Origin: a bacterium
GTDB taxonomy: Bacteria; Patescibacteriota; Minisyncoccia; UBA6257; GWB1-50-10
NCBI GenBank assembly: GCA_021824045.1
Contig: JAKALR010000001.1
Location: 1 to 62,730, forward strand
Reading direction: 5' to 3'
Length of the DNA: 62,730 nucleotides
The position numbers and the translations under genes were made by a program. Under the pieces are notes generated by a model. That model worked only from the letters and a program-made list of their open reading frames with translations, searched no databases and was not told the origin of the DNA. How positions within the stretch are numbered: position 1 is the first letter of the stretch; every line of letters begins with the position of its first letter. Of this stretch, positions 1-62,730 are shown in pieces.

Positions 1-1666
1 GGAGACCTTCATTTTTCGCCCGGAAGTTCGTGAGTTCCCTCGTGCGGCAGGCGTTCACGAGGACATCCCCCGCCTTGGCGTTGATTCCCACCACCATGCC
101 TTCATACGCCTCCATGCCCGATTCCACGAAGAGCTTTCCCCTCCCCTGGGCCGCCACGAGGCCGTAGTTGTTGGTTGTTCCCGTTTCGGTATTCACAATC
201 GAACCGTGGTCGTCGTTCTGAAGTTCTCCTTTGTATTCTTCGTATCCCAGAAAAATACTGTTCATGATGCCGGTTCCCTTGGTCGAGGTCAGAAACCGAT
301 TCCGTATGCCGATGAGGCCCCTCGTCGGAATGGCGAAGTCCATGAAGGTCGTTCCGTTGTCAACGCGCATATCTTTCATGATGCCCAGCCGCTTTCCCAG
401 CATTTCAATAATTGTGCCAGCATACGCTTCCGGAACCTCTATCGAAACGAGTTCGATCGGTTCCAATTTTTTACTGTTCTCTTCTTTGAAGATGACCTGG
501 GGTTTCGAAACTTCGATCTCATATCCCTCGCGCCTCATTTTCTCGATGAGGATCGAAAGATGCAGTTCTCCGCGTCCGGCGACCACCCACCGGTCGAATG
601 AATCGGTCGGGGTGACGGAAAGCGCCACATCGGTTTCCAATTCATGCTCCAAGCGCTCCTTGATGTTCCGCGACGTTGTATACGTTCCATCCTGGCCGGC
701 GAAGGGCGATGTGTTCACGCTGAACGTCATCTTGATGGTCGGTTCGTCGATTGTGATTGTGGGAAGCGCTACGGGGTTTTCGGCGTCGGCGATCGTCTCG
801 CCGATTGAAATGTCCGGAATGCCGGCAACGGCCACGATGTCACCGGCTTCCGCCGTATCGACGTCGATCCGCGCGAGTCCGTCGAAAAGCATAACCGCGC
901 TCAATTGTTCTTTCTTCACCTCCCCGCTCCTCGTGATGTGGGCGATAGTCGATCCTTTCTTGAGCGTTCCGGAATAGAGTCGGCCGATGGCTACCTTGCC
1001 CTTGTAATTGTCATAAACGAGATTCACCGTGAGCATTTGGGTCGGCTTTGAAGAGTCGATCGCGGGAGCGGAGATATAGGAAATAACGTTGTCGAAAATG
1101 GGCTCCACGTTCTTCATTTCGCCGAGATCCGGTTTGAGCCCCGCTTTACCCTGGACGGCCGAGGCGTAGATGACGGGGAATTCTATTTGCTCATCCGTCG
1201 CGCCGAGTTCGATGAAAAGATCGTAGGTTGCGTTCAAAACCCACGCTGGCCGGGCGTCGGGCTTATCAATTTTGTTAATGACAAGGATCACCTTATGACC
1301 CGCTTGGATCGCCTTCCGGAGGACGAATTTGGTTTGTGGCATGGGACCCTCCTTGGCGTCCACGAGGAGCAAGACGCCGTCCACCATGCGCATGATGCGT
1401 TCCACTTCTCCGCCGAAGTCGGCATGGCCGGGCGTGTCGACGATGTTAATCTTTACTCCTTTGTAGTGTACGGACGCGTTTTTTGAAAAGATGGTGATCC
1501 CCCGCTCCCGTTCGAGTTCGTTGGAATCCATAATGAGATCCTGCGACGCATCGCCCTTCATTTTGAAGTTTTCGGATTGCCTCAAGAGCGCGTCGACCAG
1601 AGTCGTTTTCCCGTGGTCAACGTGAGCAATGATGGCTATATTTCTAATGTCCTCTCTTTTTTTCAT
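1..1666 (-). CDS. typA: TypA/BipA translational GTPase (C-terminal end cut by window edge)
   Basis: Not in the ORF track because it runs off the window. Manual translation from the ATG (complement of 1664-1666) gives [48 protein letters not shown] and stays open to base 1. Confidence 0.9.
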
Positions 1667-1739
1667 ATATTTTTGAATTCGCCCGCGTTTTATTTCTTAT
1701 CGGCGACGTAACGCCTTATTGAACCAAAAAAAGCGGCAA

Positions 1740-1768
1740 TTGTCAAAAGATGTCGCATATTGTATGAT
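1740..1768 (+). promoter_or_regulatory. sigma70-like promoter TTGTCA-17-TATGAT ending 6 nt before ATG 1775
   Basis: TTGTCA at 1740-1745, 17-nt spacer, TATGAT at 1763-1768, ATG at 1775. Confidence 0.45.
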
Positions 1769-1774
1769 AAGGGT

Positions 1775-2134
1775 ATGGAAAATATAGAAAAAGGAGGAAA
1801 TATCGCAAAAGTCCTGCAAGAGGTGCCGCCGAATGTCCACGATTTGGCCGACAGCATCATGGTCGATATTCTGGCGAATGAAACTCTGGAAAAGAATATC
1901 GAAACGGGAGCGAACGAAATTCTCATCGGACAGCTCATGGAGGCGGAAATCACTAAGGTAGTGACGAGGTATGAAAATGCAGAGGGGTATGGCAAGGACT
2001 ATGTCGAGGATGCGCTCCTTCCGGAGCTCCGGAACGCCTTGGAGCATTTTGATTTTAGGAGCAGGAATGTCGACGAGGAAAAGGCAAATCGGATACGGCA
2101 AGCGGTGGCATCTTCTTTTGAGAAAAGGTCTTAG
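1775..2134 (+). CDS. hypothetical protein (119 aa from ATG 1775; track ORF begins at TTG 1760)
   Basis: Only sizeable ORF in the typA-uvrC gap and divergent from typA. No family recognised. Confidence 0.4.
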   Translation: MENIEKGGNIAKVLQEVPPNVHDLADSIMVDILANETLEKNIETGANEILIGQLMEAEITKVVTRYENAEGYGKDYVEDALLPELRNALEHFDFRSRNVDEEKANRIRQAVASSFEKRS

Positions 2135-3420
2135 GGGAGAAAATTATATCCCCTGACCTTTTTGTGGTACGCAATGGCGAAGCGATGAGCTTCGTCTCGT
2201 ACTTTTATGAGCGTCGCGAGATCGGTGAATGGCGGAATTCTTCCTATGATATCATTCCGTTTCCGTTCCGGTCCTTTCACGATGCCGACGACCGGGATGG
2301 TAACTCCCGCCTTGTTGAGGATTCCGCGGACGGCGCTCACTTGTCCTCTGCCGCCGTCAATGAGGAAAAGATCGGGTAAAGGCCATCCGCCGGCCGGCGG
2401 AGTTCTTTTGAGGCGCCGTTCGAGAATTTCCCGGAGCATGCCGAAATCGTCCGGTTGAAGAACGGTCTTGATCTTAAATTTCCGATATTCGTTTTTGTCA
2501 GGCTCGTTGTTGGTGAAGACAACCATGGAACCGACCGCCGAAGTGCCGTTGATGTTTGAAATATCATAGCCTTCGATACGGTAATTTTGCTTGTCCGCCA
2601 TAGCCTCGGCGGAGGTGGAAATCTTGTCATCGGAGATGACCGCCACGTCTTGGATGTGCCGGAGGGCGAATAATTGCCGCTTCAGCTCCCCTGCCCACTC
2701 AAAGTCCAAGGCCTTGCTTGCCGACCTCATGTCGCGCTCTATATTCTTTGTTATTCTTTCTTTTTTGCCTTCGAAGATGAGTTTGACGTTCTGTATGTTC
2801 TTCGCATACTCCTCTTTTGAGATCGCTCCGATGCATGTTCCGGGGCAAAGACCGATTTGATAGTCGAAACAAGGCCGTTGTAGGGGCCTTAGCGGAGTCG
2901 GATGAGTTGCATACGGGAATATCCTCCTGATAATCCTCAGGGCTTCGCGGATGCTTGAGGCGGAGGTGAATGGACCGTACCCCGCACCAAGCCGAACGCT
3001 GCGCTCTTCGCGCTCCCGTGCGGGGCGTTTCGTTGGGCGTTTCGTTGGTGACGGGGCGAGTCTTTTGCCTTCTTTAATATCCTTTCCTCTCACCAATAAA
3101 ACCCTGGGATATTTTTCTTTTGTTATGGCGACATAGAGGAAGCTTTTGTCGTCTTTCTCTTTGATGTTGAACGGCGGCTGGTGTTTCTTGATGAGTTTCG
3201 ATTCGAGTATCAGTGCTTCCACGCCCGTATCGGTCTTCTTAAATTCAATTTTACTTATTCCATCCACTAATCCCTCGATCCTTGCGTCGTGAGGTCTCGT
3301 GAAATAGCTCGAGACCCGTCGCTTCAAGTTGACGGCTTTGCCGATATAGAGAATCTTCCCCGCGCCGTCTTTCATGATGTAGACGCCGGGAGTTTCCGGA
3401 AGTTTTGAGTAGAGATTCAT
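2131..3420 (-). CDS. uvrC: excinuclease ABC subunit C, short form (429 aa)
   Basis: GIY-YIG N-terminus (PGVYIMKDGAGKILYIGKAVNLKRRVSSY) and endonuclease core (FLIDGGRGQV..RDEAHRFAIAYHKK). The protein ends right after this core. Confidence 0.85.
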   Translation of the reverse strand: MNLYSKLPETPGVYIMKDGAGKILYIGKAVNLKRRVSSYFTRPHDARIEGLVDGISKIEFKKTDTGVEALILESKLIKKHQPPFNIKEKDDKSFLYVAITKEKYPRVLLVRGKDIKEGKRLAPSPTKRPTKRPAREREERSVRLGAGYGPFTSASSIREALRIIRRIFPYATHPTPLRPLQRPCFDYQIGLCPGTCIGAISKEEYAKNIQNVKLIFEGKKERITKNIERDMRSASKALDFEWAGELKRQLFALRHIQDVAVISDDKISTSAEAMADKQNYRIEGYDISNINGTSAVGSMVVFTNNEPDKNEYRKFKIKTVLQPDDFGMLREILERRLKRTPPAGGWPLPDLFLIDGGRGQVSAVRGILNKAGVTIPVVGIVKGPERKRNDIIGRIPPFTDLATLIKVRDEAHRFAIAYHKKVRGYNFLP

Positions 3421-3456
3421 TACCTATAATTTCTTCTTTTCTCCAATTAAAATCAA

Positions 3457-3600
3457 GCCTGCGGAAATTTGTTTTGAGGAAGCTCTCGGAGGCAAAAAAG
3501 CTTGGTTCCGCCTTTGGCGGATTTTTCGCCGAGAGAGCAGGATGGCTTTTGCCGCTGGAGCAAAAGAACATCCGGTTCCGAGAAATAAGTTTCCGCAGGC
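3457..3600 (-). promoter_or_regulatory. conserved multi-stem intergenic element, copy 1 (candidate structured leader RNA of uvrC)
   Basis: Closing stem GCCTGCGGAAA/TTTCCGCAGGC. Inner stems are GGCAAAAAA/TTTTTCGCC, TCCGCC-TTT-GGCGGA and CTTTTGC-CGCTGGA-GCAAAAG. Homologous to 9737-9881. Confidence 0.6.
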
Positions 3601-3603
3601 GCC

Positions 3604-4464
3604 TCAGTAGTCGTTTCCCGAGATAAAATCGATAAAGCTCTGGAGCGGTTTTTTCACGGGCTTCGGGTGATGCGTCGCTCCCCTGATCTCGCGTATATTG
3701 TTCGCCGTTTCATTCACTCCCACTGCGATGATTTCTTTCGCCGCGCTGAAGTCGTCCCAATGATAGTTCAAGACCGGCGGATGGAGCATGAGGCTGGCCT
3801 CCTTGATCCTTTCTTTGGCTACCTGGTATTCCAGCGCCGAAAAAGCGTCGACGATAGTCGATTTGATGCCGGAGAGAGAGAAACGTTCGTCTTCGATGTC
3901 GGGCCACTTGCTCGAGACGTCGACGCCGATGATATATTCGGCGCCCATTCCTTTTACAATGTCCACGGGAACCGGATTCACGAAACCGCCGTCCATGAGA
4001 AGTTTTCCGTCGATTTCGACGGGTGAGAAAGCGATAGGAAGGGCCGAGCTCGCCTTCACGGCTTTTACGAGGCTGCCTTTGCTGATAACCACCTCATCGC
4101 CGTTCTTAACGTCGGTCGCGATGGCCTTGAATGGTATCTTGGTGTTTTTGATGTCTAATCCGTCGATTTTCTCCGCGAGCATTTTTTCGACGGCTTCTTC
4201 ATCCGTGAAGAGCAAACTCTTTTTTCTCCTCAAATGCTTTCGATGGAAAGAATATTTCTCGGCTATTTCGAGGAATGCCCGTTCTATGAAATCGATGTCC
4301 TCCGTCGCGGCGTAGAGGCCGCCGACAAGGGAACCCATTGAGGTGCCGGCCAGGTAGTCGATTTTAAATCCGGCCTTGAGGAGCGTTTTGATGACCCCGA
4401 TGTGGGCAAGCCCCTTGGCTCCCCCGCCCCCGAGCGCTAATCCTATGGTTTTCGGTTTATTCAT
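3604..4464 (-). CDS. patatin-like phospholipase
   Basis: GLALGGGGAKG oxyanion motif, GTSMGS (GXSXG) nucleophile elbow, downstream DGG. Confidence 0.85.
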   Translation of the reverse strand: MNKPKTIGLALGGGGAKGLAHIGVIKTLLKAGFKIDYLAGTSMGSLVGGLYAATEDIDFIERAFLEIAEKYSFHRKHLRRKKSLLFTDEEAVEKMLAEKIDGLDIKNTKIPFKAIATDVKNGDEVVISKGSLVKAVKASSALPIAFSPVEIDGKLLMDGGFVNPVPVDIVKGMGAEYIIGVDVSSKWPDIEDERFSLSGIKSTIVDAFSALEYQVAKERIKEASLMLHPPVLNYHWDDFSAAKEIIAVGVNETANNIREIRGATHHPKPVKKPLQSFIDFISGNDY

Positions 4465-4513
4465 CTCCTAAATTATAAAATATTAATTTGAAATTAGAAA
4501 TTGTCGAAAATTG

Positions 4514-4547
4514 ATTAAAAATTAAAAATTGGAAATTAAAAATTCAG
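4514..4547. repeat. AT-rich intergenic motif AAAAATTAAAAATTGGAAATTAAAAATTC, copy 1
   Basis: Near-identical strings at 7155-7181, 20387-20418 and 22341-22372, with a partial copy at 31248-31268. Always upstream of a minus-strand gene start. Confidence 0.8.
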
Positions 4548-4560
4548 AAAGTTCTCAAAA

Positions 4561-7086
4561 TTAATCCTTGAGAACTTTCTTGAGGTACTCGCCGGTGAAA
4601 CTCCCGGCTTTTTTGGCGATGATTTCCGGATTTCCCGCGGCGATCAGCCGGCCGCCTTTTTCCCCTCCCTCGGGGCCGAGATCGATTACCCAGTCGGCGG
4701 TTTTCACGACGTCCAGGTTGTGCTCGATGACGACGATGGTATTCCCCCGTTCGACGAGTTTTTGGAGGACCTCGATGAGTTTCTTGACATCGGCGAAGTG
4801 GAGACCGGTTGTCGGCTCGTCCAAAAGGTAAAGCGTGCGTCTCGTGTCGCGCTTGCCGAGTTCGGCGCCAAGTTTGATCCGCTGTGCTTCTCCGCCGGAA
4901 AGGGTTGTTGCCGACTGTCCGAGTTTCAAGTACCCGAGACCGACCTCATTCAGTATTTTCAATTTGTCCTCAATCCAGGGGATGTCGTCGAAGAACTTCG
5001 TCGCTTCCTCGATGGTCATTTCGAGGACTTCGAAAATGTTCTTTTCCTGGTACTCAACTTCCAGCGTTTCCCGGTCGAATCGCTTTCCTTTGCAGATGTC
5101 GCAGGTTACGTAGACCGTCGGCAGGAAGTGCATTTCGATCGCGATGACGCCGTGACCCTCGCAGTTCTCGCATCGCCCGCCGCGGACGTTGAAGCTGAAC
5201 CGCCCCGGCTTGTATCCCCTCACCCGCGCATCGGGCGTCGAAGCGAAGAGATCGCGGATTGGTCCCCAGGCGCCGACATACGTGGCGGGGTTCGATCTGG
5301 GCGTCCGGCCGATCGGCGATTGGTCGATGTTGATGATACGGTTCAAGTATTCGGTTCCGATGATCTCTTTGCATTGTCCCGTCTTGAAATGCGATCCGTT
5401 GAATTTGTTGGACAAGTTCTTGAAAAGGACGTCGTACACAAGCGTGCTTTTGCCTGATCCGGAAACGCCGGTGACGGCCGTGAACCGGCGGAGCGGGATA
5501 TCGACGTCGAGATTCCTCAGGTTGTTTTCCGTGGCGCCTTTTACTTTCAAGAAGTCGTGGGTTTTCGGGACAGCTCTCCGCGTTTTCGGAATCGCGATGA
5601 ATTCTTCGCCCCGGAGGTAATCCAAGGTCAACGATGTTTGCTTCTTGTCGGAAAAGACCTGGGGAATCGGGCCGTGGGCGACAACTTTCCCGCCGTGGAC
5701 GCCGGCGCCCGGGCCGATGTCGACGAGATAGTCCGACTCGCGGATGGTATCTTCATCATGTTCCACGACGATGATGGTGTTCCCGAGATCGCGGAGGTTT
5801 TTGAGCGTCTGGATGAGTTTCGCGTTGTCTTTCTGGTGGAGACCAATCGTCGGCTCGTCGAGAATGTAGAGGGCTCCCACGAGGCGCGATCCGATCTGGG
5901 AAGCCAGGCGGATCCGCTGCGACTCCCCGCCCGAAAGCGTCCCGGCTTTGCGGTCGAGTGTCAGGTATTCGAGTCCGACGTCAATCATAAATTTCAGACG
6001 ATTCTTAATCTCTTTCATCGGCACTTCGGCGATCATGAGGGAACTCTCGTTTTTCTTGAGTTTCGTTTCGAGTTTTGTGAAAAAATCGAACGAGTTCACG
6101 ATTGAAAAAGCGGTGACCTCGGCGATATTCTTGTCATCGATGAGCACATTTAAGCTTTCCGTCTTGAGCCGTTTCCCGAGGCAGGTCGGACATATTTTTT
6201 CCGACCAGGGATTTTCGACGCCGAGGCCGTGGCAGGTTTCGCAGGCGCCGAAGGGGCTGTTGAACGAAAAGAGCCGCGGTTCGATCTCGGGGAAGGAAAA
6301 GCCGTCCACGGGGCAGGTGTATTTGGCGGAAAGGGATACCTCCTTGTCGGTAATGACGGTCACGACGTCGTTGCCGTATTTCAACCCGTTTTCGATGCTC
6401 TCCGCGAGGCGCAGGCGGTTGTCCTTATTCCGGAAATCGAGGGCCGCGGGGATTCGGTCAATCACGAGATCGATCGAGTGCTGCTTATAACGGCTGAGAT
6501 CGATTCGCTCCCTGAGGCTCGCGTATTTGCCGTCGATCCGGACCTCCGAGAATCCGGCGTTCAGGAAGTCGTAGAGCATTTGGTAGTACTCTCCCTTCCT
6601 GCCGCGGACGACGGGTGCCAAGATCACCATATTCCGTTTTTCCTTCGTTTCTTTGTAAATTTGGATTGCGATGTCGACGATCTCTTCCTGTGTCATCTTC
6701 TTGATCTCGCGGCCGCAGAGCGGGCAGTGCGGGACGCCCACGCGCGCGAAGAGAACGCGGAGGTAGTCGTAGATTTCCGTGATGGTGGCGACCGTCGAGC
6801 GCGGATTCGCGCTGTGGTGTTTCTGATCGATGGAGATGGCCGGCGACAATCCTTCGATTTCATCGACGTCCGGCTTGTCGAGGCTGCCCAAAAACTGCCT
6901 GGCATAGGCCGAAAGGGATTCGATGTATCGCCGCTGTCCTTCGGCGAAGATGGTGTCGAAGGCCAACGACGATTTGCCTGACCCGGAAAGTCCCGTCATG
7001 ACGATCATTTTGTCGCGCGGGATTTCGAGGTTGATATTCTTCAAATTGTGCTCGCGGGCACCTTTGATAATTATTTTATCGGTCAT
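4561..7086 (-). CDS. uvrA: excinuclease ABC subunit A (841 aa, insertion domain absent)
   Basis: Two ABC modules ([18 protein letters not shown]; LSGGE signatures) and zinc CxxC pairs. Confidence 0.95.
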
Positions 7087-7154
7087 GGGTTTGAAATTTT
7101 TAATTTTATAAATAATTTTCTCATGTTTAAAACATTAAGAAATTAAAAGGTTTA

Positions 7155-7181
7155 TTTAAAAATTGGAAATTAAAAATTCAG
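7155..7181. repeat. AT-rich intergenic motif, copy 2
   Basis: TTTAAAAATTGGAAATTAAAAATTCAG. The flanking ~70 nt up to the uvrA start also resembles the rsmI upstream region. Confidence 0.8.
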
Positions 7182-7274
7182 TCATTGCGCATACGCGCCA
7201 ATGCCCCTCGGTTCGCTTTCCGGGAGGGTATAAGGCGAGTCTAATATAAAACCTGCCGAAGGTCAAAGTCAGAA

Positions 7275-7607
7275 CTATTTTTTCTTGCTTTGGTCTACGG
7301 TTTTTTCTTTGAATTTTTGAAGATCATCCTTCACCTTGTTTTTAACCATGTCGATGGCGGTCCGGAGGTTGATGTTCTCATTCTCGGCGAAGAGCTTTTT
7401 CCCGGGCAGCTCCAGGTCTACGGAAGCATGGAACACGTCCCCGTGCTTGTGGTGCTTGGTGGAGCGCCCCACTTCAACGAAAGCGATCACCTCCCCCTTT
7501 GTCTCGAATCGCTTGATAATCCTCCCGAGAGGCGTCAGTTTCATTTCGATATAGGTTTTAATCGACGGCGTCAAATCGAGTCCCGTGCTTTCGATGGTTA
7601 TTTTCAT
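7275..7607 (-). CDS. hpf: ribosome hibernation promoting factor (HPF/RaiA family)
   Basis: MKITIESTGLDLTPSIKTYIEMKL.. has typical short-HPF length and layout. Confidence 0.85.
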   Translation of the reverse strand: MKITIESTGLDLTPSIKTYIEMKLTPLGRIIKRFETKGEVIAFVEVGRSTKHHKHGDVFHASVDLELPGKKLFAENENINLRTAIDMVKNKVKDDLQKFKEKTVDQSKKK

Positions 7608-7610
7608 GAA

Positions 7611-7712
7611 GTAATTATACGGTAATACGGTAGTAATTTGTAGTAATATGATTGTAATACATGGTACTACGAATTACGCGAAGCAAATTACTACGTATTT
7701 CCACTGTATTAC
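7611..7712. repeat. phased GTAAT-box array (5 direct copies, then 3 inverted ATTAC)
   Basis: GTAAT at 7611, 7622, 7633, 7643 and 7654; ATTAC at 7673, 7687 and 7708. A TATAAT at 7614-7619 (minus) lies 6 nt from the hpf ATG. Confidence 0.7.
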
Positions 7713-9712
7713 TTTACTTTTTTCGAAAGTATCCTGATCTCGTCCCGAAGGATCGCCGCAAGCTCGAAATCGAGCCGTTCCGCCGCTTCTTTCATTTCTT
7801 TTTCTTTCTGCTTGAGGAGCTTCTCGAGCACCGTCTTCGATTTCGGAAGCGGCTTCGTTTCGAGGTTCAGGATATCCTCCGCGGGGAGAATGTCCTTGAT
7901 TTCTTTCACGATCGTCTTCGGCGTGATATTGTGTTTTTTATTGTACGCGACCTGGATTTTCCTCCTCCGGTCGGTTTCTTTCACCGCCCGCTCGATGGAG
8001 CCGGTGATATGGTCCGCGTAGAGGAGCACTTCGCCTTCGACGTTCCTCGCCGCCCGGCCGATGGTCTGGATGAGCGATGTTTCGCTTCGCAGGAACCCCT
8101 CCTTGTCGGCGTCCAAAATGGCGACAAGCGACACTTCCGGCAGATCAAGTCCTTCCCGAAGGAGGTTCACGCCGACCAAAACGTCGATCTCCCCTTTCCG
8201 AAGTTTCGTGAGAATCCGGATCCGGTCCAAGGTATCCACGTCGCTGTGCAAATAAGCAACTTGTAGCTTATAACTTGTACCTTGGAGCCCAAGACGTTTT
8301 CCTGAATCTTCGAGGTTGCCGAGGTATTCCGAAAGATCTTCCGCCATGCGTTTGGTAAGAGTGGTTACCAAAACCCGTTCGTTGCGGGCTACACGTTGCA
8401 CGATTCGAGGTACAAGATCTTGTATTTGGCCTTTCACGGGACGGATCGTAATTTTCGGATCGACAAGGCCGGTCGGCCGGATAATCTGCTCGACGACCTG
8501 CGAGCTTTTCTCCTTTTCGTAGGCGCCGGGCGTGGCTGACATGAAGATGGATTGATGGATCTTCTTTTTGAATTCTTCGAATCGCAAGGGTCGGTTGTCC
8601 GCTGCGGAGGGCAGTCGGAAACCGTACTCGATAAGCGTCTTTTTGCGCGAGGCGTCGCCGTGATACATGCCCTCAAGCTGCGGGATTGTCACGTGCGATT
8701 CGTCGATGACGGTCAAAAAATCATCCGGGAAATAATCCAAGAGCGTATCCGGCGGATCCCCCGCTTTCCTCCCGGAGAGCGCCCGGGAATAGTTTTCGAT
8801 GCCGTTGCAGTAGCCGACCTCGCGGATCATGGCCATGTCGGCCTTGGTTCTCCTTTCCAATCTTTCCGCTTCCAGCGGTTTTCGTTCTTTTTCGAATTTC
8901 TTGAGCTGTTTTTTGAGTTCTTCCCCGATCTCTTTCAAGGCCCGCTCCCGGTCCGGCGCTGCGGTGATGAAATGTTTCGCCGGAGCGATGTAGACCTCGT
9001 TCACGGTTTTCGTTTCCCCCGGCCTGAAGCCCTCCACGGGATTGATTTCATATATCTTTTGGATGATGCCGTTCTTGAGTTCGAGGTTGTAAATGTTTTC
9101 GATGCCCGGCGGCATGATTTCCCAGTTATCTCCGCGAACCCGGAACGTGCCCCGCGTAAGATCGGCGGTGGTCCTCGAGAATTGGAGGTTCACCAACTTT
9201 TTGATAAGCTCGTGCCGCTCCAGTTTCGTCCCCGGCTCAAGCTTGATGATATTCTCGGCGTATACCTCGGGAGCGCCGAGGCCGTAAATGCAGGAGACGG
9301 ATGCGACCACGATGACGTCCTTCCGCGTGAGAAGGGCCGCCGTCGCGGCGTGACGGAGCTTGTCGATCTCGTCGTTGATCATTGCTTCCTTGCCGATGTA
9401 GGTGTCCGACGTCGGGATGTACGCTTCGGGCTGGTAGTAGTCGTAGTACGAGACGAAATAATTCACGGAGTTATGCGGGAAAAGATCCCTGAGCTCGTTC
9501 GTGAGCTGGGCCGCCAGCGTCTTGTTGTGGGCGATGACCAAGGTCGGTTTCTGGACGCGCAGGATGACGTTCGCGATGGTGAACGTTTTGCCGCTGCCCG
9601 TAACACCCAAAAGCGTCTGGTTTTCGTAACCCCTTTCAAGGCCCTTTGTGAGTTTATCTATAGCCTGCGGCTGATCCCCGGCAGGTTTGTTTTTCGAAAT
9701 AATCTCGAACAT
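7709..9712 (-). CDS. uvrB: excinuclease ABC subunit B
   Basis: GVTGSGKTF Walker A, VIDESHVT helicase motif II, C-terminal UVR motif (AAERLDFELAAILRDEI). Confidence 0.95.
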   Translation of the reverse strand: MFEIISKNKPAGDQPQAIDKLTKGLERGYENQTLLGVTGSGKTFTIANVILRVQKPTLVIAHNKTLAAQLTNELRDLFPHNSVNYFVSYYDYYQPEAYIPTSDTYIGKEAMINDEIDKLRHAATAALLTRKDVIVVASVSCIYGLGAPEVYAENIIKLEPGTKLERHELIKKLVNLQFSRTTADLTRGTFRVRGDNWEIMPPGIENIYNLELKNGIIQKIYEINPVEGFRPGETKTVNEVYIAPAKHFITAAPDRERALKEIGEELKKQLKKFEKERKPLEAERLERRTKADMAMIREVGYCNGIENYSRALSGRKAGDPPDTLLDYFPDDFLTVIDESHVTIPQLEGMYHGDASRKKTLIEYGFRLPSAADNRPLRFEEFKKKIHQSIFMSATPGAYEKEKSSQVVEQIIRPTGLVDPKITIRPVKGQIQDLVPRIVQRVARNERVLVTTLTKRMAEDLSEYLGNLEDSGKRLGLQGTSYKLQVAYLHSDVDTLDRIRILTKLRKGEIDVLVGVNLLREGLDLPEVSLVAILDADKEGFLRSETSLIQTIGRAARNVEGEVLLYADHITGSIERAVKETDRRRKIQVAYNKKHNITPKTIVKEIKDILPAEDILNLETKPLPKSKTVLEKLLKQKEKEMKEAAERLDFELAAILRDEIRILSKKVK

Positions 9713-9736
9713 ACGTTATTTATATATTAAACGAGG

Positions 9737-9881
9737 AAAATGGGAAATGCCCGTGCGGCAGCTCCCGGAGGCGAAAAAGCTCGGTTCCGCCGAAGACGGA
9801 TTTTTCGCCGAGGGATAGCAGTGGCGGCTCCGCTCGCTGGAAGCGGAGAACGCCCGATGCCGGCAGGGCATTTCCCATTTT
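9737..9881 (-). promoter_or_regulatory. conserved multi-stem intergenic element, copy 2 (candidate structured leader RNA of uvrB)
   Basis: Closing stem AAAATGGGAAATGCCC/GGGCATTTCCCATTTT. Inner stems are GGCGAAAAA/TTTTTCGCC and CTCCGCT-CGCTGGA-AGCGGAG. Homologous to 3457-3600. Confidence 0.6.
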
Positions 9882-9890
9882 TCGAGTTGG

Positions 9891-10445
9891 TTATTCGAAG
9901 ATGAGAACGGCGGCGGCAACGACGGTTGTCCAGATGCCGTCCTTGTGCCCCTCCGCCGATTGCGTGATGTTCGTCGTCTTGAAGATTTTGCCGGATGACT
10001 TATAGACCTGTTCCCGCTCGTCCCAGGCGGCATTCGAATCGAATTCAAGGCCGAGGGTCGATGCGAGCATGGTTGCCGCGAGATCCTCGGCATACTCCCC
10101 CGCCTTTTCTTCCGTTTCGCCGAACGAGTGGTGTTCCGAAAGATAGCCGTATTGATTCGGATCGGAAGGTTGCGCGAGACCGATAGACGACACAGTCAGG
10201 CGGTTCGGTTCATTCGTGGCGTTCCGGGCCATGACGCAAAACACGACTTGGCCGGGATTCAGCAGTTTCTTGCCTTCGTCGCGCGGCACGCGCTTGCAGT
10301 TCGGCGGGAAGATTGAACTCACCATCACGAGATTGTATTCGGCGATCCCGGCGTCCCGGAGCGCCATCTCGAACGACTGCAAATATTCTTTGTGGCGGCC
10401 GACGCCCTTCGTGAAGAACATCCGCTTGGGTACCAAATTATCCAT
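9891..10445 (-). CDS. pdaD: pyruvoyl-dependent arginine decarboxylase
   Basis: Family-typical N-terminus with [11 protein letters not shown], matching the PvlArgDC/AaxB self-cleavage serine region. Confidence 0.8.
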
Positions 10446-10983
10446 GGAAGATAGTATAGAGTTTTTCGTTCTTAAAGGGAATAAGGGCGATCACGACCGC
10501 CTCGGTGTAAGATTTCGTCCGGTCGATGACATTCCCCGTGAGGATCCCGATTGCGCCGTTTTCTTGCTTCGAGTTCGTCCGATGGAAGACGATGTCGTCC
10601 GCTTCGCCGAGTTCCCTCCCTTCCTTGATGAGTTCGGCGATCCGCGGGGGCAGGAAAAAAGTTCCCGTTCTCCCCTTGCCGAAACCGTCCCCTTTCGACT
10701 TCACGACGATCCACGCTAATGCTTCCATTTCGGAATCCTTTTCTTCAACGCCGCCCTCAATGCCGACGAAGAAATCCGCGTCGGGTCGCTCCTTGGATGC
10801 GTTCTCTGCCCGGTTCTTCGCGCCGAGGAAGGTATCCGCATCAGTCATCGGCTGATCCGAAACGCCCGAAGGGACGGAAATACCTTCGATTGTGAACTCC
10901 TCGTTCGGAAACATTTTCCGGAAGCCGTCGAGTGTGGCTTTCATTTTCACCGGATTTTTCGATGCAATGACGATTTTTTTCAT
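10438..10983 (-). CDS. inosine/xanthosine triphosphatase (YjjX family NTPase)
   Basis: [35 protein letters not shown] resembles YjjX end to end. Confidence 0.75.
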
Positions 10984-10989
10984 ATGGTT

Positions 10990-11421
10990 TCAAAGATTTT
11001 CATCTGAATGTTTTATTTTAATCCATTTTAGCCCCGACCAGCGTGTTATTTCATCATGGCAAGGGACTTTTGCTGATGGCATGTTGGAAAGTATAATTTC
11101 AATCTTTTTCTTATAAAGTATTTTTTGTATTACAGCAAACCCTATTTCGGCGAATGTTTCGGGCCCTATATAACCCGCTCTATTATTTTTTCTTTCATTC
11201 GCAACGAACAGTACGTCCGCTTTCAGCAGATCTATGAAAAACTTTTTGTGTACGCTAGGGTAAGTTTTCTTAAAAACCTTTTGGGGGATACTGCGAGGAT
11301 AGTTTAGTACGACGTAGTTCTTTTTTTCCCAGTATCTCATCCACTCCTTTATCTCTTCCTGGAGTTTTGCGCTTCCCGCTATGACAACCATCTTCATTGT
11401 TAAACCGTCTTTAGCAGCCAT
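10990..11421 (-). CDS. hypothetical protein, possibly nucleoside 2-deoxyribosyltransferase-like
   Basis: MKMVVIAGS..ADVLFVAN..GYIGPETFAEIGFA pattern. Visibly AT-richer than its neighbours. Start could be 11421 or 11397. Confidence 0.5.
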   Translation of the reverse strand: MAAKDGLTMKMVVIAGSAKLQEEIKEWMRYWEKKNYVVLNYPRSIPQKVFKKTYPSVHKKFFIDLLKADVLFVANERKNNRAGYIGPETFAEIGFAVIQKILYKKKIEIILSNMPSAKVPCHDEITRWSGLKWIKIKHSDENL

Positions 11422-11488
11422 CGAGGTTATTATGCAACAAAAATGCCTATTCGGGAAAGCAAATACGCGGGGTATTTGCTACTCTCTT

Positions 11489-11512
11489 CGCGCTTCGATT
11501 AATCGAAGCGCG
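11489..11512. repeat. perfect 24-bp palindrome CGCGCTTCGATTAATCGAAGCGCG
   Basis: Centred on the stop codon of the TrpR-like gene. Shares the core GCTTCGATTAATCGAAGC with 11920-11943. Confidence 0.85.
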
Positions 11513-11873
11513 GATTATATGAACAGGAACGGGTAACAGAGAAAATCCGCGAATGACTTTTTTGCTGTTTCTTATTGTTGCTGTATTTTCGGTGAATTCT
11601 CGGTTTTTTCGTAAGGCCGTGCTTCATGAAGCTGATTGTTTCCTGGCTCACGTCGATTCGTCGGCCTATTTCCCGGTAGCTCAATTTTTGTTCGAGGAGT
11701 ATCGGTATTGCGAGACGTTTTTCGAGCATAGTCATTTCACTAGAGGTGAAGAACGCCTGCAGGGTGTTGACGAGTTCCTCGCCGCTCTTGGACTCCTTCA
11801 TGGTATTTCGAAAACGATTCCAGGCTTTCAAGCGCAGATCTTTTGCTAGATATTTTTTACTGACATGTGTCAT
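11499..11873 (-). CDS. TrpR-like YerC/YecD family DNA-binding protein
   Basis: SEMTMLEKRLAIPILLEQKLSYREIGRRIDVSQETIS; paralog of 22406-22696. The track ORF extends into tRNA sequence, so it was trimmed to ATG 11873. Confidence 0.7.
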   Translation of the reverse strand: MTHVSKKYLAKDLRLKAWNRFRNTMKESKSGEELVNTLQAFFTSSEMTMLEKRLAIPILLEQKLSYREIGRRIDVSQETISFMKHGLTKKPRIHRKYSNNKKQQKSHSRIFSVTRSCSYNPRFD

Positions 11874-11900
11874 GGCTCTTGGTAATGCGTCATAGCTCTT

Positions 11901-11917
11901 GGTATTGATAGTATACC
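11901..11917. promoter_or_regulatory. GGTAT..ATACC operator-like inverted repeat overlapping a TATACT -10
   Basis: Minus-sense GGTATACTATCAATACC. Compare GGTATACTATAGTATACC at 22378-22395, upstream of the paralog. Confidence 0.45.
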
Positions 11918-11919
11918 AC

Positions 11920-11943
11920 GCCGCTTCGATTAATCGAAGCGGC
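11920..11943. repeat. perfect 24-bp palindrome GCCGCTTCGATTAATCGAAGCGGC
   Basis: Lies ~50 nt upstream of the TrpR-like start. Same 18-bp core as 11489-11512. Confidence 0.85.
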
Positions 11944-12016
11944 CTCGGATGGATCAAGAAAAAAGAAGAAAGGATTTTCCCGACCCCCCTTTCTATTCCC
12001 GCATCCCCTCCATCAG

Positions 12017-12056
12017 AACGAAAAAGGCCCGACATAAAAGCCGAACCTTTTTCGTT
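12017..12056 (-). terminator. terminator-like hairpin after the tRNA-Gly locus
   Basis: AACGAAAAAGG..CCTTTTTCGTT, an 11-bp stem with T-rich arms. Confidence 0.5.
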
Positions 12057-12059
12057 TTG

Positions 12060-12105
12060 TGCGGAATACGGGAATCGAACCCGTGTCTCAACCTTGCCCC
12101 ACACC
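12060..12105 (-). pseudogene. orphan tRNA 3' half (from anticodon position 36) preceded by GGTGTGGGG
   Basis: Minus-sense GGTGTGGGG-CAAGGTTGAGACACGGGTTCGATTCCCGTATTCCGCA: anticodon-loop 3' side, T-arm and acceptor 3' strand, with no 5' half nearby. Confidence 0.7.
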
Positions 12106-12133
12106 AATCAAGGATTGAAAACTCTTATTCTTG

Positions 12134-12204
12134 TGCGGGTAAGGAGAATCGAACTCCTGTCTCAACCTTGGGAAGGTCGCATTCTACCACTAAACCATAC
12201 CCGC
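12134..12204 (-). tRNA. tRNA-Gly(CCC)
   Basis: Manual fold: GCGGGTA/TACCCGC acceptor, anticodon arm CGACC-TTCCCAA-GGTTG, T-arm AGGAG-TTCGATT-CTCCT. Confidence 0.9.
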
Positions 12205-12212
12205 ATTATTTT

Positions 12213-12512
12213 TTAGGGCGTGCTGGTCGTCGAGGTGACCGTGCCGGTCGTCCCCGGTACCACGATTATAAGCCCTTCTCCCGGATTTTTGTAGTTGGTC
12301 TGGGCTTTCAGCTGCTTGATCAGGTTCGCCGGATCTTGGAAGTATTGGATTTCCGAAGACAAGTTCCGGTTTTCCTGCTGGAGTTGATTATAGTCGACCT
12401 GCAACGCCTGAGCTTGGCTTTCAGCGGCGTTTTTAGAACTATACAGGCTTATGAATCCCCATCCGATGACGGCGACCACCGCCATGAACACGATTGTCTT
12501 CCAGTACTTCAT
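12213..12512 (-). CDS. FtsB/DivIC-like septum formation initiator
   Basis: N-terminal TM helix followed by a coiled coil (QALQVDYNQLQQENRNLSSEIQYF). Confidence 0.6.
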   Translation of the reverse strand: MKYWKTIVFMAVVAVIGWGFISLYSSKNAAESQAQALQVDYNQLQQENRNLSSEIQYFQDPANLIKQLKAQTNYKNPGEGLIIVVPGTTGTVTSTTSTP

Positions 12513-12619
12513 CCCGTTAGAAACAAAACGCCTTTTTCATAAGCGGTTGCCTATGATGCGCGGTTAATTCGACTTGGTAAGTGATCATCTTTTTCATAAG
12601 TTTATGGTTTCTCACGGGA
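12513..12619. mobile_element. MITE-like element family 1, copy 1 (107 nt) inserted at a start codon
   Basis: Ends CCCGTTAGAAAC..GTTTCTCACGGG, internal direct repeat TTTTTCATAAG x2, flanked by TTCAT (12508-12512) and TTCAT (12620-12624). Confidence 0.8.
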
Positions 12620-12696
12620 TTCATTACCTCCTATTCTACACCCTCTCAGCCGCTGGATGAAAGAGTGGAGACGAAGGAGCGGAGGATTCTGCGGTT

Positions 12697-14505
12697 CTAT
12701 TTCTTGATGAGCTCCTTGAAAATCTCCGGCGCGATCCGTACCTTCCCCATCGCTTTCAGTTTCTCCTTCCCCTTCTTCTGTTTCTGCCACAGCTTTATCT
12801 TCCTCGTTCGGTCCCCGCCGTTCTTGCCGAAGTTTCCGAGTTCTTTCCGCATGGCCGGGATGTCCTCCCGCGCGATGACCTTGCCGTTTATCTTTGCCTG
12901 GATCGCCTGGGAGAACTGCTGCCGCGGCAGAGTTTCTTTCAGTTTCTGAACCATTTTTCTGGCTTCCCGTTCGACGGTTTCCCGGGGGAAGAAGCGGGAA
13001 AGTCCCGGGATGATCTCGTTGGCCACGAAACTGTCGACCCGCACGATGTCGGCTTTTTCGTAATCCATGAATTCGTAGCTGAACGAAGCGTAACCGGACG
13101 TCGTCGATTTCAGCTGGTCGTCGAAATCGCTGATAAGTTCGGCGAGCGGCATTTCGGCTTCCACCTCCACAGACGCGCCGGCCGTTTTGGTCGTCATATT
13201 TCTCACGCGGAAAATGTTTTGGAGCGAGATGACGTTCGACAGATATCTCGAGGGGACGAGGATGTGTATGCCGACAATCGGTTCCCAAATCTCCTCGGTC
13301 CCTTCGGGGAGTTCTTCCGGTTTCGTGATGAATCCCCACTTCCCCTTGTTTTTTATTTTATAAATCACCGACGGGAACGTGCTGACCACCCTCACGTTGA
13401 ATTCCCGCTCCAGCCGTTCGGCCGTTATCTCGAAATGCAGTTTCCCGAGGAATCCCACTTTGTATCCCCTGCCCAGGATCTCGTTCTGATCCGGTTCTAT
13501 TTTCAACGACGAGTCGTTCAGGTGAAGTTTCTCCAGCCCCTTTTTCAAATTATCGTAGTCATTGGCATCTTCGGGATAGAACGACACGAAGACGACCGGG
13601 TTCGGTTCCTGGTAGCCGGGGAGAACAAAAGTTTCGGGGTCTCGGGTGTAGGGTCTCGTGATGAGGAGGATGGTGTCGCCGATCTTGACGCGGCTCGTGT
13701 CCTTGATGCCGGTCGCGATGTATCCGGTGTCGCCGGCATGTATCGCGGGGGCTTCTTTGAGCTGCGGCGTGAAATATCCCACTTCTTTCACCCGGGCGGA
13801 AAAGTTCCTTTGGACCAGGTGGATCTCTTCTTCCCGTTTGAAACTCCCCTCGAAGACTCTCACCGACGCGACGACGCCCTTGTGGTCGTCGTAAAAAGAA
13901 TCAAAGATGAGCGCCCGGGGAACGCCCTTGATCTCCAGTTTCGGGGGCGGTATTTTTTTGACCGCGTCTTCCAGAAGCTCCTTCACTCCCTCCCCCGTTT
14001 TGGCGGATATGAGGTGCACTTCTTCCTTGTCGCATCCGATGAGATCGCCGACCTCCTCCCTCAGTTCCGCGAGTACCGGGTCGTTCTTATCCTTGAAGAT
14101 GTCTATCTTGTTGATGGCACCGATTAAGGTGAGGCCGGCGTTCTTGGCCGACCTGAAGTTGGAGAGCGTCTGGGCTTGGATGCCCTGCGTGGCGTCGACG
14201 AGGAGGATGCCTCCTTCGACGGCCTGGAGCGCTCGTGAAACCTCGTACGAGAAATCGGAGTGTCCCGGCGTGTCGATTAAATTGAGGGTATAGGAAATAG
14301 GGCCTAGGGTATAGGACATTCGGACGGGAGCCATTTTGATGGTGATTCCCCGTTCCCGTTCCAGTTCGAGCTGATCAAGGTATTGGGCGTGCATATGCCG
14401 CGAATCGACTGTTCCGGTAACTTCGAGAAAGCGGTCCGCGAGTGTGCTCTTCCCGTGGTCGATGTGTGCAATGATACAAAAGTTGCGGATATTTTCTTGG
14501 TTCAT
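12697..14505 (-). CDS. lepA: elongation factor 4 (LepA)
   Basis: IIAHIDHGKSTLADR, DTPGHSDF, NKID, with a full-length LepA C-terminal domain. Confidence 0.95.
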   Translation of the reverse strand: MNQENIRNFCIIAHIDHGKSTLADRFLEVTGTVDSRHMHAQYLDQLELERERGITIKMAPVRMSYTLGPISYTLNLIDTPGHSDFSYEVSRALQAVEGGILLVDATQGIQAQTLSNFRSAKNAGLTLIGAINKIDIFKDKNDPVLAELREEVGDLIGCDKEEVHLISAKTGEGVKELLEDAVKKIPPPKLEIKGVPRALIFDSFYDDHKGVVASVRVFEGSFKREEEIHLVQRNFSARVKEVGYFTPQLKEAPAIHAGDTGYIATGIKDTSRVKIGDTILLITRPYTRDPETFVLPGYQEPNPVVFVSFYPEDANDYDNLKKGLEKLHLNDSSLKIEPDQNEILGRGYKVGFLGKLHFEITAERLEREFNVRVVSTFPSVIYKIKNKGKWGFITKPEELPEGTEEIWEPIVGIHILVPSRYLSNVISLQNIFRVRNMTTKTAGASVEVEAEMPLAELISDFDDQLKSTTSGYASFSYEFMDYEKADIVRVDSFVANEIIPGLSRFFPRETVEREARKMVQKLKETLPRQQFSQAIQAKINGKVIAREDIPAMRKELGNFGKNGGDRTRKIKLWQKQKKGKEKLKAMGKVRIAPEIFKELIKK

Positions 14506-14507
14506 GG

Positions 14508-16613
14508 TTATGAGCTTTGGTATCCCAGGGTGAGCGTTATGGTGATCCGCTTGTCGGGATCATCGGTGTGGTAGGTGTAGACCGGCGAGTCGGATTCCAG
14601 CCAATAGTATTTGAACGGGGCGTTGATGGTCAAGTCGAGTGAATTTTGAACGCCGGACTGCCGTTCGAAGATGAACGTGTATTTCTGGCCGGGCATCAGG
14701 TTTTTGATGCTGCCGTAGCTCGTTTGGTAGCGCATGGCAAGCGTCGAGGTCGTCCCCGCCTTGGTGAAGAGCCAAGCTCCGAAAACATTCTTGCCGAACT
14801 CGGATCGCTGCCAGGTATCGAAGTTGGTGAGAAATACTTCGTTCGCTTGAATTGCCGCGAGATCGGGATTCACGGCATAGTCGGAATGCGCGTAGTCGAG
14901 CGTGCTGTATTTCTTCCGCGCGCTGTTTCCGGTCATGTCGACGAGGCTGGAGTTCGGCTCGGTGAAGATTTGGATGAAGTCGTTGTTGGTCGCCCGCCAC
15001 CAGGGGTCGGTTTGCGTGTTGCCGGTATGCGCCCGCACGACCGTCACGTTGGTAAAGGTGTTTCCGCTCGTGTCGATATCGACTTTGGCGCTGACTGATT
15101 CCTTGATGAACGCGTCGCTCTTGCCGCCGGCGATGTTCGCGTTCACGACTGCCAGGTAGTTTCCCCAAAATCCTTCGGGGAGTTGGTAGACGCTGCCGTC
15201 CACGTCGCTCGAATTGAGGAACGATGCAATGACCGGATCGGTGGAATAGAACATAATGTCCTTTTTGGCGATGTTGTTTTTGAGCGCGTCCATGAGCGCG
15301 CTTGCCTGCTCAGTCGAGAGGTTGTTCAGCTTTTCCATGAGGATCGGCGCCAAGACCTGGAGGATTTTCTTGGGCTGCCCCGCTTGCTTATTGGTCCCGG
15401 TTTCCGTTTCCCGTTGAACTTCTTCGAGGAAGTTCGAGGAGTCGACGGTCGGATAGCCCGGCGCCGTCACGGGACCCGTGATGGTGAGGAGCGAGTTCAC
15501 CACGTTGATATTGATGGCTATCGCGGCGTCGAACGTAATGCCTTTTTCAGAGTACATCTTGGACGCGTTCAGAAAATTCAAGGTTGTCTTGGCGGATGTC
15601 GGGAAATCGAAGAACCAGTTGGAATCCCGCGCGCCCCAGTTGGGCGTGGTTGCCTGGAGTTCTTCGGGAGGCACGATCTTCACGGCTAATTGGCCGTCGG
15701 GATCATAGATGTCCCGAACGTCCATGTTCTGCATCTGGCCGTTTTGGACACTCACGTCCGCGTAGCTTCCGATGAATCCTCCGCCGGGACGGATCTCGGC
15801 CGGGTTTTCAAAAAGGATTGCGATGTGTTTCGGGGTCGGTGAATTCAGGAAGTTGGTCAATTGGACGAGGACGTTGTCCCATCCATAGAGTTCCGAACTG
15901 TATTTCAGGTATTGGTTCCCGACGCTCTGATCGAGTCCGCCGAAGAACCCGGACATATTCTTGAGATACGAAGTTGTGTTTTTCACGCTCTCCGCCTGGG
16001 CATTCAGGTCCTGCACGAGGGAGTGCAGTTTCCCGAGGTCCGCGATGAGCGCCGGACCGTTGCTCTTGAAATACGTGAAGCCGTTTTTCTGGAGATCGTC
16101 GAGCGTGTTTGTGAGATCGAGAAGTTTCATATTGAGGGTGGATACCTGCCCCACGAGACCGAATGATTCTTTGACGATCGGAATGAAATTACCCAGGGTA
16201 TCGATGATGCTTTGCCCGAGTCCTTTCGTCACCAGATCGTTGATGTTGGCGAGTGACTTGGTGTTGCTCTGGAGGTATGCGGCGGCGGTCCCCGGTTCCA
16301 TGTTTTTCAGGGCTCCGACCGATGAATTGAAATTCTGCATGATCTGGGAGCCGTCCTGCTCGACAATTGATTTCATCTGCTTAATGTTGGCGAACGTGAT
16401 GCCGATGAAGGAAACAAGCCCGATGATCCCCGCCACGAAGACGGCGAGAACGATCCTTTTGATGATCGCGGCGACGCCCTTCTTCTCTTGTTGGGGCATC
16501 TTCATGAGGTTGACGGTCTCGAATTTGCGGAGGCGTTCGTAATCGAAATTCGGCTTCCTGACGTCAACGAGGATCGGCTCGATGTTTTTTTTGGGTACCT
16601 TTTTTTTCGGCAT
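14508..16613 (-). CDS. DUF4012 domain membrane-anchored protein
   Basis: AEIRPGGGFIGSYADV signature and N-terminal TM. Start trimmed to ATG 16613, just after the upstream GT stop. Confidence 0.75.
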   Translation of the reverse strand: MPKKKVPKKNIEPILVDVRKPNFDYERLRKFETVNLMKMPQQEKKGVAAIIKRIVLAVFVAGIIGLVSFIGITFANIKQMKSIVEQDGSQIMQNFNSSVGALKNMEPGTAAAYLQSNTKSLANINDLVTKGLGQSIIDTLGNFIPIVKESFGLVGQVSTLNMKLLDLTNTLDDLQKNGFTYFKSNGPALIADLGKLHSLVQDLNAQAESVKNTTSYLKNMSGFFGGLDQSVGNQYLKYSSELYGWDNVLVQLTNFLNSPTPKHIAILFENPAEIRPGGGFIGSYADVSVQNGQMQNMDVRDIYDPDGQLAVKIVPPEELQATTPNWGARDSNWFFDFPTSAKTTLNFLNASKMYSEKGITFDAAIAININVVNSLLTITGPVTAPGYPTVDSSNFLEEVQRETETGTNKQAGQPKKILQVLAPILMEKLNNLSTEQASALMDALKNNIAKKDIMFYSTDPVIASFLNSSDVDGSVYQLPEGFWGNYLAVVNANIAGGKSDAFIKESVSAKVDIDTSGNTFTNVTVVRAHTGNTQTDPWWRATNNDFIQIFTEPNSSLVDMTGNSARKKYSTLDYAHSDYAVNPDLAAIQANEVFLTNFDTWQRSEFGKNVFGAWLFTKAGTTSTLAMRYQTSYGSIKNLMPGQKYTFIFERQSGVQNSLDLTINAPFKYYWLESDSPVYTYHTDDPDKRITITLTLGYQSS

Positions 16614-16614
16614 G

Positions 16615-17757
16615 TTAGGCGATGGTTTTGAACGTATCGAGGAGCGCCCCGGCTGATTGTTTCCAGTCGAATCGTTTCGCATTTTCCCGGCCGGCGGCGA
16701 TCAATCGTTCCTTGGTCTTATTTTCCAACAAAACGTCTTCTATTGCCAATGCCAGCTGGTATGATTTCCAGGGATTCACGAGGATGGCGCTTTCCCCCAG
16801 CACTTCAGGCATGGGTCCCCGGTCGGAGGCCACGACGGGCGTTCCGCAGATTTGCGCCTCGAGGCACGGAAACGCGAATCCTTCGAAGAAAGACGGATAC
16901 ACGAAGACCGATGCGAGGTTGTAGAGCATGAGCAGATCCTCTTCCGTCGCTCGCCCCCAGATCAGGATGTCGTCGCGGAACGGAGAATGTTCCGCTTCGG
17001 CGAATATCTTCTCGTAGAGCCATCCCCGCGCGCCGACCAAGATCAGTTTCACGTTCTTGAATTGTTCTTTTTGCTTCAGGAGATTGAAGGCTCGGATGGT
17101 CCCGATCGCGTTTTTTCGGGGTTCCAGCGTCCCGACCTGGAGCAGGAACGGGAAATCAATATTTTTCGCCCTGGGGAACTCTCGGAGGCGTTCGTCGCCG
17201 GATTCCAGCTGCCGGTAGGAATTGTTCACGCCGGGATAGATGCGGACGATCTTCTCCGGCTTCACGTGAAACCGGTCGATGATGCTTTGGCGCGTGAACT
17301 CCGATACCGCTACGATGCGTCCCGCTTCCCGGATTTGCTTTTCGTAATTTTGTCTCCAGTGCCAGAAGTTTTTCGTCCACGTGAAGAATTCCGGGTAAAG
17401 AACGAAAGAAAGATCATGGATGGTAAGGATGTGTTTGCCGGGATTTTCAAACGACAGGATGTCCATGTGGGGGCTCCAGTAGACATCCGCCGCGACGAGG
17501 CGGTCTATTTTGGGAAAATTGAAGAAACGGTTGGCGATTCCCCAGACTTTATTGGGTATGCCGTAGTTCAGCCACGTTCCCTTCACCGTGTTTTCGAGGG
17601 GGTATCCGCCGCGGTTTTTTCCGGAGCGATTGGCGAAGAAAAGGAATTCTTCACCGGGCGCTTCGGCCGCGAGGCTCTTCGTCATGAGCCGGGTGTATTC
17701 GGGGACGCCCGAGACGATGGAAGCGTACAGTGAACGCACATCGATGAATATTTTCAT
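16615..17757 (-). CDS. glycosyltransferase family 4
   Basis: EGFAFPCLEAQICGTPVVASDRGPMPEV (EX7E region). Confidence 0.85.
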   Translation of the reverse strand: MKIFIDVRSLYASIVSGVPEYTRLMTKSLAAEAPGEEFLFFANRSGKNRGGYPLENTVKGTWLNYGIPNKVWGIANRFFNFPKIDRLVAADVYWSPHMDILSFENPGKHILTIHDLSFVLYPEFFTWTKNFWHWRQNYEKQIREAGRIVAVSEFTRQSIIDRFHVKPEKIVRIYPGVNNSYRQLESGDERLREFPRAKNIDFPFLLQVGTLEPRKNAIGTIRAFNLLKQKEQFKNVKLILVGARGWLYEKIFAEAEHSPFRDDILIWGRATEEDLLMLYNLASVFVYPSFFEGFAFPCLEAQICGTPVVASDRGPMPEVLGESAILVNPWKSYQLALAIEDVLLENKTKERLIAAGRENAKRFDWKQSAGALLDTFKTIA

Positions 17758-17863
17758 CCCGTTAGAAACAAAGCACTTTCTTCATAGGCGGTTGCCTATA
17801 GTGCGCAGTTGACTCGACTTTGTGAGTGATTTACTTTTTATAAGTTTGCGGTTTCTCACGGGA
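17758..17863. mobile_element. MITE-like element family 1, copy 2 (106 nt) inserted at a start codon
   Basis: Same termini as copy 1, flanked by TTCAT (17753-17757) and TTCAT (17864-17868). Confidence 0.8.
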
Positions 17864-17877
17864 TTCATGAAACGGTT

Positions 17878-18975
17878 TTATAATCGCAGGCCGTATTCCT
17901 GGAGAACGTTCAGAAATTTTTGTATGAAGACCTCTTTTGAAAATCGTTCCGCGGCTTTCGCGATGGCGTTCCTCTGGAAATGCATGTTCTCGAAATCTTT
18001 GACGGCCTCAATGATGGCCGCCGGCGTTTGTTCGTTGAAGAACAGGCCGGTCTTCTTGTTTTCGACAATATCCCGAATCCCCCCCTTCTCGTAGGCGATG
18101 ACCGGTGTGCCGCACGCTTGGGCCTCCGCGGCGACCAATCCGAAATCCTCGATTTGCGGAAAGATGAGCGCCTTGGCGTTGGAGTAGAGTTTCCGGAGTT
18201 CCTTGTCGTCGGCTTTCGTTATGAACTCTATCTTTTGCGACCGGGCCATCGTTCTCAGCTTCTGGAGTTCGGGGCCGCTCCCGACGATTTTCAAAGGTTT
18301 CTGCAACTGATTGAACGCGGCGATGCCGACGTCGAATCCTTTGTAATAGAGCAATCTGCCAACCATGAGGTAGTAATCCTTCTTGCCGCCGATGCTTTCG
18401 GGGAAAAAGGTTTTGAGATTGACCGGCGGATTCACGACCACCGAATCCCTGCCGTAGTACGATTTTATCTTTCCGGCGATGAAGGAAGAATTCGCCATGA
18501 AGAGATTGACCTTCGCCGCCGATTTCTTGTCCCAGTTCCTGAGGCGCTTCGCTATCGGATACGCGATGGCGTTTGAAAGGGCGCGGGGCGAGGCGGACAT
18601 GTTTTTCAGGTAATCAATCTCCCACGCGTACCGCAGGGGCGTGTGGCAGTAGCTCACGTGGTATTGCCCGCGGACGTTGATGCCCTTGCCGTAGCCCGCG
18701 GTGGAAGAAATGACGAGGTCATATTCCTCCGGAGAAGTCAGGAATTTCGCGGCGAGCGGCATGAGCGGGATAAGAGCGCGATGATGGTTTCGCACGAAGG
18801 CGTTGTCGAGGAAGCTGGTCTTCTTGATATTCCGGTCGAAGAGCCCGCCGGTCTTTTGCTTGTCGTACAGAAGCGTGTAGAGGTCTGCGTTGGGAAAAAT
18901 TTCCAGGAGGACTTTCACGACTCGTTCCGCTCCTCCAAATTGGTTCAAGTAATCATGTAGAATTGCCACTCGCAT
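17878..18975 (-). CDS. glycosyltransferase family 4
   Basis: EDFGLVAAEAQACGTPVIAYEKGGIRDIV. Confidence 0.85.
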   Translation of the reverse strand: MRVAILHDYLNQFGGAERVVKVLLEIFPNADLYTLLYDKQKTGGLFDRNIKKTSFLDNAFVRNHHRALIPLMPLAAKFLTSPEEYDLVISSTAGYGKGINVRGQYHVSYCHTPLRYAWEIDYLKNMSASPRALSNAIAYPIAKRLRNWDKKSAAKVNLFMANSSFIAGKIKSYYGRDSVVVNPPVNLKTFFPESIGGKKDYYLMVGRLLYYKGFDVGIAAFNQLQKPLKIVGSGPELQKLRTMARSQKIEFITKADDKELRKLYSNAKALIFPQIEDFGLVAAEAQACGTPVIAYEKGGIRDIVENKKTGLFFNEQTPAAIIEAVKDFENMHFQRNAIAKAAERFSKEVFIQKFLNVLQEYGLRL

Positions 18976-19042
18976 TGGTTCAATTCTACAGCTACTTCAA
19001 GAGAAATGAAAATCACGCCGATAGAGCGGATACTCTCCGTTG

Positions 19043-19642
19043 CTACACTCCGGTCGGGTCCGAGAAAAGTATGGCGATGGTTTTCCCGAGAATCTTCAAG
19101 TCCGCGAGGAACGATTCATGATCTACGTAATAGATGTCCAGCGCTACTTCATCTTTGAACGGCAGCTTCGAAGCGCCCATGACCTGCGAAAGGCCGGTGA
19201 GGCCGGATTTTGCGAGCGCGAGCCGCTTGAACTCCGGCGGGTATTTTGATATCTCTTCGGGTTCGTGCGGCCGCGGACCCACGAGCGATATATCACCCGA
19301 AAGGACGTTCCACGCTTGCGGGAATTCGTCCAGGCGGAATTTGCGGAGCAGTTTCCCGGTTTTTGTCAGTCGCGGGTCGTTCTTGATCTTGAAGAGCGGC
19401 CCGTCCTTGCGTTCGTTCAGTCCATCCAGTTCTTTTTTCATGGCGTGCGCTCCCCGAATCATGGAACGGAATTTCCAAACCCGGATCACCTTGCCGCCGC
19501 TTATCCGGTCAAGCCTCACGAATATTGGGAAACCGTCCTCGATCGCTATCGCGACCCCGATGAACGGCGTGAGGACGACGGTAATGATCGATGCCGGCAA
19601 AGCGACGATGAAGTCCAATATTCTTTTCCCCCGATAAGCCAT
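19043..19642 (-). CDS. undecaprenyl-phosphate sugar phosphotransferase (bacterial sugar transferase family)
   Basis: KFRSM..GPLFKIKNDPRLTKTGKLLRKFRLDEFPQAWNVLSGDISLVGPRP. Start trimmed to the ATG overlapping the rsmI stop (TAATG). Confidence 0.8.
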   Translation of the reverse strand: MAYRGKRILDFIVALPASIITVVLTPFIGVAIAIEDGFPIFVRLDRISGGKVIRVWKFRSMIRGAHAMKKELDGLNERKDGPLFKIKNDPRLTKTGKLLRKFRLDEFPQAWNVLSGDISLVGPRPHEPEEISKYPPEFKRLALAKSGLTGLSQVMGASKLPFKDEVALDIYYVDHESFLADLKILGKTIAILFSDPTGV

Positions 19643-20316
19643 TATGGTGTTATGATCACGAATTCCCCTTTCCCCTTTTCCTTTTCGAAATATTTTTTCG
19701 CTTCCTCGACGGTCCCCCGCCAAATCTCTTCATGGATTTTCGTCAATTCTTTCGCCACGATGAGGGGATGGTTGGGGCCGCAGATATGCTCCATGTCGGC
19801 GAATGTTTTTTGCAGCCGGTGCGGCGATTCATAGATAATGACGGGTCGAATCCCGATTTCTTTCAATGTTTGGAAGAACGTTCGCCTTCCCTTTTTATGG
19901 GGTGGGTATCCGGCGAATGTGAATTTGTCCGCGTTCATGCCCGAAGCGGAGAGAGCGGCGGCGATCGCCGAAGGTCCCGGGATGGGGACGATTTTCACCT
20001 CCGGCGTCCGGTCTCTCACGAACGCGATGAGTTTCGATCCGGGGTCGGCGATATTCGGCGTGCCGGCGTCGGTTACCATGGCAATGGCTTTTCCCGATCC
20101 CAAAAATTCAAGAACCCGTTCGTAGAGGTCGTTTTTCGCGTATTCGTCGTACCGCCACATGGGTTTCTTAATGCCAAGATGGTTCAGGAGCTTTCCCGTC
20201 ACGCGTGTGTCTTCGGCCAATATCAAATCGACGCCTTTCAGCGTCTCAACTCCCCGTTCCGTTATGTCTTTCAGATTTCCTATGGGTGTCGCCACCACGT
20301 ATAATTTACCGTTCAT
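19642..20316 (-). CDS. rsmI: 16S rRNA (cytidine1402-2'-O)-methyltransferase
   Basis: GKLYVVATPIGNLKDIT..ILAEDTR, tetrapyrrole-methylase fold family. Confidence 0.9.
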   Translation of the reverse strand: MNGKLYVVATPIGNLKDITERGVETLKGVDLILAEDTRVTGKLLNHLGIKKPMWRYDEYAKNDLYERVLEFLGSGKAIAMVTDAGTPNIADPGSKLIAFVRDRTPEVKIVPIPGPSAIAAALSASGMNADKFTFAGYPPHKKGRRTFFQTLKEIGIRPVIIYESPHRLQKTFADMEHICGPNHPLIVAKELTKIHEEIWRGTVEEAKKYFEKEKGKGEFVIITP

Positions 20317-20386
20317 GATTTTCTCAATTTTTTAATTTTGTAATTTTATAAATAAATCTCTAATTTTCAAAAGTTTTTAAACATTA

Positions 20387-20418
20387 TTTAAAAATTAAAA
20401 ATTGGAAATTAAAAATTT
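20387..20418. repeat. AT-rich intergenic motif, copy 3
   Basis: TTTAAAAATTAAAAATTGGAAATTAAAAATTT, upstream of rsmI. Confidence 0.8.
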
Positions 20419-20549
20419 ATTTCAAACCTTTACTTTAGATTTTATCCTTGATTGAGCGTTTCTGACTTTGCAATGCTGACGATATCGAAAAAGAGCTGGC
20501 GTCCGGTATGCCGGATTGCCCGGCCTGTTTCCAATTTTAGCACGATTTT

Positions 20550-21323
20550 TCATTTTACCCGAAACAGTTTCTTTACCTTTTTGTCGCGCGACCATCCGGC
20601 AATCCTTTTTTTCATTAGCTCTTCCCCGTTCCGATAGTCTTTTTCTATTACTTTTATGACCTCAACGAAGGCGTCGTCGATTATCCCGCTCTTTTCCGTT
20701 GAATGGCGGTAGACCGCAGAGAGGGCATAGCCGAAACCGTTTGCGATGAGTGGCCCTCCTTTTTTATTTGACGTTTTCCCTATCCACGCCGTAATTGTTT
20801 TTCTGTGGCCGATGATTGCGAGGAGCGTCCTTCTCATGCCGTCGAATACATGGAAGCCATCCGGTCCTTCCCAGAGGAATATCGGATAATCGTCTCGCTC
20901 TTGGTGCTTTGAAAACCCCGTTTTTAAAATGGCACCCCTCGCCTTTTTGTTGGTTTCCCATAATTTCAAGAATTGCATGGGGTCGCTTTTACACTTCGCC
21001 ATTGTGTAACGATCGATTTCCGGAGACATCCCGGTAAGCACTATCTTCTCCAGGGGAATTTCTTTGCGCGTCCAAATAAATCGTGTATCCGATAATATCC
21101 GGAAAACAGCTTTGAGTTTCCAGTCTTCGGCTATGGCCGCGACGAGATTCCAAAATGACGATTCGCCCTGCGTTTTTGGGAAGTTCGCAATTTCCCGGTC
21201 TATTGCCTGCCACGTTTTTTTGTCTTTGATGCTGCCCAGTATCTTTCTAAATTCATGCTGCAAATATTGGATTGCCATCTTTTCGGCGTTTTTCGACGGG
21301 GTCAATTTCAGCTCATTTTTCAT
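20550..21323 (-). CDS. hypothetical protein with weak ParB/sulfiredoxin-like motif
   Basis: FHVFDGMRRTLLAII resembles the DGxxR core of ParB-N/Srx folds. Start overlaps the mltG stop. Visibly AT-rich. Confidence 0.55.
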   Translation of the reverse strand: MKNELKLTPSKNAEKMAIQYLQHEFRKILGSIKDKKTWQAIDREIANFPKTQGESSFWNLVAAIAEDWKLKAVFRILSDTRFIWTRKEIPLEKIVLTGMSPEIDRYTMAKCKSDPMQFLKLWETNKKARGAILKTGFSKHQERDDYPIFLWEGPDGFHVFDGMRRTLLAIIGHRKTITAWIGKTSNKKGGPLIANGFGYALSAVYRHSTEKSGIIDDAFVEVIKVIEKDYRNGEELMKKRIAGWSRDKKVKKLFRVK

Positions 21324-22285
21324 TTGAGGTATTGCTCTATGTTTAATTTTTGCTCAGCGTAGGTATTTGCGCAATGGATGACGCGGTTCGCGTCGTGGAG
21401 ATAGTAAAGACACGTCGTGGTTTGCGGGTTCAATGCGGCGTTCATCGCCGCAAGTCCGGGATTCGAAATGGGTGTCGGCGGGAGGCCTCTGTGGAGATAC
21501 GTATTGTAGGGTGAATTGATTTTCAAATCGGCGACGGCAAGCGGCGCCCAGTAGCCCTGGCCGGTATTACCGCGCGCGTACTCGATGGTTGCGTCGATAT
21601 CGAGGGGCATATTTTTCAAGAGCCGGTTCCAGATAATGCCCGAGATGAGCGCCATGTCACTCGTCCCGGCCGCCTCTCGTTGGATAATCGAAGCGATCTT
21701 CAAGGCCGTTGTCCATTTGATGTTTTGAGCTGCCGCTTCTTTCGCGTATGGCGCGAAGCTCTCGTTGAATTGGGTTATGAATCTTTGCGCGATCTGGGTA
21801 CCCGTTTCGTCGACGGGCAGAAGGTAGGTATCGGGGAAATAAACTCCCTCTTGATAATCGTTGCCGCCCAGCGTTTGATAAGCATTCAAAAATTGGTTTT
21901 TGGTCGCGTCGGTCCATCCGAGATCTTTTTGGAGAAGATCCGCAGTCTCCTCTTTCCGCAGGCCCTCCGGCACGACGACCCACTTCATATACGGCGGTTG
22001 TCGGAGAATCGCGGCAACTTCAAAAGCGTTCATGCCTCCGGAAATCTGGTATCCGCCCGGAGTGATGGTCGGGTTTCCCTCGAGAAGAAGCGCGACCGAG
22101 AAACCGAAACTGCTCCGGATGAACCCCTGACTTGCCAAATTTTGTATCGCTTGGGCGTTGTTTTCGCCGAGGGGCGCCACGAATCGTTCAGGCGTCGGCG
22201 CTCCTCCCGGCGCGCCGAAGAAAAGATAGTATGCCGCTCCCAGAACGAGAATCACCAAGCCCCCGATGATGAGTGTTTTTTTCAT
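21320..22285 (-). CDS. mltG: endolytic murein transglycosylase MltG (YceG-like)
   Basis: N-terminal TM plus YNTYLHRGLPPTPISNPG, typical of the YceG family. Confidence 0.85.
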   Translation of the reverse strand: MKKTLIIGGLVILVLGAAYYLFFGAPGGAPTPERFVAPLGENNAQAIQNLASQGFIRSSFGFSVALLLEGNPTITPGGYQISGGMNAFEVAAILRQPPYMKWVVVPEGLRKEETADLLQKDLGWTDATKNQFLNAYQTLGGNDYQEGVYFPDTYLLPVDETGTQIAQRFITQFNESFAPYAKEAAAQNIKWTTALKIASIIQREAAGTSDMALISGIIWNRLLKNMPLDIDATIEYARGNTGQGYWAPLAVADLKINSPYNTYLHRGLPPTPISNPGLAAMNAALNPQTTTCLYYLHDANRVIHCANTYAEQKLNIEQYLK

Positions 22286-22340
22286 ATTCCTCTTTAGCCA
22301 TTATAACCTCCCCGTCCTTGATAGTATAACCGTATCGGGG

Positions 22341-22372
22341 TTTAAAAATTAAAAATTGGAAATTAAAAATTC
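22341..22372. repeat. AT-rich intergenic motif, copy 4
   Basis: TTTAAAAATTAAAAATTGGAAATTAAAAATTC, between divergent mltG and the TrpR-like gene. Confidence 0.8.
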
Positions 22373-22377
22373 CCAGT

Positions 22378-22395
22378 GGTATACTATAGTATACC
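22378..22395. promoter_or_regulatory. perfect palindrome GGTATACTATAGTATACC overlapping a TATACT -10
   Basis: Directly upstream of the TrpR-like gene. Related to 11901-11917. Confidence 0.5.
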
Positions 22396-22405
22396 ATCCG
22401 GAAAT

Positions 22406-22696
22406 ATGCCGAGAACGAGCAAAAAATATTTTGATAAGAAAACAAAAGAAGAAATCTGGAAATCTCTTTTTGAGGCATTGCAAAAAATAAAAGGAGGTAA
22501 TGACGTTGAGAGGATAATGGACCGACTGCTTTCCGGAGACGAGAAGATGATGCTTGAGAAAAGGTTGGCAATCCTCAGTTTGCTCAAAGAAGGCGTCTCA
22601 ATCAGGGAAATCAGTCGGCGTTTGAGCGTAACGCGGCGAACCATCACGTTTTTAAGATCCGGCTTCAAGCAAAGAAGCAGCGGAAAGGGGCGGTAA
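22406..22696 (+). CDS. TrpR-like YerC/YecD family DNA-binding protein
   Basis: DEKMMLEKRLAILSLLKEGVSIREISRRLSVTRRTIT. Start trimmed to ATG 22406. Confidence 0.7.
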   Translation: MPRTSKKYFDKKTKEEIWKSLFEALQKIKGGNDVERIMDRLLSGDEKMMLEKRLAILSLLKEGVSIREISRRLSVTRRTITFLRSGFKQRSSGKGR

Positions 22697-22698
22697 GC

Positions 22699-22932
22699 TT
22701 ACTCGCCGATGTATTTGAATCGGGGGACTTTTTGGCCGTTGACTTCCACTTTTTCGAGAAACATATTGAGCGGGCGGACCCAGATTTGGCCTTCGTCGTA
22801 GAGTGCTTGGTAGACGACCATCTCTTCCATCGTCTCGCTGTGTTTAGCCACTCCGAGAACCCGGTACCGGTGATGTTCCGGTTTGAAATGTTCGTAGACA
22901 CCCAATTTGAGGTTTTTTGCTTCTTCGGTCAT
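22699..22932 (-). CDS. DUF1653 family protein
   Basis: YEHFKPEHHRYRVLGVAKHSETMEEMVVYQALY..WVRPLNMF. Confidence 0.7.
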   Translation of the reverse strand: MTEEAKNLKLGVYEHFKPEHHRYRVLGVAKHSETMEEMVVYQALYDEGQIWVRPLNMFLEKVEVNGQKVPRFKYIGE

Positions 22933-23510
22933 GATTTTCTTTTAATGAAGCCGTCGAAGGTTATTCTTTCGTAGTCCAATTCATCGATGCCGTTCATTTT
23001 GTAAATTTGGTTAGTGGAAAAGATTTTTTGATCGGCGGAATCGAGACGGAGAAGCTTTTCAGCTTCGCTGACTTTCTCCCATGACGGCGCTTCGATTTCG
23101 AGATACGGATTGAGTTTCGGCCAGGTATCGATGTCGAATTCAATATCCCCTTTTTGCCAGCGGATTCTTTTGTTTTCCTCATAGAACTTATAGATCATGC
23201 CGATGCTCAGGAGGAAATCGACTGTTTTTTGGTAATCGTTCACGATGATTTCCACTTCTTTCATGCTCCGGTCGGAAGTTTTTCCATCATCGCTCGAAAC
23301 TCCCAGCCGCTGCTTGAAGGTAAGGGTAATGCGTTCGCCTTCATCCCGCAGACGAACCCATGCCGCCTGCTTATCTAAGGGAAATCCCGGGAAATCGAAA
23401 ACCTGCCGGCGATAGAAGTATTCACCGACTTTATGCGCCCCAATCGCCTTCAACTTTTCTTCGATTGCCGCCGGATCGATATCAAGGAACTTCACTTCTT
23501 TTTCTTCCAT
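22929..23510 (-). CDS. CYTH domain protein (class IV adenylyl cyclase / triphosphate tunnel metalloenzyme)
   Basis: EVKFLDID..WVRLRDEGERITLTFK..EVEI..FDIDTWP..LEIE. Confidence 0.75.
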   Translation of the reverse strand: MEEKEVKFLDIDPAAIEEKLKAIGAHKVGEYFYRRQVFDFPGFPLDKQAAWVRLRDEGERITLTFKQRLGVSSDDGKTSDRSMKEVEIIVNDYQKTVDFLLSIGMIYKFYEENKRIRWQKGDIEFDIDTWPKLNPYLEIEAPSWEKVSEAEKLLRLDSADQKIFSTNQIYKMNGIDELDYERITFDGFIKRKS

Positions 23511-23617
23511 CCCGTTAGAAACAAAACACCTTTTTTATAAGCAGCTACCTATGATGTGCTGCTGACTCGACTTTATGCGCGGACATATTTTTCATAAGTT
23601 TGTGGTTTCTCACGGGA
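23511..23617. mobile_element. MITE-like element family 1, copy 3 (107 nt) inserted at a start codon
   Basis: Same termini, flanked by TCCAT (23506-23510) and TCCAT (23618-23622). The flank differs from copies 1 and 2 but is duplicated on both sides. Confidence 0.8.
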
Positions 23618-23641
23618 TCCATGGCTTTTATGGTAACCTCT

Positions 23642-24112
23642 TCACTTAAGATTTTCAATTTCCGAAAGTTTATTCGCGAGAATCACGTCGTTCTCTCCGA
23701 AGAGAAATCTTCCTCTGAACTTCTTCCCTTCTAAAAAGAGCGGGAGCCAGAATTTGTCATCCGGCCACATTGTATCGTAGGGAATATCGGCTATGTCAAA
23801 CCATTGCGGTTTCATTTCCTCACTTTCTTTCGGTGTCCCGGTAAAACCTTTTATCTGAAAAACGTGTACCTCGAAGATCCCCCCATTTATTTGGAACTCG
23901 AATTCCAAAATGCCCTGCTTTTCCATTTCGGTTGCCGTAATACCGGCCTCTTCGTGGAGTTCGCGTTTTGCCCCCTCTTCCAAGCTTTCGTCCTTGTTCA
24001 ATTTTCCCCCGAAGCCGTTCCACCGTCCGGCGCCGAATCCCCGTTTCTTCATGCCGAGAAGGATTTTCGGATGCTCGTAGATTAAACAGAGCGTGAGCGG
24101 CGTCTTATTCAT
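23642..24112 (-). CDS. Nudix hydrolase (MutT-like)
   Basis: GGKLNKDESLEEGAKRELHEEAGI Nudix box. Start taken at MNKTPL. Confidence 0.8.
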   Translation of the reverse strand: MNKTPLTLCLIYEHPKILLGMKKRGFGAGRWNGFGGKLNKDESLEEGAKRELHEEAGITATEMEKQGILEFEFQINGGIFEVHVFQIKGFTGTPKESEEMKPQWFDIADIPYDTMWPDDKFWLPLFLEGKKFRGRFLFGENDVILANKLSEIENLK

Positions 24113-25130
24113 CGAGTATTTCCCCCTTCGCATAATTGGCCAGGACTTTTTTGCTCGGGAAGAAAATCGGCTGCGGCAGCTTGCTGAGAGAGAACCACCG
24201 CCACTCCGTTATTTCGTCCGGTTCTTTCGCCCGCACTCTTCCCTTGAAGTCGGTGGCGAGAAGTCCGACCGTGACGAAGTGCGAATCTTTCGTCATGTCG
24301 CTCGAAATGCTTATTAGTTTCAGCTTATTCTTGTCGATCTTGATCCCGGTTTCTTCAAGGGTTTCCCGGTATGCTCCATCCTTGAAACGTTCATGAAATT
24401 CCAGTTTCCCGCCCGGCATGGTCCACGTTCCCCCGCCGTGGAGTTCTGAGTCGGCTTTTCGGGGATCACCGTTTCTCTTGCCGAGAAGAATTTTCCCGTT
24501 TTTGAGGATCATGACGCCGACGCCGTCGCCGATCCTTTGTTTCATAACGCCTATGACGAAGCTGTTCAAGAGCCATGAGCTCGATTGGATTTTTCCGCCG
24601 CGGCCGATGTTAAAAATCATCTTCGTCCCCATTTTTTTGCAGAGTGCTACTTCGGGAATATTCTTTCTTGTCCGGTCTCCGCCATTCACGAAAATATCCG
24701 GTTTCAGTTCTTTCAGTTCGGCCGAGACGCTCATATCTTTCGGGTTTGGGGGGTGCGAGGTTAGAATCACCCGATCGACTTCTCCTAAGGCTTCAATGAT
24801 CTCCTTTCGCTCTTTTTGCGGCATGAAGGCAAATCCTTTTTTCTTTTTGAGCCAGTTGTCGTTGTTTAGAATGACGATGAGTTTGTCGCCCAGCCTTTTC
24901 GCTTCCCGGAACATCCGGATATGGCCGATATGTACGGGGTCGAATCCCCCGCTCACGGCGACGATGACGGGTTTCTTTTTACCATAGGCGTTTTCCGTCC
25001 CGCACCATGGACAGAACCACTTCTTTTTCGATCGCGGCGCGTCGCCGATTGTCCACCACTTCTTGCACCTGCTGCAGCTCATGTGGTGAAGTTTCTCAAC
25101 GCTCCGCTTGCTTTTGATTGTTTCTCTCAT
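24105..25130 (-). CDS. zinc-ribbon / cytidylyltransferase-like / Nudix fusion protein
   Basis: CSRCKKWW..CPWCG, then AVSGGFDPVHIGHIRMF (HxGH nucleotidyltransferase), then GGKLEFHERFKDGAYRETLEETGI. Confidence 0.75.
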   Translation of the reverse strand: MRETIKSKRSVEKLHHMSCSRCKKWWTIGDAPRSKKKWFCPWCGTENAYGKKKPVIVAVSGGFDPVHIGHIRMFREAKRLGDKLIVILNNDNWLKKKKGFAFMPQKERKEIIEALGEVDRVILTSHPPNPKDMSVSAELKELKPDIFVNGGDRTRKNIPEVALCKKMGTKMIFNIGRGGKIQSSSWLLNSFVIGVMKQRIGDGVGVMILKNGKILLGKRNGDPRKADSELHGGGTWTMPGGKLEFHERFKDGAYRETLEETGIKIDKNKLKLISISSDMTKDSHFVTVGLLATDFKGRVRAKEPDEITEWRWFSLSKLPQPIFFPSKKVLANYAKGEILDE

Positions 25131-25341
25131 ACTCTTTCTTGACTTCTCTTATAAACATGTCTTTTAGAGTTTCGTTTTCGTTATTGTCAGCGGGATAATT
25201 TTTCGCGATTCTTTTGTATCTGCTTGTTCAACTGTTGCTGTTCGTAATTCATGTCATTTTCCATGACACTTCTTGTACTTCAAACCGCTGCCGTCCTCCG
25301 CCGCTAAAGCTTCGGCGGACTCCGCTTGCTCTGAAGTTGTC

Positions 25342-27876
25342 TTAAGCGTTTCGGCCATGACAATGCTTGTACTTGACGGGAGTGCCGTCAGGTTTTTTTG
25401 CTCCGCACCAGCAGGGATCATTCCTGCCGATGTCCTTGTATTCCGGCGGCGGAGCCACAGCCGGTTTCGCCGGAGCGGCGGTCGCTGCGGTATTCGCGAA
25501 GTCCATCGCAAGAATCTGAAAAATGACGCTGTAAACGAGCGATTCCACGGCGCCCGTCAGTTGCTGGTAGAGCAAGTGCGCTTCCCGCCGGTATTCGACG
25601 AGCGGATCATGCTGGCCGTATGCCCTGATGTTCACCGATTCGCGGAGGCTCTCGAGCTGTTCCAGGTGGTCGACCCAGAGCGTGTCCATGATGCGCACGA
25701 TTTGCTGGGCGATGACGGTCGATTTCATCTGGTCGATGGTTTCCGGCATCGTTGAGGGTTTTGATTCGATGCTTTCGATTTGTTTCTGAATCTCGTCCCG
25801 TTTTTCCGGAGTTTGGTCGATCTGGTTTTTCAGCGATTCGATGGTATTCGCCGTAAAGTTCTCCACCATCTCTTTCGCGATGGGCATGATTTCGTTTTTC
25901 TCGCCGGCCTCGAGGATTCTTGCTCTCCTCGTGTATACGGCGATTCGCTGTTTGTTCAAAACGTCGTCGAAATCCAGGAGGTGCTTTCGGATGTCGAAGT
26001 TCGCTCCCTCGACTTTGACTTGTGCCTGGTTAATCGCTTTCACGACGGTCTTCGATTGAATGGGCATATCCTCGGGGTAGTTCAGGGTTTCCATAAGCCG
26101 CTTGATCCGATCGCCGCCGAAGATGCGCATGAGATCGTCTTCGAGAGAAAGGAAAAACTCCGTCGAGCCGGGATCGCCTTGCCTGCCGGTGCGGCCGCGG
26201 AGCTGGTTATCCACCCGGCGCGCTTCGTGGCGTTCCGTGCCGATGACGAAAAGACCGCCGGCTGATTTTATTCTTTCCGATTCCTCTTTGTCCGGCGGAT
26301 TGCCGCCGAGGACGATATCGACGCCGCGGCCGGCCATGTTAGTCGCGACCGTCACGGTCCCCGCGCGTCCCGCCTGGGCGATGATTTCACCTTCGCGCTC
26401 GTGGTTTTTGGCGTTCAGGACTTCATGCGGGATTCCGGCTTTCGCGAGGTGTGATGAGATGATTTCGTTGTTCTCGATGGACGTGGTGCCGACGAGGACC
26501 GGCCTTCCTTTTTCCCGTTCCTCCTTGATGGCTTTGATCGCGGCGTCGTATTTTGCTTTCTTCGTTTTATAAATGGCGTCCGGAAAATCCTTGCGGATCA
26601 TCGGACGGTTGGTCGGGATGGTCACGACGTCGAGCTCGTATACCTTGTGGAACTCCTCGGCGCTCGTTTGGGCGGTGCCGGTCATGCCGCCGATCTTTTG
26701 GTAGAGACGGAAATAGTTTTGAATGGTGATTTGGGCGTACGTCCGGTCTTCCTGCCGCACGTTTACGCCTTCTTTCGCTTCGATTGCCTGATGGAGACCG
26801 CCGGAATACCGCCGTCCGAGGAGCATACGGCCGGTGAATTCATCGACGATGATAACTTCACCGTTCTTCACGATATAGTCCTTGTCGCGTTTGAAGAGCG
26901 CTTTCGCCTTGAGGCTTTCCTGGAGAAAATGAACCAGCCGGAGATTTTCTGGCGCGTAAATGTTCTCCACGTTCGCGAGTTTTTCCACCTTCCCGATCCC
27001 CGATTCGTTGATGGAGACGGTTCGAAGCTTTTCGTCGACGAGGTAGTCCTCTTCTTCGTTCAGGTTTTCGACGATGCGGGCGAACACCTTGTAGTATTCA
27101 CTCGACTCCTGGTCGGGACCGGCGATGATGAGGGGAGTTCGCGCTTCGTCGATCAGGATGCTGTCGATCTCGTCGATGATCGCGTACGGAAAGCCCCGCT
27201 GGACTTTGTCTTCCAGGCGGAGCGAGAGGTTGTCCCTGAGGTAATCGAATCCGAATTCGTGGTTTGTGCCGTAGGTGATGTCCGCCGCGTAGGCTTCTTT
27301 CCGGGAAATCGGTCGCAGAAATTTTTCGACGACGCGGAATCCGCCGACGACATCCCGTTCCTCGTCGAGTTTTTCTTCGCCGACGAATGACGGGTCGTAG
27401 CGGTACGCCGCATCATGGACGACGCAGGCGGTCGTGAGCCCCAGGGAATCGTAAATCTGTCCCATCCATACGGCATCCCGTTTCGCGAGGTAGTCGTTCA
27501 CGGTAATGACATGGACGCCGTTTCCCGTGAGGGCCCGGAGCGCCGTCGGGAGCGTCGCGGCGAGCGTTTTTCCCTCGCCGGTTCGCATTTCGGCGATTTT
27601 CCCCTCATAGAGGGCCGCGCCACCCATAAGTTGAACGTCGAAATGGCGCTGGTGGAGCGTCCGTTTTGCCGTTTCCCGCGTAAGGGCAAACGATCGCGGC
27701 AGCGCTTCGTCCAGGCTCTTGCCGTCTTTGATCTCGTCCTTCAGCTTCGCTATTTCCCCTTTGATTTCCTCGGAGTTCAGTTTTTCAATCTCCGATTCCA
27801 GGGCATTGACGTCTTTCGCAATTGATTCATAGCGCTTGAGGTTGTTGTCTTTGAATATTTTAGTTAAGAGTGACAT
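25342..27876 (-). CDS. secA: preprotein translocase ATPase SecA
   Basis: MRTGEGKT motor domain, full-length layout, C-terminal SEC-C motif CWCGAKK..KHCHG. Start trimmed to MSLLTKIF (ATG 27876). Confidence 0.95.
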   Translation of the reverse strand: MSLLTKIFKDNNLKRYESIAKDVNALESEIEKLNSEEIKGEIAKLKDEIKDGKSLDEALPRSFALTRETAKRTLHQRHFDVQLMGGAALYEGKIAEMRTGEGKTLAATLPTALRALTGNGVHVITVNDYLAKRDAVWMGQIYDSLGLTTACVVHDAAYRYDPSFVGEEKLDEERDVVGGFRVVEKFLRPISRKEAYAADITYGTNHEFGFDYLRDNLSLRLEDKVQRGFPYAIIDEIDSILIDEARTPLIIAGPDQESSEYYKVFARIVENLNEEEDYLVDEKLRTVSINESGIGKVEKLANVENIYAPENLRLVHFLQESLKAKALFKRDKDYIVKNGEVIIVDEFTGRMLLGRRYSGGLHQAIEAKEGVNVRQEDRTYAQITIQNYFRLYQKIGGMTGTAQTSAEEFHKVYELDVVTIPTNRPMIRKDFPDAIYKTKKAKYDAAIKAIKEEREKGRPVLVGTTSIENNEIISSHLAKAGIPHEVLNAKNHEREGEIIAQAGRAGTVTVATNMAGRGVDIVLGGNPPDKEESERIKSAGGLFVIGTERHEARRVDNQLRGRTGRQGDPGSTEFFLSLEDDLMRIFGGDRIKRLMETLNYPEDMPIQSKTVVKAINQAQVKVEGANFDIRKHLLDFDDVLNKQRIAVYTRRARILEAGEKNEIMPIAKEMVENFTANTIESLKNQIDQTPEKRDEIQKQIESIESKPSTMPETIDQMKSTVIAQQIVRIMDTLWVDHLEQLESLRESVNIRAYGQHDPLVEYRREAHLLYQQLTGAVESLVYSVIFQILAMDFANTAATAAPAKPAVAPPPEYKDIGRNDPCWCGAKKPDGTPVKYKHCHGRNA

Positions 27877-27949
27877 GGGGTGAAATACGTCGGGCCGCCG
27901 GTGCGGCCGTGGACAGTTGCGGGACAATATCAAGCGTATGAGCGGTCAT
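27860..27949 (-). other. candidate 29-codon leader ORF overlapping the secA start
   Basis: GGAGG-8 nt-ATG. Encodes MTAHTLDIVPQLSTAAPAARRISPHVTLN. Its first codons lie in a 20-bp stem, and its stop TAA is 12-14 nt inside secA. Confidence 0.3.
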
Positions 27950-28050
27950 GGTGGTGACCTCCAATATTTTTATTGTTGTGTGAGTGCGCATCCATGACCG
28001 CTCATACGCTTCAATTGTAAAGGTGAGTGCGCAACCGTGGCCGCACCGGC
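27897..28050. repeat. nested long inverted repeats in the secA upstream region
   Basis: Inner perfect 20-bp IR at 27932-27951 / 27992-28011. Outer 12-bp IR at 27897-27908 / 28039-28050. Direct repeat GTGAGTGCGCA x2. Confidence 0.85.
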
Positions 28051-28096
28051 AGTCCGAACCGTCTGATGCTTATCCTTAAGCATAAGGGCTATTCCA

Positions 28097-28198
28097 TAAA
28101 AAAACCAGAGCCCCTTGCGGGGCTCTGGAATTTTGAAGGTTTTTCCTTGAATTTTCTCGCGAGTTTCCTCTTGAGGACAAGGAAAACTTCACTCACAC
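28097..28198 (-). ncRNA. candidate ~100-nt small RNA (own promoter and intrinsic terminator)
   Basis: TTGCAT-16-TATAAT at 28205-28232 (minus). Terminator CCAGAGCCCC-GCAA-GGGGCTCTGG plus T8 at 28097-28128. Internal imperfect stem GAAGTTTTCCTTG/CAAGGAAAAACCTTC. Confidence 0.5.
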
Positions 28199-28341
28199 AA
28201 CGGTATTATACCACGCCTTGGAGAAAATGCAAGGGGCTCTCGCGGCTCCGTGCTCCTCATCGGCGAATTTCTCTTTTGAGTAAATCCTCCAACCGTCTCG
28301 TCGGAATCAAGCCGCACAAAATATATCGAACTCGATCTCGT

Positions 28342-28377
28342 GTCCTCACTTTTTCCCATATGGGAAAAAGTGAGGAC
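28342..28377. repeat. perfect 36-bp palindrome GTCCTCACTTTTTCCCATATGGGAAAAAGTGAGGAC
   Basis: Related palindrome TCACTTTTTCCCCTAGGGGAAAAAGTGA at 37056-37083. Confidence 0.85.
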
Positions 28378-28489
28378 AGCTCGGGATTCAGACAGCAATA
28401 TTGTGGTCATTCCCTCCTCGTCATTTGGGGATTTCTGCGTCTCAAAAAAGCCTTCTTCGGGGTACGGGGCTGTGCGGACCAGGTAAGTC

Positions 28490-28536
28490 AAAAAAGTGTG
28501 CGCTCCGGGCCGCTTGGCCAAGTCTTGCCCACTTTT
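28490..28536. terminator. repeated palindromic terminator-like element, copy 1
   Basis: AAAAAAGTGTGCGCTCCGGGCCGCTTGGCCAAGTCTTGCCCACTTTTTT, directly after the DedA stop. Inverted copy at 61659-61708, partial at 55828-55870. Confidence 0.6.
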
Positions 28537-29163
28537 TTATTTTTCCTGGTCCTTGTGCATGATTCGCTGTTTTTTCCGGCGGACGATGAGCCAGTACAGG
28601 AAAGCGGCGGCGATAACGATGGCGATTACGTAGTCCATCTGCTTGAAGTAATCCTGAATAATCGTCCAGTTATTTCCCAGGAAAAACCCTATGTAGGTCA
28701 GGAACGCTGCCCACAGAAACGATCCGAAGAAGGTGAGATAGGTGAATTTCGCGATGTTCATCTTCCCGATGCCGGCCGGGAGCGATATGAACGTGCGGAT
28801 CATCGGAACAATTCTTCCGAAGAATATGGAATAGGAACCGTATTTCCTGAACCACTCGTCGGTTTTTTGGAGATGCCGCTCGGAAAGGATGATGCGGAGG
28901 AACTTGTACTTTCCCCTGATTTCCAATATCCATTCGGCGAGGAAGTAGGAAAGGAACGCGCCAGCCATGTTCCCGAGGGTTCCCATCAAGGCGACAAGCC
29001 AGAAATTCAAATTGCCCTGGAGTGCCAGAAATCCGGAGAACGGCATGATGACTTCAGATGGAATCGGAATGTTCACGCTTTCCAAAGTCATCAAGATGAA
29101 AATCCCCGGATAGCCGAGGTATCTGATGGTTTCGATGACGAGATTGGAGAGCAGCGCGAACAT
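28537..29163 (-). CDS. DedA family membrane protein
   Basis: Multi-TM protein with IPIPSEVIMPFSGFLA, typical of DedA/SNARE-associated proteins. Confidence 0.85.
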   Translation of the reverse strand: MFALLSNLVIETIRYLGYPGIFILMTLESVNIPIPSEVIMPFSGFLALQGNLNFWLVALMGTLGNMAGAFLSYFLAEWILEIRGKYKFLRIILSERHLQKTDEWFRKYGSYSIFFGRIVPMIRTFISLPAGIGKMNIAKFTYLTFFGSFLWAAFLTYIGFFLGNNWTIIQDYFKQMDYVIAIVIAAAFLYWLIVRRKKQRIMHKDQEK

Positions 29164-29829
29164 TTATTTCGTTTGGAGTTTCGGGCTGGAGTGAAACTCG
29201 AGCTCCTGGTCGCTCAAGACGAATCGGCCGGTTCCCTGCTTCGCGGCAAGATATCTCCGGAGTCTCCGTTTCGCTATGGCGCCGGCGACGTTTTTTTCCA
29301 GAAAATCCCCCGCTGTGCCGCCGAGCATATTTTCCAACACCTTCGCTCCGGGACTTTTCTTTTTGCCGTTGAATCGCAGATCGGAAAGATGCATCGCCAT
29401 ATTCGGATCGTAATCGGAATTCAAGACGAAGAACTTTTCGATTTTCGCTTTGTCTCCCCAGAGTGGAACCCAATTCCGGTAGATGGTCGCGCTGTACGGG
29501 TTGATGGACGTTATCTTCCAGGTCGCTTCAGTCACGAAATGGTTGAGGCAGAGTTTATCCCTTTTCGTTTCTTCGAAGTCGTCCGGCCTCCTTTTTCCGA
29601 GGAGCGAGAAGATGACATTGACCGCGTATCGCGCGGTGAACATCCTCCCCTCCTGCACTGCAATGAGAAGGTCGAAATCGGAGCTTTCTTTGACGTTTCC
29701 CACGGCCATCGAGCCGGTCACGATGACGAAATCGACGAAGGGTGCGAATCGGAAAGAGCCGGCCAACTTGACGAGCTTTTTCCATTTTTGATCGAGGAGG
29801 AGTTTTTGGTCCATGGTCGTATTATTCAT
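29164..29829 (-). CDS. nucleotidyltransferase-domain protein (Pol-beta superfamily)
   Basis: VTGSMAVGNVKESSDFDLLI (GS..D.D motif). Confidence 0.6.
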   Translation of the reverse strand: MNNTTMDQKLLLDQKWKKLVKLAGSFRFAPFVDFVIVTGSMAVGNVKESSDFDLLIAVQEGRMFTARYAVNVIFSLLGKRRPDDFEETKRDKLCLNHFVTEATWKITSINPYSATIYRNWVPLWGDKAKIEKFFVLNSDYDPNMAMHLSDLRFNGKKKSPGAKVLENMLGGTAGDFLEKNVAGAIAKRRLRRYLAAKQGTGRFVLSDQELEFHSSPKLQTK

Positions 29830-30877
29830 CCTGATCCGGAGATTCTACCGCAAGCGGTTCTATGCCGGCGCCTTCGCCGGTGATGCGGAGCACGTCTTTG
29901 TCGATTTTCCCCAGTTCTTTGGAAGCGCTGTTATACATATTGACGGTGGTGCCGAGATGCACGCCGATTTTCTTGAAATACGCGTCGTAGCTTCCGAGGT
30001 GTTTTCCGAGCTCGTCCACCCGCTTCCGTATTTCTTTGGCCGATTCCTCGATCTTCATCGCCCGGAGTCCCTGGAGGACGGTCTGAAGATAGGCCAAGAA
30101 GGATGTCGGAGAAACGATGATGACTTTGTACTTTCCGGCCGCCCGCTGAATGAGGTTCTCCGTGTCCTCGGTTACGGCGCCGACTTTGTTGATGAGCAAA
30201 TCGTAGTAGATCGCTTCATGGGGAATGAACATGAACGCGAAGTCGGTCGTCCCCTCCTCCGGCCGTATGTATTTTGACGTTTCCACGATCCGCTGCTTCA
30301 AGTCGCCGACGAAAAGTTTTTCCAGGCGGTCTTTTTCGGTCGGATCCTTGGTTTCAATGAGGCGGTTGTAGTTCTCGAGCGAGAATTTGGAATCAATCGG
30401 GATGATCTTCTCATCCGGCTTTCTGCCGACGAAAACGACCGCGTCGACGATCTCGCCGTTCTTGAACGGGTATTGCATCTGATAGACCTCGGGCGGCAGG
30501 ACGTTTTTGAGGAGCGTCTCGAGGTAATATTCACCCAAGACTCCCCGCTGCTTCGGATTCTTCAGAATGTCCTGGAGCGACTGGAGCTGGTCGGCGAAGT
30601 TCACAACCTGCTTGTTGGTTTCATCGAGCTTCGTCAGACGTTCCGTTACGTCCCGGATGATTTTCGCGCTTTGGCCGAATTGGTTTTGCATCGCCCGCGT
30701 CGATTCGGCAAGCTTGCTGTCCAAGGTTCGCGTTACCTCATTCATTTGATTTTGGAGCAGGGTGAATCCTTCGCTGTTGTTCTCTTTCGGCTTCTTGAGA
30801 TTTCGCATCAAAGAGAACACTGCGACCAGAAGTCCAACTACGAGGACAATGAGGATAACTAACAATGTGATCGTCAT
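29822..30877 (-). CDS. rmuC: DNA recombination protein RmuC
   Basis: N-terminal TM, coiled coil, C-terminal RmuC core (FAFMFIPHEAIYYDL). Confidence 0.85.
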   Translation of the reverse strand: MTITLLVILIVLVVGLLVAVFSLMRNLKKPKENNSEGFTLLQNQMNEVTRTLDSKLAESTRAMQNQFGQSAKIIRDVTERLTKLDETNKQVVNFADQLQSLQDILKNPKQRGVLGEYYLETLLKNVLPPEVYQMQYPFKNGEIVDAVVFVGRKPDEKIIPIDSKFSLENYNRLIETKDPTEKDRLEKLFVGDLKQRIVETSKYIRPEEGTTDFAFMFIPHEAIYYDLLINKVGAVTEDTENLIQRAAGKYKVIIVSPTSFLAYLQTVLQGLRAMKIEESAKEIRKRVDELGKHLGSYDAYFKKIGVHLGTTVNMYNSASKELGKIDKDVLRITGEGAGIEPLAVESPDQDE

Positions 30878-30902
30878 GTTTTTGGTTACTAGTTATTTGT
30901 TA

Positions 30903-31232
30903 CTAATTATTCCCTATCACGGTTGCCGAGAATATCAAAAGGAGTATCGCAATCAGGATGTTCGCCGTCAGGAAGAAATATGCCGTGAAGCGCTCCTTCT
31001 CAAACAAGCGCCATGCCAAAATGACATTCATGACGATGAAGGCGAATCCGGCCAAAAGGACTCCCAGGAAATCCGCCCGGTTGCCCAAGAAATCTACGCC
31101 ATTCCATTTGTCGAAATGGATGATGGAGGGGTAAGTCAATCCTCCCAGTTTAGGAATGACGAGGCCGAGGGTGATCAACACGAACAGGGCGTTGAATCCG
31201 ACGAGCAAAAGGACTGGTTTCTTCCTGATCAT
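30903..31232 (-). CDS. hypothetical membrane protein
   Basis: Three to four predicted hydrophobic helices. No family recognised. Confidence 0.5.
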   Translation of the reverse strand: MIRKKPVLLLVGFNALFVLITLGLVIPKLGGLTYPSIIHFDKWNGVDFLGNRADFLGVLLAGFAFIVMNVILAWRLFEKERFTAYFFLTANILIAILLLIFSATVIGNN

Positions 31233-31271
31233 ACTGATATTATAAGCTTTTAAAAATTAAAAATTCTCATT

Positions 31272-31346
31272 TGGTAGCCCCAAGGGGAGTCGAACCCCTG
31301 TTTACGCCGTGAGAGGGCGCTGTCCTAGCCACTAGACGATAGGGCC
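31272..31346 (-). tRNA. tRNA-Glu(CUC), CCA encoded
   Basis: Anticodon arm GCGCC-CTCTCAC-GGCGT, T-arm AGGGG-TTCGACT-CCCCT. Promoter-like TTGCGA-18-TAGAAT at 31355-31384 ends 8 nt from the tRNA 5' end. Confidence 0.9.
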
Positions 31347-31471
31347 TTCATTAGATTCTAACCAATTCCCGAGCCTCATCGCAAGGACTTGAAGGAATCC
31401 TCCTATTCATGGGGTTTAAAAACCCCCCGAGCGGCCGGAGTTTATCCCCGGCATGGGGAGTGCTCGGGAAG

Positions 31472-32779
31472 TCAGTCATACATCCCCGGCTTGGCAAGCC
31501 AGACCGGCGATTGCCGCACGAGGAGTTTTTCCGCTTCCATCGGATCGCGCATGATGTCTTTCGTGATCTTTTCCGTCCGCACCGATTGGGATCCTTTGAC
31601 GAGGATCACGTCTCCCTTTTTGACCATGGTTTTCAGCACCTGCGCCGCGTCGCCGAGATTCTCGAACGAGAAAACATTCCGTTTCGGCATGCCGGCCTTC
31701 ACGGCCTCTTCGGCCATGAATTTCGCCCTTGATCCGACGGCGATGAGGATACCCGCTGATTGGGAAGCGATTTTTCCTATTTTTTGGTGGGCTTCCATGG
31801 TGTAGCGCCCGAGTTCCAGCATGTCCCCGAGGACGGCTATCTTTCTTTTCGCTGTGATATCCTTGAGCGTCAGGAGCGCCTCCTCGGTCGCCTGGGGAGA
31901 TGCGTTATAGGAGTCGTCGATGATGAGGGAATCTCGTATCCCCGGGATGACAGTTTCCCGTCCGGGCGGGTTTTGATATCCTCTGAGACTCTCGGCGATT
32001 TTCAAGAGATTCATGCCGAAGATGAGGCCGGTCGCCGCTCCCGCCGCGCCGGCGTACGCCGCCGATTTTCCGAGAACTCCTTCGATTTTAACCGGCACCA
32101 TGCTGCCGCCGTAGTTTATCTTGAAAGAAACGAAGCCGTTCTCGCCATTTCTGTCTATGGTATTGGCGAAGGAAGTGATGCGGACGTCGGCGCCTTTTGC
32201 GAAGCCGTACGTTATCACGTGCCCCCTCGTTTGCTCTTTGAAGAATTCGACGTGTTTGTCATCGGCGTTCAAGATGGCGAACCCGGTCGACGGCAGCTGG
32301 GCGATCAATTTCGATTTTTCCCTGGCGATACCTTCCGGTCCGTCGAAGAATTCGACGTGGACAGGCGTTTCGCCGATGGCCGTGATGACCCCGATCTCGG
32401 GCCGTGCGACTTCGAGGAGATAATTCATATCATTGGGCCGGTCCACGCCGTATTCGAGGACCAGCATTTCGGGATACCGGCTGTTCTTCACGATGAGCTG
32501 TCCGATGCCCTTGCCGATGACTTTGAGCCAAAAAAAAGCACCGTCCGTGTTTTTGAAATCGCCGATGATGGTCGTCGGAAGTCCGAGTTCGTTGTTGAAA
32601 TTTTTGGAAGCCGTTCGCACCCGCCGTTCGGCGCCGAGAATTCTCGCGACAGCTGTTTTCGTGGATGTCTTGCCGACATTACCGGTTACCCCCACGATGC
32701 TCGGCCGGTATTTCGCTATCGTCCAGCGGGCCAGTCGCTTGAGAATGGATGAAAGTATTTTGAGGGTGAAGTTTTTCAT
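31472..32779 (-). CDS. murF: UDP-N-acetylmuramoyl-tripeptide--D-alanyl-D-alanine ligase
   Basis: GVTGNVGKTSTK P-loop and Mur ligase layout. Confidence 0.9.
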   Translation of the reverse strand: MKNFTLKILSSILKRLARWTIAKYRPSIVGVTGNVGKTSTKTAVARILGAERRVRTASKNFNNELGLPTTIIGDFKNTDGAFFWLKVIGKGIGQLIVKNSRYPEMLVLEYGVDRPNDMNYLLEVARPEIGVITAIGETPVHVEFFDGPEGIAREKSKLIAQLPSTGFAILNADDKHVEFFKEQTRGHVITYGFAKGADVRITSFANTIDRNGENGFVSFKINYGGSMVPVKIEGVLGKSAAYAGAAGAATGLIFGMNLLKIAESLRGYQNPPGRETVIPGIRDSLIIDDSYNASPQATEEALLTLKDITAKRKIAVLGDMLELGRYTMEAHQKIGKIASQSAGILIAVGSRAKFMAEEAVKAGMPKRNVFSFENLGDAAQVLKTMVKKGDVILVKGSQSVRTEKITKDIMRDPMEAEKLLVRQSPVWLAKPGMYD

Positions 32780-32788
32780 AAAGTGGGT

Positions 32789-34414
32789 TTAAGGGTTGGC
32801 GAAGAAATATGCGTCCAGGCTATTGCCCGGGTTGTCCGGCGTAACATTTTCGTAGTTCAAGACGAACGAGGCCAATTGCTGAAATGCGGGAACGACCGAG
32901 ACGGCCGCGAGTTCTGATTTTGGTCTGACCAGTTTAATGAGAATGAGGTATTGCGGCCGGGTTGCCGGAACCATGCCGATGAACGTGTGGATGTATTGAT
33001 TGGGATAATAACCGCCGGTTTGAAGATCCGGGATTTGCGCGGTGCCGGTCTTGCCGGCGACGGTGAATTGCGGAATGGTAGCAACGACAGCCTTATTCAC
33101 GGCGTCGATCATCATGCCCCTGACTTCTTCGGCGGTCGTGGTCGAAATGACGCGGCGCATCACCTCGGGCGTATCACTCGCGTCCAGGTAGGGACGCATG
33201 AGGAGGCCGCCGTTCGCGATGACGGCGAACGAATTGATCATCTGGATGGGGGTGACCGAGACGCCCTGCCCGAAGGCTGCCGTGCCGTAATCGACGGCCT
33301 TCGCGTCCTTTTTTTCGAGATTCGCGAGGCTTCCGGAAGCCTCGTTCGGCAGGTCGATGCCGGTGGGATCTCCAAAGCCGAATTTTTTCACTCCCGCGTA
33401 GAACAGTTTGTTGCCGATTTGCTGTTCCGCCCAAACGGCGCCGGTATTCAATGATTCTTCAATGACCTTGGTCATGGTCGTATTGGGGCCGTACGCTTTC
33501 AAGTTCCAGTTCCTGATGACGCTTCCGTTCAGGACGGCGACGCCCTTGTCGTTGTACGTCGAGGTCGGCGTAAAAATAGCATTGTCGATGCCGATCGACA
33601 TGGTGACCGGCTTGAAGACCGATCCCGGTTCATAGTTGTCCTGGATGCTTTGGTTGCCGTACAAGCCGATCGACGAACTTGCGTAGGCGTTCGGATCGAA
33701 GGTCGGATAGGAAGCCATCGTGAGAATCGCGCCGGTCACCGGATTTTCGATGATAACCGAGCCGCTCTCGGCGGTTTGAACGCCAACGAGGTTCTTGATG
33801 AGTTCCTCGGCTTGGGCCTGGAGGACGCGGTCGATGGTGAGGTGGACGTCAGTGCCCGCCGCGAGAACGTTATTGAATTCCTTTTCGACGCCGTAGAGGC
33901 CGGTCGGCTGGGGATTCTGGCCGTTCACGCCGACGAAGCCGATGACGTTCGCGGCAAGACTGCCGAAAGGATAGTAGCGATACTGCTTGGTGTCGCTGTA
34001 GATCCCCTGGAGATCCAGGGCGTTCACCGCGTTCACCTGGTCTCCGGTCGCTTTCTCGATCAGCACCCGGAACAAGCTCTGCGGGTTATCGAGCATTTTG
34101 TAGACCGCGGTCGAACTCGCACCCATGATCGGCGCCAAAGCATCCGCTTCCCCGCGCGGATCTTTGATTTCCTTGGGGACTGCGTAGATGACCGGGTAGC
34201 CCCTATTGATGGCGACGGGTATCGCATTGCCATACCGGTCGGTTATAAATATTTCTCCGCGTTGGAGCTCCAGTTCGGCGACGTTCGCCATCCTGGCCTG
34301 GACCTTGTCCAGGTAATACGCCCCTTTGCTTATTTGAACCCGATATAAATTGAACCCTAAAATTCCGAAGATTAGTCCGAAAAGTGTTGTTAGAAGGATG
34401 AATCTGACACCCAT
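32789..34414 (-). CDS. ftsI: penicillin-binding protein (FtsI/PBP2-type transpeptidase)
   Basis: SVFK (SxxK), SLN (SxN), KTGTA (KTG). dcw context. Confidence 0.9.
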   Translation of the reverse strand: MGVRFILLTTLFGLIFGILGFNLYRVQISKGAYYLDKVQARMANVAELELQRGEIFITDRYGNAIPVAINRGYPVIYAVPKEIKDPRGEADALAPIMGASSTAVYKMLDNPQSLFRVLIEKATGDQVNAVNALDLQGIYSDTKQYRYYPFGSLAANVIGFVGVNGQNPQPTGLYGVEKEFNNVLAAGTDVHLTIDRVLQAQAEELIKNLVGVQTAESGSVIIENPVTGAILTMASYPTFDPNAYASSSIGLYGNQSIQDNYEPGSVFKPVTMSIGIDNAIFTPTSTYNDKGVAVLNGSVIRNWNLKAYGPNTTMTKVIEESLNTGAVWAEQQIGNKLFYAGVKKFGFGDPTGIDLPNEASGSLANLEKKDAKAVDYGTAAFGQGVSVTPIQMINSFAVIANGGLLMRPYLDASDTPEVMRRVISTTTAEEVRGMMIDAVNKAVVATIPQFTVAGKTGTAQIPDLQTGGYYPNQYIHTFIGMVPATRPQYLILIKLVRPKSELAAVSVVPAFQQLASFVLNYENVTPDNPGNSLDAYFFANP

Positions 34415-34701
34415 TGATGTGCGGTAAGATATCCCGGCTTGGTATCCAAAACCAAATCGTATTTCGTCGCGAGCGAATCAAGATTTTGCGGCGCCGTCAC
34501 GTTGAAGAGCTGACTTTTCAGTTCGTTCTGGGCGTTCGTTACTTGCGCGATTTGGTTTTTCAAGTTCGAAGCTTGGTACCGGGCGTTTACGAGCGCGTTG
34601 TACATGAAGATGTACGAGATACCTGCAATAAGTATAAAGGAAAGCAAAAATATTATGAAGCGCGCGTTCTGGGTATAAATCGATGGTCGTATGATGGTCA
34701 T
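34390..34701 (-). CDS. FtsL-like cell division protein
   Basis: Single TM plus short coiled coil, positioned between rsmH and ftsI. Confidence 0.55.
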   Translation of the reverse strand: MTIIRPSIYTQNARFIIFLLSFILIAGISYIFMYNALVNARYQASNLKNQIAQVTNAQNELKSQLFNVTAPQNLDSLATKYDLVLDTKPGYLTAHQWVSDSSF

Positions 34702-34727
34702 GGTAATTACTTTTTAATTTGAGATTT

Positions 34728-35612
34728 TTAATTTTTAAGACAGATAGCTCTGAGTTTCGCCGAGCGACTTTTGGGATTTCGGGCGATCTCTTCCCGTTCC
34801 GGTTTGATCACTTTCTTGTTTAAAAATGCTATGGTGTTCTCTTGGTGAAGCAATTTGAAGTTTTCTTTTACAATCTTGTCTTCGATTGAATGAAAGGTGA
34901 TGACGCCGAGGCGTCCTCCCGGTTTCAGGATGCCGGTCAGTTCCGCGAGGAGCTTTCTGATGTTTTCGAGTTCGCTGTTCACGTAGATTCTGATTGCCTG
35001 GAATGTTCTCGTGGCGGGGCTGATTCTCGGATCTTTGAAATGGAACGCGGAATTCACGATTTCGGAAAGTTCGTGGGCAGTCTCGATTTTCTTTTTTCGC
35101 CGCTCCTCCACGATTCGTTTCGCGATCCTCCGGGAATTCCGTTCATCGCCGTAGTGGTAGATAATGTCCGCCAGTTCGTTCTCTCGGAGGGTGTTCACCG
35201 TTTCATAGGCCGTGCGGTCGTTCCCGTCGGGGTCGTATCGCATATCGAGCAGCTCGTCTTTCATGAAACTGAATCCCCGCTTCGATTCGTCGATGTGCCA
35301 GAACGAGAACCCGAGATCCACAATCATACCGTCGGCTTTCGGGAGATTGTGCTTCGCGAGGATTGCCGGGGTGTCGGCGTAGTTCCCGTGTTTGAGGATG
35401 ATCGTATCGTTCGGCCACTTGTCCGGCAGATCGGAGTTGTGTTCGAGAATTTCCCGATCCCAGTCGATTCCCAGAAGCGTTCCTCCCGGGGTGATCCGTT
35501 TCAGGATCTCTTTCGAATGTCCCCCTTCGCCGAAGGTTCCGTCGATGAAGAATTCCCCTTCTAACGGATTCAAAATTGCTATTGCTTCTTTTAAAAGAAC
35601 CGGAGTATGCAT
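34728..35612 (-). CDS. rsmH: 16S rRNA (cytosine1402-N4)-methyltransferase
   Basis: HTPVLLKEAI..DGTFGEGGHS, full-length RsmH/MraW. Confidence 0.95.
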   Translation of the reverse strand: MHTPVLLKEAIAILNPLEGEFFIDGTFGEGGHSKEILKRITPGGTLLGIDWDREILEHNSDLPDKWPNDTIILKHGNYADTPAILAKHNLPKADGMIVDLGFSFWHIDESKRGFSFMKDELLDMRYDPDGNDRTAYETVNTLRENELADIIYHYGDERNSRRIAKRIVEERRKKKIETAHELSEIVNSAFHFKDPRISPATRTFQAIRIYVNSELENIRKLLAELTGILKPGGRLGVITFHSIEDKIVKENFKLLHQENTIAFLNKKVIKPEREEIARNPKSRSAKLRAICLKN

Positions 35613-35614
35613 TG

Positions 35615-35706
35615 CGGATATTAACGGATATTACCGGATATGCCTGATATGAACGGCGAACTATTCTCCCTATCCGTTAGTATCCGTGAGTATCCGTTCA
35701 TATCCC
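35615..35706. promoter_or_regulatory. phased GGATA-box array between mraZ and rsmH (4 direct + 4 inverted, 10-bp period)
   Basis: GGATAT at 35616, 35626 and 35636, plus TGATAT at 35645. TATCC at 35671, 35681, 35691 and 35701. Confidence 0.7.
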
Positions 35707-36129
35707 TAATTCTCCGAGTTTTTCGGCTATTTCGTCCGACGAAGATTCGGTTTTGGTTTTGTATGTCTCCCAATTCTCCGAATCCCAGATTTCTATCCTG
35801 TTGAAGAGGCCGGTCAGAACGACCTGTTTTTTGAATCCGGCGTATTTTCGGAGATATTCGGGGATTAAAATTCTCCCCTGATTATCAAAAGTTACATCCG
35901 ATGCTCCCGCGAGCATCAACCGTACGAACGCTCTTGAGTTCGATTGAGCCAATGGCAGCGACATCAATTTTTGCACGAGCGTCTCCCATTCCTTTGCGCC
36001 GAACATGAACAAGCATTTGTCCAAGCCTCTGGTGATTATGGCTCCGGCCTCTATCTTTTCCCTGAATTTGGCCGGTACCGCCACGCGACCTTTGATATCT
36101 AAGCTATGGTTGTATTCTCCCAGTATCAT
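35698..36129 (-). CDS. mraZ: transcriptional regulator MraZ
   Basis: Two SpoVT/AbrB-like halves (LDIKGRVAVPAKFR, FDNQGRILIPEYLR). Start trimmed to MILGEYNH. Confidence 0.9.
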   Translation of the reverse strand: MILGEYNHSLDIKGRVAVPAKFREKIEAGAIITRGLDKCLFMFGAKEWETLVQKLMSLPLAQSNSRAFVRLMLAGASDVTFDNQGRILIPEYLRKYAGFKKQVVLTGLFNRIEIWDSENWETYKTKTESSSDEIAEKLGELGI

Positions 36130-36142
36130 AATGAAACCTTCG

Positions 36143-36208
36143 TTATCCCCAGATTGGCGTCTTATCCACAGATTTATCCACTTCTCACCACTCTTATGTA
36201 CCATTATA
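36143..36208 (-). promoter_or_regulatory. mraZ promoter (extended -10 TGGTATAAT) with downstream GTGGATAA-type boxes
   Basis: TATAAT at 36203-36208 (minus). Minus-sense boxes are GGTGAGAA, GTGGATAA, GTGGATAA and GGGGATAA, between the -10 and the ATG. Confidence 0.55.
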
Positions 36209-36223
36209 CCACCACTCCCGACA

Positions 36224-36442
36224 TTAAAAAACCGCCCCCGGGGCGGATTGCGTAGGTTCTATCTATTGTTTGAAGCGAAAGTTATCAACAGGTTGACTTT
36301 TGCTGGTTCCCCACTTTCAATTCTTTGTTTATGCTCGCCGGGTACTTCCCGCTCAGGCTGTCTCCGGGGCGACGCCCAAGTCTTAGCCTTCGCGAAAAGT
36401 ACCCGGTTCGCCTTTATTGGTTCATCCCCTCAAGTGGGTTTG
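36224..36442 (-). ncRNA. structured ~200-nt 3' region after the hydrolase gene, ending in an intrinsic terminator
   Basis: Long irregular helix (CCGGGTACTT/AAGTACCCGG, AGGCT/AGCCT, CGC/GCG). Terminator CCGCC..GGCGG plus T6 at 36224-36246. Confidence 0.4.
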
Positions 36443-37021
36443 TTATTTTTTTTGGAGATCGAGAAACGCTTCGAGGGTCGACGGGAGCTCAAGCGTCCCC
36501 TTGCTGAAATGGTCCTTGGCGTGCTCGATAACAATCCTTGAACCGAGTTTGTCCCGGAAGTCGTCTTGGTTGTCGAGCGGCACAAAAGGATCGTTGTCCG
36601 AGAATATGGCGACACTTTTCAGCAAATGCGATTTTACTCTGTTCAAATCCAGAGGCGCTTCGAGCCAATGTTTTCTTGTTTCTGTTTCGCCCGCGTCATT
36701 GTCGGCGTTTGTGATGCGCTTGAAGAATCCGGCGACGAATACCGCTCCGCCGACTTTCACGCTTTCCGGAAGCGACTCGAGATATCGCGCGATCGCTTGA
36801 TTGCCCATGCTGTGGCCGACGAAATAGGTATTTTCGTCCGGTGTGCCGACGGCTTCGGCGAGTTTCGGGACCCACTTTTCGATGCGGGGCGTTTCCGTGT
36901 CCGGAAGCTGCGGAATGATGACTTCGAATCCCCTTGCTTCCAATTCTTTCTTGAGCCACGGGAACCAGGCGTTTCCGGGATGCCCTTCCCATCCGTGGAC
37001 AATAATTACTCTCTTTTGCAT
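36443..37021 (-). CDS. alpha/beta serine hydrolase (YdeN/RBBP9-like)
   Basis: VIIVHGWEGHPGNAWFPWL..GHSMG. TATAAT at 37028-37033 lies 6 nt upstream of the ATG. Confidence 0.75.
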   Translation of the reverse strand: MQKRVIIVHGWEGHPGNAWFPWLKKELEARGFEVIIPQLPDTETPRIEKWVPKLAEAVGTPDENTYFVGHSMGNQAIARYLESLPESVKVGGAVFVAGFFKRITNADNDAGETETRKHWLEAPLDLNRVKSHLLKSVAIFSDNDPFVPLDNQDDFRDKLGSRIVIEHAKDHFSKGTLELPSTLEAFLDLQKK

Positions 37022-37055
37022 AACTTTATTATAGTAGTAATCTTTATTTTTCTCC

Positions 37056-37083
37056 TCACTTTTTCCCCTAGGGGAAAAAGTGA
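37056..37083. repeat. palindrome TCACTTTTTCCCCTAGGGGAAAAAGTGA
   Basis: Overlaps the expected -35 region of the hydrolase promoter. Related to 28342-28377. Confidence 0.8.
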
Positions 37084-37164
37084 AGCACTTCAATTAATTG
37101 AAGCGCCTGAGGCAAAAAGATGCCCTGGATTCCGCGAGGCGCGAAAATCCAGGGTTGAAAATCT

Positions 37165-37542
37165 TCAGTACACGCGGAGCTGGCCGCGTTCCACCCGCTC
37201 AAATGAGTCGGCGGTTCGCTTAAGAACGGCTGGTCTCACTACGTGGAAGCATTGGCCTTGGGTGAGGTGATGAATATCGACAAAGAAGGCCGTCTCCTGC
37301 TCAACCACAGTCACGTGATTGGCGGTCAGCGCGGGATTGGGAAAGACAAAGATCCCCCCGTTCTTTTCGATGGCGAGGAATTGTCCATTCTCCATCTCTC
37401 CGAATTTTGGTATCGCGAGCGGATCGATTAACGCCTGTTCGTTCGCAATGCCAATCCGTTTTGCTTCGAATTCCTCCATGAAGAGTTTCATCATGGCGGA
37501 GTTCTTCACCCCGGCCTCATATTTGTTGATAACATCGACCAT
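37165..37542 (-). CDS. hypothetical protein
   Basis: Clean 125-aa ORF followed by the hairpin CCCTGGATT..AATCCAGGG. No family recognised. Confidence 0.5.
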   Translation of the reverse strand: MVDVINKYEAGVKNSAMMKLFMEEFEAKRIGIANEQALIDPLAIPKFGEMENGQFLAIEKNGGIFVFPNPALTANHVTVVEQETAFFVDIHHLTQGQCFHVVRPAVLKRTADSFERVERGQLRVY

Positions 37543-37643
37543 AACGATGCCTCCCTTTTGTTTTGTAAACGTTCTTCGGAAATCTCTTTAAGGTACCCCC
37601 TGAGATTATGATAAGTTATAGAACCGCGCCGCCATCCTGTCAA

Positions 37644-37677
37644 ACAAAAAACAGCCGTATTTTTAATACGACTGTTT
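37644..37677 (-). terminator. intrinsic terminator after the ATP-cone gene
   Basis: Minus-sense AACAGTCGTAT-TAAAA-ATACGGCTGTT followed by TTTTTTG. Confidence 0.6.
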
Positions 37678-37687
37678 TGAGGAAATA

Positions 37688-37966
37688 CTATTTCCCCTTG
37701 GCGGCGTCGAAACGGCGCCATGCGGCCGAGACGGCAGGTTCCCGCTTGTCCAAATCGCCCATGATCTTGTATTTCAATGTCGACGTCGGTATAGCTTCTT
37801 TCGTATCGGCGAATTGAATTGCTGCTCCTCCCACCTCTTTGACGAGTGCTTGAACCTTCCCTTCGTCGAGGCCGGCTTCGCGTGCCGAAAGTTCGATCGA
37901 TTTCATGATCTTCGAGGGATCGAAAGGCTCCCGCGAGCCATCCTTCTTGATGACCTCTTTTATCAT
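37688..37966 (-). CDS. ATP-cone domain protein
   Basis: VIKKDGSREPFDPSKIMKSIE, the typical ATP-cone opening. 92 aa stand-alone protein. Confidence 0.7.
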   Translation of the reverse strand: MIKEVIKKDGSREPFDPSKIMKSIELSAREAGLDEGKVQALVKEVGGAAIQFADTKEAIPTSTLKYKIMGDLDKREPAVSAAWRRFDAAKGK

Positions 37967-37990
37967 ATGTTTCCCCTTTTAACGACCTTT

Positions 37991-38049
37991 CCAGGTAGGA
38001 GAAACTCAATTTCACTTCATGCATAGCTAATTGAGTTTTCACTACCTGG
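37991..38049. mobile_element. 59-nt hairpin element, short member of family 2
   Basis: CCAGGTAGGAGAAACTCAAT..ATTGAGTTTTCACTACCTGG. The arms match those of the 143-nt element at 42327-42469. Confidence 0.65.
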
Positions 38050-38056
38050 TTTTCCC

Positions 38057-38341
38057 CTACTCTTTTTCCCTATTGTCCTCTATCTTTCTCAAGCGATTGG
38101 GTGAAACTCTATACGCAGGACTTCGCACTTCTTTCTCATCTAAGTTCATGACGACATATAAGCCTTTGTCCTTTAGGTAATTGAGGATCATTACTTTTTG
38201 TCCTTCTACCGTTTCCATAACGCTCCGGTTCTCGTATTCCGGATCTTTTCCGGCATATTCCGCTGCGGCGAATTCCTCCCTCGTTATATTGCCGATGATC
38301 TGCTTTTGCAAATTTTCGTCAGGTAGTTCAAATTTTGGCAT
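38057..38341 (-). CDS. hypothetical protein
   Basis: ORF trimmed to MPKFELPDEN. No family recognised. Confidence 0.45.
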   Translation of the reverse strand: MPKFELPDENLQKQIIGNITREEFAAAEYAGKDPEYENRSVMETVEGQKVMILNYLKDKGLYVVMNLDEKEVRSPAYRVSPNRLRKIEDNREKE

Positions 38342-38345
38342 ATCT

Positions 38346-38978
38346 TTAGTATACCACTTCGGGAGTCTTGATGCCGTCCGTCCCAAGAACTTTGAATTCC
38401 ACGCCGTCAGTCGAGATTTTCACGAAGGCGGTGTTCGTGATGTCCATCGTTTTGAAGGTTTCGTAGGTGCCGAAACCGACATGGATCAGAAATGCTCTTA
38501 TGATTCCTCCGTGACTCACGACAAGGACGGTTTTCCCGGGATACGCCGCGGCGATTTCTCTCAAGAATGTTATCATGCGGCTGGCCATAGTTTCGTTGTT
38601 TTCCATACCTTCGGGGTAAACGGCGTTGAGTTTGGTTTTGTCTAACAATTTTTCCAATCCAGCCCTGGCTTCTCTGATCTTCTCGTCAAGTTTTTCGATG
38701 TTACTGCCGTCTAACTTGCCATAATCCCTTTCTTTTATAATGTCGCGCGTTTCAATCGCCAATTCTTTCTCGGCGGCTATTATTTCAGCTGTTTGTCTGG
38801 CCCTTATGAGGTTCGAAGAGAAAACGGCATCGAAAGGGATGTCTTTTAATTTTTTTGCCGTTTCGGTCGCTTGCAATTTGCCGTTCTCGGTTAAGGGTGG
38901 ATTTCCTCCCACTGTCCTGCCGACGTTACCTTCCGATTCGCCGTGCCGAACCAGGTAGATGGTGCAAAAATTATCCAT
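38346..38978 (-). CDS. histidine phosphatase family protein (phosphoglycerate mutase-like)
   Basis: IYLVRHGESEGN catalytic motif. The track N-terminus is tRNA sequence, so it was trimmed to ATG 38978. Confidence 0.85.
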   Translation of the reverse strand: MDNFCTIYLVRHGESEGNVGRTVGGNPPLTENGKLQATETAKKLKDIPFDAVFSSNLIRARQTAEIIAAEKELAIETRDIIKERDYGKLDGSNIEKLDEKIREARAGLEKLLDKTKLNAVYPEGMENNETMASRMITFLREIAAAYPGKTVLVVSHGGIIRAFLIHVGFGTYETFKTMDITNTAFVKISTDGVEFKVLGTDGIKTPEVVY

Positions 38979-39052
38979 GGTGGGCAATACAGGGATCGAA
39001 CCTGTGACCTCTTCGATGTGAACGAAGCGCTCTACCACTAAGCTAATTGCCC
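38978..39052 (-). tRNA. tRNA-Val(CAC), CCA encoded
   Basis: GGGCAAT/ATTGCCC acceptor, anticodon arm CTTCG-TTCACAT-CGAAG, T-arm ACAGG-TTCGATC-CCTGT. Confidence 0.9.
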
Positions 39053-39089
39053 TATCTGATATTCTTAAGTTAAATCAAAATCCCCTTAA

Positions 39090-39130
39090 ATTCAAACCTC
39101 CCGGTTCCCCATGGGAGCCGGGAGGTTTTT
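39090..39130. terminator. bidirectional terminator-like hairpin after rplL
   Basis: CCTCCCGG..CCGGGAGG with T-runs on both strands. Confidence 0.6.
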
Positions 39131-39141
39131 GAACGGAAATC

Positions 39142-39510
39142 TTATTGCAATTCCGCGGTGGCGCCGACTTCCTCGAGTTTCTTCTTAAGTTCCTCGGCTT
39201 CCTCCTTCTTGAATCCTTCTTTGACCAATTTCGGAGCCGCGTCGGCCAAATCCTTGGCCTCCTTGAGTCCCAAGCCGGTCACTTCCCGGATAATCTTGAT
39301 GACGTTGATCTTCTGGTCGCCGGCGGCCTTGAGCATCACGCCCCAGGACGTCTTTTCCTCGGCTGCCGCTCCCCCGCCGTTGCCCGGTCCGGCGACGGCC
39401 ATGGCCGCTGCCGATACGCCGAATTTTTCTTCGAGCGCTTTCACGAGTTCGGAGAGTTCGATGACCGAAAGTTTTTCTATTTTTTCTATGATATCGTTGA
39501 ATTTTTCCAT
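39142..39510 (-). CDS. rplL: 50S ribosomal protein L7/L12
   Basis: Ala/Gly hinge and the C-terminal domain [25 protein letters not shown]. Confidence 0.95.
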
Positions 39511-39566
39511 GATGGTTTTTAACTTATGACTGATAACCCATAACGTCGACTGTTATTTGTTATACG

Positions 39567-40076
39567 TTACGAGTTGGTAGTTGATTGTTTGACCTTTTCG
39601 TTCAAGACGAACAAAACTTTCTTGATGGGAACGGTGAGCATGAACGCCAGCTCTCCCAAGAGGACCTCCCGCGAGGGCAATTGTCCGAGGGTTTCGACTT
39701 CCGCTTTTTCCATGAACCTCTTGTCCTTCAGATCGAAGCCGCCGAGAATATTGAAAATATTCTTGACTCTAAACGGCTTTCCGAATTGGTAGACGACGCT
39801 CGCGGTTTCCAGAGAATCCTTCGGCGAAAATACGACGCCGACCTGCCCTCCGAGCTTCTTGGCGTCGAAGTCGATGCCCCTCTCTTTCAGCGCGAGCGTG
39901 AGGAGCCGTTTTTTCATCACCACCATCACGCCACCAATCCCCCGCACGAGTTTTCTGAACCCCGAGAGATCGTTGGCCGAGAGGCCGGTGAAGTCGGTGA
40001 AAACGACGGTCTCGCTCTTGCTGAGCTGCTCTTTTCCCGTCTCAATTTGTTCCTTTTTTTGCGCTTTTGTTTTCAT
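39567..40076 (-). CDS. rplJ: 50S ribosomal protein L10
   Basis: Directly upstream of rplL. L10-like sequence and length. Confidence 0.9.
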   Translation of the reverse strand: MKTKAQKKEQIETGKEQLSKSETVVFTDFTGLSANDLSGFRKLVRGIGGVMVVMKKRLLTLALKERGIDFDAKKLGGQVGVVFSPKDSLETASVVYQFGKPFRVKNIFNILGGFDLKDKRFMEKAEVETLGQLPSREVLLGELAFMLTVPIKKVLFVLNEKVKQSTTNS

Positions 40077-40213
40077 ACAACAAAAAATCTGCGTTGCCGC
40101 AGAGGTTAAGAAGAATCGACCTGGCTTCAGTGAAGTTTCTTCCTCGGCAGGGCTTATTTCCGTCTCTCCACCGGTTGGCGGAGGCGGATGCCTGCTATCT
40201 ACGGAACAGCTTC

Positions 40214-40241
40214 ATATTAGCACGCTTTCAGAAATATGCAA
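40214..40241 (-). promoter_or_regulatory. rplJ promoter TTGCAT-16-TAATAT with ~135-nt leader
   Basis: TTGCAT at 40236-40241 and TAATAT at 40214-40219 (minus). The long GC-rich leader is a possible L10-leader-type autoregulatory region. Confidence 0.5.
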
Positions 40242-40252
40242 ATGAAGCTAAC

Positions 40253-40319
40253 GAGATAGATAGAAATAGGCTTCGCGATATTTACCGGAATCCTATATCC
40301 GTTTATTTCTATGTATCTC
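40253..40319. repeat. 16-bp inverted repeat built from GATAGA/ATAGA units after gyrB
   Basis: GAGATAGATAGAAATA at 40253-40268 pairs with TATTTCTATGTATCTC at 40304-40319 (one mismatch). Confidence 0.75.
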
Positions 40320-40332
40320 TATGTATTTCCGC

Positions 40333-42324
40333 CTAAATATCGATGTTCTTGGCGTAAACGGCGTTTGCCTGGATGAAGTTCTTGCGCGGTTCCACGAGCT
40401 CTCCCATCAGGACGTCAAACATCCGGTTGGCTTCAATCGCGTCATCAACGGTTATTTTCTTCATGAGGCGCGTCGCGGGATCCATGGTTGTTTCCCAAAG
40501 CTGCGAGGGGTTCATTTCGCCCAAGCCCTTGTAGCGCTGGATGTTCACGCCGTCGCCACCCATCTTTTTTATCAATTTGTCGCGTTCGTCGTCGCTGTAG
40601 GCGTACTGAAATTCTTTCCCTTTTTGAACCCGGAAAAGCGGCGGCTGGGCGATGTAGATGTAGCCGTCCTCCATGATTTTCGGAAAATACCGGTAGAAGA
40701 GCGTGAGGAGGAGCGTCCTGATGTGCGCACCATCGACGTCGGCATCGGTCATGATGACGATCTTATGGTAGCGGAGCTTCGTGATGTCAAAGTTCTCCGA
40801 TATGGCGGTTCCGAGCGCGATGACAAGCGAGCGGATTTCCTTGTTCGCGAGCATCTTATCGATTCTCGATTTTTCCACGTTCAAGATCTTTCCGCGGAGC
40901 GGGAGGATTGCCTGGAATCTCCGATCGCGCCCCTGTTTGGCGGATCCGCCTGCGGAGTCTCCCTCGACGATGAACAGTTCCGATTCCTCGGCCTTGCGGG
41001 ACGAGCAGTCGGCGAGCTTGCCGGGAAGCGTCAATCCTTCGAGCGCGCCCTTCCGGAGAACCGTGTCTTTCGCGGCCTTGGCGGCTTTCCGGGCTTTCGC
41101 GGCAATCAGGTTCTTTTCGATAATTTTCTTCGCGTCTTGGGGATGCTTCTCCAGAAATTCCTTCAGGGCTTCGTTCACGACGTATTCGACGGCGGTCCTG
41201 GCTTCCGGATTTCCCAGCCGGGCCTTGGTTTGTCCTTCGAATTGAGGTTCGTGTATTTTTATTGAAATAATCGAAACGACGCCTTCCCGGATGTCATCAC
41301 CCGTCAGATTCTCGTCCGCCTCTTTGAGGTATTCTTCTTTCCTAGCGTAATCATTCAATGTTCGCGTCATGGCGCTTCGGAGACCGGTCAAATGCATGCC
41401 GCCGTCCGACGTGTAGATGTTGTTCGCGAAGCTCAGTTCTTTGGCTTCCTGGTCGTTGATGTAGGTGATCGCGGTTTCGATCTCGATGTCCTGATACGTT
41501 TTGTGGACGTAGAAGGACTCGTCCTGTATCGACGTTTCTCCGTCGATCAGATAACTCAGGAAGGATTTCAGTCCGCCGTCGAAGTAAAAACCGTATCGAT
41601 ACGGCTCGTCTCCCCGTTCGTCCACGATCATTATCCGTACGCCCTTCGTGAGATAGGCCTGCTGCCGCAAGTGGTCGATGATCCTCTTCCGGTCATATTC
41701 TATTTTTTGGAAAATTTCGGGGTCGGCGTCGAAAATGACTTTCGTCCCGGTATGCGTCGATTTACCGTTTTTCCTGACGGCGAATTCCGGCTTGCCGCGT
41801 TTATATTCCTGGAAATAGACGGTGTTATCGCGGGAAACCTCGACGCGGAGCCATGTTGAGAGCGCGTTCACGACGCTGACGCCCACGCCGTGGAGCCCGC
41901 CGGAGACTTTGTAGGATTCGCCGCCGAATTTTCCTCCGGCATGAAGCGTGGTCAGAACCGTTTCCAGAGCCGACTTCTTGGTTTGCTGGTGGATGTCGAC
42001 CGGGATGCCGCGGCCGTCGTCGGTTACCGCGATCCGGTTGTCCTTCAGGAGTTCGATGGTTATATTCTTGGCATACCCGCCCATCGCTTCGTCGATGGAG
42101 TTGTCGACAACCTCCCAGACCAAATGGTGGAGGCCGTCGACTCCCGTGGAGCCGATATACATGCCGGGGCGTTTCCTGACCGGCTCAAGGCCCTCCAGGA
42201 CGTAAATGTCCTTGGCGCCGTAGGATGGCTCGGATTTTGCCTGCGATTTGACCTCTTTTTTGGGTTCTTGCTTCGGTTCCTTTTTGGGTTCCTGGGTTTT
42301 CTGGTTTATTGGTATTTTTACCAT
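40333..42324 (-). CDS. gyrB: DNA gyrase subunit B
   Basis: GLHHLVWEVVDNSIDE, EGDSAGGSAKQGRDR, PLRGKILNVEK. Carries a K/E/P-rich N-terminal extension. Confidence 0.95.
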   Translation of the reverse strand: MVKIPINQKTQEPKKEPKQEPKKEVKSQAKSEPSYGAKDIYVLEGLEPVRKRPGMYIGSTGVDGLHHLVWEVVDNSIDEAMGGYAKNITIELLKDNRIAVTDDGRGIPVDIHQQTKKSALETVLTTLHAGGKFGGESYKVSGGLHGVGVSVVNALSTWLRVEVSRDNTVYFQEYKRGKPEFAVRKNGKSTHTGTKVIFDADPEIFQKIEYDRKRIIDHLRQQAYLTKGVRIMIVDERGDEPYRYGFYFDGGLKSFLSYLIDGETSIQDESFYVHKTYQDIEIETAITYINDQEAKELSFANNIYTSDGGMHLTGLRSAMTRTLNDYARKEEYLKEADENLTGDDIREGVVSIISIKIHEPQFEGQTKARLGNPEARTAVEYVVNEALKEFLEKHPQDAKKIIEKNLIAAKARKAAKAAKDTVLRKGALEGLTLPGKLADCSSRKAEESELFIVEGDSAGGSAKQGRDRRFQAILPLRGKILNVEKSRIDKMLANKEIRSLVIALGTAISENFDITKLRYHKIVIMTDADVDGAHIRTLLLTLFYRYFPKIMEDGYIYIAQPPLFRVQKGKEFQYAYSDDERDKLIKKMGGDGVNIQRYKGLGEMNPSQLWETTMDPATRLMKKITVDDAIEANRMFDVLMGELVEPRKNFIQANAVYAKNIDI

Positions 42325-42326
42325 AT

Positions 42327-42469
42327 CCGGTTAGTAGAAACTCGATTGCGGGTCAATATGATTCACTGAATCGAGTCTGTTGCATATGACCTTTTTATGA
42401 ACTTTATCATCACTACTTATTCCTTTGCATTGACCCGACGGTGAATCTCATCGAGTTTTCACTACCGGG
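42327..42469. mobile_element. 143-nt hairpin element family 2 inserted at the gyrB start codon
   Basis: Ends CCGGTTAGTAGAAACTCGAT..ATCGAGTTTTCACTACCGGG, flanked by CATAT (42322-42326, containing the gyrB ATG) and CATAT (42470-42474). Confidence 0.75.
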
Positions 42470-42530
42470 CATATCAAGTCAACAAAAAATAAGCTTGTGG
42501 CCTCTTTATAGCTTTATTTTACCATACTCT

Positions 42531-43175
42531 CTATGCCTTTACCAGTTCATCGCCGATGAAATTCGCGTTGGCCTGCTCCCAATTCACCACGTTCCACCAG
42601 GCAGTAATGTAGTCAGGCCGGCGATTTTGATATTTCAGGTAGTGGGCGTGTTCCCAAACGTCGAGGCAGAGGACGGGCTTGAACCCGTTCGAAATCGGGT
42701 TTTCCTGATTCGATGTTTGGATGATTTTTAACCCCTCGCTGTTGCTCATGCCAAGCCAAGCCCAGCCGCTCCCGAAGACGCCGGCGGCGGCCTTGGAAAA
42801 TTCTTCCTGGAATTTTTCGAAACTGCCGAAGGTCGCGGTTATTGCGCTCGAAAGTTCTTCCGCGGGTTTTCCCCCGCCCTTGGGTTTCATGAGCTCCCAA
42901 AAAAGCGAATGGTTGAAATGACCTCCGCCGTTATTGCGGACTGCGGTGCGAATGCTTTCCGGCACCCCGTTTAAATTTTTTAACAGATTGGCGAGTGATT
43001 GAAGTTCCGGCTTGCCCGCCGAAGCTTGAGCGAGGGCGGGAAAACCGGCGAGCGCGTCATTCAGTTTCGCCACGTACCCCGCATGATGCTTGGTATAGTG
43101 GATCTCCATCGTTTTCGCGTCGATGTACGGCTCGAGCGCGTCGTAAGCGTAGGGCAATGGGGGTAATTCAAACAT
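42531..43175 (-). CDS. Fe/Mn superoxide dismutase
   Basis: [29 protein letters not shown]. Start trimmed to MFELPPLPY. Confidence 0.9.
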
Positions 43176-43216
43176 ATATAAAGTATACCAAATAACCGGC
43201 ACTTTAGTTACCCGAA

Positions 43217-44995
43217 TTACAGCTGTTGGAGTTCGTAGAATCTCTTGTACAATCCGTTCGGCTTCTTGATGAGTTCTTCGTGTGTCCCCTCCTCCGCGAT
43301 TTTTCCCCGGTGCAGGAAGAATATCCGGTTCGCTTTTTTCACCGTGCTCAGGCGGTGCGCGATGATGAATGTCGTTCTGCCCGTCATCAGTTTTCCGAGG
43401 GCTTCCATGACGAATTTCTCCGATTGGGCGTCGAGGCTGGACGTCGGTTCATCGAGGATGAGTATTTTCGGATTTTTGAGTATGGCGCGGGCGATGGCGA
43501 TCCGCTGTTTCTGACCGGTCGAAAGCTTGATGCCCCGCTCCCCGACCATCTGGTCGTATTTCTTTTGGAATTTTTCTATGAAGTCGTTGGCGTGGGCTTT
43601 GGTCGCCGCCTCGGTCACTTTTTTGTCGGATGCCGAAAAATTGCCGTAGCGGATGTTGTTCTTCACCGTATCGTTGAAGAGCATGATCTCCTGCGGCACC
43701 GCGGCGATCTGGCTTCTCAGGAATTTCAGATCGAAGTTTTTGACGTTATGCCCGTCCACCAAAACCTCGCCTTTCGTGGGTTTCAAATAGTGCGAGATGA
43801 GATCGACGAGCGTGGTTTTGCCGACGCCCGATTCCCCCACCAGGGCTATGATTTCTCCCGGATGGACCGTGAAACTCAAGCCGTTCAGCGTCGGAGCCTT
43901 GTTGTTCTTGTACGAGAAGCTGACGTTCTTGAATTCCACGCTGCCCCGTATCGCGGGGAGTATCACGGCGGACTTGGGGACGTAGGTTTCCGTCGGCTGG
44001 GTCAGTATCTTTTCCGCGCGTTCCAGGGCCACGAGGCCGTTGTTGAACGTCTGCCAATTTTGGGCGAGGACGACGAACGGTCCGAAGAACATCGCGGCGT
44101 AGCCGTTGAACATCACGAGTTCGCCGATGGTCATCCTTCCCTGCCAAATCGAGTAGATGGCGTAGACGTATATTATTGTTTGGGAAACGATGATGATGAC
44201 GCGCTGGGAAAAACTGATGTTTTGCCAGATGCCGATGAATTCCTGCCAAAACTTGGCGGCTTTCAAGTTGAAGTTCCGGTATGATTTTTTCTTCTCGTAT
44301 TCCTCGGCCGTGGCCTGTTTGACGGCTTGGGCGTTCATCACGGCGTCGTATGCGTCGCCGTACGCCAAGTTGTACGAATGGTGCATTTTCCGTTGTATTG
44401 TGGAAAGTTTCGGGGCAACTCTGAAAAGGATGAAGACGTATATGATGACGGCGACGAGTATCAGGGACGTCAGCACCGGCTTGATGGAAAAAGTTATGAT
44501 GAGCGCGCCCACGACGCTCAAGATCTGCGGAGCGATGCCGACGACGACGTTGCCCAATATGTTCTGGAGCCAGTTGGAGGCGCGGGTTATCCTGTCCCAG
44601 GTATCGCCCATCTTGTGTTCTTTGTGGAAGGAAAGCGGCAGCTCCAGAAGGTAGCTGAAGCCGTTCACCGCATAATCGGCTTCGACGAGCGAAAGGAGTT
44701 TCTCCCGTTTCAGGTCTATCTGCCAGTCGAACGTGTCAGCGCCGATTTTCATGACGAGCCATATTCCCAGGAACAGAAAGACCAACGGGAGTATTTTCCC
44801 GAAAATCTCGAACGTCCCGTGCTCGTTAATGATGCTGTCGATTACTTTTCCGGAAAGATACGGAACGGCGACGTTCGTTATGGCCGAGAGGACGCTCAAA
44901 ATCGAAATAACGAGAACGACCTTCCGGTAAGGCCTCAGGTATTTCAGAATTATTTTAAATCCCCTGGTTGCTTTCTTTTTCTTATCCTCGATCAT
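43217..44995 (-). CDS. ABC exporter, fused permease/ATPase (MsbA-like)
   Basis: Six-TM domain plus [23 protein letters not shown] and ILILDEPTS. Start trimmed to MIEDKKKK. Confidence 0.85.
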
Positions 44996-45054
44996 AAAAA
45001 TCAACATTATTATACAATAAAAACGCCCATTCGGGAAGATGGGCATTCCGAATT

Positions 45055-45492
45055 TTAGTTGTTCTTTTTTTCTTTTAAGGCGCAGGATTTGCAGACGCCG
45101 TAGAATTCCAGGGCGTGCTGTCTGATTTCCGCGAAATGCTTCGATGACCGGAGAATACGGGCTTGCGTTTCTTCCATCCCGCAATGGTGCACGATTTCTA
45201 TCTTCCCGCAGGCGAGGCATATGAGGTGATGGTGTTCGGCGAGGTCGGCGAGCTCATAGTGGGCGTGATTATGCCGCAGGTCGATCTGCTTCAACACTCC
45301 TTTCCCGTTCAGCGATTTGAGTGTCCGATAAACCGTCGCCTGATCGGCGCTTCGCGGCAAGGCATCGATGACTTCCTGGGCGCTCAGGGGTTTCCTCGCT
45401 TTTTTGAAAATCCCGAGGATCGCGAGCCGGGACGGCGTCGCCTTATAACCGCTTTTTCTGAGCAGCTGCCGGTCCGCGTCGTTTTTCGTCAT
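45055..45492 (-). CDS. Fur family metalloregulator (Zur-like)
   Basis: HHHLICLACGKIEIV..CKSC. Divergent from a metal ABC importer. Confidence 0.85.
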   Translation of the reverse strand: MTKNDADRQLLRKSGYKATPSRLAILGIFKKARKPLSAQEVIDALPRSADQATVYRTLKSLNGKGVLKQIDLRHNHAHYELADLAEHHHLICLACGKIEIVHHCGMEETQARILRSSKHFAEIRQHALEFYGVCKSCALKEKKNN

Positions 45493-45514
45493 ATCCCATG
45501 CTATTTTAAATGCG

Positions 45515-45532
45515 AATTATTTGCAAATAATT
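45515..45532. promoter_or_regulatory. perfect 18-bp palindrome AATTATTTGCAAATAATT (Fur/Zur-box-like operator)
   Basis: Located in the 76-nt divergent intergenic region between zur-like and znuC-like genes. Confidence 0.65.
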
Positions 45533-45568
45533 TGACAGTTTAGAATATCGCCGATAGGATGATAAACA

Positions 45569-46288
45569 ATGGCAGGCCGAAAAATCATTGAAGTGAAAAA
45601 CCTCAGCGTTACTCTGGATGGTCGGAAGATCGTCGGCGAAGTTTCTTTCACCTTGCAATCCCAGGAAGTTTTAGCCATTGTCGGCCCGAACGGTGCCGGC
45701 AAATCGATACTCCTCAAAACCCTCGTTGGCATCAATAAGCACTATTCCGGCGAGATTTATTTTGCGCCCGGGACGAAAATCGGCTACCTCCCCCAACGTT
45801 TCCATGTTGATTCTTATCTTCCCATAACCGTGAGGGAATTTTTGAATCTGAAGCCGGAGCATAAATATACTCTCGAAGAAGTTTTGCGGCTGGTGGATAT
45901 CCCGGAGACCTGGCTCACGCAGAATCTCGGGACGTTCTCGAGCGGCCAGCTTCAAAAAATTCTCCTCGCTTGGGCCGTCATTGACCAGCCGCACGTGCTC
46001 CTCTTTGATGAACCGACGGAAAACGTCGACGTTGTTTCACAGGAATCGATCTACGACCTTCTCCACGAACTCCAGGATCGCCTCGCCATCTCCATCATTA
46101 TCGTCTCGCATGATCTGGATGTCGTTTATAAATATGCCAACACCGTTCTTTGTCTCAATGAACGGATGCTGTGCTACGGCGAACCTGTTGCGACATTGAC
46201 GAACGAGGCGCTCTCGGAGCTTTACGGCGATCATGCCTTCTTCCACCATCATCACTTCGGAAATCATCATCACGATGACGTCCAATAA
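45569..46288 (+). CDS. znuC: metal (zinc/manganese) ABC importer ATPase
   Basis: GPNGAGKS, FSSGQLQKILLA, LLFDEPTENVD, His-rich tail HHHHFGNHHHDD. Confidence 0.85.
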   Translation: MAGRKIIEVKNLSVTLDGRKIVGEVSFTLQSQEVLAIVGPNGAGKSILLKTLVGINKHYSGEIYFAPGTKIGYLPQRFHVDSYLPITVREFLNLKPEHKYTLEEVLRLVDIPETWLTQNLGTFSSGQLQKILLAWAVIDQPHVLLFDEPTENVDVVSQESIYDLLHELQDRLAISIIIVSHDLDVVYKYANTVLCLNERMLCYGEPVATLTNEALSELYGDHAFFHHHHFGNHHHDDVQ

Positions 46289-46291
46289 TTT

Positions 46292-47083
46292 ATGGATATT
46301 TTCATTCTTACGCTAATTTCCGGAATCTTCGTCGCTGCTGCGAGCGGACTCGTGGGATCATTCTTGATCTTGCGACGGATGGCGCTTCTCTCCGACGCCC
46401 TTTCGCACGTTGCGCTTCCCGGCATCGCGCTCGGCATATTGTTTCACGTTGTGCCGATTTGGGGAGGCCTCATCTTCCTCTTCCTGGGAGTAACGCTGAT
46501 CTGGATCGTGGAGAATAAAACGAAGCTGGCGACGGAATCGGTAACCGGCGTTATGTTCGTGACCGCCCTCGCGATTGGCACCCTTATCATACCGGAACAG
46601 GATCTCCTTGAAGCTTTCTTCGGCAATGTCGCTAAGCTCACCATTCTCCAGATCGGCCTCCAGACATTCGTCGCTCTCGCGATTATCACGTTCATCCTGA
46701 TCTATCTCAAGCGCCTGACGCTCTTTTCAATTGCGCCGGACTTGAGCGCCTCGCTTAAGGTTTCATCGCTGAAAATGCAATTGGTTCTCCTTATTCTCAT
46801 CGCTCTTACCATCACCATCGGCATCAGTTTTGTCGGCGTACTTCTGATGAGCGCTCTCATCATCATTCCTGCCGCTGCGGCGAGGAACATCGCAAAGAGC
46901 TTCAACGGTTTTTTGGCGGTCTCGGTCGCTATGGCCATCCTCGCCCTCGTCTCGGGACTTCTGATCGGCGAAATTTATAACTTGAATCCGGGCGTGATGA
47001 CGGTTATGGCGAGCGCCAGTCTGTTTGTTGTCAGCCTTTTTGGGAGAATTGATCCATTCAAAAAGCGGCCAAACTCAAGCTAA
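46292..47083 (+). CDS. znuB: metal ABC importer permease (ABC-3 family)
   Basis: Multi-TM ABC-3 layout directly after the ATPase gene. Confidence 0.85.
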   Translation: MDIFILTLISGIFVAAASGLVGSFLILRRMALLSDALSHVALPGIALGILFHVVPIWGGLIFLFLGVTLIWIVENKTKLATESVTGVMFVTALAIGTLIIPEQDLLEAFFGNVAKLTILQIGLQTFVALAIITFILIYLKRLTLFSIAPDLSASLKVSSLKMQLVLLILIALTITIGISFVGVLLMSALIIIPAAAARNIAKSFNGFLAVSVAMAILALVSGLLIGEIYNLNPGVMTVMASASLFVVSLFGRIDPFKKRPNSS

Positions 47084-47122
47084 CGTAAAAATCTCGCTGA
47101 CAAAGGTTTTTCCATCTCGGGC

Positions 47123-47317
47123 TCAGGGGCGCCTCTTGCGGAGCCATTTTATGAAAATGATGAAGACGATGGCAATGATAAGGACCGCGACCAGATACGG
47201 GATCGCTTTCGCCGGATCGACGAAGAAATACCAGACGAGAATCCCAATAGCCAAGATTAAGAATCCCGCCAGGAATCGTTCCAGTTTATTACTTTTGGAA
47301 GAAGAATTAACTGACAT
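47123..47317 (-). CDS. small hypothetical membrane protein
   Basis: 64 aa with two hydrophobic helices, followed by a basic tail. Confidence 0.4.
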   Translation of the reverse strand: MSVNSSSKSNKLERFLAGFLILAIGILVWYFFVDPAKAIPYLVAVLIIAIVFIIFIKWLRKRRP

Positions 47318-47345
47318 CGTTATAGGGTTTCACGTCTCGGGTGTC

Positions 47346-49103
47346 CTAATGCGAGAGCGTCAGGGTGAAGAGTATTTCGCGGGCGATCGATTCGTCTTCG
47401 CCCATGAATGCTTGATTTACGATCACTGCGTCGTGGTACCAGCCGGTTGAAGTCACGGATGTCGCCTGAGACGGCATGGCCTTCATTATGTCGTAATAGC
47501 TGCTGAGGGTGTTTTTCAAAACAAATCCCAATTGATATTCCAAGAGGTCCAGGCGAATTCCCTTTCCCGTATCGTTGTTCATTTCTTGGTATGTTATGTC
47601 GAACGCGTCGTTGAAGGCCGGTCCCATTTGATATTTCCCCGTCAAGGCGCCGCCGTAGGTATCCCTTATTTGGTTTATGTAAGAGATCATATTCGTGCTT
47701 GTCCGGCAAAACTCGCGGTTACCGATCATGATGGTCTCTCCGTCGGAACATGACGTCAGATCGTTGTTTTGTTCCAGGATGTTGATGGTTGTCGGATTAG
47801 AATTGGGATCGTATGGAGAAAGCGATGTGAATGCGATTCCCGGTCCGATAAAATCGGATGACTGGCACGGACCCAGTCCCTTGAGTTCGTGGATACTATC
47901 CATGCAAGCGACCCCGTAGTTCTCGGCCTTCCAATCGTTCGCCGGATAGATAATCTGAATTCCGTATTTGTCGTTGGTAAAAGCGCTCCAGTCGGATGTA
48001 TTGATATCCGAGGTGTAGGTTGACGCCGCGAGCGGAAGAACCTGGACGGTTTCTTGCCACGGTGTTCCGCTGCCGTCTCCGTCGATGAAATATTGACCTA
48101 TGTTGAAGAACATGAACCGGTCGGGGTGGTTTTTGTCCATCGCGAAATATCTGATGCCGTTGGTTGCCGAATAATCGGCCGGACACTTGCTTGAGTTGTA
48201 CCAAAATGGTTCATTTGAATCCGGCGGCGGCGGATAATTGATGATGGCGATGACGAAGTTATCCGGCATCGGAGGGAACCCGGGTTGATATTGCAGTGGC
48301 GATACGAAGCAATCGTTGGATGGGTAACCGGCTAAGAATTGCTTAGCGATGGCTTCAGTGAGCGAATAGCTTGGGTCCTTGGAAAAGACCTCAACGCTTT
48401 GATTATTCACCGATATTTTGTCGCCTTTTTCGCTTACTCGCACTTCGGGCATCCCCGGCGTTTCGTAGTAATTGAACGTGATACCTAGTTTCGAAGAAAT
48501 ATACATCCGGACATTCGGATCGGTTTCGGTTATGGCGTTATCCACAAATCCGAAGTATTTCGTGATGGGCATCGTGGCACTCGCCATGCCGTCACTCGGC
48601 CCGTGGTCGAGCATGGCGACCGCCACCTGGCTGTTCTCTATCTTTACGGAGTTCACGACGATGCGGTCCCCCAGAAGCTTTGTCCCGACTTCCTTGGGCT
48701 TCCCGTTGTCGTCCAGAAAAATGACGATATAGTAAAAACTTCCGCTTCCGCCGAGTTGTTCAACAACCGGCACAGCGGCATCGTTCTTTCCGTCGCTATT
48801 CAAATCGCCGAAGGCGATTTGATTGCTCATAAGCGCGGCGGTCTCGGTTATCGTTGGCGTAACGGCGCCTTTTCCTTGCGATACCGATGTAGCGTACTCG
48901 CCGTTATCATTGAAAGTAAAAGAACCGCCGATGTCAGGCAGCGTGTAATTTGCTGTTTTTATCTGGCCAGCCGTCAATCCCGCCGGAATTGTTTTCGTTT
49001 GCGTGGATTTCGCGAAAATGAGATATAACGCCCCAACCGCCACCACGATGCCCAAAACCATCAACTCCGTTGATATTTTTGAGACCCCTCCTTTCTGTTT
49101 CAT
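47346..49103 (-). CDS. hypothetical secreted/membrane-anchored protein with FG-GAP/VCBS-like motif
   Basis: N-terminal TM and FGDLNSDGKNDAAV. No further family recognised. Confidence 0.65.
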   Translation of the reverse strand: MKQKGGVSKISTELMVLGIVVAVGALYLIFAKSTQTKTIPAGLTAGQIKTANYTLPDIGGSFTFNDNGEYATSVSQGKGAVTPTITETAALMSNQIAFGDLNSDGKNDAAVPVVEQLGGSGSFYYIVIFLDDNGKPKEVGTKLLGDRIVVNSVKIENSQVAVAMLDHGPSDGMASATMPITKYFGFVDNAITETDPNVRMYISSKLGITFNYYETPGMPEVRVSEKGDKISVNNQSVEVFSKDPSYSLTEAIAKQFLAGYPSNDCFVSPLQYQPGFPPMPDNFVIAIINYPPPPDSNEPFWYNSSKCPADYSATNGIRYFAMDKNHPDRFMFFNIGQYFIDGDGSGTPWQETVQVLPLAASTYTSDINTSDWSAFTNDKYGIQIIYPANDWKAENYGVACMDSIHELKGLGPCQSSDFIGPGIAFTSLSPYDPNSNPTTINILEQNNDLTSCSDGETIMIGNREFCRTSTNMISYINQIRDTYGGALTGKYQMGPAFNDAFDITYQEMNNDTGKGIRLDLLEYQLGFVLKNTLSSYYDIMKAMPSQATSVTSTGWYHDAVIVNQAFMGEDESIAREILFTLTLSH

Positions 49104-49164
49104 GGATTGATTATAGCAAAGCCGATGATTAAAAAAAGTAACGGAAATCGCTGAGGTTTTAATT

Positions 49165-51282
49165 TTATAATTTCCTTCGCCGCAAGAGCATGGCGTTTCC
49201 CGCGACGATGACCGTGCTGAGGGACATGAGGACCGCTCCGAATGCGGGGGAAAGAAGAACTCCTTCCCCTGCCAATACTCCGGCAGCCAAAGGTATTGCG
49301 ATGATATTGTATCCGGCCGCCCACCAGAGGTTCTGTATCATCTTCGCGTAGGTGAGACGCGAAAGCGTGATGATTTTCGGAATGTCCCGCGGATCGTTCT
49401 TCACGAGGATGATGCCGGCGGATTCTATCGCCACGTTGGTCCCCGCGCCGATCGCAATGCCGAGATCCGCCTGCGTCAGGGCAGGCGCGTCGTTCACGCC
49501 GTCGCCAACCATGGCGACGCGCTTGCCTTTTGACTGCAATAGTTTCACCTTTTCTGATTTTTCGCTTGGCATGACTTTCGCGAAGTATTCTTTGATTCCC
49601 AATTCTTCAGCCACCCATTTTGCCACGTCATTCGCGTCGCCGGTCACCATGGCGACCTCCACGTTCATGTCCTTGAGCGTTTTGATCGCCTCGCGCGATT
49701 CTTCGCGGATGACATCGGCGAGCGTGATGGCGCCGACGATCGATTCGCCGTTCGCCACGTAAATCACGGTTTCGTTTCCTTTGCCGGTCACCTGGAGGGT
49801 ATTCCCGGGAAAATCAGCGAGCATATTTTCACCTCCAATGAAAATTCTTTTTGCGGCCTCATTTGAATTTTTTGCACTTGCGCCCTTGCCCGGCGAGCGC
49901 CGGAAATCATCGACGGTCTCCAGTCGCAATCCCCTTTTCTTTGCTTCAGCGACGATCGCTTTCGCGATGGGATGTTCCGAATTGGCATCCACCGAGGCCG
50001 CCAGTTTCAGTATCTCGTCTTTTGAAATTGGTTCGCCGACCGACGGATGGTCATGTGAAATTATTTCGGTGACTCCGTATTCTCCCTTGGTGAGCGTCCC
50101 GGTTTTGTCGAAAAGGACGATGTCGATATTCCGGGCCGCCTCGAGCGCGATTCGTTGTTTTACAATGAAACCGTTCTTTGCCGCCTTGGTTGTCGAGATC
50201 GATGCGACGAGAGGCACCGCGAGTCCCAACGCATGAGGGCAGGCGATCACGAGAACCGCGACGAGCCGCTCGATGGCGAACGCCGTGCCCGCGCCGGAGG
50301 CGATCCAAAGAACGACGGTTACGGCGCCCGCGCCGACGGCGACAAACGTGAGGTAGAACGCGGCGCGATCGGAAAGGATCTGGAGATGCGATTTCGACGC
50401 CTGAGCTTCCTTTACGAGACGTGCGACGCCGGCGAGGAACGTATGCTCGCCGATTTCCGTCACCTTGATTTTCAATACTCCGTCGCCATTCACGGTGCCG
50501 GCAATAACGCCGTCCCCCTTACCTTTTGAAACCGGTTTCGATTCGCCTGTTGCAATCGATTCATCGACGGATGACTCCCCTTCAATGACCTCGCCGTCGG
50601 CCGCGACCTTGCCGCCCGGCTTCACGAGGATGACATCCCCCTCTTTCAATTCCGCCAAAGGAATTGTTTTTGTTACCTGTTGCTGATTACTTGTTACTAC
50701 TATTTCCGCCGTATCCGGCAAAAGCTTTGACAGTTCCCCTAAAGCGCCTTGGGCATTCTTCACGGCTCGCATTTCGAGCCAGTGCCCGAGAAGCATGATG
50801 GTGATGAGGGTCGAAAGTTCCCAAAAGAGCATGTCATTCCTACCCGTAACGACCCCGTAGGCGCTCCAAGCGTATGCCGTCGTGATCGCGATCGAAATCA
50901 AGGTCATCATGCCCGGCAATTTTCCCCTTATCTCGCGCCAAGCGCTTGCGAGGAAAACCCAGCCGCCGTAGAAGAAAACGACGGAAGCGAGAACAAATTC
51001 CAAAAGGACGAGATCCGGAAAAACCGGCGGATTCCAATGAAAAAACGCCGTCACCGCGTCTGAATACAAAATAAGGGGGATGCTCAAAACCAAGCTCACC
51101 CAAAATTTCGTTCGGAAAATGTTTTCATGATGCCCCCTATGCCTATCCCTATTTATCCGTTCTTTATCCGCATCTATTCGCACTTCAACCAGACTCATCC
51201 CGCACTCGGGACACATGCCCGGAGCGTCCTTCCGGACGTCCGGGTGCATCGGACAGGTATAGATTATTTTGTTATTTTCCAT
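49165..51282 (-). CDS. copper-translocating P1B-type ATPase (CPH motif, CopB-like)
   Basis: N-terminal TCPMHPDV..CPECGM metal finger, ACPHALGLAVP, DKTGTLT, GDGVNDAPAL. Start trimmed to MENNKIIY. Confidence 0.9.
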   Translation of the reverse strand: MENNKIIYTCPMHPDVRKDAPGMCPECGMSLVEVRIDADKERINRDRHRGHHENIFRTKFWVSLVLSIPLILYSDAVTAFFHWNPPVFPDLVLLEFVLASVVFFYGGWVFLASAWREIRGKLPGMMTLISIAITTAYAWSAYGVVTGRNDMLFWELSTLITIMLLGHWLEMRAVKNAQGALGELSKLLPDTAEIVVTSNQQQVTKTIPLAELKEGDVILVKPGGKVAADGEVIEGESSVDESIATGESKPVSKGKGDGVIAGTVNGDGVLKIKVTEIGEHTFLAGVARLVKEAQASKSHLQILSDRAAFYLTFVAVGAGAVTVVLWIASGAGTAFAIERLVAVLVIACPHALGLAVPLVASISTTKAAKNGFIVKQRIALEAARNIDIVLFDKTGTLTKGEYGVTEIISHDHPSVGEPISKDEILKLAASVDANSEHPIAKAIVAEAKKRGLRLETVDDFRRSPGKGASAKNSNEAAKRIFIGGENMLADFPGNTLQVTGKGNETVIYVANGESIVGAITLADVIREESREAIKTLKDMNVEVAMVTGDANDVAKWVAEELGIKEYFAKVMPSEKSEKVKLLQSKGKRVAMVGDGVNDAPALTQADLGIAIGAGTNVAIESAGIILVKNDPRDIPKIITLSRLTYAKMIQNLWWAAGYNIIAIPLAAGVLAGEGVLLSPAFGAVLMSLSTVIVAGNAMLLRRRKL

Positions 51283-51311
51283 TAATTTGAATGTCTCATT
51301 AAACTTAACCT

Positions 51312-52190
51312 TTAAGAACCGACACTGCAACTTCCGCTTGTGGGATTGTTCGTCGGCTTGATTTGGGACAGGACGAAATTATACCCGGAAACGCTGGAAT
51401 ATGTCTTACCCAGGATCACTTTTGGATCGATATCGGCGTAACGCTCTCCTATTCCCTGAAAGTACTTCGCTATGTTCGCAGAGGTATCGGGAAACCAGTA
51501 TTGATTCAAAGTGAGTGCCGCTTTGTACATCTCTGTTTCGCTCGCTCCCTGTGAGGCCATGAGTTCAAGAAATCCAAGCATCGCCATTCCGTGATTGCAA
51601 TCCGGAAAATACGTCGAGTTATCGCAACAGGGCCGGTAGATGTTCCGGGCGACTTTTTCCACAAGAGCTTCTTCGTTCGGGGTTAACTCGACGAACTCGT
51701 GGGTGCTGAAATGATCCATCGCGTTCCCGACGGCGATTGTCCAACCGCCCGTCGAGGCGAAATTGCCGGCGCCGCCGTATCGTGGATCGGATATCGGTCC
51801 CGTTTCCAATATCGGACTTTTATTGCTCAGACCGAAAGCCCACAGTAAATTCAGAATAACTCCGGCATTTTTTTCGTTCACGACCAGATTTCCGTTCCCC
51901 TCGCCGTAAAGCAGATTGTGCTCGTATGCACTTAACCCCCCGTTTTCCGTGTATATCGCTTCAAACTTTTTCGGATCAATGACTCCGCTTGTCACCATCT
52001 GAGCGCCCAAACTCCCCCACTCCACGGGCAGAGCCGTTCCATCGGTATCCGTGGCTTCTGTCGGTTGCCGAAGCGCTGTTTGCGGCGTGCTGTTTTCCCC
52101 GGCACGATATATCCAGGCGACAAGGACGACCATGATGGCAATTATGATTGAGGCTCTGAATATCCAATCTTTTTGTTTTTTGTTTCCCAT
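51312..52190 (-). CDS. hypothetical membrane-anchored Cys/His-rich protein
   Basis: N-terminal TM and RPCCDNSTYFPDCNHGMAMLG. Located between the copper ATPase and a CcdA-like gene. Confidence 0.65.
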   Translation of the reverse strand: MGNKKQKDWIFRASIIIAIMVVLVAWIYRAGENSTPQTALRQPTEATDTDGTALPVEWGSLGAQMVTSGVIDPKKFEAIYTENGGLSAYEHNLLYGEGNGNLVVNEKNAGVILNLLWAFGLSNKSPILETGPISDPRYGGAGNFASTGGWTIAVGNAMDHFSTHEFVELTPNEEALVEKVARNIYRPCCDNSTYFPDCNHGMAMLGFLELMASQGASETEMYKAALTLNQYWFPDTSANIAKYFQGIGERYADIDPKVILGKTYSSVSGYNFVLSQIKPTNNPTSGSCSVGS

Positions 52191-52194
52191 GGTT

Positions 52195-52959
52195 TTAGCG
52201 TACGAGATGCAAGACCTTATCCATGAGGAGGTTCACGTCTGTCTGATATGTACCGCCCCCCATTGCGAGTTGATGGGTAGCCGTGAGATACAATATCACG
52301 ATGCCCATTGTGAGATATGCTGCGCTGGCGATAAGATCGGCCACGGCGATGCTTATTTCATGCCCGGCCAGGCGGTATGTCATTCTCTTCTGGAAGAACC
52401 CCAGTTTTTCGGTTACGCCGGATTTGTCCGTGATGTAAGCCAGGGCGAAGAGCGGTACGACCATCCCGAGGACGTAGAAGACGGCGTACGCCGTTCCCCA
52501 GAAAAGCGATCCGGGAAGTACCGAGAGCGCGAGGACGCCGGCTAAGACGGGCGCGCAGCACAGAGTCGCGAATCCGGAGAAGATTCCGAGAATGAATACA
52601 GAACCGGCACCGGTCACTTTCCCGCCGCCCCTCTGCTTGATGTGGAAGGGTAAAGAGAAATGTTTCCCGAGGAGAAGTGAAATGCCCAAGAGCACGAGAA
52701 AGAGAGAGCCGGCGTAGTACAGCGGATCGTGGATGCCGCTCACGAAAGTTCCGAACGCGGCGATCCCGAGGCCCAAGGGCAGGAAAACAACGAGGAGTCC
52801 GAGAAAAAACACCGCCGTCATGGCAATGACTGTTTTCCGCTGTCTGAAGATGGATGCGAGATAAGTCGGAAGGAGCACCGTGATGCAGCACGGTGCAAAA
52901 AGCGCGGCGATGCCGGCGACGAACGCGGCGATGAGTGAGGTAATGATGAGTGTAACCAT
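52195..52959 (-). CDS. cytochrome c biogenesis CcdA/DsbD-like thiol-disulfide transporter
   Basis: Multi-TM protein with APCC in the first helix and ATLCCAP in a later helix. Confidence 0.8.
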   Translation of the reverse strand: MVTLIITSLIAAFVAGIAALFAPCCITVLLPTYLASIFRQRKTVIAMTAVFFLGLLVVFLPLGLGIAAFGTFVSGIHDPLYYAGSLFLVLLGISLLLGKHFSLPFHIKQRGGGKVTGAGSVFILGIFSGFATLCCAPVLAGVLALSVLPGSLFWGTAYAVFYVLGMVVPLFALAYITDKSGVTEKLGFFQKRMTYRLAGHEISIAVADLIASAAYLTMGIVILYLTATHQLAMGGGTYQTDVNLLMDKVLHLVR

Positions 52960-52960
52960 G

Positions 52961-53566
52961 TCAGTTAATGTTTTGCATTGCGTTCCAGATCGCGTTATTC
53001 CTGATGCCCATCATCGGATCGTCCAGGGCGTACCGTATGACGCCTGTTTTATCAACGACGAAGTACGTATGGCCGGGGAAGGAGCCGGGATGCATGGACG
53101 AAGGCAAGTTCAGAACGCCGTATTTTTGGGAAACGGCGCGCGACGTGTCAAAGAGAATGTCCGCCCCTTTCATATTTGATGTCTGATTGATTATTTGTTG
53201 CCACTCCTCTCGCGTATCGACGACGATGGAGATTGCTTGCGTGGTTGATGAGTTAAAACGGCTGTCGCTTGCAAAAGCAGCCATTTGGTTCCAGCAGGCC
53301 GGATAGCACATCGCCCCTTCGGTGAAGAAAAGGACGACATCCTTCTTCCCCAGGTAGTCATTCAAGTTGACGGTATTGCCGTCCAGGTCTTTAAGGGTGA
53401 AGTCCGGAGCTTGTTTGCCGATATAGCCGTTCAATGACTGACTCCCCGATGCCGTGCTGTTTTGAACTTGGCTGGTATTCGTCGATGGTTTGGAGAGGGC
53501 GAACGTCAGGAGAATTCCCGCGACCGCCACTAGTGTTACTAAGAGATAACTGTTTTTCTTTTTCAT
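52961..53566 (-). CDS. redoxin / AhpC-TSA family thiol-disulfide oxidoreductase
   Basis: GKQAPDFTLKDLDGNTV..VLFFTEGAMCYPAC. N-terminal signal/anchor. Confidence 0.8.
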   Translation of the reverse strand: MKKKNSYLLVTLVAVAGILLTFALSKPSTNTSQVQNSTASGSQSLNGYIGKQAPDFTLKDLDGNTVNLNDYLGKKDVVLFFTEGAMCYPACWNQMAAFASDSRFNSSTTQAISIVVDTREEWQQIINQTSNMKGADILFDTSRAVSQKYGVLNLPSSMHPGSFPGHTYFVVDKTGVIRYALDDPMMGIRNNAIWNAMQNIN

Positions 53567-53575
53567 GTTTAACTA

Positions 53576-53603
53576 AAATAAAAGGAACCTCTTGTGAGGT
53601 TTT
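53576..53603 (-). terminator. intrinsic terminator
   Basis: Minus-sense AACCTC-ACAA-GAGGTT followed by CCTTTTATTTT. Confidence 0.55.
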
Positions 53604-53652
53604 AATAGACTCCAACGCGCGAGTTTTCGACAAAAACTCTTACGTCGGAGTT

Positions 53653-54048
53653 TTAAGCGAAAGACGGGCTGTTTTCGTGAAAGGCAAGATAGGCCAGTAG
53701 ATTTAATTGAGCCGAATTTGACGATATTTCTTCTTCGCGTCCAGGTTTGATGAATCCTCTCTTCCTGTTGTTCCACTGGGAAGATCCAAGGAATGACCCG
53801 ATAGCCGCGAAAAGAAGCAGGAAAAACGAAATAACCGAAATACCGATCACGAATCCGGGCATAATATTACTTTGAATACACGAGCCGCTGCCGGTCACGT
53901 CAGCCGTAAGACATGCGGAATGACCTCCGGTCATCGCATGATTCATCAGAAACGAGCCGAAGATAATGGCTGCGAATATCATTAAAGCCAACGCTATTCC
54001 CAAGGTGAATTTCATGAGTATGAAAAATGATATCACAAAAAAGCCCAT
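53653..54048 (-). CDS. hypothetical membrane protein
   Basis: Four hydrophobic segments with conserved-looking Cys (HSACL, GSCIQ). Confidence 0.5.
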   Translation of the reverse strand: MGFFVISFFILMKFTLGIALALMIFAAIIFGSFLMNHAMTGGHSACLTADVTGSGSCIQSNIMPGFVIGISVISFFLLLFAAIGSFLGSSQWNNRKRGFIKPGREEEISSNSAQLNLLAYLAFHENSPSFA

Positions 54049-54109
54049 CTGGAAAGACGGGTTTCTCCGAACTTTTCTCCTGGACAGGTCGAGAGAAGAA
54101 GAGAAGGTC

Positions 54110-54298
54110 TTACTCGCCGATTGAGGGTAATTTGTCGTCAGACGCCTTAAGATCGGCGTCGATGTACTCCATCAAATCGGTTTTTAATGCTTCAGTGAAA
54201 CCATCTTCCGCAAGCATGGCGAAAAGGCGTTCTTTTTCCGCGTTCGGAATGTTTAACTTCCCGATCGTGTCATAGCAGGTTTTTATGATGTCGGTCAT
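54110..54298 (-). CDS. small hypothetical protein
   Basis: 62-aa acidic ORF, 4 nt upstream of which the 488-aa ORF ends. AT-rich region. Confidence 0.4.
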   Translation of the reverse strand: MTDIIKTCYDTIGKLNIPNAEKERLFAMLAEDGFTEALKTDLMEYIDADLKASDDKLPSIGE

Positions 54299-54302
54299 AG
54301 AT

Positions 54303-55769
54303 TTATAAACCTAATGTTTTAAGATCGAGTGGCTTGCCAACGATCTCAGCGTATTTATCGGCGACATTCTGTTTAAAAAACTCCTTGATCTCTTCTTCAT
54401 CCTTGAAGTACTTACCGATATTCTGTTTCATGCTGTCCATATAATATTTCCACGCCTCGTTAGGTACTGATTCTAGCATTATTTTGCGATCTTCCGGTGA
54501 GACCATATACAGCTCCTTGTCATAGCCATCGGACAGGACATATTGATCTATGAAATTCGTCACAGCGCTCTTCATCTCGTCGAGGCTGTGCTTGGTATCG
54601 GACGTGTTAATGGTCTCGTTCGTCTCGTTGAAAACGTCAAAAACCTTTTTGAGCATCTCTTGCTTTAATTCTTTCGGCATTTTAGCGGTCTCCTCTTTAT
54701 TTTCGATATTAAAATCTCTCTCAGCTTGCCTGAGTGCGTGAATATACCACTTATCACTCGCGTAGATTTCACTAGATTCCAGTATTTCTGACCAAGATCC
54801 ATTGTGAGCATGAGATGTCATCCCATTTCCCTCGGCGAACTTACTAATATCCTCGTTGATGTTAGAATCGCTGGATCTCGTGCCGCCGCCAGATATCCGG
54901 CTATAGCCCATCTTCTCGGTCGCGATATTGACTAGTTCGCTGTCATTCGTGCTCTGATCCCGTTCTATTAAGACGATTTTATTTTTGTCTATCGTTTCTT
55001 CCGGGATATTTGGTTTATAACCTTTTTCGTATATTATCACTGTTCCCGTAGGTAGGGTCACAGATTTAGCATAAAAAGTATCGACCGCCATGAGATTCTC
55101 TGGCCGACCATTGGTCGCGAACATCCCATTACCCGGCATTATTATCTGATATTCTTTATTATCCCATTGACCACCGCTGTTAGCGGAAACTCTGTGGTTG
55201 AGTGCAAAATGAGTAGTAATCCGTGGCACTTTCCCGTCCGTAGCTTCTCGGTCATTCAGTATCCCTAAAGAGCCGTCGGCCTCCACTTCTGGAGCAAAGC
55301 TGGTGGCATGCACGAACACAAGCTTGTCGGCCGTTATTTCCTGGGTCACTATTCCGCCTCTCTCGTCGACATCTAATTTGGCTCCGATTGTCGACACTAA
55401 ATCAAGTTGTGCACGATAACGTTCTACCAATTGATCATGGCGCTCTTTTATCTTCTCGGGTGACAGGTTGCTCAGGTCTATGTCGCTCGGTGCATGATCG
55501 GGTGTGACCGCCTCTGATTTCGGCGGCTCAGCTTCCATAATCTCCTTCTTAGCAGCTTCTAAAGATTCGATGCGTTCTCCCTCCAAACTGCTTTCTATCA
55601 ACTCCTCGTTTTTCGAAAAGATATCTAGTTTTTCATTCACATTCTCGGTCTGCTCGTGGTCTCGTTGGACAACCTCCGTTTTGGTTTTCTCTATTTCCGC
55701 TACCTCAGCGCCATTTTGTTCGCCAGTTTCTTCGGCTGGCACCCCGGGAAATTGTTCAAAAGGATTCAT
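54303..55769 (-). CDS. hypothetical protein (488 aa, acidic N-terminus)
   Basis: Long clean ORF in a visibly AT-richer block. No family recognised. Confidence 0.65.
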   Translation of the reverse strand: MNPFEQFPGVPAEETGEQNGAEVAEIEKTKTEVVQRDHEQTENVNEKLDIFSKNEELIESSLEGERIESLEAAKKEIMEAEPPKSEAVTPDHAPSDIDLSNLSPEKIKERHDQLVERYRAQLDLVSTIGAKLDVDERGGIVTQEITADKLVFVHATSFAPEVEADGSLGILNDREATDGKVPRITTHFALNHRVSANSGGQWDNKEYQIIMPGNGMFATNGRPENLMAVDTFYAKSVTLPTGTVIIYEKGYKPNIPEETIDKNKIVLIERDQSTNDSELVNIATEKMGYSRISGGGTRSSDSNINEDISKFAEGNGMTSHAHNGSWSEILESSEIYASDKWYIHALRQAERDFNIENKEETAKMPKELKQEMLKKVFDVFNETNETINTSDTKHSLDEMKSAVTNFIDQYVLSDGYDKELYMVSPEDRKIMLESVPNEAWKYYMDSMKQNIGKYFKDEEEIKEFFKQNVADKYAEIVGKPLDLKTLGL

Positions 55770-55990
55770 TGGTTAAACTATGATACTCCCTATATCCTTC
55801 GTCAAGGATGGGTAATTTGTGCCGTTTCCGGCAAGTCGGTGCGCTCCGGTGCAGGACGTCGAACTTTTTTCAGGGACAAGGTGCGGGAGATAGATTAGCT
55901 CAATACCTCTTCTAAAAGTTCAGGAAGTTCATCGGGTCCCATCTCGTTTTGGGTATAATGTCCCCTGCCCTTGAGTTCGACTATTATAGT

Positions 55991-56296
55991 TTACCTGATT
56001 TTTACAATTCTTTTTGTAACGGCATCCACAAATAAACGGAATGCGGTTCGCTTCTCCTTATCGTACATTATCCTTACTCCCAATAGGTGCCCTTTGCGGC
56101 AGATTAAACTTTTTCCATTCATGGGAACAGCTGAATCAAGAATACGATCGATGTACATTCTCCTCAAATTACCCGGACCGTCTTTTTGATAAAAACAAAT
56201 ATGACTTCCGCATTTTTCGCAGGAAATGTTCAATAAGCGAGAGTAGCCCCCTCTTGTTTTCTTATACCTGTCATTTTTAAAAACGAATTTCGCCAT
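55991..56296 (-). CDS. hypothetical zinc-ribbon-like protein
   Basis: SCEKCGSHICF..ICRKGHLLG. Start trimmed to MAKFVFKN. TATACT at 56303-56308 lies 6 nt upstream. Confidence 0.5.
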   Translation of the reverse strand: MAKFVFKNDRYKKTRGGYSRLLNISCEKCGSHICFYQKDGPGNLRRMYIDRILDSAVPMNGKSLICRKGHLLGVRIMYDKEKRTAFRLFVDAVTKRIVKIR

Positions 56297-56403
56297 GCGT
56301 TTAGTATAGCAAGAAGAAAAACCGTCCGGGATTGTCACGGAGTAATCTTATGAAAAAGATTTGTGCAACGTAAGGCGGGAGAAAATGACGGAAGAGAAAG
56401 ATT

Positions 56404-56931
56404 TTATCCTCGACCGTTGATATAGGTCTCTTTATCTACCAAGGATTTAGTGGAGACCTGATCGATAAAGACGATGCCGTTTAAATGATCCATCTCATGC
56501 TGAATAGCTCTGGCGAGGAGGCCGGTGGCCCTGACGGTGAACGGTTCCCCGTTCTTATCCAAAGCTCTACAGATCACACTTGCTGGCCGTTTTACCAACC
56601 CAAATAACGCAGATGAGGCGACGCTGCCGCAGCCCTCATATCCTATTGCTTTCCGTTTGGAGCGCCAGACAATTCTGGGGTTTATGAAAACTCTTAATGG
56701 GTCTGGTTTAGAAATATTCTTTCTGTAGGTCGTCTGGCGGATTTCGGTTACGAATATTCTTAGACCCCTGCCTATTTGCGGTGCTGCCATGCCTACAAGG
56801 TTATCGTGGCGCATAGAATCTACGAGGTCCTTTATGATCTGTTGCGCCTTCTTATCCAATGCGTTTTTAACCAACGCCGCCTTTTGCCGGATAACGCCCT
56901 CCCCAATTTGAGTGGCTCTTTTAATGCTCAT
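56404..56931 (-). CDS. def: peptide deformylase
   Basis: GMAAPQIG, EGCGS, HEMDHL. ATGA overlap with the upstream ORF stop supports the start at 56931. Confidence 0.85.
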   Translation of the reverse strand: MSIKRATQIGEGVIRQKAALVKNALDKKAQQIIKDLVDSMRHDNLVGMAAPQIGRGLRIFVTEIRQTTYRKNISKPDPLRVFINPRIVWRSKRKAIGYEGCGSVASSALFGLVKRPASVICRALDKNGEPFTVRATGLLARAIQHEMDHLNGIVFIDQVSTKSLVDKETYINGRG

Positions 56932-57383
56932 GATAGAGATTCGAGTTTGACATCCCATTTTCCCATTAGGTCCAATAGATGGTTATAGGTCGTTGGCTCA
57001 GCATTTCTCTTATTTTGAATAAAATCCCTAAAACCACTGAATTCTCCGATTAAATAATCTTTCATCAGTTCGTCTACAAGACTGCAATTAATTTCTTTCC
57101 TCAAATACAACGTAGCTATAACTTCGTAGTGATTAATAAGTTGTTCCCTAGCACTCACGTTAAGAGGGCTTAGTGCATATGCTTTTTGTAATCCAATAAG
57201 ATTGTTGTAAAGAGCGAGGAAATTATCAGTTATTCTTGCCTGAGCCCCTTCGCTTATCGTTTTATATGCGAAAACCGCGGCTGCCGCAGCCGCCATTGCA
57301 GCTACCGCAGTGGCTACGGCAGAAACAATGACCCAAATATCAGGTCTGCTTGATAGATAGACTATCGTTGAGGTTGGTGTCAC
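56928..57383 (-). CDS. hypothetical membrane protein
   Basis: GTG start, Ala-rich TM helix. No family recognised. Confidence 0.45.
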   Translation of the reverse strand: MTPTSTIVYLSSRPDIWVIVSAVATAVAAMAAAAAAVFAYKTISEGAQARITDNFLALYNNLIGLQKAYALSPLNVSAREQLINHYEVIATLYLRKEINCSLVDELMKDYLIGEFSGFRDFIQNKRNAEPTTYNHLLDLMGKWDVKLESLS

Positions 57384-57532
57384 CTTTGTGGATTAGGATC
57401 TTCCTTTGGCGGCGATATCCTTTGTGGTTCTTTTGGAGGTTCTGGCGGTTGCTTGGGATCCTTATCTGGTGTTATACGTCCTATTCCTTTACGGAACTCC
57501 TCGGTGTTGTTGTGCGTGAAACTCGCCTTCAT
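57380..57532 (-). CDS. possible small Pro/Lys/Glu-rich protein (50 aa)
   Basis: Below the track cutoff. Encodes MKASFTHNNTEEFRKGIGRITPDKDPKQPPEPPKEPQRISPPKEDPNPQR. Its TGA overlaps the GTG of the next ORF, and a TATAGT lies upstream. Confidence 0.25.
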   Translation of the reverse strand: MKASFTHNNTEEFRKGIGRITPDKDPKQPPEPPKEPQRISPPKEDPNPQR

Positions 57533-57553
57533 GGTTATGATAACTATACCACG

Positions 57554-57583
57554 AAAAAGCCCACCTCGTAAGGTGGGCTTTTT
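57554..57583. terminator. bidirectional intrinsic terminator after tRNA-Leu
   Basis: AAAAAGCCCACC-TCGTAA-GGTGGGCTTTTT. Confidence 0.8.
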
Positions 57584-57605
57584 CTACCATCCCGGCAATT
57601 TAGGG

Positions 57606-57689
57606 TGCCCAGGAGAGGATTCGAACCTCCACGTCCTTAACGGACAGCAGCACCTCAAGCTGTAGCGTCTGCCATTTCGCCACCTGGGC
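57606..57689 (-). tRNA. tRNA-Leu(GAG), class II
   Basis: GCCCAGG/CCTGGGC acceptor, anticodon loop TTGAGGT, long variable arm GTCC-GTTA-GGAC, T-arm GGAGG-TTCGAAT-CCTCT. Confidence 0.9.
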
Positions 57690-57691
57690 AT

Positions 57692-58399
57692 TTATAGTTC
57701 CCTTCCGATAATCCTGAGGGCTTTTCCTATCTTTTCCCTCTTTCTTGAAAGACAAACTACGCCTTTATTGTAATATAATTTTGATAATAACTTCAAGGAA
57801 TCGGTCTTGGCGTATTTTAGCTGGTACACTGAATCATTGATGCTCTTGGTGATGTGGCCACGTGCGCCGAACAACTCTTCTATCTTGACTCGTAGCCACT
57901 CAATGTGTACTTTACTAGCCGAAACAAAAGCTGTGTAAAACATAAAACTGGAACGCCATCTCGGATCCCAATAAGAATAAAATGTCCCATCACCGTCGAG
58001 ATGACCTCGGATAAAGTCAGAAAAATATTTTTTGGGGATTTTAATTGCTCCGATTGTCTTTGATTTCGCCGGCGTAAGGCCAATTGTTATAAGAAATTTA
58101 TAAAAATTAACGTCGCCAAATTGGACGTGTGGCGACTGTTTATGAGTAAAGCCGGATGTTTTATAACTGATTTTCACTTGAATGCCAAGGCATTTCATAA
58201 AGTTATCAAGTTGTTCCATATCATTGGATGTGAAATCGATGTGCCGACCATCCGGAGACAAATTTCCATCGGTTGCAAGAAGTCCCATGGCGTAAGCAAA
58301 ATGAGGTGACCACCGAATGGCCACTTTCCCCTGCGGTTTCGTTCCCCTCTTCCCCATCTCACTTTCATTATACCTCAAATAAAAACCCCGCTCGTCCAT
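57692..58399 (-). CDS. LAGLIDADG-family homing endonuclease-like protein, free-standing
   Basis: Two LAGLIDADG motifs (GLLATDGNLS, GHLDGDGTF). The stop codon ends 2 nt before the tRNA-Leu 5' end. Alternative start at 58357. Confidence 0.8.
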   Translation of the reverse strand: MDERGFYLRYNESEMGKRGTKPQGKVAIRWSPHFAYAMGLLATDGNLSPDGRHIDFTSNDMEQLDNFMKCLGIQVKISYKTSGFTHKQSPHVQFGDVNFYKFLITIGLTPAKSKTIGAIKIPKKYFSDFIRGHLDGDGTFYSYWDPRWRSSFMFYTAFVSASKVHIEWLRVKIEELFGARGHITKSINDSVYQLKYAKTDSLKLLSKLYYNKGVVCLSRKREKIGKALRIIGREL

Positions 58400-58430
58400 C
58401 GCGGGCGGGCGGGATTCCCGATACTTTCCC

Positions 58431-58751
58431 CTATGCCTTGAGTCTTTCCTTCATCTGCTTGCTGGAAAGTTCGCGAACGTAGTAAAGCTTCGAGCGATGG
58501 ACTTTCTTGGGCGAAGACAGGATTTCTATTTTCGATATGACCGGCGAATTGATCGGATAAATTTTTTCGACGGAAACCTCGTGGAGAGTCGTCCGAACCG
58601 TGAAGGTGCTGCCGGCTTCCTTGCCGTGTTTCCGCGCGATGACGAGCCCCTCGAAGGAGGATTGGCGCTCTTTGTCGCCTTCCTTGATCCGCTCCCAAAC
58701 CTTTACCCGGGCGCCGGATTTGATTTTCTTTAAAACCTCCTCGTTAATCAT
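58431..58751 (-). CDS. rplS: 50S ribosomal protein L19
   Basis: Full-length L19-like sequence. Promoter-like TTGACT-17-TACTAT at 58760-58788 ends 8 nt from the ATG. Confidence 0.95.
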   Translation of the reverse strand: MINEEVLKKIKSGARVKVWERIKEGDKERQSSFEGLVIARKHGKEAGSTFTVRTTLHEVSVEKIYPINSPVISKIEILSSPKKVHRSKLYYVRELSSKQMKERLKA

Positions 58752-58799
58752 TGGATTTCATAGTAACAATTACCTATCTAAAAGTCAAAATTTTAACAA

Positions 58800-58942
58800 G
58801 AAACCGTCTTATTTCGAGCGAATCATTCGGAGACCGAGCGGGCACGGCTTCCGCCCTTGAGGCGGAAGAGCGAGGTCGAGGATAAGCGCGGGCCGCCGGC
58901 TGGGGCGGGCCGACGCGGGTTCGCTCGAAATAAGACGGTTTC
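58800..58942. repeat. perfect 23-bp inverted repeat enclosing a 97-nt GC-rich spacer
   Basis: GAAACCGTCTTATTTCGAGCGAA at 58800-58822 pairs with TTCGCTCGAAATAAGACGGTTTC at 58920-58942. Inner hairpin CTTCCGCC..GGCGGAAG. Confidence 0.85.
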
Positions 58943-58948
58943 TCATCC

Positions 58949-59701
58949 TCAATCATACTCCACGGAGTCGATTCGGGCCTCCTCGCTCATGGCGAGGCTT
59001 TGGAGTATTTCTTCCAGGTCATATGGCAGGTCGGCTTCTATTTTCATCCTGCCGCCGTCCTTGAGGGGAAACTCGATTCCCTCAGCGTGGAGGAACTGCC
59101 TTTTGATGTTCACATCCTCACCCTTCTTGCCGTAAAGCTGATCCCCCACGACGGGGTGCCCGATCGAAGCCAGGTGCACCCGTATCTGGTGGGTCTTCCC
59201 CGTCAGAGGGTGAACCTCGAGGAGGGTGTATTTGCCTTTCTGGAGAACCTTGAGAACCCGGTATTCGGTCACGGCATCCTTCACCATCTTCATGTCCCTG
59301 GCATTGGTGCTTCTCTTGACGCTTCCGGACCGGAGGCCGATGGGCTTATCGATCTTTCCCCTCCCGAGAAGTTTCCCGTGGACGAGAGCAAGGTAGGTCT
59401 TGGTGACTTGGCCGGTTTGGAACAAGCCCTTCAGATATTCGAATGTCGGCTGGTTTTTCGCTATGAGGAGCATGCCGGAAGTGTCCTTGTCCAGCCGGTG
59501 GACGATTCCCGGCCTTAAAACCGGGTCATCCCCGACGGTTTTTACTTCCGGGTAGCGCTTCAAGAGCCAGTCGGTTATGAAAAGCCCCCCGACGTTCTCC
59601 ACTCCGGCTATTTTTGGCCTATGGACGGTCCACCCGGCAGGCTTATTGATAGCCAAGAAGTCCTTGTTTTCGTAGATTATATCTATGTTTTCCAGGGTCA
59701 T
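58949..59701 (-). CDS. RluA-family pseudouridine synthase (RluD-like)
   Basis: HRLDKDTSG catalytic motif. Confidence 0.9.
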   Translation of the reverse strand: MTLENIDIIYENKDFLAINKPAGWTVHRPKIAGVENVGGLFITDWLLKRYPEVKTVGDDPVLRPGIVHRLDKDTSGMLLIAKNQPTFEYLKGLFQTGQVTKTYLALVHGKLLGRGKIDKPIGLRSGSVKRSTNARDMKMVKDAVTEYRVLKVLQKGKYTLLEVHPLTGKTHQIRVHLASIGHPVVGDQLYGKKGEDVNIKRQFLHAEGIEFPLKDGGRMKIEADLPYDLEEILQSLAMSEEARIDSVEYD

Positions 59702-59810
59702 TGCTTAGTATTATACTCCGGTTTATTAGTCCTGAGCAGTGCCAAAGGATTGACTTTTTTCTATTTTGTGATAGTATATGTCCTATAACCCCCAAACAGG
59801 GCGTTTTTTT

Positions 59811-60299
59811 ATGGAAACAAGAAAAACAAAAGTGTTATTGGTCCTGGCCCTTACCCTCCTCCCCTTGAGGATGCTCAATATGGGTGAGGTGCCCGTTTAC
59901 CCTTCTATGGCGGAAAAAGCCAGCGCTGCCGTGATGAGCGGAGTCACAAGCACCATTTCCCAGGCCGTCTATACGGTACAGAACACCGCGGACGTCTGGG
60001 TGACGGCGTACGCAAGTGTACCCCAGGAGACCGACAGTTCGCCTTTTATAACCGCTTCGAACAAGCATGTACAAGACGGTTTCATAGCCGCCAACTTCCT
60101 GCCTTTCGGCACGAAGGTTAAAATACCCTCTCTTTTCGGGGATAAGGTGTTTACCGTCGAGGACCGGATGAGTCCCCGGAAAGTCGGTTTCGTGGATATT
60201 TGGATGCCTTCCGTCACCGCCGCCAAGGATTTCGGCATTCACAATACCCAGATTGTCATCTTGAGTGACGCACTCGCCGGACGTCTCGCGGAGCGGTAG
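59811..60299 (+). CDS. 3D-domain protein (MltA/RlpA-like barrel)
   Basis: TAYASVPQETDSSPFITASN..FTVEDRM. TTGACT-16-TAGTAT at 59750-59777 places the TSS after track start 59778, so ATG 59811 is used. Confidence 0.7.
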   Translation: METRKTKVLLVLALTLLPLRMLNMGEVPVYPSMAEKASAAVMSGVTSTISQAVYTVQNTADVWVTAYASVPQETDSSPFITASNKHVQDGFIAANFLPFGTKVKIPSLFGDKVFTVEDRMSPRKVGFVDIWMPSVTAAKDFGIHNTQIVILSDALAGRLAER

Positions 60300-60306
60300 A
60301 CCTTTT

Positions 60307-60585
60307 TTAATTCTCCTCCTCCTCTTCCAGAAAGTCGTCCATTTCTTTCTTGATGCTCTTCAGCTGTTCGCTTTCAACCTTCCGCAGTTCGCGGAGGGCT
60401 TCTTTTGTTTTTTCCTTCGCCCGTTCGATGAGCGGAAGATATTTCTCGCTGATGATCCGTTCCGCCTCTTTTTTATCGGGCGTCGTTTCCAGGACCTCCT
60501 CTATTTTTTTCATGATCTCGTCCTCGCCATCCATTGCTTGGCGGAGCACGTTGTATTCGTCACTTTTGAGCGTCCGATCATCCAT
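60307..60585 (-). CDS. hypothetical acidic coiled-coil protein
   Basis: 92-aa E/K-rich ORF. Confidence 0.4.
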   Translation of the reverse strand: MDDRTLKSDEYNVLRQAMDGEDEIMKKIEEVLETTPDKKEAERIISEKYLPLIERAKEKTKEALRELRKVESEQLKSIKKEMDDFLEEEEEN

Positions 60586-60597
60586 GGCTTAATGCTA

Positions 60598-60879
60598 TTA
60601 TATTCTCGACCGGTGGAGCCAATTCCACAAGGCGGCGAAGACCCAACCGAGGACATATCCGATGGCGGTTGTCACGATAACGAGCAGAATGGCCGTTCCC
60701 CAGGCAAAATTCCCTATGGTATAGGGAGGATGTATGAAGTGCAACCCGAAAATCCAATCCATGATTGGCTGAGCTAATCCTATCAAAACTAAAAACGCCC
60801 AGAATGCATGGCATAATCCAAGAAAAACTCCGAATACCACCCCCGACTTATTCTTGTCTAATGAGTTCATATTTTTCAT
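60598..60879 (-). CDS. hypothetical membrane protein
   Basis: Three hydrophobic helices. The track N-terminus overlaps tRNA-like sequence, so it was trimmed to MKNMNS. Confidence 0.5.
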   Translation of the reverse strand: MKNMNSLDKNKSGVVFGVFLGLCHAFWAFLVLIGLAQPIMDWIFGLHFIHPPYTIGNFAWGTAILLVIVTTAIGYVLGWVFAALWNWLHRSRI

Positions 60880-60910
60880 AAATATGCGACCTTTTGAAGT
60901 ATTGATTTTG

Positions 60911-61259
60911 TGGACCTGGGGAGAATCGAACTCCCGGCTCCTCATTGTTCCCGCACTTTCCCGAGCAGGGGCGAGGTTTTAAGTGTGCAATCCCGTACAA
61001 TGTGGACCGTAGCGGATTCGAACCGCTGACCTCCTCATTGCAAATGAGGTGCTCTACCAACTAAGCTAACGGCCCCTTTCTTGAATTTAAGTATAAAAAA
61101 AGCACAGAATTCTCGCAAACCGCCTAGAAATGAGCCGCCACATCGTACGGGACAAAAGCGGTATTCTTCCGGGGCAAAATTACTTATATATAAATCACCG
61201 TAGGTACTTATCCGTTGAAAGCAAAATCGTTTGTTTTCAACCCACTGAACTATAGGCCC
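60911..61259 (-). pseudogene. degenerate tRNA-like shell Y enclosing tRNA-Ala
   Basis: 5' part: GGGCCTATAGTTCAGTGGG, a 74-nt insert, then GAATACCGCTTTTG. Helix TCCCGTAC (61145-61152) pairs with GTACGGGA (60991-60998). 3' part has T-arm GGGAG-TTCGATT-CTCCC and acceptor CAGGTCCA (G3:U70 possible). Confidence 0.55.
61003..61075 (-). tRNA. tRNA-Ala(UGC)
   Basis: GGGCCGT/ACGGTCC with G3:U70, anticodon loop TTTGCAA, T-arm AGCGG-TTCGAAT-CCGCT. Own promoter-like TTGCGA-17-TATACT at 61090-61118. Confidence 0.9.
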
Positions 61260-61271
61260 TCCGTCACATCA

Positions 61272-61550
61272 TGGTGGGCATGGAAGGAATCGAACCTTCG
61301 ACCTCTGTCTTACTTGCCCCGCACCAAAATTGCGCTTTTCATGTCTGTGCGCGTGAATGGAATCGAACCATTGACCTCTGTCTTATCAGGACAGCGTTCT
61401 ACCACTGAACTACACGCGCAATTTTCGGTGCGGGGTCAGGCAGCGTTCTTCCGGGGTGAAAATGCCATATATAACTTAGCATAAGTATTCACCCGTTGAA
61501 AGCAAAGTTTCTTGCTTTCAACCCACTGAACTACATGCCCATTATTTTTC
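61272..61550 (-). pseudogene. interrupted tRNA-Ile(GAU)-like shell X enclosing an intact tRNA-Ile
   Basis: GGGCATG..CATGCCCACCA acceptor pair. 83-nt insert in the D-loop (61449-61531). Insert after anticodon nt 35 is bounded by CCCCGCACCGAAAATTG / CAATTTTGGTGCGGGG. One base is missing in the anticodon stem. Confidence 0.65.
61348..61419 (-). tRNA. tRNA-Ile(GAU)
   Basis: GCGCGTG/CACGCGC acceptor, anticodon arm CTGTC-CTGATAA-GACAG, T-arm AATGG-TTCGATT-CCATT. Confidence 0.9.
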
Positions 61551-61727
61551 ATTTCGAACGAACGAACCAGTCATATCGAAGATATCAGGACAGCATTCTT
61601 CCGGGGCGAAAGCGCTACTCTACTGCATGACTCCTTTTAAGGGGAGTTCGGTGAGACGAAAAAGTGGGTAAAAGACTTGGCCTAAGCGGCCCGGAGCGCA
61701 CACTTTTTCGGCTTGCCGAGCTCCCCC
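61551..61727 (-). other. partial third copy of the tRNA-linked module plus a stem enclosing a terminator-like palindrome
   Basis: Contains ..CGCCCCGGAAGAATGCTGTCCTGATA (Ile-like D-stem/anticodon fragment). Stem GGGGAGCTCGG (61716-61726) pairs with CCGAACTCCCC (61641-61651). Palindrome at 61659-61708. Confidence 0.5.
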
Positions 61728-61728
61728 A

Positions 61729-61941
61729 TTACTGGGTTAAGTTTAATTTTTCGAAGCCCTGGATGTCAAATTGCACGTTTTGGGGCTGCGTCGGCGGCAG
61801 CTTCAGGGTCGCGTTGATGCTGTCGGCGAGCGAGGTCACAAAATAGAAGACAAGAATCAGGGTCGCCGCGAACATCACGAGCGCGAGAAGGATAAAAAGG
61901 TTCTGTCGGGAATTTTTGAGACTCTTGAGCTTGCCGATCAT
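61729..61941 (-). CDS. small hypothetical membrane protein
   Basis: 70 aa with one TM helix. Confidence 0.4.
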   Translation of the reverse strand: MIGKLKSLKNSRQNLFILLALVMFAATLILVFYFVTSLADSINATLKLPPTQPQNVQFDIQGFEKLNLTQ

Positions 61942-61942
61942 G

Positions 61943-62467
61943 TTATTGGTAAAATACTTTTCCCCGTACGGCCATGTTGATGGACCCGTCCCCCTGCGGG
62001 GTGAAAGTTACTCCGTCGATGGAGTCCAGATATTTGAAATGCTCGAGAGAATCGAGGAATGTCAGGAGATCGCTGAGTTTCGAAGAGCCGACCGAAAGAT
62101 TGAAATTGATGGATCCGAAGCCGCTCGAGGTTTTCGGGTTTTCGCCGGCGAAGGAGAAGGAATAGCTGAGATTCTGTCCCGCAGCAATGGATTGGATGTC
62201 CTTGTTCAGATTGATGAGGTCGTAGTAGGACGGGACGATGTTGTTGAGGACGTTTTCGTAGCCGGCGATTTGGTTGTACTGCGACTGGAGCTTCGAGTAT
62301 TCAAGTATTCCGTTCGACATGGTAATCAGTTTGGACCGCGCGAGCGTGATGTTTGCGGCATACGTATCGATATTCCCCTTGAAAAACAAGATTCCTCCGA
62401 TGAGCGCTGCTATAATGATAAGAGATACGGCCAGTTCGTTCGTGAGACGTTTGTTGAAATGATTCAT
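61943..62467 (-). CDS. hypothetical membrane-anchored protein (PilO-like architecture, weak)
   Basis: N-terminal TM, then coiled coil, then a beta-rich C-terminus. Confidence 0.45.
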   Translation of the reverse strand: MNHFNKRLTNELAVSLIIIAALIGGILFFKGNIDTYAANITLARSKLITMSNGILEYSKLQSQYNQIAGYENVLNNIVPSYYDLINLNKDIQSIAAGQNLSYSFSFAGENPKTSSGFGSINFNLSVGSSKLSDLLTFLDSLEHFKYLDSIDGVTFTPQGDGSINMAVRGKVFYQ

Positions 62468-62510
62468 CGCTTGCTTGGCTTCATTATACCACTGAACGGC
62501 GGCTCAAAGA

Positions 62511-62730
62511 AATGGCGGATTTTGAGATCCATACCATTTCCTGGAAGGATGCGTCTTATCCCCGTCTTTTGCGGGAAACGAAAAACGCTCCCCGGAACCT
62601 TTTCTATCGGGGCGTTTTGCCGCGCGCCGATGAATTGATGGTCGCCATCGTCGGCACGAGGAAAGCGACCGAGGAGGGAAAAATCATCGCTCGGCAGATG
62701 GCCTCCGAGCTTTCGAAGAACGGCATCGCG
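62511..62730 (+). CDS. dprA: DNA processing protein DprA (N-terminal part, runs off window)
   Basis: Manual translation MADFEIHTISWKDASYPRLLRETKNAPRNLFYRGVLP..VAIVGTRKATEEG matches the DprA/Smf N-terminal region. Confidence 0.8.

What the first reader, a model, noticed from the sequence alone, without database searches (positions are those of the whole stretch)
60911..61259. tRNA-Ala(UGC) lies inside a helix-flanked gap of a second, degenerate tRNA-like shell
Reading the minus strand, the shell starts as GGGCCTATAGTTCAGTGGG, then a 74-nt insert, then GAAT-A-CCGCT-TTTG. It therefore breaks after what would be anticodon nt 35 of a UGC anticodon. Next come TCCCGTAC, a spacer containing a T-run and its own TTGCGA-17-TATACT promoter, the intact tRNA-Ala, and the complementary GTACGGGA. 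A ~90-nt 3' part follows, ending in a good T-arm (GGGAG-TTCGATT-CTCCC) and acceptor strand CAGGTCCA. That strand pairs with the shell 5' end in 6 of 7 positions, including a G3:U70 pair. TTG is present on both sides of the insertion. The 3' part between the helix and the T-arm is scrambled, so this shell is probably non-functional.
Basis: seen in the sequence. Interest (0 to 1): 0.7.

Follow-up and report, generated by a model that had tools for sequence, protein, structure and literature searches.

The report
Working tRNA nested inside dead tRNA
The original alanine tRNA gene of this tiny (CPR/Patescibacteria) bacterium has been broken by a conserved two-hairpin insert and a helix-flanked cassette carrying a replacement alanine tRNA gene, one case of an apparently undescribed, recurrent "Russian-doll" tRNA-gene replacement seen across CPR bacteria.

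Summary
On the minus strand, 60911-61259 is a broken tRNA-Ala(UGC) gene. A 73-nt two-hairpin module ("M", 61169-61241) sits in its D-loop. After anticodon nt 35 comes a 162-nt cassette (60991-61152) bounded by a 15-bp inverted repeat. The cassette carries a promoter-like site and a different, canonical tRNA-Ala(UGC).

The shell is not a chance match. In a syntenic relative (L020) the same pieces form one intact tRNA-Ala, and the 3' half is 41/43 identical.

The tRNA-Ile gene just upstream has the same architecture, in three nested layers.

M is a conserved module that matched no Rfam family. I found about 53 non-redundant copies, almost all in Patescibacteria. About two thirds sit in the D-loop of a tRNA 5' fragment, usually followed by an intact tRNA of the same type.

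The shells decay like pseudogenes, and I found no intact tRNA gene carrying M alone.

Best reading: a DNA-level insertion that destroys a probably single-copy tRNA gene and survives only when a replacement copy comes with it. The transposition mechanism is unknown. Six literature searches found no description. Seven independent assemblies reproduce the locus.

The parts
61242..61259 (-). Unit B outer shell, 5' piece: acceptor 5' strand, D-stem 5' strand and D-loop up to G18G19 (GGGCCTATAGTTCAGTGG)
   Evidence: sequence. 17/18 identical to the intact tRNA-Ala of syntenic L020.
61169..61241 (-). Module M, copy B: G + hairpin P1 (TTGAAAACAAA..TTTGCTTTCAA) + C + degenerate hairpin P2 + CCCCGG, inserted in the D-loop
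   Evidence: 80% identical over 74 nt to the copy in unit A (D2) and 76-81% identical to copies in relatives. Its P2 pairing is lost: fold -9.6 kcal/mol, z = -0.1.
61153..61168 (-). Unit B outer shell, middle piece: AA, D-stem 3' strand GAAT, A26, anticodon-stem 5' strand CCGCT, loop TTTG (up to nt 35)
   Evidence: 12/14 identical to the L007-type tRNA-Ala but 10/14 to the L020 type. CCGCT cannot pair with the shell's own TGAGG (3 of 5 pairs).
60991..61152 (-). Anticodon-loop cassette, 162 nt: 5' arm of the inverted repeat (61138-61152), promoter-like TTGCGA-17-TATACT (61090-61118), inner tRNA-Ala, and 3' arm (60991-61005, overlapping the tRNA 3' end). Flanked by TTG on both sides.
   Evidence: I3: 15 nt, 93% complementary; promoter-like site; sequence.
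61002..61075 (-). Inner tRNA-Ala(UGC), canonical, with G3:U70; the presumed working gene
   Evidence: ARAGORN; Rfam tRNA 73.1 bits, E = 4e-14. Only 13/18 and 19/43 identical to the shell pieces. No SNP in any of the independent assemblies.
60948..60990 (-). 43 nt of extra sequence between the cassette and the shell 3' half. It begins with the duplicated TTG + CA and contains a segment resembling the Ile-Ala spacer of L038.
   Evidence: It carries a population SNP at 60976.
60911..60947 (-). Unit B outer shell, 3' half: loop CAA, anticodon-stem 3' strand TGAGG, variable loop, T-arm GGGAG-TTCGATT-CTCCC, acceptor 3' strand CAGGTCC, A73
   Evidence: 41/43 identical (with trailer CACAAAAT) to the intact tRNA-Ala of L020. 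Weak Rfam tRNA-like/tmRNA hit at 60908-60994.
61272..61540 (-). Unit A, the same architecture for tRNA-Ile. Outer shell 5' piece 61523-61540; module M copy A 61451-61522; middle piece 61436-61450; helix-flanked cassette 61317-61435 with inner tRNA-Ile(GAU) at 61347-61419; CAAG 61313-61316; shell 3' half with encoded CCA 61272-61312.
   Evidence: I5, I13; M copy A: -24.3 kcal/mol, z = -5.0; whole unit z = -5.7. The shell is the ortholog of the functional inner tRNA-Ile of L007 and L020.
61541..61630 (-). Relic of a third, outermost tRNA-Ile shell: the last ~20 nt of an M copy (..CGCTTTCGCCCCGG), then AAGAATGCTGTCCTGATA and the 5' arm of an older cassette. Its 5' piece, most of M and its whole 3' half have been deleted.
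   Evidence: Homologous to the complete outer shell of L007 and L020. The CCCCGGAAGAA motif occurs a third time in the window here.

Best explanation
The interval is the wreck of this lineage's original tRNA-Ala(UGC) gene.

Two insertions split it. One is a conserved, non-coding two-hairpin module (M) in the D-loop after G18-G19. The other, 16 nt further on and after anticodon nt 35, is a cassette closed by a 15-bp inverted repeat. The cassette brings a promoter-like site and a different, complete tRNA-Ala(UGC). The inner gene is now the working one. The shell is a pseudogene that is co-transcribed or silent and is slowly decaying.

The same process hit the neighbouring tRNA-Ile gene at least twice in succession, which produced three nested layers.

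How it works (inferred). M behaves as a DNA-level mobile or recombinogenic element that lands in the G-rich elbow loops of tRNA genes. These reduced genomes probably carry each tRNA gene once (not checked here), so an insertion should be lethal unless the same event, or an immediate rescue recombination, places an intact copy of the same tRNA next to or inside the broken one. Only such events would then be seen. Once formed, a nested allele can spread between relatives by homologous recombination through the tRNA-derived arms. The chimeric shell of unit B points that way.

The inner pre-tRNA is presumably released by RNase P and RNase Z. The flanking helix may act as a processing stem.

Shown: the anatomy, the orthology of the shell to an intact gene, the conservation and distribution of M, the decay of the shells, and the absence of M-only tRNA genes.

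Inferred: mobility at the DNA level, the survival-filter logic, spread by recombination, and the processing route.
For: Anatomy and significance.

The shell is the resident gene. Syntenic L020 (same upstream 70-aa ORF and downstream 92-aa ORF) has one intact tRNA-Ala whose 5' 18 nt (17/18) and 3' 43 nt (41/43) match the window's shell pieces.

Serial nesting. L007 and L020 have two Ile layers. Their inner Ile corresponds to the window's unit A shell, and their outer shell corresponds to the window's truncated relic.

M is a conserved family.
- 15 of 16 hits in a scan of 185,579 species genomes are Patescibacteria, and a metagenome scan gave 84 stretches.
- I curated 53 non-redundant bona fide copies. 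GGG precedes about 90% of them (50 of 57 before four spurious hits were dropped), and most (about 85%) are followed by N-GG, although neither was in the metagenome pattern.
- In a 41-sequence core alignment, 91% of cells are paired, 10 pairs change on both sides, and 0 of 500 shuffles reach the observed covariation score.

Context. About two thirds of copies sit in the D-loop of a tRNA 5' fragment. Of these, 27 have an intact tRNA downstream on the same strand; in every case I compared it was of the same type, across at least 11 isoacceptors.

Tandem arrays of fragment+M units occur before an intact tRNA (L001/L071, L027, L028/L051, L082).

Shell 3' halves complementary to the shell 5' ends occur in about 10 loci.

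The shells decay.
- L020's outer Ile has C56 changed to T, a broken D-stem and a broken anticodon stem.
- The window's unit A shell and L016 share a 1-nt deletion in the anticodon stem.
- The window's outermost shell is mostly deleted.
- Unit B's anticodon stem pairs at 3 of 5 positions.
- All population SNPs fall in the shell, M or the extra sequence, and none in the inner tRNAs.

Deleting M alone never gives an intact tRNA in any locus.

Pointers to the DNA level.
- M occurs antisense to a tRNA-Tyr fragment (L006+, L035).
- It also occurs in non-tRNA contexts with local duplications, for example a 41-nt duplication in L078 and an insertion inside a CsaA-like gene in L047.
- G-U and A-C mismatches in its stems are equally frequent, 9 against 8.

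Chimeric shell. The middle piece is L007-like and does not complement the shell's own 3' strand.

Reality of the locus: seven independent assemblies.
Against: - No transposase, integrase or homing endonuclease recurs near M, and none lies beside the Ile-Ala cluster. The agent of mobility is therefore unknown.
- No empty-site/filled-site pair for M alone was found, so M and the cassette cannot be separated in time.
- Target-site duplications are inconsistent: TTG in unit B and none clear in unit A.
- The cassette arms (TTCA)CCCCG...CGGGG(CAAG) are conserved across phyla and across cargo tRNAs. This suggests a defined element or a functional RNA helix rather than random rescue.
- M's stems are kept in some old shells (L007, L020). 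That could mean selection for a function rather than selfish persistence.
- The covariation figure for P2 is partly circular, because P2's 3' boundary was chosen by pairing.
- The origin of the inner tRNA-Ala could not be traced.
- No expression data exist.
Confidence: 0.7

Rival explanations
1. The outer gene is a functional, multiply interrupted tRNA-Ala. M and the cassette are RNA-level introns removed by an unknown Patescibacteria splicing system, and the anticodon-loop intron happens to encode a second tRNA. This would be a bacterial counterpart of archaeal multi-intron tRNAs.
For: - Insertion positions (D-loop after G19, anticodon loop after nt 35, and the T-loop in L060) are classic loop positions.
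- The acceptor stem and T-arm of several shells are perfect: unit A 7/7, L007, L012 and L094.
- Cassette ends are conserved across tRNA types.
- The unit B helix contains one G-U pair.
- ARAGORN accepts the in-silico spliced shell as tRNA-Ala(tgc).
Against: - The spliced unit B has an anticodon stem of 3 of 5 pairs, built from two different lineages, plus 43 extra nt that would also have to be removed.
- The spliced unit A has a 1-nt deletion in its anticodon stem, shared with L016.
- Shells carry changes at universal positions and large deletions.
- Most M-bearing fragments have no 3' half at all.
- No M-only intact tRNA exists.
- M also occurs antisense to tRNA fragments and in protein-gene contexts.
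- There is no bulge-helix-bulge geometry; the junction is a continuous 15-bp helix.
- An intact same-anticodon tRNA inside makes the shell redundant.
Confidence: 0.06
2. The partial tRNA copies are attachment-site scars of a tyrosine-integrase element (phage or island) that integrated into the tRNA gene and was later almost completely deleted. M is a leftover of its arm.
For: - Integrative elements are known to target the anticodon and T-loops of tRNA genes and leave partial tRNA duplicates (established knowledge; Williams 2002, cited from memory).
- L020 has an intact tRNA-Ala, then about 120 nt, then a T-loop-to-3'-end repeat, which looks like a miniature attL/attR pair.
- Tandem fragment+M arrays resemble repeated integrations.
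Against: - No integrase gene is near the locus or recurrent near M.
- The units are uniformly tiny (about 100-160 nt) across dozens of lineages.
- The duplicated pieces are mostly 5' fragments.
- In nested units the shell 5' half is not joined to any element-borne 3' half. A whole tRNA sits inside instead.
- M lies inside the displaced tRNA copy, with tRNA sequence on both sides, not at its edge.
Confidence: 0.1
3. The shell plus M is kept because it does something for the inner gene: a tRNA-like leader or processing scaffold, or an attenuator that controls transcription or maturation of the downstream tRNA.
For: - M is always on the 5' side of the intact tRNA, at a short and fairly constant distance.
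- In the Ser/Leu class, M and the closing D-stem are followed by a T-run and then a TTGACC-like box.
- M's stems are preserved in old shells.
- The unit A RNA is predicted to fold very stably, z = -5.7.
Against: - M copy B has lost P2 pairing.
- The window's outermost M was mostly deleted without harm.
- Close relatives express the same tRNA-Ala without any of it (L007, L020).
- Four other tRNA genes in the window lack it.
- The scan found no terminator in the Ile-Ala cluster itself (its one match, at 60711-60727, lies in the downstream ORF), and promoter-like sites are at chance level.
- M also occurs away from tRNAs.
Confidence: 0.1
4. Chance resemblance or an assembly chimera: the tRNA-like flanks are spacer sequence or a mis-join of repeats.
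For: Assemblies often break inside this locus, with contig ends at 61272-61277. This shows it is repeat-rich.
Against: - The same 1366 nt are reproduced exactly in an independent 30.7-kb contig, and unit B is covered by further contigs from other samples with 1-3 SNPs.
- The shell pieces are 17/18 and 41/43 identical to a real tRNA-Ala in a relative.
- The architecture recurs in dozens of loci.
Confidence: 0.01

Closest known systems
Disrupted tRNA genes of Archaea and red algae (multiple or non-canonical introns, split and permuted tRNAs; mobile tRNA introns of Thermoproteales)
   Same: A tRNA gene is interrupted at loop positions other than 37/38, including the D-loop. Several interruptions occur per gene. 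Helices form between the sequences flanking the interruption. There is evidence that the interrupting sequences move between tRNA genes (PMC10714607 summarises Fujishima et al. 2010; PMC4390854).
   Different: - The host is a bacterium.
- There is no bulge-helix-bulge motif.
- The interrupted gene is a decaying pseudogene, not a spliced functional gene.
- The interruption contains a complete second tRNA of the same identity.
- The D-loop insert is a conserved two-hairpin module also found outside tRNAs and in antisense orientation.
tRNA-gene-targeting integrative elements (tyrosine-integrase phages and islands)
   Same: They target the anticodon or T-loops of tRNA genes, keep the cell alive by bringing replacement tRNA sequence, leave partial tRNA copies as scars, and can integrate repeatedly.
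   Different: - No integrase was found.
- The units are 70-160 nt.
- The replacement is a whole tRNA placed inside the old gene, not a 3' segment fused to the old 5' half.
- Most scars are 5' fragments.
Short structured bacterial repeats: MITEs, REP/BIME, Correia/NEMIS, and palindrome-associated elements of the IS200/IS605 family
   Same: They are non-coding, tens of nucleotides long, hairpin-forming and multi-copy, with a conserved stem base and a variable tip. M's two stems pair equally well on either strand. The unit B cassette has 15-bp terminal inverted repeats and a 3-bp flanking repeat.
   Different: - M's inverted repeats form adjacent hairpins, not terminal repeats.
- M has a strong preference for tRNA elbow loops.
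- It is regularly associated with a duplicated or replacement gene copy.
- No partner transposase has been identified.
Group I introns in bacterial tRNA anticodon loops
   Same: The insertion site is in the anticodon loop of a bacterial tRNA gene, and the cassette ends in G.
   Different: There is no group I core and no Rfam Intron_gpI hit. At 119-162 nt the cassette is mostly occupied by a canonical tRNA, and the host gene is not restored by its removal.

Membership tests
Canonical bacterial tRNA (inner gene 61002-61075) | Scores above the Rfam tRNA gathering threshold and folds as a cloverleaf with a 7-nt anticodon loop | tested here: met
   73.1 bits against a threshold of 29; ARAGORN calls tRNA-Ala(tgc).
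Canonical bacterial tRNA (inner gene 61002-61075) | Alanine identity element G3:U70 | tested here: met
   The acceptor stem GGGCCGT/ACGGTCC gives G3:U70.
Functional tRNA (outer shell after removal of inserts) | All four stems are intact once the intervening sequences are removed | tested here: not met
   Acceptor stem 6/7, D-stem 4/4 (one G-U) and T-stem 5/5, but the anticodon stem pairs at only 3 of 5 positions, and 43 extra nt must also be removed.
Functional tRNA (outer shell after removal of inserts) | Purifying selection on the shell in relatives | tested here: not met
   Orthologous shells show C56 changed to T, broken D and anticodon stems, a shared 1-nt deletion and large deletions. 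Population SNPs fall in the shell.
Archaeal-type (endonuclease-spliced) tRNA intron | Bulge-helix-bulge motif at both exon-intron junctions | tested here: not met
   The junctions flank a continuous 15-bp (unit B) or 19-bp (unit A) helix, with no 3-nt bulges 4 bp apart.
Archaeal-type (endonuclease-spliced) tRNA intron | The host encodes a splicing endonuclease (EndA) and a ligase | not tested
   Only 62.7 kb of the genome is available, and no such gene was looked for beyond the ORFs near the locus.
Group I intron | Conserved catalytic core (P3-P8) detectable by covariance model; length of about 200 nt or more | tested here: not met
   No Intron_gpI match even at E up to 10. The cassettes are 119 and 162 nt and mostly tRNA.
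Integrase-mediated integrative element at a tRNA gene | A tyrosine or serine recombinase gene within the inserted DNA or adjacent to it | tested here: not met
   No such domain in the neighbouring ORFs, and no recurrent recombinase in 48 M-bearing loci.
Integrase-mediated integrative element at a tRNA gene | A direct repeat of the tRNA 3' segment bounds the element, with an intact hybrid tRNA at one end | tested here: not met
   In unit B the shell 5' half is not joined to a 3' half, and the intact tRNA lies wholly inside. A pattern of this kind does occur 3' of the tRNA-Ala of L020.
MITE-like non-autonomous transposon (the unit B cassette) | Terminal inverted repeats | tested here: met
   15 nt, 93% complementary (I3).
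MITE-like non-autonomous transposon (the unit B cassette) | Target-site duplication of constant length, and multiple homologous copies | tested here: inconclusive
   TTG flanks unit B, but unit A has no clear repeat. No second copy of the unit B cassette exists among 115 loci. The arm motif CCCCG..CGGGG(CAAG) recurs around other tRNAs.
Known RNA family (module M) | A match to any Rfam 15 covariance model | tested here: not met
   Nothing overlaps M in the window at E up to 10, apart from one chance-level match (RF04321, 14 bits against a threshold of 47, E = 5.7) that clips 7 nt of copy B. Nothing overlaps M in five M-bearing loci at E up to 5 or in 20 loci at gathering threshold.

The most novel reading that the evidence does not exclude
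M and the CCCCG...CGGGG-armed tRNA cassettes are parts of a previously undescribed class of mobile element in Patescibacteria. The element specifically invades the elbow and anticodon loops of essential single-copy tRNA genes and carries, or forces the capture of, a replacement copy ("kill and replace"). This makes the element hard to lose and builds Russian-doll tRNA genes layer by layer. The nested allele then spreads between lineages by recombination through the tRNA-derived arms.
Probability: 0.4. Interest if true: 0.85.

Novelty: new variant of a known kind. Interest (0 to 1): 0.78.

Why it matters
- It would add a bacterial chapter to the story of disrupted tRNA genes, so far mainly an archaeal and algal one. 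The outcome also differs: replacement and decay rather than splicing.
- It defines a conserved, widespread, structured sequence module in the Candidate Phyla Radiation that matched no Rfam family and did not turn up in my literature searches.
- It is a practical trap for annotation. tRNA finders report only the inner genes, and gene callers extend a spurious ORF into the shell (60598-60945). Assemblers often break contigs inside the locus, at 61272-61277.
- Layered shells are a built-in fossil record of successive tRNA gene replacements. They could be used to date horizontal transfer among organisms that cannot be cultured.
- If the kill-and-replace logic is right, it is a new way for a selfish element to become fixed in a minimal genome.

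Tried and rejected
- ARAGORN on every (x,y) deletion around the inner tRNAs. It is too permissive: with acceptor, D and T arms fixed, almost any filler is accepted as an anticodon arm. I dropped it as a test of splice sites.
- A link to homing endonucleases. The LAGLIDADG-like ORF beside tRNA-Leu (57692-58399) has no tRNA-Leu shell upstream. It is unrelated to an HTH-bearing ORF beside the M-invaded tRNA-Cys of L008. No such gene recurs near M.
- M as a sigma-70 promoter. The P2 loops are AT-rich and TATAAT-like, but no -35 box lies at a workable spacing (by eye). The scan finds no promoter in M.
- M as a simple intron. Deleting M alone never restores a tRNA.
- M as an RNA-only structure. There is no excess of G-U over A-C mismatches.
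- M in viruses. The five IMG/VR hits lack P2 and the flanks and look like chance matches.
- Tracing the donor of the inner tRNA-Ala cassette.
- Diversity-generating retroelement, integron attC and Xer/dif analogies. I considered these from memory and dropped them: the differences between copies are not adenine-specific, the order of the core sites is wrong, and the inner stem positions covary.
- Six literature searches found no description of nested bacterial tRNA genes or of M. PMC10714607 covers only archaeal tRNA introns and CPR rRNA introns.
Full report
CHECK OF THE OBSERVATION

- Shell 5' end: GGGCCTATAGTTCAGTGGG (61259-61241).
- A 73-74-nt insert.
- Middle piece: AAGAATACCGCTTTTG (61168-61153), which stops after anticodon nt 35.
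- An inverted repeat, TCCCGTACGATGTGG / CCACATTGTACGGGA: 15 nt, 93% complementary, 132 nt between the arms (I3).
- A TTGCGA-17-TATACT site. Such sites are no more frequent here than in shuffles.
- An intact tRNA-Ala(tgc) at 61002-61075 (ARAGORN; Rfam 73.1 bits).
- TTG on both sides of the repeat-bounded segment.
- After 43 further nucleotides: CAA-TGAGG-AGCC-GGGAG-TTCGATT-CTCCC-CAGGTCC-A, ending at 60911.

I removed the insert and the segment 60948-61152 in silico. ARAGORN then folds the remainder as a 72-nt tRNA-Ala(tgc). Its acceptor stem pairs at 6 of 7 positions with G3:U70. The D-stem and T-stem are complete. The anticodon stem pairs at only 3 of 5 positions.

The locus is not an assembly artefact. 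A 30.7-kb contig from another sample is identical over 1366 nt. Shorter contigs from further samples cover unit B or unit A with 1-3 SNPs.

THE SAME ARCHITECTURE NEXT DOOR

Twelve nucleotides upstream, 61272-61540 repeats the plan for tRNA-Ile.

- Shell: GGGCATG-TA-GTTC-AGTGGG.
- A 72-nt insert, 80% identical to the one in the Ala shell (D2).
- Middle piece: AAGAACGCTGCCTGA.
- A 19-bp helix, CCCCGCACCGAAAATTGCGC / GCGCAATTTTGGTGCGGGG (I5 and I13), enclosing tRNA-Ile(gat) at 61347-61419.
- Then CAAG and a perfect shell 3' half ending in CATGCCC-ACCA.

This unit is predicted to fold far better than shuffles (z = -5.7). Unit B is not (z = -1.5).

Upstream of unit A, at 61541-61630, lies a third CCCCGGAAGAA motif followed by AATGCTGTCCTGATA.

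WHAT THE INSERT IS

I call the insert M. Its layout is GGG, hairpin P1 (TTGAAAGC...GCTTTCAA), C, hairpin P2 (GGGNNN...NNNCCC), N, GG.

Distribution.
- A pattern spanning the D-loop/P1 junction hit 16 stretches in one genome per each of 185,579 species. Fifteen are Patescibacteria: Saccharibacteria, Paceibacterota, Yanofsky-, Kerfeld- and Gribaldobacteria, and Parcubacteria.
- A pattern with no tRNA sequence in it hit 84 metagenome stretches.
- After removing redundancy and obvious chance hits, 53 copies remain.

Conservation and structure.
- The 5' GGG (about 90% of copies; 50 of 57 before four spurious hits were dropped) and the 3' N-GG (most copies, about 85%) are conserved, although neither was part of the metagenome pattern.
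- The tips of P1 and positions 4-7 of P2 covary.
- On a 41-sequence core alignment, 91% of cells pair, 10 pairs change on both sides, and no shuffle of 500 reaches the observed covariation score.
- A caveat applies: the 3' boundary of P2 was chosen by pairing, so this figure is partly circular.
- G-U and A-C mismatches are equally rare (9 against 8 in P2). The stems are therefore as good on one strand as on the other, and nothing points specifically to RNA.
- No Rfam 15 family meaningfully matches M.

WHERE M SITS

About two thirds of copies lie in the D-loop of a tRNA 5' fragment, in the sense orientation. Twenty-seven of those have an intact tRNA 25-230 nt downstream. Where I compared fragment and gene, the types matched. 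At least 11 isoacceptors are represented (Ile, Ala, Val, Thr, Cys, Ser, Leu, Phe, Asn, Lys and others).

- Young events. In some loci the fragment and the intact gene are identical, including up to 18 nt of leader (L046 has a 37-nt direct repeat; also L048, L003, L010, L057).
- Tandem arrays. Several loci have two fragment+M units before the intact tRNA (L001/L071/L081/L086, L027, L028/L051, L082).
- Nested units. About ten loci also keep a shell 3' half whose acceptor strand complements the shell 5' end, as in this window.
- T-loop insertion. In L060, M lies in the T-loop of a tRNA-Arg copy, with an identical complete tRNA-Arg nested after it.
- Antisense insertion. In L006+/L035, M lies antisense to a 3' fragment of tRNA-Tyr.
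- Non-tRNA contexts. About ten copies are away from tRNAs, and some have local duplications. L078 has a 41-nt duplication of a gene start. In L047, M sits inside a CsaA-like gene.
- Deleting M alone never yields an intact tRNA in any locus. M is therefore not a benign intron of otherwise intact genes.

RELATIVES OF THIS LOCUS GIVE THE HISTORY

L016 and L020 share the upstream 70-aa ORF with the window. L020 also shares the downstream 92-aa ORF.

- L007 (an 804-kb complete chromosome) and L020 have a two-layer Ile. The outer shell (GCGCATG / GCGCAGG) carries M and a helix-flanked inner tRNA-Ile (GGGCATA / GGGCATG).
- That inner gene is the counterpart of the window's unit A shell.
- Their outer shell is the counterpart of the window's relic at 61541-61630. 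The relic has lost its 5' piece, most of M and its whole 3' half.
- The window, and L016 for the part that is available, has therefore undergone one more round of invasion at Ile.

Both L007 and L020 have a single uninterrupted tRNA-Ala.

- The L020 gene matches the window's Ala shell at 17/18 positions for the 5' piece.
- It matches at 41/43 for the 3' piece, including the trailer CACAAAAT.
- The shell is therefore the resident tRNA-Ala gene of the lineage.

THE SHELLS ARE PSEUDOGENES

- L020's outer Ile shell has C56 changed to T, a broken D-stem, a broken anticodon-stem 3' strand and an acceptor mismatch.
- The unit A shell has a 1-nt deletion in the anticodon stem that L016 shares, and L016 also has a changed first base.
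- The window's outermost shell is mostly deleted.

In unit B the anticodon-stem 5' strand is CCGCT. That sequence belongs to the L007-type tRNA-Ala, where it pairs with AGCGG. The 3' strand is TGAGG, which is the L020 type and pairs with CCTCA. The shell is thus chimeric. The block formed by M, the middle piece and the cassette looks as if it was imported from a relative that already carried a nested allele, by recombination within tRNA-derived homology. I regard this as suggestive, because it rests on a few nucleotides.

M copy B has itself lost P2 pairing. The population SNPs at 61234, 61159, 60976 and 60937 fall in M, the shell or the extra sequence. None falls in the inner tRNAs.

THE CASSETTES

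The inner tRNA-Ala differs strongly from the resident gene: different D-arm, T-arm and acceptor stem, with 13/18 and 19/43 ungapped identity. It has no relative among the 115 loci I fetched. It was probably not made by local duplication.

In other loci the inner copy is identical to the shell (L060, L046, L003). Both local and foreign copies therefore occur.

The arms around the inner tRNA belong to a recurring type, (TTCA)CCCCG ... CGGGG(CAAG).
- It is shared by the window's unit A and L016 (Ile), L012 (Ala-CGC), L029, L063, L002 and L079 (Val) and, more loosely, L006 (Thr) and unit B.
- The middle of the helix covaries.
- L007 and L020 use unrelated arms.
- In L060 the inner leader is the reverse complement of the outer trailer.

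I cannot say whether these helices are transposon ends, products of fold-back repair synthesis, or processing stems selected at the RNA level.

MECHANISM, WITH SHOWN AND INFERRED STEPS MARKED

Shown:
- a conserved module inserted in tRNA elbow loops;
- an intact same-type tRNA always accompanying it;
- decay of the interrupted copy;
- successive layers in a phylogenetic series;
- no recurrent recombinase.

Inferred:
- M acts at the DNA level. It occurs in either orientation relative to the tRNA fragment, in non-tRNA sites and with local duplications, and its stems show no strand bias.
- Insertion into a single-copy essential tRNA gene can survive only if an intact copy is supplied. The supply could be unequal or illegitimate recombination with an uninvaded sister copy, capture of a tRNA-bearing fragment, or import of an already nested allele.
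- The inner pre-tRNAs are released by RNase P and RNase Z from a cluster transcript. A TTGACA-18-TAAACT site lies at 61769-61740. For Ala there may also be a start from the cassette's own promoter-like site.

RIVALS

- A true multi-intron functional outer tRNA is disfavoured by the broken and chimeric anticodon stems, the decay, the lack of bulge-helix-bulge geometry and the absence of M-only genes.
- Integrase scars are disfavoured by the lack of any integrase, the uniformly tiny size and the wrong topology. L020 does show an att-like 3' repeat beside its tRNA-Ala.
- A cis-regulatory or processing role for M and the shell is not excluded, but it is dispensable in close relatives and is decaying here.
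- Chance and mis-assembly are excluded.

COMPARISON WITH WHAT IS KNOWN

The nearest known things are the following.
- Archaeal and algal disrupted tRNA genes: same loop positions and mobile interruptions, but spliced and functional.
- tRNA-targeting integrative elements: same logic of restoring the target, but integrase-borne and fusing a 3' segment.
- MITE/REP-like structured repeats: same size and hairpin nature.

None combines a conserved elbow-loop module with a whole replacement tRNA nested in the wreck of the old gene. Six full-text searches found nothing of the kind for bacteria. I classify it as a new variant of a known kind, namely mobile-element disruption of tRNA genes with functional replacement. 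It is possibly a new class of element.

VERDICT

The finding is real and correctly interpreted. It opens onto a broader, apparently undescribed phenomenon in Patescibacteria. Interest 0.78.

Noticed in passing
window 61272-61540 (minus strand): A second nested unit. tRNA-Ile(GAU) at 61347-61419 lies inside a near-perfect tRNA-Ile shell that has the same D-loop module and a 19-bp flanking helix. It folds with z = -5.7.
   Followed up: yes
window 61541-61630 (minus strand): Relic of a third, outermost tRNA-Ile shell: the tail of an M copy, D-stem 3' strand, anticodon arm 5' part and an old cassette arm. It is homologous to the complete outer shell in L007 and L020, so the Ile gene has been replaced at least twice.
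   Followed up: yes
window 61641-61726: A 26-nt inverted repeat (85% complementary, 34-nt loop) lies between the stop codon of the 70-aa ORF and the tRNA cluster. It is conserved at 89% in L007 but absent from L016 and L020, so it may be another inserted hairpin element. It has no Rfam match.
   Followed up: partly
window 57692-58399 (minus strand), beside tRNA-Leu(GAG) at 57603-57690: A free-standing 235-aa ORF with a weak LAGLIDADG_3 match (E = 9e-5) ends 1 nt before the tRNA-Leu gene. There is no tRNA-Leu shell upstream of it.
   Followed up: partly
window 60598-60945 (minus strand): The mechanical 115-aa ORF starts inside the shell 3' half (ATG of CAATGAGG). By comparison with L038 the real start is probably the ATGAAAAATATG near 60876. 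A gene caller could extend a gene into the tRNA relic.
   Followed up: partly
window 61272-61277; loci L107, L108, L113: Independent assemblies of the same organism end or begin exactly at the junction between units A and B. The repeated tRNA and M sequences break short-read assemblies.
   Followed up: yes
L020, about 70-200 nt 3' of its tRNA-Ala: The intact tRNA-Ala is followed by a hairpin, an M-like variant (GAACGCAAACTGCTTTGCGTTC-GCGGGG...) and a repeat of the tRNA's T-loop-to-3'-end segment (GACTCTCCCTAGGTCCACA). This is a mirror-image, 3'-side version of the phenomenon.
   Followed up: partly
L060 (Ga0075937_118): M is inserted in the T-loop of a tRNA-Arg(GCG) copy, followed by an identical complete tRNA-Arg and then the shell's 3' end. 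The inner leader is the reverse complement of the outer trailer, a fold-back signature.
   Followed up: partly
L047, L078, L041/L043/L068: M occurs outside tRNAs. In L047 it lies inside a CsaA/Trbp111-like tRNA-binding-domain gene whose middle is missing. In L078 it lies next to a 41-nt duplication of the start of an HMA-domain gene. In L041/L043/L068 it is flanked by a 12-nt direct repeat.
   Followed up: partly
L012, L029, L063 cassette arms versus the M core: The 3' arm TTTCTAACGGGGCAAG resembles the centre of M (TTTCAACGGGCGAA), and the 5' arm resembles its reverse complement. The cassette arms might therefore be inverted partial copies of M. This could be coincidence.
   Followed up: no
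M copies of L063, L065, L073, L076, L096, L003 and of L039, L045, L047, L053, L085, L100: P2 comes in subtypes with conserved internal loops (TTACGAGCA...GCGCAGTAAT and TTTTAGCCAAA...TTTGGCGTAAAA). This hints at a constraint beyond simple pairing.
   Followed up: no

Follow-up and report, generated by a model that had tools for sequence, protein, structure and literature searches.

The window, i.e. the whole 62,730-nt stretch of DNA analysed here, comes from a bacterium of the Patescibacteria (CPR) with a tiny genome and carries one tRNA-Ile gene inside another, an arrangement that our analysis confirms. The outer, tRNA-Ile-like gene (61540-61275, minus strand; shell S1) has a perfect acceptor stem and a good T arm and is interrupted twice, by a two-hairpin insert of 71-72 nt in the D-loop (the module) and by a 123-nt insert 3' of anticodon base 35 (cassette 2), in which inverted repeats of 17/16 nt surround an intact tRNA-Ile(GAU). 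Together with the remains of an older shell (S0) and an older cassette (cassette 1) upstream, the Ile nest comprises three layers. Its features, from 5' to 3', are as follows.

61740-61769, minus strand: promoter-like TTGACA-18-TAAACT at the end of the upstream small gene (consensus scan, 10/12 matches)
61641-61726, minus strand: H0, an 86-nt palindromic element with 26-nt arms, directly 3' of the small-gene stop codon
61583-61615, minus strand: remnant of S0, the outermost shell, running from the 3' end of a D-loop insert through the 3' strand of the D stem to the 5' half of the anticodon, GCGCTTTCGCCCCGGAAGAAT-G-CTGTC-CTGATA
61541-61582, minus strand: left arm of cassette 1, TCTTCGATATGACTGG...GAAATGAAAAATAAT, directly upstream of S1
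61523-61540, minus strand: S1 before the module, with the 5' strands of acceptor and D stem and the first part of the D-loop, GGGCATG TA GTTC AGTGG
61451-61522, minus strand: module, 71-72 nt, with hairpin 1 GTTGAAAGCAAG/CTTTGCTTTCAAC and hairpin 2 GGGTGAA/TTCACCC
61436-61450, minus strand: S1 after the module, with the 3' strand of the D stem, base 26, the 5' strand of the anticodon stem (one T missing) and loop bases 32-35, AA GAAC G CTGC CTGA
61419-61435, minus strand: left arm of the cassette 2 inverted repeat, CCCCGCACCGAAAATTG; the final G doubles as base 1 of the inner tRNA
61348-61419, minus strand: inner, intact tRNA-Ile(GAU), acceptor GCGCGTG/CACGCGC (ARAGORN; Rfam 76.2 bits)
61333-61347, minus strand: spacer of cassette 2, 15 nt
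61317-61332, minus strand: right inverted-repeat arm of cassette 2, CAATTTTGGTGCGGGG
61313-61316, minus strand: extra CAAG at the junction of the right arm and the S1 3' half
61272-61312, minus strand: S1 3' half from anticodon base 36 to CCA, TAAGACAG AGGTC GAAGG TTCGATT CCTTC CATGCCC A CCA, in short TAAGACAG...CATGCCCA-CCA (Rfam partial tRNA match, 28.9 bits)

When both inserts are removed from S1 in silico, ARAGORN folds the remainder into a cloverleaf with an acceptor stem of 7/7 pairs, a D stem of 4 bp and a T stem of 5 bp, and miscalls the anticodon because one base is absent from the 5' strand of the anticodon stem. The first-pass annotation, made from the sequence alone, had described the outer gene in these terms and had placed an intact tRNA-Ile(GAU) in its anticodon loop, and in both respects it holds. 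Its two-hairpin D-loop insert and helix-bounded anticodon insert also stand, with lengths corrected from 83 to 71-72 nt and from about 130 to 123 nt. The arms of cassette 2 pair over 19-20 bp with a single bulge, a length that is reached because the GCGC of the inner tRNA pairs too, and the fold of the 270-nt region has a predicted energy of -103.2 kcal/mol (z = -5.5 against shuffles). We take the outer tRNA-Ile for a resident gene that is dead and presume the inner tRNA-Ile(GAU) to be the working one.

For comparison with relatives, about 8 genomes were sampled and about 30 bacterial loci were covered (L001 and so forth below). The acceptor type of S1, GGGCATG/CATGCCC, is that of the intact tRNA-Ile in L012, and the inner allele is the plain gene of the closest relative, L007. 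The S0 remnant is collinear with the complete outer shell of L001, and CCCCGGAAGAA occurs in the window only 3 times, always at the Ile locus. The left arm of cassette 1 is nearly identical to the left arm beside the inner tRNA-Ile of L001, where it pairs with a right arm, CCCATTCTTTTTCATTTC...CCAGTTA, that is deleted in the window. Hence S1 of the window corresponds to the inner gene of L001, and the outer shell of L001 is left in the window only as 61583-61615, with the acceptor and the entire 3' half gone. Further upstream, H0 is present in L001 and absent from L004, L007, L008, L009 and L012. The same small-gene end precedes a plain tRNA-Ile in L007, L009 and L012; judging by its sequence, the TTGACA-18-TAAACT site within it is likely to be the start of a transcript that runs through the whole nest.

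The tRNA-Ala and tRNA-Gly loci

Next to the Ile nest, a tRNA-Ala-like shell holds an intact tRNA-Ala(UGC) in the same manner.

61153-61259, minus strand: 5' half of the tRNA-Ala-like shell, GGGCCTA..AGTGG, a module copy (61169-61241), then AAGAAT A CCGCT TTTG
60991-61152, minus strand: Ala cassette, with left arm TCCCGTACGATGTGG, a 62-nt leader, tRNA-Ala(UGC) and right arm CCACATTGTACGGGA (arms 15 nt, 93%)
61003-61075, minus strand: intact tRNA-Ala(UGC) in the Ala cassette (ARAGORN, Rfam)
60911-60990, minus strand: second right end ..AAAGTGCGGGA, then a tRNA-Ala 3' half from base 36, CAATGAGG...CAGGTCCA

The Ala cassette is flanked by TTG on both sides, and its leader contains a promoter-like TTGCGA-17-TATACT. 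The 5' half of the shell matches an A2-type tRNA-Ala that is intact in L001, L008 and L015, and the 3' half keeps the G3:U70 geometry with the 5' strand of the shell. The shell is chimeric, with a CCGCT stem strand in the 5' half as opposed to a TGGAG-type 3' half (TGAGG) that matches another tRNA-Ala allele, A1. A tmRNA identity, considered in view of G3:U70 and the length of about 350 nt, was rejected: the search returned nothing beyond an end-to-end artefact of 20.8 bits and matches to permuted tmRNA whose E exceeded 1.

At a distant position of the contig, a tRNA-Gly gene is followed by part of another.

12060-12204, minus strand: tRNA-Gly(CCC) locus, made up of an intact gene (12134-12204), a 37-nt stretch with the arm ..TTGGTGTGGGG at its end, and a displaced 3' half (12060-12096)

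The displaced half starts at base 36 and derives from a different Gly allele, such that the intact gene and a short spacer precede a directly repeated 3' half that begins in the anticodon loop. The window has exactly two copies of GGTGYGGGGCAAG, one at 61313-61325 and one at the junction of the tRNA-Gly fragment, 12093-12105; the Ile and Gly right ends are thus linked by a 13-nt exact match, and the CAAG junction that had been noted as common to the two loci is indeed shared. A Gly site had further been suggested as the source of CAAG, and this is consistent with L083, where CAAG is duplicated on both sides of a Gly cassette.

Within this one contig, the inserts at the Ile, Ala and Gly genes are all bounded by YCCCRYAC..GTRYGGGR termini, with 4 inverted pairs found against 0.44 expected. 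Across the genomes with nests, the arm sequences include YCCCRYAC..., GCCGGGTAGTG... and TAACTGG.... The breaks fall within anticodon loop bases 35-38 every time. The kinship that had been proposed between these termini and certain "start-codon elements" proved weak: the paired hairpin CCCCGCAC..GTGCGGGG (2980-3025) sits within the uvrC open reading frame, and of two further YCCCGYAC matches that were checked, one (24932-24939) is coding sequence of another region and the other (24998-25005) lies beside the ATG of the gene at that place, with no inverted-repeat element found at either.

The D-loop module

The D-loop insert behaves as a unit of its own. Its copies in the Ala shell of the window (80% identical to that of S1) and in L001, L004, L008 and L015 are 73-87% identical. 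The copy in L003 has diverged, and its stem changes are compensatory according to folds computed for each sequence separately, the basis of the fold comparison throughout; in a MAFFT alignment this copy, the only divergent one, was misplaced. The position of the module is constant, in the D-loop after G19 of TAGTTCAGTGG|YAGAAC, and it resides in shells with four different acceptors, namely two Ile alleles of this clade, the Ala-type shell and the Ile shell of L003. Every dead copy with this D-arm has the module and no working copy does. The module and the anticodon break occur together in all six of the shells (6/6), a co-occurrence that could reflect a single event, or spread by homologous recombination with the tRNA halves as homology arms, as opposed to two independent elements.

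A phage or plasmid origin of the module was rejected, given zero matches among 50,697 phage and 72,556 plasmid records and the absence of the module pattern from IMG/VR. The loop of hairpin 2 is AT-rich and contains TTATATAT. A sigma-70 promoter was also considered, and a consensus scan found no such site inside the module. The module does have a conserved TATA-rich box that resembles one upstream of the plain tRNA-Ile in L009. From the sequence, a promoter role is possible.

Empty and filled sites in relatives

Nesting of this kind involves three tRNA identities and several genomes. Could it be an artefact, that is, a chimera assembled from the tRNA loci of several strains? Three contigs of the same organism (L022, L023, L024) do end within the locus, and strain variants exist. 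Nevertheless, L021, a contig of 30.7 kb assembled from a different sample, matches the window at 100% identity along 1501 nt spanning the whole locus, and the closed 804,691-bp chromosome of L001 and three other lineages have the same architecture with different sequences, which makes an artefact hardly credible. It had been reasoned that outer pieces absent from all relatives, combined with junctions unique to one locus, would point to a one-off rearrangement; instead, both recur in relatives and at other loci. A metagenome scan returned only two further copies of the Daviesbacteria locus, and no shells were found around tRNA-Leu (beside a LAGLIDADG-like open reading frame), tRNA-Val or tRNA-Glu.

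Both empty and filled sites are found. At the empty Ile-Ala sites of L009, L012 and L013, the small-gene stop is followed by tRNA-Ile, 8-9 nt and tRNA-Ala, and empty Gly sites are present in L085, L089 and L094. At the filled Ile site of L001, a GCGCATG shell encloses a GGGCATA tRNA-Ile, with arms different from those in the window. At the filled Gly site of L083, the shell is in situ, its upstream flank is that of the empty site L089, and the cassette has a 21-nt, 86% inverted repeat flush with the break. Arms differ among genomes, and those of L001 and L003 are not flush with the break. Short repeats flank some of the inserts: TTG in the Ala cassette, CAAG or AA on both sides of the L083 Gly cassette, ATA or TA in L001 and TAA in L003, all 2-4 nt and ambiguous; cassette 2 in the window shows no target duplication, with the foreign CAAG on one flank only. 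The empty sites, the independent filled sites, the flush inverted repeats and the short flanking duplications support the interpretation, already raised in the first-pass annotation, of a mobile cassette that breaks a tRNA gene and at the same time supplies a substitute. Whole tRNA genes that occur inverted at orthologous sites point the same way.

The shells decay. The one-base deletion in the anticodon stem of S1 is shared by L004, the L001 shell has two changes that create mismatches in this stem, the D arm is degenerate in L008 and L015, the shell acceptor of L011 has a G-to-A change, and the 3' halves of the shells are missing in L003, L008 and L015. These observations bear on the possibility that the outer gene is functional, with the inserts acting as introns, or with the shell halves held on the GC-rich helix as a split tRNA once the inner tRNA is removed, to yield a second tRNA-Ile or a tRNA-like RNA. 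We regard this as very improbable. The perfect acceptor, good T arm and encoded CCA of S1, the very stable predicted fold and the maintenance of the module hairpins by compensatory changes would be in keeping with function. Against it stand the broken anticodon stems, the outermost shell of the window with neither acceptor nor 3' half, and the halves deleted elsewhere, and the idea of split-tRNA halves in cis, which had been entertained earlier, is supported neither by these observations nor by the geometry. In the predicted fold the helix runs on unbroken apart from a bulge of one base, and hand inspection found no way to draw the 3-4-3 bulge-helix-bulge at the D-loop or anticodon junctions; bulge-helix-bulge introns were rejected accordingly. 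Among the 40 large open reading frames of the window, none had a Pfam match to a tRNA-splicing endonuclease or ligase family. Group I introns in tRNA genes have a conserved catalytic core (P3-P9 and the G-binding site) and are usually more than 200 nt long. Here, 72 of the 123 insert nucleotides are tRNA and the exons have no intact anticodon stem, and an Rfam search of 60700-61800 with E up to 10 returned tRNA-related matches only; accordingly, group I introns and other ribozymes were rejected, which agrees with the original judgement against a group I intron.

The loci are also variable at the strain level. The identical flanking protein P0003 lies beside a plain locus in L009 and beside rearranged loci in L008, L010 and L011, the variants L022 and L024 diverge exactly at tRNA boundaries, and genes for DprA and pilus components flank the locus. 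Such features could be produced with no dedicated mobile element, if these naturally competent bacteria take up DNA of related strains and homologous or microhomology joins in conserved tRNA segments accumulate partial and complete tRNA copies, the rearranged forms spreading with the shell halves as homology arms. The mosaic alleles (the Ala shell joins an A2-type 5' half to an A1-matching 3' stem), the constant association of the module with the anticodon break and the lack of a transposase among the 40 large open reading frames of the window argue in the same direction. However, this scenario leaves unexplained the 15-21-nt inverted repeats that are flush with the break in three independent cassettes, the common YCCCRYAC termini at three unlinked tRNA genes, the duplicated flanking CAAG and TTG, and the recurrent breaks at bases 35-38. 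We consider recombination debris a rather unlikely explanation of the nests, and the serial gene conversion suggested at the outset is retained as an overlay, visible in the mosaic alleles and the strain breakpoints, not as the whole story.

Proposed insertion and replacement by tRNA-carrying cassettes

A Pfam search detected no transposase, integrase or recombinase among the 40 large open reading frames of the 62.7-kb contig, and no autonomous element with matching ends was found among these reading frames or in the approximately 30 bacterial loci. In a search for excised circles or attP-like sites, the joined arms GGTGCGGGG-N0-8-CCCCGCACC gave 58 viral matches, none of which reached into the specific arm sequence, and the joined Ala arms gave zero matches.

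The loci might alternatively be scars of integrative elements, mobilised by a tyrosine integrase or large serine recombinase targeting the anticodon loop, whose bodies were later deleted, leaving att remnants and displaced halves. The Gly locus of the window, with its intact gene, spacer and direct repeat of the 3' half, is the classical picture of such an event. In L022, foreign DNA is joined directly after the 3' half of the variant shell, in L015, the only locus where a serine recombinase was seen, a large serine recombinase cassette abuts tRNA-Ile, and the arms of L083, if joined, would make a 44-bp palindrome centred on AA, as large as the attP of a serine recombinase, a pattern that the window Ile copy does not fit. 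Yet integration by crossover does not leave a complete gene flanked by a 5' half and a 3' half; each nest would require two separate events and precise deletions, and the remnants would not be mutual inverted repeats. A circle of about 130 bp is implausibly small, and no tRNA fragment or shell halves were found at the ends of the L015 recombinase element, its far end included. An integrase-type island was rejected for the Ile and Ala nests, where the shell halves are not direct att repeats of the inner gene and the 40 large open reading frames of the window include no integrase. Integrative scars therefore appear improbable.

The recurrence of the nesting for Ala and Gly in relatives instead points to small inverted-repeat cassettes that break a tRNA gene and carry its replacement. 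The interpretation to which we incline, with modest confidence, is that non-autonomous inverted-repeat cassettes with a tRNA gene as cargo enter the cognate gene at its anticodon loop and take its place, and that a separate hairpin element occupies the D-loops of the dead copies. A cassette would consist of about 120-160 bp, with a complete tRNA gene inside inverted-repeat ends and no enzyme gene, to which the Ala cassette would add its own promoter-like site. On entering the anticodon loop (bases 35-38) of a resident tRNA gene of the same identity, it would destroy that gene and substitute its own copy. Because the cassette copy takes over, insertion would be tolerated even in a single-copy essential gene, and we propose that non-cognate insertions are never seen because they are lethal. 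Repeated rounds would produce Russian-doll nests; a second, unrelated two-hairpin element of about 72 nt would settle at one exact D-loop position of dead copies; the shells would then decay through point changes and deletions, and recombination among co-existing strains would shuffle alleles and reshape the locus. The array would be a single transcript from which RNase P and RNase Z probably free the inner tRNAs only, with the shell pieces as by-products. The anatomy, the nesting for three tRNA identities and in several genomes, the contrast of empty and filled sites, the decay of the shells and the inverted-repeat ends are directly shown. Because no transposase or recombinase was found, the insertion chemistry can only be inferred, as can the order of events, transcription and processing; insertion would be transposition-like or site-specific, with the enzyme acting in trans. 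The arms also pair with the initial 3-4 bases of the inner tRNA, for which an RNA processing stem, or an inverted duplication arising during repair, would be an alternative explanation.

Several known systems share parts of this picture. MITEs and mobile insertion cassettes (MICs) are non-autonomous, have terminal inverted repeats and are mobilised in trans, and MICs carry passenger genes. MITEs of prokaryotes have been surveyed (PMC11602168). Similarly to these elements, the cassettes are small, have terminal inverted repeats flush with the insertion and no enzyme gene, and show related termini at several loci within one genome, filled and empty sites and, in places, short and ambiguous flanking duplications. 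They differ in that a complete tRNA gene is all they carry and that they target, and replace, the cognate tRNA gene; moreover, no autonomous partner is known and the window Ile copy has no duplication. A full-text search of the available literature found no description of a tRNA-carrying MITE or MIC, and a literature search found none of nested bacterial tRNA genes.

Among integrative elements in tRNA genes, Williams in 2002 reportedly distinguished a class with an anticodon-loop sublocation. Elements that target tRNA genes restore the gene by crossover from an attP copy of its 3' segment only, encode an integrase, are kilobases long and leave direct repeats. The harmless invasion of a tRNA gene by means of a replacement sequence, the break in the anticodon loop and the displaced 3' halves (Gly in the window) are common to both, whereas here a whole gene lies between non-overlapping halves, with inverted-repeat ends and no integrase. 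Group I introns occupy anticodon loops of bacterial tRNA genes, namely tRNA-Leu and tRNA-fMet in cyanobacteria and tRNA-Ile and tRNA-Arg in proteobacteria. They likewise insert in the anticodon loop and spread between alleles; unlike them, the cassette has no ribozyme core, would be harmless by replacement rather than by splicing, and its host gene decays. Mobile double-hairpin elements are said to have been described by Paquin, Laforest and Lang in 2000, along with GC clusters of fungal mitochondria. The module similarly is a short two-hairpin unit at several sites with its hairpins maintained, but it is strictly confined to one D-loop position and, so far, to dead tRNA copies of CPR bacteria.

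In eukaryotes, Dada DNA transposons insert into tRNA and snRNA genes, many of them around the anticodon loop, and on one side the flanking target sometimes gives way to sequence that is regarded as a carry-over from a previous target (PMC8869645). The site specificity for the anticodon loop is alike, and the CAAG at the Ile site is analogous to such a carried-over flank; Dada, however, is eukaryotic and autonomous, with 6-7-bp duplications and a multicopy target, whereas the target here is effectively single-copy and a substitute is supplied. Archaeal tRNA genes can be disrupted by multiple non-canonical introns, split or permuted (PMC4090602, PMC4390854). The combination of D-loop and anticodon-loop inserts, with a GC-rich helix that joins the halves on paper, recalls these genes, in contrast to which the host is a bacterium, there is no bulge-helix-bulge, the exons rebuild no intact tRNA and some relatives have lost the halves.

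We tentatively suggest that the cassettes may form a new class of selfish elements, bounded by inverted repeats, non-autonomous and with a tRNA gene as sole cargo, which would home to the anticodon loop of the cognate single-copy essential gene and substitute for it; successive invasions by rival alleles would create the nests, and a second, D-loop-specific element would mark the corpses.

tRNA finders report the inner genes only, and therefore the nests go unannotated; the shell halves, in turn, are at risk of being confused with split or intron-containing tRNAs. If the proposed reading is correct, it would explain the strain-hypervariable tRNA loci in these lineages and the assembly breaks there. 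In genomes of about 0.8 Mb, where spare copies do not exist, mobile DNA would be able to settle in single-copy essential tRNA genes by bringing the replacement with it. Next to self-splicing and the reconstitution of att sites, this would be a third route into an essential gene that leaves the host alive. The nested layers would then be a natural record of serial tRNA-allele replacement, one that could be used to ask whether the swaps are neutral or driven by some pressure, such as nucleases directed at certain tRNA genes or tRNAs.

Anatomy and recurrence of the nested tRNA genes

Downstream of a small pilus-associated gene, we found a minus-strand array of tRNA-derived pieces in which tRNA-Ile(GAU) and tRNA-Ala(UGC) are the sole genes called by ARAGORN and Rfam at the Ile-Ala locus. 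The array combines cassettes (a tRNA gene with inverted-repeat arms) and shells (interrupted tRNA-like genes surrounding an intact one).

Pieces of the Ile-Ala locus
61583-61615, minus: what is left of the outermost (third) shell, lying upstream of the Ile shell; next comes an older cassette's left arm
61540-61523, minus: Ile shell, 5' part, GGGCATG-TA-GTTC-AGTGG
61522-61451, minus: Ile shell, D-loop insert, 71-72 nt
61450-61436, minus: Ile shell, AAGAAC-G-CTGC-CTGA, 3' of the D-loop insert
Between CTGA of the shell and the intact gene, minus: left arm of the Ile cassette, CCCCGCACCGAAAATTG
61348-61419, minus: intact inner tRNA-Ile(GAU) (ARAGORN, Rfam)
After the intact gene, minus: 15-nt spacer, then the right arm, CAATTTTGGTGCGGGG
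Between the right arm and the shell 3' half, minus: CAAG
61312-61272, minus: Ile shell, 3' half, TAAGACAG-AGGTC-GAAGG-TTCGATT-CCTTC-CATGCCC-A-CCA
61259-60911, minus: tRNA-Ala-like shell around tRNA-Ala
61003-61075, minus: intact tRNA-Ala(UGC) (ARAGORN, Rfam)

Once its two inserts are deleted in silico, the Ile shell forms a cloverleaf with a perfect acceptor stem and one base missing from the anticodon stem, and the nest region folds far better than shuffled sequences (z = -5.5). Thus, the first-pass annotation, which proposed a tRNA-Ile nested within an older, twice-interrupted tRNA-Ile-like gene, described the anatomy correctly apart from the insert lengths, which we measured at 71-72 nt rather than 83 nt in the D-loop and 123 nt rather than about 130 nt in the anticodon loop.

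The nested locus is not an artefact. A 30.7-kb contig from a different sample (L021) is identical across the whole locus (1501/1501 nt), and the same design is found in a related bacterium, L001 (OY970216.1), whose 804,691-bp chromosome is closed. The host is a Patescibacteria (CPR) bacterium, with bacterial L19, DprA and a pilus-like operon and with Minisyncoccia, Jorgensenbacteria and Paceibacteria as the best-named LepA relatives.

Nor is the nesting a one-off. The D-loop insert recurs in the Ala shell, in the position that it has in the Ile shell; the Ala shell also has a 15-nt inverted repeat flush with the break after anticodon base 35. The outermost shell is complete in L001 (GCGCATG...CATGCGCA), and the tRNA-Ile inside it there is of the GGGCAT type, the same type as the shell in the window; the window therefore holds three layers with alternating acceptor types. 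The tRNA-Gly(CCC) of the window is followed by 37 nt ending in ..TTGGTGTGGGG and then by a displaced 3' half starting at base 36, and the Gly and Ile junctions share an exact 13-mer, GGTGYGGGGCAAG, with no third copy in the window.

Empty sites, filled sites and decayed shells

Among the loci of relatives, fetched via flanking proteins, plain Ile-Ala sites (stop codon of the small gene, tRNA-Ile, 8-9 nt, tRNA-Ala) occur in L009, L012 and L013, and plain tRNA-Gly sites in L085, L089 and L094. The acceptor of the window's Ile shell is that of the intact tRNA-Ile of L012, and the inner Ile allele is present as a plain gene in the closest relative, L007. In L083, a nested tRNA-Gly lies in a shell that has stayed in situ, its upstream flank being that of L089; its cassette is bounded by a 21-nt inverted repeat, and CAAG (or AA) stands on either side (TTCC-CAAG / GCCGGGTAGTGAAAATGCGAT ... 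inner tRNA-Gly ... ATCGCACTTCTACTACCCGGC / CAAG-GTTGAG), which fits the earlier guess that the CAAG of the Ile site was copied from a Gly site.

The dead tRNA-Gly shell of L083 also carries an 18-nt palindromic mini-insert in its anticodon arm (5402-5419, CCTGCCTGCGCAGGTAGG) that empty alleles lack. In Daviesbacteria (L003, L005, L006), the anticodon loop of the shell is interrupted by a long hairpin of about 66 nt with TAA at its flanks and no tRNA in it, and from the T arm on, an intact tRNA-Ile takes the place of the shell. At the orthologous site, whole tRNA genes are inverted in L008, L010, L011 and L015 (tRNA-Ile) and in L090 (tRNA-Gly).

The shells are dead. One anticodon-stem base is missing from the Ile shell and from its counterpart in L004; the L001 shell has two stem mismatches, whereas the remnant of that shell in the window keeps the strand intact; L008, L015 and L011 between them show a degenerate D arm and an altered acceptor; the 3' half is absent from L003, L008 and L015; and the window's outermost shell has lost the acceptor, the 3' half and most of the D-loop insert. 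There is no ribozyme or group I intron match at the locus, in agreement with the earlier exclusion of such an intron, no bulge-helix-bulge geometry can be drawn, and none of the 40 large ORFs tested matches a tRNA-splicing endonuclease family in Pfam. Given this decay and these negative results, splicing of the shells, or their function as split-tRNA halves as had been suggested, is unlikely.

The D-loop insert is a separate, conserved unit. Identity among its seven distinct copies is 70-87%, with no clustering according to tRNA type, and both hairpins are kept; in L003, hairpin 1 has five compensatory pairs and hairpin 2 a different yet paired stem (GGGTTAC/GTAACCC). Every copy follows G19 of the TAGTTCAGTGG-YAGAAC D-arm, which is common to tRNA-Ile and one tRNA-Ala allele, and the insert is confined to dead copies, the replacement tRNA-Ala having a different D-arm. 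It may be a hairpin element with a fixed target site, may serve the inner gene as promoter or leader, or may have come along as a passenger in the same event. Its TATA-rich box resembles one upstream of the plain tRNA-Ile in L009; a consensus scan found no promoter in it.

Proposed cassette insertion, and recombination

Of the readings offered initially, we favor a mobile cassette, non-autonomous and presumably inserted by an enzyme acting in trans, because the inverted-repeat ends are flush with the break, related termini occur at three unlinked tRNA genes (4 pairs vs 0.44 expected), short duplications flank some of the inserts, filled and empty sites both exist, and whole tRNA genes occur in either orientation. 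The restriction to cognate targets would reflect selection, since other anticodon-loop insertions would destroy an essential gene. However, this reading is weakened by the failure to find a transposase or recombinase in the window (40 large ORFs, Pfam) or an autonomous partner element, by the lack of a target duplication at the window's Ile copy, by the variation of arm sequences between genomes, and by base pairing between the arms and the 5' end of the inner tRNA.

Recombination between strains, both homologous and illegitimate, is clearly at work in this locus as well, so that the proposal of gene-conversion debris is right in part, although cassette insertion is favored over it. The alleles are mosaic, and L008 and L009 differ beside an identical flanking protein, with opposite tRNA-Ile orientations and different tRNA-Ala alleles. 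Strain variants of the organism part from the window's sequence exactly at the 3' end of the shell (L022, 4195-4234, with CACGCCC for CATGCCC) and exactly at the end of the inner tRNA-Ile (L024, 2934-2957), and three contigs end within the locus. In L015, a large serine recombinase cassette abuts the inverted tRNA-Ile, with no shell halves at the cassette ends; this stretch (4545-7200), in which inverted repeats of about 110 bp flank HEPN_AbiU2, an HTH protein and the recombinase, is possibly a defence cassette, invertible or mobile, that occupies the same hotspot.

Other elements and known systems

Four intergenic elements of about 145-170 nt with inverted-repeat ends are probably the "start-codon elements" whose termini had been likened to those of the tRNA insert; they belong to a different family from the cassette arms.

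Intergenic elements
9730-9888: immediately before a start codon, with co-directional genes on both sides; shares the internal core GCTCYCGGAGGCRAAAAAGCTYGGTTCCGCC...GGCGGATTTTTCGCCGAG with 3457-3600
3457-3600: same setting and core
58799-58943: same setting
27890-28057: intergenic

An 86-nt palindromic element with 26-nt arms (61641-61726, minus), which has inserted immediately behind the small gene's stop codon, is shared with L001 only and is absent from six other relatives. Within the uvrC ORF (2131-3420, minus), a 46-nt GC-rich hairpin (2980-3025, ends CCCCGCAC..GTGCGGGG) lies in a stretch coding for a Lys/Arg/Pro-rich part of UvrC. A 235-aa LAGLIDADG-like ORF (57692-58399, minus; 23.1 bits to Pfam LAGLIDADG_3) stops 1 nt short of tRNA-Leu(GAG) (57603-57690). 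Because L008 and L009 have only about 60 nt and no such ORF between rplS and tRNA-Leu, it has the look of a free-standing homing-endonuclease gene that inserted next to a tRNA gene; the same gap in L011 holds a 220-aa ORF without a Pfam match, ending 2 nt before tRNA-Leu.

The literature searched yielded no description of nested bacterial tRNA genes. By anatomy, MITEs and mobile insertion cassettes come closest, whereas tRNA-targeting integrative elements follow a similar logic in that they restore the gene that they invade, and eukaryotic Dada transposons share with the window's nests both anticodon-loop specificity and the carry-over of old target sequence (PMC8869645). None of these, however, brings a whole replacement tRNA into the cognate gene. 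Tentatively, tRNA-replacing mobile cassettes may represent a distinct class.

Follow-up and report, generated by a model that had tools for sequence, protein, structure and literature searches.

The locus described here raises the question of how one and the same structured sequence came to lie at the same position of the D-loop in different tRNA genes, and of what has become of the genes that it interrupts. The window, which is the whole stretch of 62,730 nucleotides that was analyzed, contains a repeated module made of the 5′ part of a tRNA gene with an insert in its D-loop. The earlier note had reported two full copies and a partial one, and by both sequence and fold the repeat is real. The third, partial copy (61583-61611) is real as well, and its alignment with the related genome G001 shows that it was derived by deletion from a once complete module. 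The module in the tRNA-Ile gene had been correctly recognized but placed about 10 nt away from its true position, 61436-61540. The module is the front half of a broken tRNA gene with a conserved two-hairpin insert. On balance, the insert is probably a protein-less mobile sequence of Parcubacteria-type bacteria of the CPR that acts within a recurrent “disrupt-and-replace” turnover of tRNA genes. Neither nested bacterial tRNA genes nor the two-hairpin insert were found to be described in the literature searched.

Anatomy of the tRNA locus

All module and nested-tRNA features of the locus, and those of the interrupted outer tRNA genes, termed shells, are on the minus strand. The module consists, in order, of tRNA nt 1-19, a two-hairpin core of ~70 nt and the 3′ strand of the D-stem, and its full copies lie at 61436-61540 in a tRNA-Ile shell and at 61152-61259 in a tRNA-Ala shell. 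In its anticodon loop, each of these two shells contains an intact, helix-flanked tRNA gene of the same anticodon (Ile-GAU and Ala-UGC), designated a cassette, and each is completed by a 3′ half further downstream. Two types of tRNA-Ile allele, X and Y, are distinguished in the following list.

61740..61769, minus: promoter-like site TTGACA-18-TAAACT within the end of the upstream gene, kept in G001, G002, G003, G004, G005 and G008
61641..61726, minus: dispersed 86-nt hairpin repeat with 26-nt arms (folding z = -4.41; 11 genome copies)
61583..61630, minus: Y-type tRNA-Ile shell remnant, the oldest layer and the “half” copy, from the G001 alignment; 5′ part decayed
61599-61611, minus: last 13 nt of the insert, TTTCGCCCCGGAA, within the Y-type shell remnant
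61583-61598, minus: D-stem 3′ strand and 5′ side of the anticodon arm, GAATGCTGTCCTGATA, within the Y-type shell remnant
61541..61582, minus: leader arm of a former X-type tRNA-Ile cassette, TCTTCGATATGACTGG...AAATAAT, 93% identity to G001
61523..61540, minus: X-type tRNA-Ile shell nt 1-18, GGGCATGTAGTTCAGTGG (GGGCATG TA GTTC AGTGG), with 7/7 pairing to CATGCCC at 61276-61282
61454..61522, minus: intact two-hairpin insert core of the Ile shell (covariance model match, 96 bits)
61495-61522, minus: hairpin 1 of the Ile-shell insert, 12 bp
61454-61494, minus: hairpin 2 of the Ile-shell insert
61436..61453, minus: Ile shell nt 21-35, CGGAAGAACGCTGCCTGA, composed of CGGAA, GAAC (D-stem 3′ strand), G, CTGCC and TGA
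61317..61435, minus: helix-flanked tRNA-Ile cassette (leader-trailer duplex, -28.5 kcal/mol)
61420-61435 and 61317-61331, minus: arms of the Ile cassette, CCCCGCACCGAAAATT and AATTTTGGTGCGGGG, respectively
61348-61419, minus: intact tRNA-Ile(GAU) (ARAGORN and Rfam, 76 bits)
61275..61312, minus: X-type Ile shell 3′ part, TAA, GACAG, AGGTC, T-arm, CATGCCC and A (partial Rfam tRNA match, 28.9 bits)
61242..61259, minus: tRNA-Ala shell nt 1-18, GGGCCTATAGTTCAGTGG (GGGCCTA TA GTTC AGTGG), one base different from the unsplit tRNA-Ala(UGC) of G003
61171..61241, minus: decaying two-hairpin insert core of the Ala shell (covariance model match, 84.5 bits)
61152-61170, minus: Ala shell nt 21-35, diverged, GGAAGAATACCGCTTTTGT
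60992..61170, minus: Ala shell nt 21-35 and Ala cassette, with cassette helix arms CCCGTACGATG / CATTGTACGGG
61090-61118, minus: promoter-like site TTGCGA-17-TATACT in the Ala cassette
61003-61075, minus: intact tRNA-Ala(UGC), 99% identity to the native tRNA-Ala of G004 and G008
60911..60947, minus: Ala shell 3′ part (CAATGAGG AGCC GGGAG TTCGATT CTCCC CAGGTCC A), G3.U70 retained

The site at 61740-61769 probably drives the whole tRNA cluster. Downstream of it, what the earlier note had described as an 11-bp stem enclosing a terminator-like palindrome turned out to be the dispersed 86-nt hairpin repeat, which lies outside the module and whose orthologous copy precedes the Y shell in G001, and the supposed decayed T-arm (GGTTCGTTCGTTCGAAAT) belongs instead, as its 5′ arm, to the leader/trailer helix around the nested tRNA of G001. 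The counterpart of the leader arm at 61541-61582 pairs in G001 with a trailer 3′ of the nested tRNA, a trailer that is gone from the genome of the window (G000), and, judged by sequence comparison, this arm is from a cassette that once carried an X-type tRNA-Ile into the Y shell. In the Ile shell the outer acceptor stem is fully paired (7/7) and the T-arm and G18G19 are intact, while the segment at 61436-61453, which is identical in G002 and has a single change in G003, is missing one anticodon-stem base. The pairing of the anticodon stem has been lost in the Ala shell, the 3′ part of which (60911-60947) is 95% identical to that of the unsplit tRNA-Ala of G003. The two flanks of the cassette helix are 3 nt and 7 nt long, and the helix of the Ile cassette also flanks the nested tRNA-Val of G005 and G007. 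A K-turn at the cassette junction, considered from sequence, was rejected, as its GA/GA pattern is lost in the Val and Thr units.

Structure and covariation of the insert

The insert core comprises two adjacent hairpins that are unlike each other, the first with 12 bp around the conserved AAAGCAA/TTGCTTT and the second with the base GGGYRAA/TTYRCCC. The copy in the Ile shell folds at -37.3 kcal/mol (z = -4.65). That in the Ala shell is degenerate, with an A.C mismatch in hairpin 1 and an unpaired hairpin 2 (z = -0.16), and the two are 80% identical over 74 nt in the repeat search and 77% identical over the between-copy comparison. The covariance analysis that the earlier note had proposed bears the hairpins out: among 14 copies, 94.6% of stem cells are paired and compensatory changes are seen at 8 of 20 pairs, none of 500 shuffles was as good, and pairing dropped to 31-57% in slid controls.

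The borders of the insert fall in the open D-loop at a three-way junction, and the GG on either side (..GTGG, core, NGGAAGAAC) is the sole flank signature, although a filled versus an empty REP-like site in G289 suggests a repeat of 3-5 nt (AGG/GGAGG). Terminal inverted repeats are absent, since the ends of the insert are the feet of two different hairpins without a consistent match. An Rfam scan of 60500-62200 at E<=5 gave tRNA-type matches only, with none for the insert and no intron match, and there is no ORF within the units of this window. A promoter within the insert was also considered and rejected, as the promoter scan called none there.

Distribution and tRNA context

The earlier note had allowed that the module might be confined to this locus as the product of a simple tandem duplication. 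However, a covariance model finds the insert in 13 of 96 genomes of the family, in 19 of 151 in the order sample and in 29 of 151 in the class sample, and it occurs in more than 40 genomes overall. An exact motif search of 185,579 species genomes retrieved 19 contigs, all from Patescibacteria MAGs, and the same motif is absent from viral contigs, so a viral origin is not supported. Among 64 copies that were inspected, 48 adjoin a tRNA gene, and all but one of these (47/48) are in sense orientation directly after G18G19. The shells concerned represent at least 11 amino-acid types (Ile, Ala, Val, Thr, Gly, Lys, Asn, Phe, Pro, Leu, and Ser). Wherever the contig permitted, an intact tRNA of the matching type lies within about 600 nt of the tRNA-context copies, and each such copy inspected has shell parts flanking intact genes of the same anticodon. 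The other 16 are outside tRNA genes, with about seven in REP-like palindromes of G289, and one insert copy lies in frame inside a tsaD-like gene. Copy numbers reach 13 in G246 and 10 in G289, and G221 has near-identical copies in its tRNA-Lys and tRNA-Asn genes, all of which are signs of mobility, but most insert-bearing genomes have just one or two copies, and this counts against a mobile insert. In G027, a tRNA-Asn gene contains an HNH-bearing group I intron together with two tandem insert units, which is taken as a lead only.

Comparison with relatives

Empty sites are provided by the sister species G004 and G008, in which the Ile and Ala genes of the syntenic locus are uninterrupted. The nested Ile unit is present in G003, while its close sisters G008 and G005, with 95-97% amino acid identity in the flanking gene, keep an unsplit gene. 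The shell arms of G003 share diagnostic bases with that unsplit gene, while the interior of the unit matches G000 and G002. Among G000, G002, and G003 the Ile unit is 84-88% identical, compared with 31-55% at the four-fold sites of the neighboring gene. In the window, the Ile and Ala insert copies are each 82-84% identical to copies in other genomes, compared with 77% to one another, and in its 5′ part the Ala shell corresponds to the unsplit tRNA-Ala gene of G003. The older Y-shell module is complete in G001, and in G000 an internal deletion of ~75 nt has taken most of the tRNA 5′ part and most of the insert. The patchy distribution of the insert requires horizontal spread. Gene conversion from the inner tRNA would explain the conservation of the shell, but it was rejected, as nt 21-35 of the G003 shell differ from the inner tRNA.

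Search for enzymes

Searches of G000 (97.7% complete) gave no match for the splicing endonuclease EndA (PF01974; controls positive in four archaea) or for RtcB (PF01139; controls positive in 10 genomes), and no bulge-helix-bulge motif was found at the borders of the insert or of the cassette. The insert-rich genomes G246 and G289 have no match to Y1 transposase, TnpB-type proteins, RT or HNH (PF01844), and these candidates for an insert enzyme were rejected, as their matches do not track the insert-rich genomes. For example, the Y1 (HUH) transposase PF01797 matches G000 and G127 only, with none in G246, G289, or G221. The sole Phage_integrase domain of the genome belongs to a Xer-like gene on contig C9, away from the locus. 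No homing endonuclease ORF lies in or beside the units of this window. The genome of G000 has three small GIY-YIG ORFs, a lead at most, as they lie within a different family of hairpin elements. A LAGLIDADG ORF next to a tRNA-Leu was set aside, as shell remnants were not seen around it. Group I introns have a conserved catalytic core (P3-P9) and are usually >200 nt; no such core is present in the insert, which is ~70 nt in two simple hairpins. Elsewhere in the genome there are tRNA genes with ~200-nt inserts in the anticodon loop whose sequence suggests group I introns.

Alternative explanations

The presence of three copies within 460 nt, the third truncated, might suggest that an insert-bearing tRNA 5′ half was simply duplicated in tandem and then decayed. 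This is scarcely credible, however, as the shells are those of different tRNAs, each with arms like those of a relative’s unsplit gene, the full G001 module is the ortholog of the half copy, and the insert is found at other loci in more than 40 genomes. Of the two origins proposed in the earlier note, site-specific insertion is favored over duplication of the whole module by the recurrence of the same position in 11 tRNA types and dozens of genomes, by the 5′ part of the Ala shell, which is that of the unsplit G003 gene, and by the two full window copies, which are not each other’s closest relatives. Another proposal is that the outer tRNA is functional and that insert and cassette are excised as introns with ligation of the outer halves, as in archaea. 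The paired acceptor stem and intact T-arm and G18G19 of the Ile shell are consistent with this, as are the putative intron-bearing tRNA genes in the genome of G000, but EndA and RtcB were not found there, a group I intron would be much larger than the insert, which has no Rfam match, the anticodon stem is one base short in the Ile shell and unpaired in the Ala shell, and shells decay and are partly deleted. In addition, the outer tRNA is redundant, given that it is always accompanied by an intact tRNA of the same anticodon. Splicing of the outer tRNA is thus highly improbable.

It is somewhat less improbable, but still not expected, that the insert works at the level of DNA as a signal to the nested gene, for example as a promoter, operator or recombination site, and is neither mobile nor a functional RNA. 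The core of hairpin 1 (AAAGCAA/TTGCTTT) does not vary, whereas covariation is seen in the outer stem pairs, and TATA-like runs occur in the AT-rich loop of hairpin 2. Yet no sigma-70-type site was called in the insert, the conserved promoter is upstream, the covariation of the stems indicates selection for pairing, and the copies in REP-like palindromes and in an ORF serve no gene. A function of the RNA at the level of the host deserves more weight, although it too is rather unlikely. The insert would have begun as an insertion and would now form, with the shell halves, a structured pre-tRNA domain required for release of the nested essential tRNA, whether by insulating its folding or by offering RNase P, RNase Z or RNase III a platform for processing. 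The Ile unit, including shell and insert, has been conserved among G000, G002, and G003 where neutral sites are near saturation, and compensatory changes separate the apparently orthologous copies of these genomes. The insert is at position 20 of the D-loop, which is solvent-exposed in tRNA structures. The only conserved promoter is upstream of the shell, so that transcription of the nested tRNA-Ile would have to pass through the insert, while the sole decaying copy, that of the Ala shell, precedes a cassette with its own promoter-like site. On the other hand, the distribution is patchy, the sisters G004 and G008 produce these tRNAs with neither shell nor insert, copies are also found in non-tRNA hairpins and inside an ORF, and copies decay and are deleted.

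Proposed turnover of tRNA genes

In the disrupt-and-replace turnover that is considered probable here, the insert would land in a single orientation directly after G18G19 of the D-loop, and occasionally in other hairpins, and the tRNA gene that bears it would become a dead shell. Such a shell could persist because a working tRNA gene of the same anticodon lies inside or just beside it. In the genus of G000 the replacement gene would sit in the anticodon loop as a helix-flanked cassette, and in other lineages directly downstream as a restored copy. Three events may be read from the window. An old Y-type tRNA-Ile would have become a shell, the module of which was mostly deleted to give the half copy; an X-type tRNA-Ile would then have replaced the Y type and become in turn a shell with an intact insert, nesting the working tRNA-Ile(GAU); and a tRNA-Ala shell with a decaying insert nests the working tRNA-Ala(UGC). 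We infer that in the genus of G000 the insert, shell nt 21-35 and the cassette move as one unit, which may enter a resident tRNA gene by homing-like gene conversion or, alternatively, by a structure-specific insertion catalyzed in trans. The hairpins may be kept because the unit still spreads, or so that the transcript folds locally and spares the nested essential tRNA. Against a mobile insert speak also the failure to link any enzyme to it, its lack of terminal inverted repeats and its conservation well above the neutral level, with compensatory changes among seemingly orthologous copies (G000, G002, and G003), which a function for the host would explain too.

A more tentative possibility, to which we give clearly less credence, is that these small protein-less units moving between CPR species constitute a natural drive on essential tRNA genes in the style of “cleave-and-rescue.” The unit would then consist of the two-hairpin insert, tRNA nt 21-35 and the helix-flanked tRNA, and the resident tRNA gene would be destroyed at the fixed positions 19/20 and 35/36. 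The rescue copy, being diverged in sequence, would be immune to whatever cuts the resident allele, and X-type and Y-type tRNA-Ile alleles would invade each other in turn, generating layers like those of a Russian doll. The insert would be a cis-acting end of the unit or a disruption that protects the unit from being cut again.

Relation to known systems

Integrative elements that target tRNA genes include tyrosine-integrase phages, islands, and ICEs. They reportedly use the tRNA gene as attachment site and bring with them a copy of the tRNA segment that they displace. The likeness lies in the tRNA gene target, in the displaced fragment beside a restored gene and in the stacking of fragments by repeated hits. 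However, the units described here are 0.1-0.3 kb without an integrase, they hit the D-loop or anticodon loop, and repair takes the form of an entire nested tRNA or of a new 5′ part. The insert also resembles what have reportedly been described as Rickettsia palindromic elements, and MITE-like repeats, in being short, protein-less and hairpin-forming, in residing in RNA genes, in having one in-frame copy in a protein gene and in having multiplied in some genomes. Unlike palindromic elements, it lacks terminal inverted repeats, strongly prefers a single tRNA position and orientation, and is always coupled to a replacement gene. With MITEs it shares many copies, the lack of an ORF and the existence of filled and empty sites (G246, G289, G221, G004, and G008), but not terminal inverted repeats. 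Two hairpins, no ORF, orientation-specific insertion near a short target and no clear target duplication are also features of the PATEs derived from IS200/IS605, although the hairpins of the insert are dissimilar and a Y1 match is absent from the genomes richest in copies.

Gene conversion driven by homing endonucleases, including intron-less homing in tRNA gene clusters, is exemplified by SegB of phage T4 (PMC2330249), and SegB also drives segmental amplification (PMC13096335). Similar features here are the host-specific arms with a shared interior, the conserved essential gene as target, the spread among related genomes, the presence of the unit at odds with species relationships (G003 versus G008 and G005) and, in the relative G027, an HNH-bearing group I intron in an insert-carrying tRNA gene. 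The units of this window differ in having no endonuclease gene in or next to them and in a rescue by a spare gene rather than by splicing. Lastly, the disrupted tRNA genes known from archaea and red algae, with multiple or non-canonical introns or in split or permuted form (PMC3728597, PMC3978253), likewise have helix-forming inserts in the D-loop and in the anticodon loop. Their repair takes place in the RNA, where EndA and a ligase act on a bulge-helix-bulge, and both enzymes are missing in G000, where the outer gene, unlike theirs, is redundant and decaying.

Implications

Programs that search for tRNAs see only the inner genes, which leaves shells and inserts unannotated, with the risk that they are taken for split or intron-bearing tRNAs of bacteria. 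As the data show, tRNA alleles have often been replaced horizontally among related ultra-small bacteria. The insert is compact and easily modelled and is thus a marker for mapping this turnover in metagenomes and for seeking the enzyme involved. To our knowledge, two solutions exist by which an essential gene can be hit safely, self-splicing (introns, inteins) and integrase-mediated restoration. If the turnover proposed here is true, it would be a third, in which selfish DNA of CPR bacteria can hit single-copy essential tRNA genes by bringing or creating a spare.

Nested tRNA genes at the module locus

The window corresponds to contig C25 in the genome G000 (612 kb, 97.7% complete), and all relevant features of the module locus lie on its minus strand.

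Features of the module locus (window positions, all minus strand)
61769-61740, conserved promoter-like site TTGACA-18-TAAACT, within the end of the upstream gene
61726-61641, 86-nt hairpin, 3' of the promoter-like site
61630-61583, short remnant, after the 86-nt hairpin
61582-61541, leader arm, after the remnant
61540-61523, Ile shell 5' part, tRNA-Ile-like, GGGCATGTAGTTCAGTGG
61522-61454, Ile insert core of 69 nt, two adjacent hairpins
61453-61436, Ile shell segment CGGAA-GAAC-G-CTGCC-TGA, after the core
between 61436 and the intact tRNA-Ile, cassette helix strand CCCCGCACCGAAAATT
61419-61348, intact tRNA-Ile(GAU), nested in the Ile shell
after tRNA-Ile(GAU), complementary helix strand AATTTTGGTGCGGGG
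61312-61275, Ile shell 3' part TAAGACAG-AGGTC-T-arm-CATGCCC-A, completing the outer cloverleaf
61259-61242, Ala shell 5' part GGGCCTATAGTTCAGTGG
61241-61171, second copy of the two-hairpin core
after the Ala core, Ala shell nt 21-35, a diverged stretch
61075-61003, intact tRNA-Ala(UGC) within an 11-bp helix, nested in the Ala shell
60947-60911, Ala shell 3' part ending in CAGGTCCA, G3.U70 retained

Outer tRNA halves (the shell) enclose an intact tRNA flanked by a helix (the cassette), and therefore the ~105-nt module that the earlier note reported as repeated 2.5 times is the 5' part of an outer tRNA gene that is disrupted and has a complete tRNA with the matching anticodon inside it. An Ala set of the same architecture starts 14 bases beyond the end of the Ile shell. 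The repeat itself is real, the two full copies sharing 74 nt at 80% identity, and so is the half copy, which alignment identifies as the ortholog of a complete module at the same place in a relative, G001. About 75 nt were lost from it in G000, comprising most of the tRNA 5' part and most of the insert, and TTTCGCCCCGGAA-GAATGCTGTCCTGATA and the leader are retained. By the same comparison, what had been read as a decayed T-arm is the leader arm of an older cassette. The stem and palindrome upstream, which the earlier note placed before the last copy, belong to a separate dispersed repeat, the 86-nt hairpin (61641-61726, minus strand; 26-nt arms), found 11 times in G000 and many times in G001, where an orthologous copy occupies this place.

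Other tRNA loci of G000 were also of note. At window positions 12060-12204 (minus strand) a helix arm TTGATTGGTGTGGGG and an older tRNA-Gly 3' remnant CAAGGTTGAGACACGGGTTCGATTCCCGTATTCCGCA lie after tRNA-Gly(CCC), another replacement scar from which the 5' shell part is gone. At C19:700-960, an older tRNA-Lys has tRNA-Lys(UUU), enclosed by a CCCCGTACCAAATTTAT/ATAAATTTGGTACGGGG helix, nested in its D-loop after AGTTGG, and the older D-arm also has a small GC-clamped hairpin. A double-motif LAGLIDADG endonuclease ORF (window 57692-58399, minus strand) ends 2 nt before tRNA-Leu(GAG), and no tRNA shell remnants were seen around it. ARAGORN reports a tRNA with anticodon CUA, labelled Pyl, adjoining tRNA-Ser(CGA) at C28:54998-55071, which could be a TAG suppressor or an artefact.

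Structure and distribution of the insert

In the fold of the Ile copy (-37.3 kcal/mol, z = -4.65) the D-stem closes a three-way junction, and hairpin 2 is lost in the Ala copy (z = -0.16). The covariance check proposed in the earlier note showed that the insert stems covary, with compensatory changes in 8 of 20 stem pairs and 94.6% of cells paired; none of 500 shuffles matched this pairing, which fell to 31-57% with slid partners.

A covariance model, trained on 9 copies at first and later on 14, found the insert well beyond this locus, contrary to the confinement considered in the earlier note: 13 of 96 genomes in the family sample, 19 of 151 in the order sample and 29 of 151 in the class sample were positive. 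Most have one or two copies, with 13 in G246 and 10 in G289. The exact hairpin-1 motif occurs in 19 contigs, all from Patescibacteria MAGs, among 185,579 species genomes searched, relatives with the same motif being Patescibacteria/Parcubacteria-type MAGs, and in no viral contigs.

A tRNA gene adjoins 48 of the 64 copies inspected, 47 of these being sense-oriented, and the order is G18G19, the core, then NGGA and the D-stem 3' strand. The shells are of Ile, Ala, Val, Thr, Gly, Lys, Asn, Phe, Pro, Leu and Ser type, and wherever the contig allowed, an intact tRNA of matching type lies within a few hundred bases. Two layouts are seen. The nested one recurs beyond the window for Ile (G002, G003, G085, G315), Thr (G166, G246) and Val (G005 and G007, whose CCCCGC.CC/GGTGCGGGG helix is also that of the Ile cassette). 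The tandem one runs from tRNA nt 1-19 through the insert, GAGC, a small GAA-loop hairpin and a spacer to an intact gene (G166, G221, G156, G174, G177), forming an array of 168-bp repeats in G221. In G101 the loop of hairpin 2 contains an intact tRNA. Since orientation is strict and position fixed, the data argue for asymmetric recognition, either site-specific or structure-specific.

The remaining 16 copies lie outside tRNA genes. About seven are in the 5' arm of a REP-like palindrome of G289, GTCATTCCCGCGGAGGC..GCCTCCGCGGGAATGAC, which has ~55 copies (e.g., loci L139-L143 and L134-L138); comparison of filled and empty palindromes shows the core following GCGGAGG and suggests a repeat of AGG at its other end. 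Another, closed by an 11-bp stem, is in frame within a 412-aa tsaD-like ORF (L087, G228:C23:143972-144046).

Probable separate hits and proposed movement of the unit

Between the origins offered in the earlier note, insertion and local duplication, the evidence favors separate hits. In its arms the Ala shell matches the unsplit tRNA-Ala gene that G003 has, and the Ile shell matches the unsplit tRNA-Ile gene of G004. Between the two inserts of G000 identity is 77%, lower than the 82-84% that each shares with copies in other genomes, and the half copy has its ortholog in G001. At the syntenic site, G004 and G008 are in the plain state: a single tRNA-Ile and a single tRNA-Ala follow the same promoter. 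The genus has two tRNA-Ile allele types, X (acceptor GGGC(A/G)(T/C)G) and Y (GCGC(A/G)TG): G001 has a Y shell with insert and X nested, G003 an X shell with insert and Y nested, and G000 a Y shell remnant followed by an X shell with insert and Y nested, so that its Ile locus is a three-layer doll. The tRNA-Thr of G019 is layered in the same way. G004 and G008 have a native tRNA-Ala with 99% identity to the one nested in G000, and the tRNA-Val nested in a Val shell of G003 at the syntenic locus is identical to the unsplit native tRNA-Val(CAC) of G000 (window 38978-39052, minus strand); the nested genes are therefore alleles native in sister species.

By the flanking gene, G003 groups with G008 and G005 (95-97% amino acid identity, 72-74% at four-fold sites), G000 is sister to this group (75-76% amino acid identity), and G002, G001 and G004 are further from it. 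G003 has a nested Ile unit (insert, shell nt 21-35 and cassette) and G008 and G005 an unsplit X gene sharing diagnostic bases C6.A67 and C55 with the G003 shell arms. Horizontal movement is needed because an intact gene cannot be regenerated from a shell. Compared with G000, the Ile unit has 84% identity in G003 and 88% in G002, against 55% and 31% at neighboring four-fold sites, and shell nt 21-35, including a missing anticodon-stem base, are common to all three genomes while the outer arms follow the host. The simplest inference is that insert, nt 21-35 and cassette move together, one interior passing between host-derived arms as it would in homing-type gene conversion. The high conservation could instead reflect host constraint, whereby insert and shell must fold independently because the essential inner tRNA-Ile is transcribed through both; the sole decaying copy, Ala, does lie upstream of a cassette with its own promoter-like site, and we consider this explanation improbable overall.

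An intron is a poor candidate for the insert, given that EndA and RtcB were not found in G000 and that copies decay and are deleted. The outer tRNA would be redundant as a functional spliced product, and its anticodon arms are defective. The insert falls far short of group I intron size and matches no Rfam family. Elsewhere in G000, ~200-nt anticodon-loop inserts in a tRNA-Phe on C2 (30868-31142) and another tRNA on C19 (340-600) look, from their sequence, like group I introns. In a tRNA-Asn of G027 (L085, G027:C2), 549 nt are inserted at 35/36, including a core that by its sequence is group-I-like and an HNH endonuclease ORF, and the gene also has two tandem two-hairpin insert units upstream.

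None of the enzymes searched for could be connected with the insert: matches to Y1 transposase, TnpB-type, RT and HNH proteins do not track insert-rich genomes, and the three small GIY-YIG ORFs in G000 are part of a different family of hairpin elements. G000 has hairpin elements of ~135 nt at C2:1826, C17:2859, C24:12242, C30:1960, C31:3819 and C32:126, whose ends are CCCCCACACC.../...GGTGTGGGGG and which are flanked by repeats of 3-4 nt (TTTA, TAA, TGA, TATG). Because these ends resemble the helix arms flanking nested tRNAs (CCCCGCACC, CCCCGTACC), the cassettes may be cargo-bearing members of the ~135-nt family. A 723-aa open frame of G000 (C9:28304-30097) has its tyrosine-recombinase domain interrupted by ~425 residues, which could represent an intein or other insertion.

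Relation to known systems

The closest known systems are tRNA-targeting integrative elements that repair the gene which they interrupt, homing elements (intron-less homing in the T4 tRNA cluster among them; PMC2330249, PMC13096335), and Rickettsia-type palindromic elements. Archaea and red algae have disrupted tRNA genes of similar appearance (PMC3728597, PMC3978253), which, however, depend on enzymes missing in G000. Neither nested tRNA genes in bacteria nor the two-hairpin insert was described in the literature searched. Added here are a definition of the D-loop insert and its structure, distribution, orientation bias and copies outside tRNA genes, together with evidence that it travels with the cassette.
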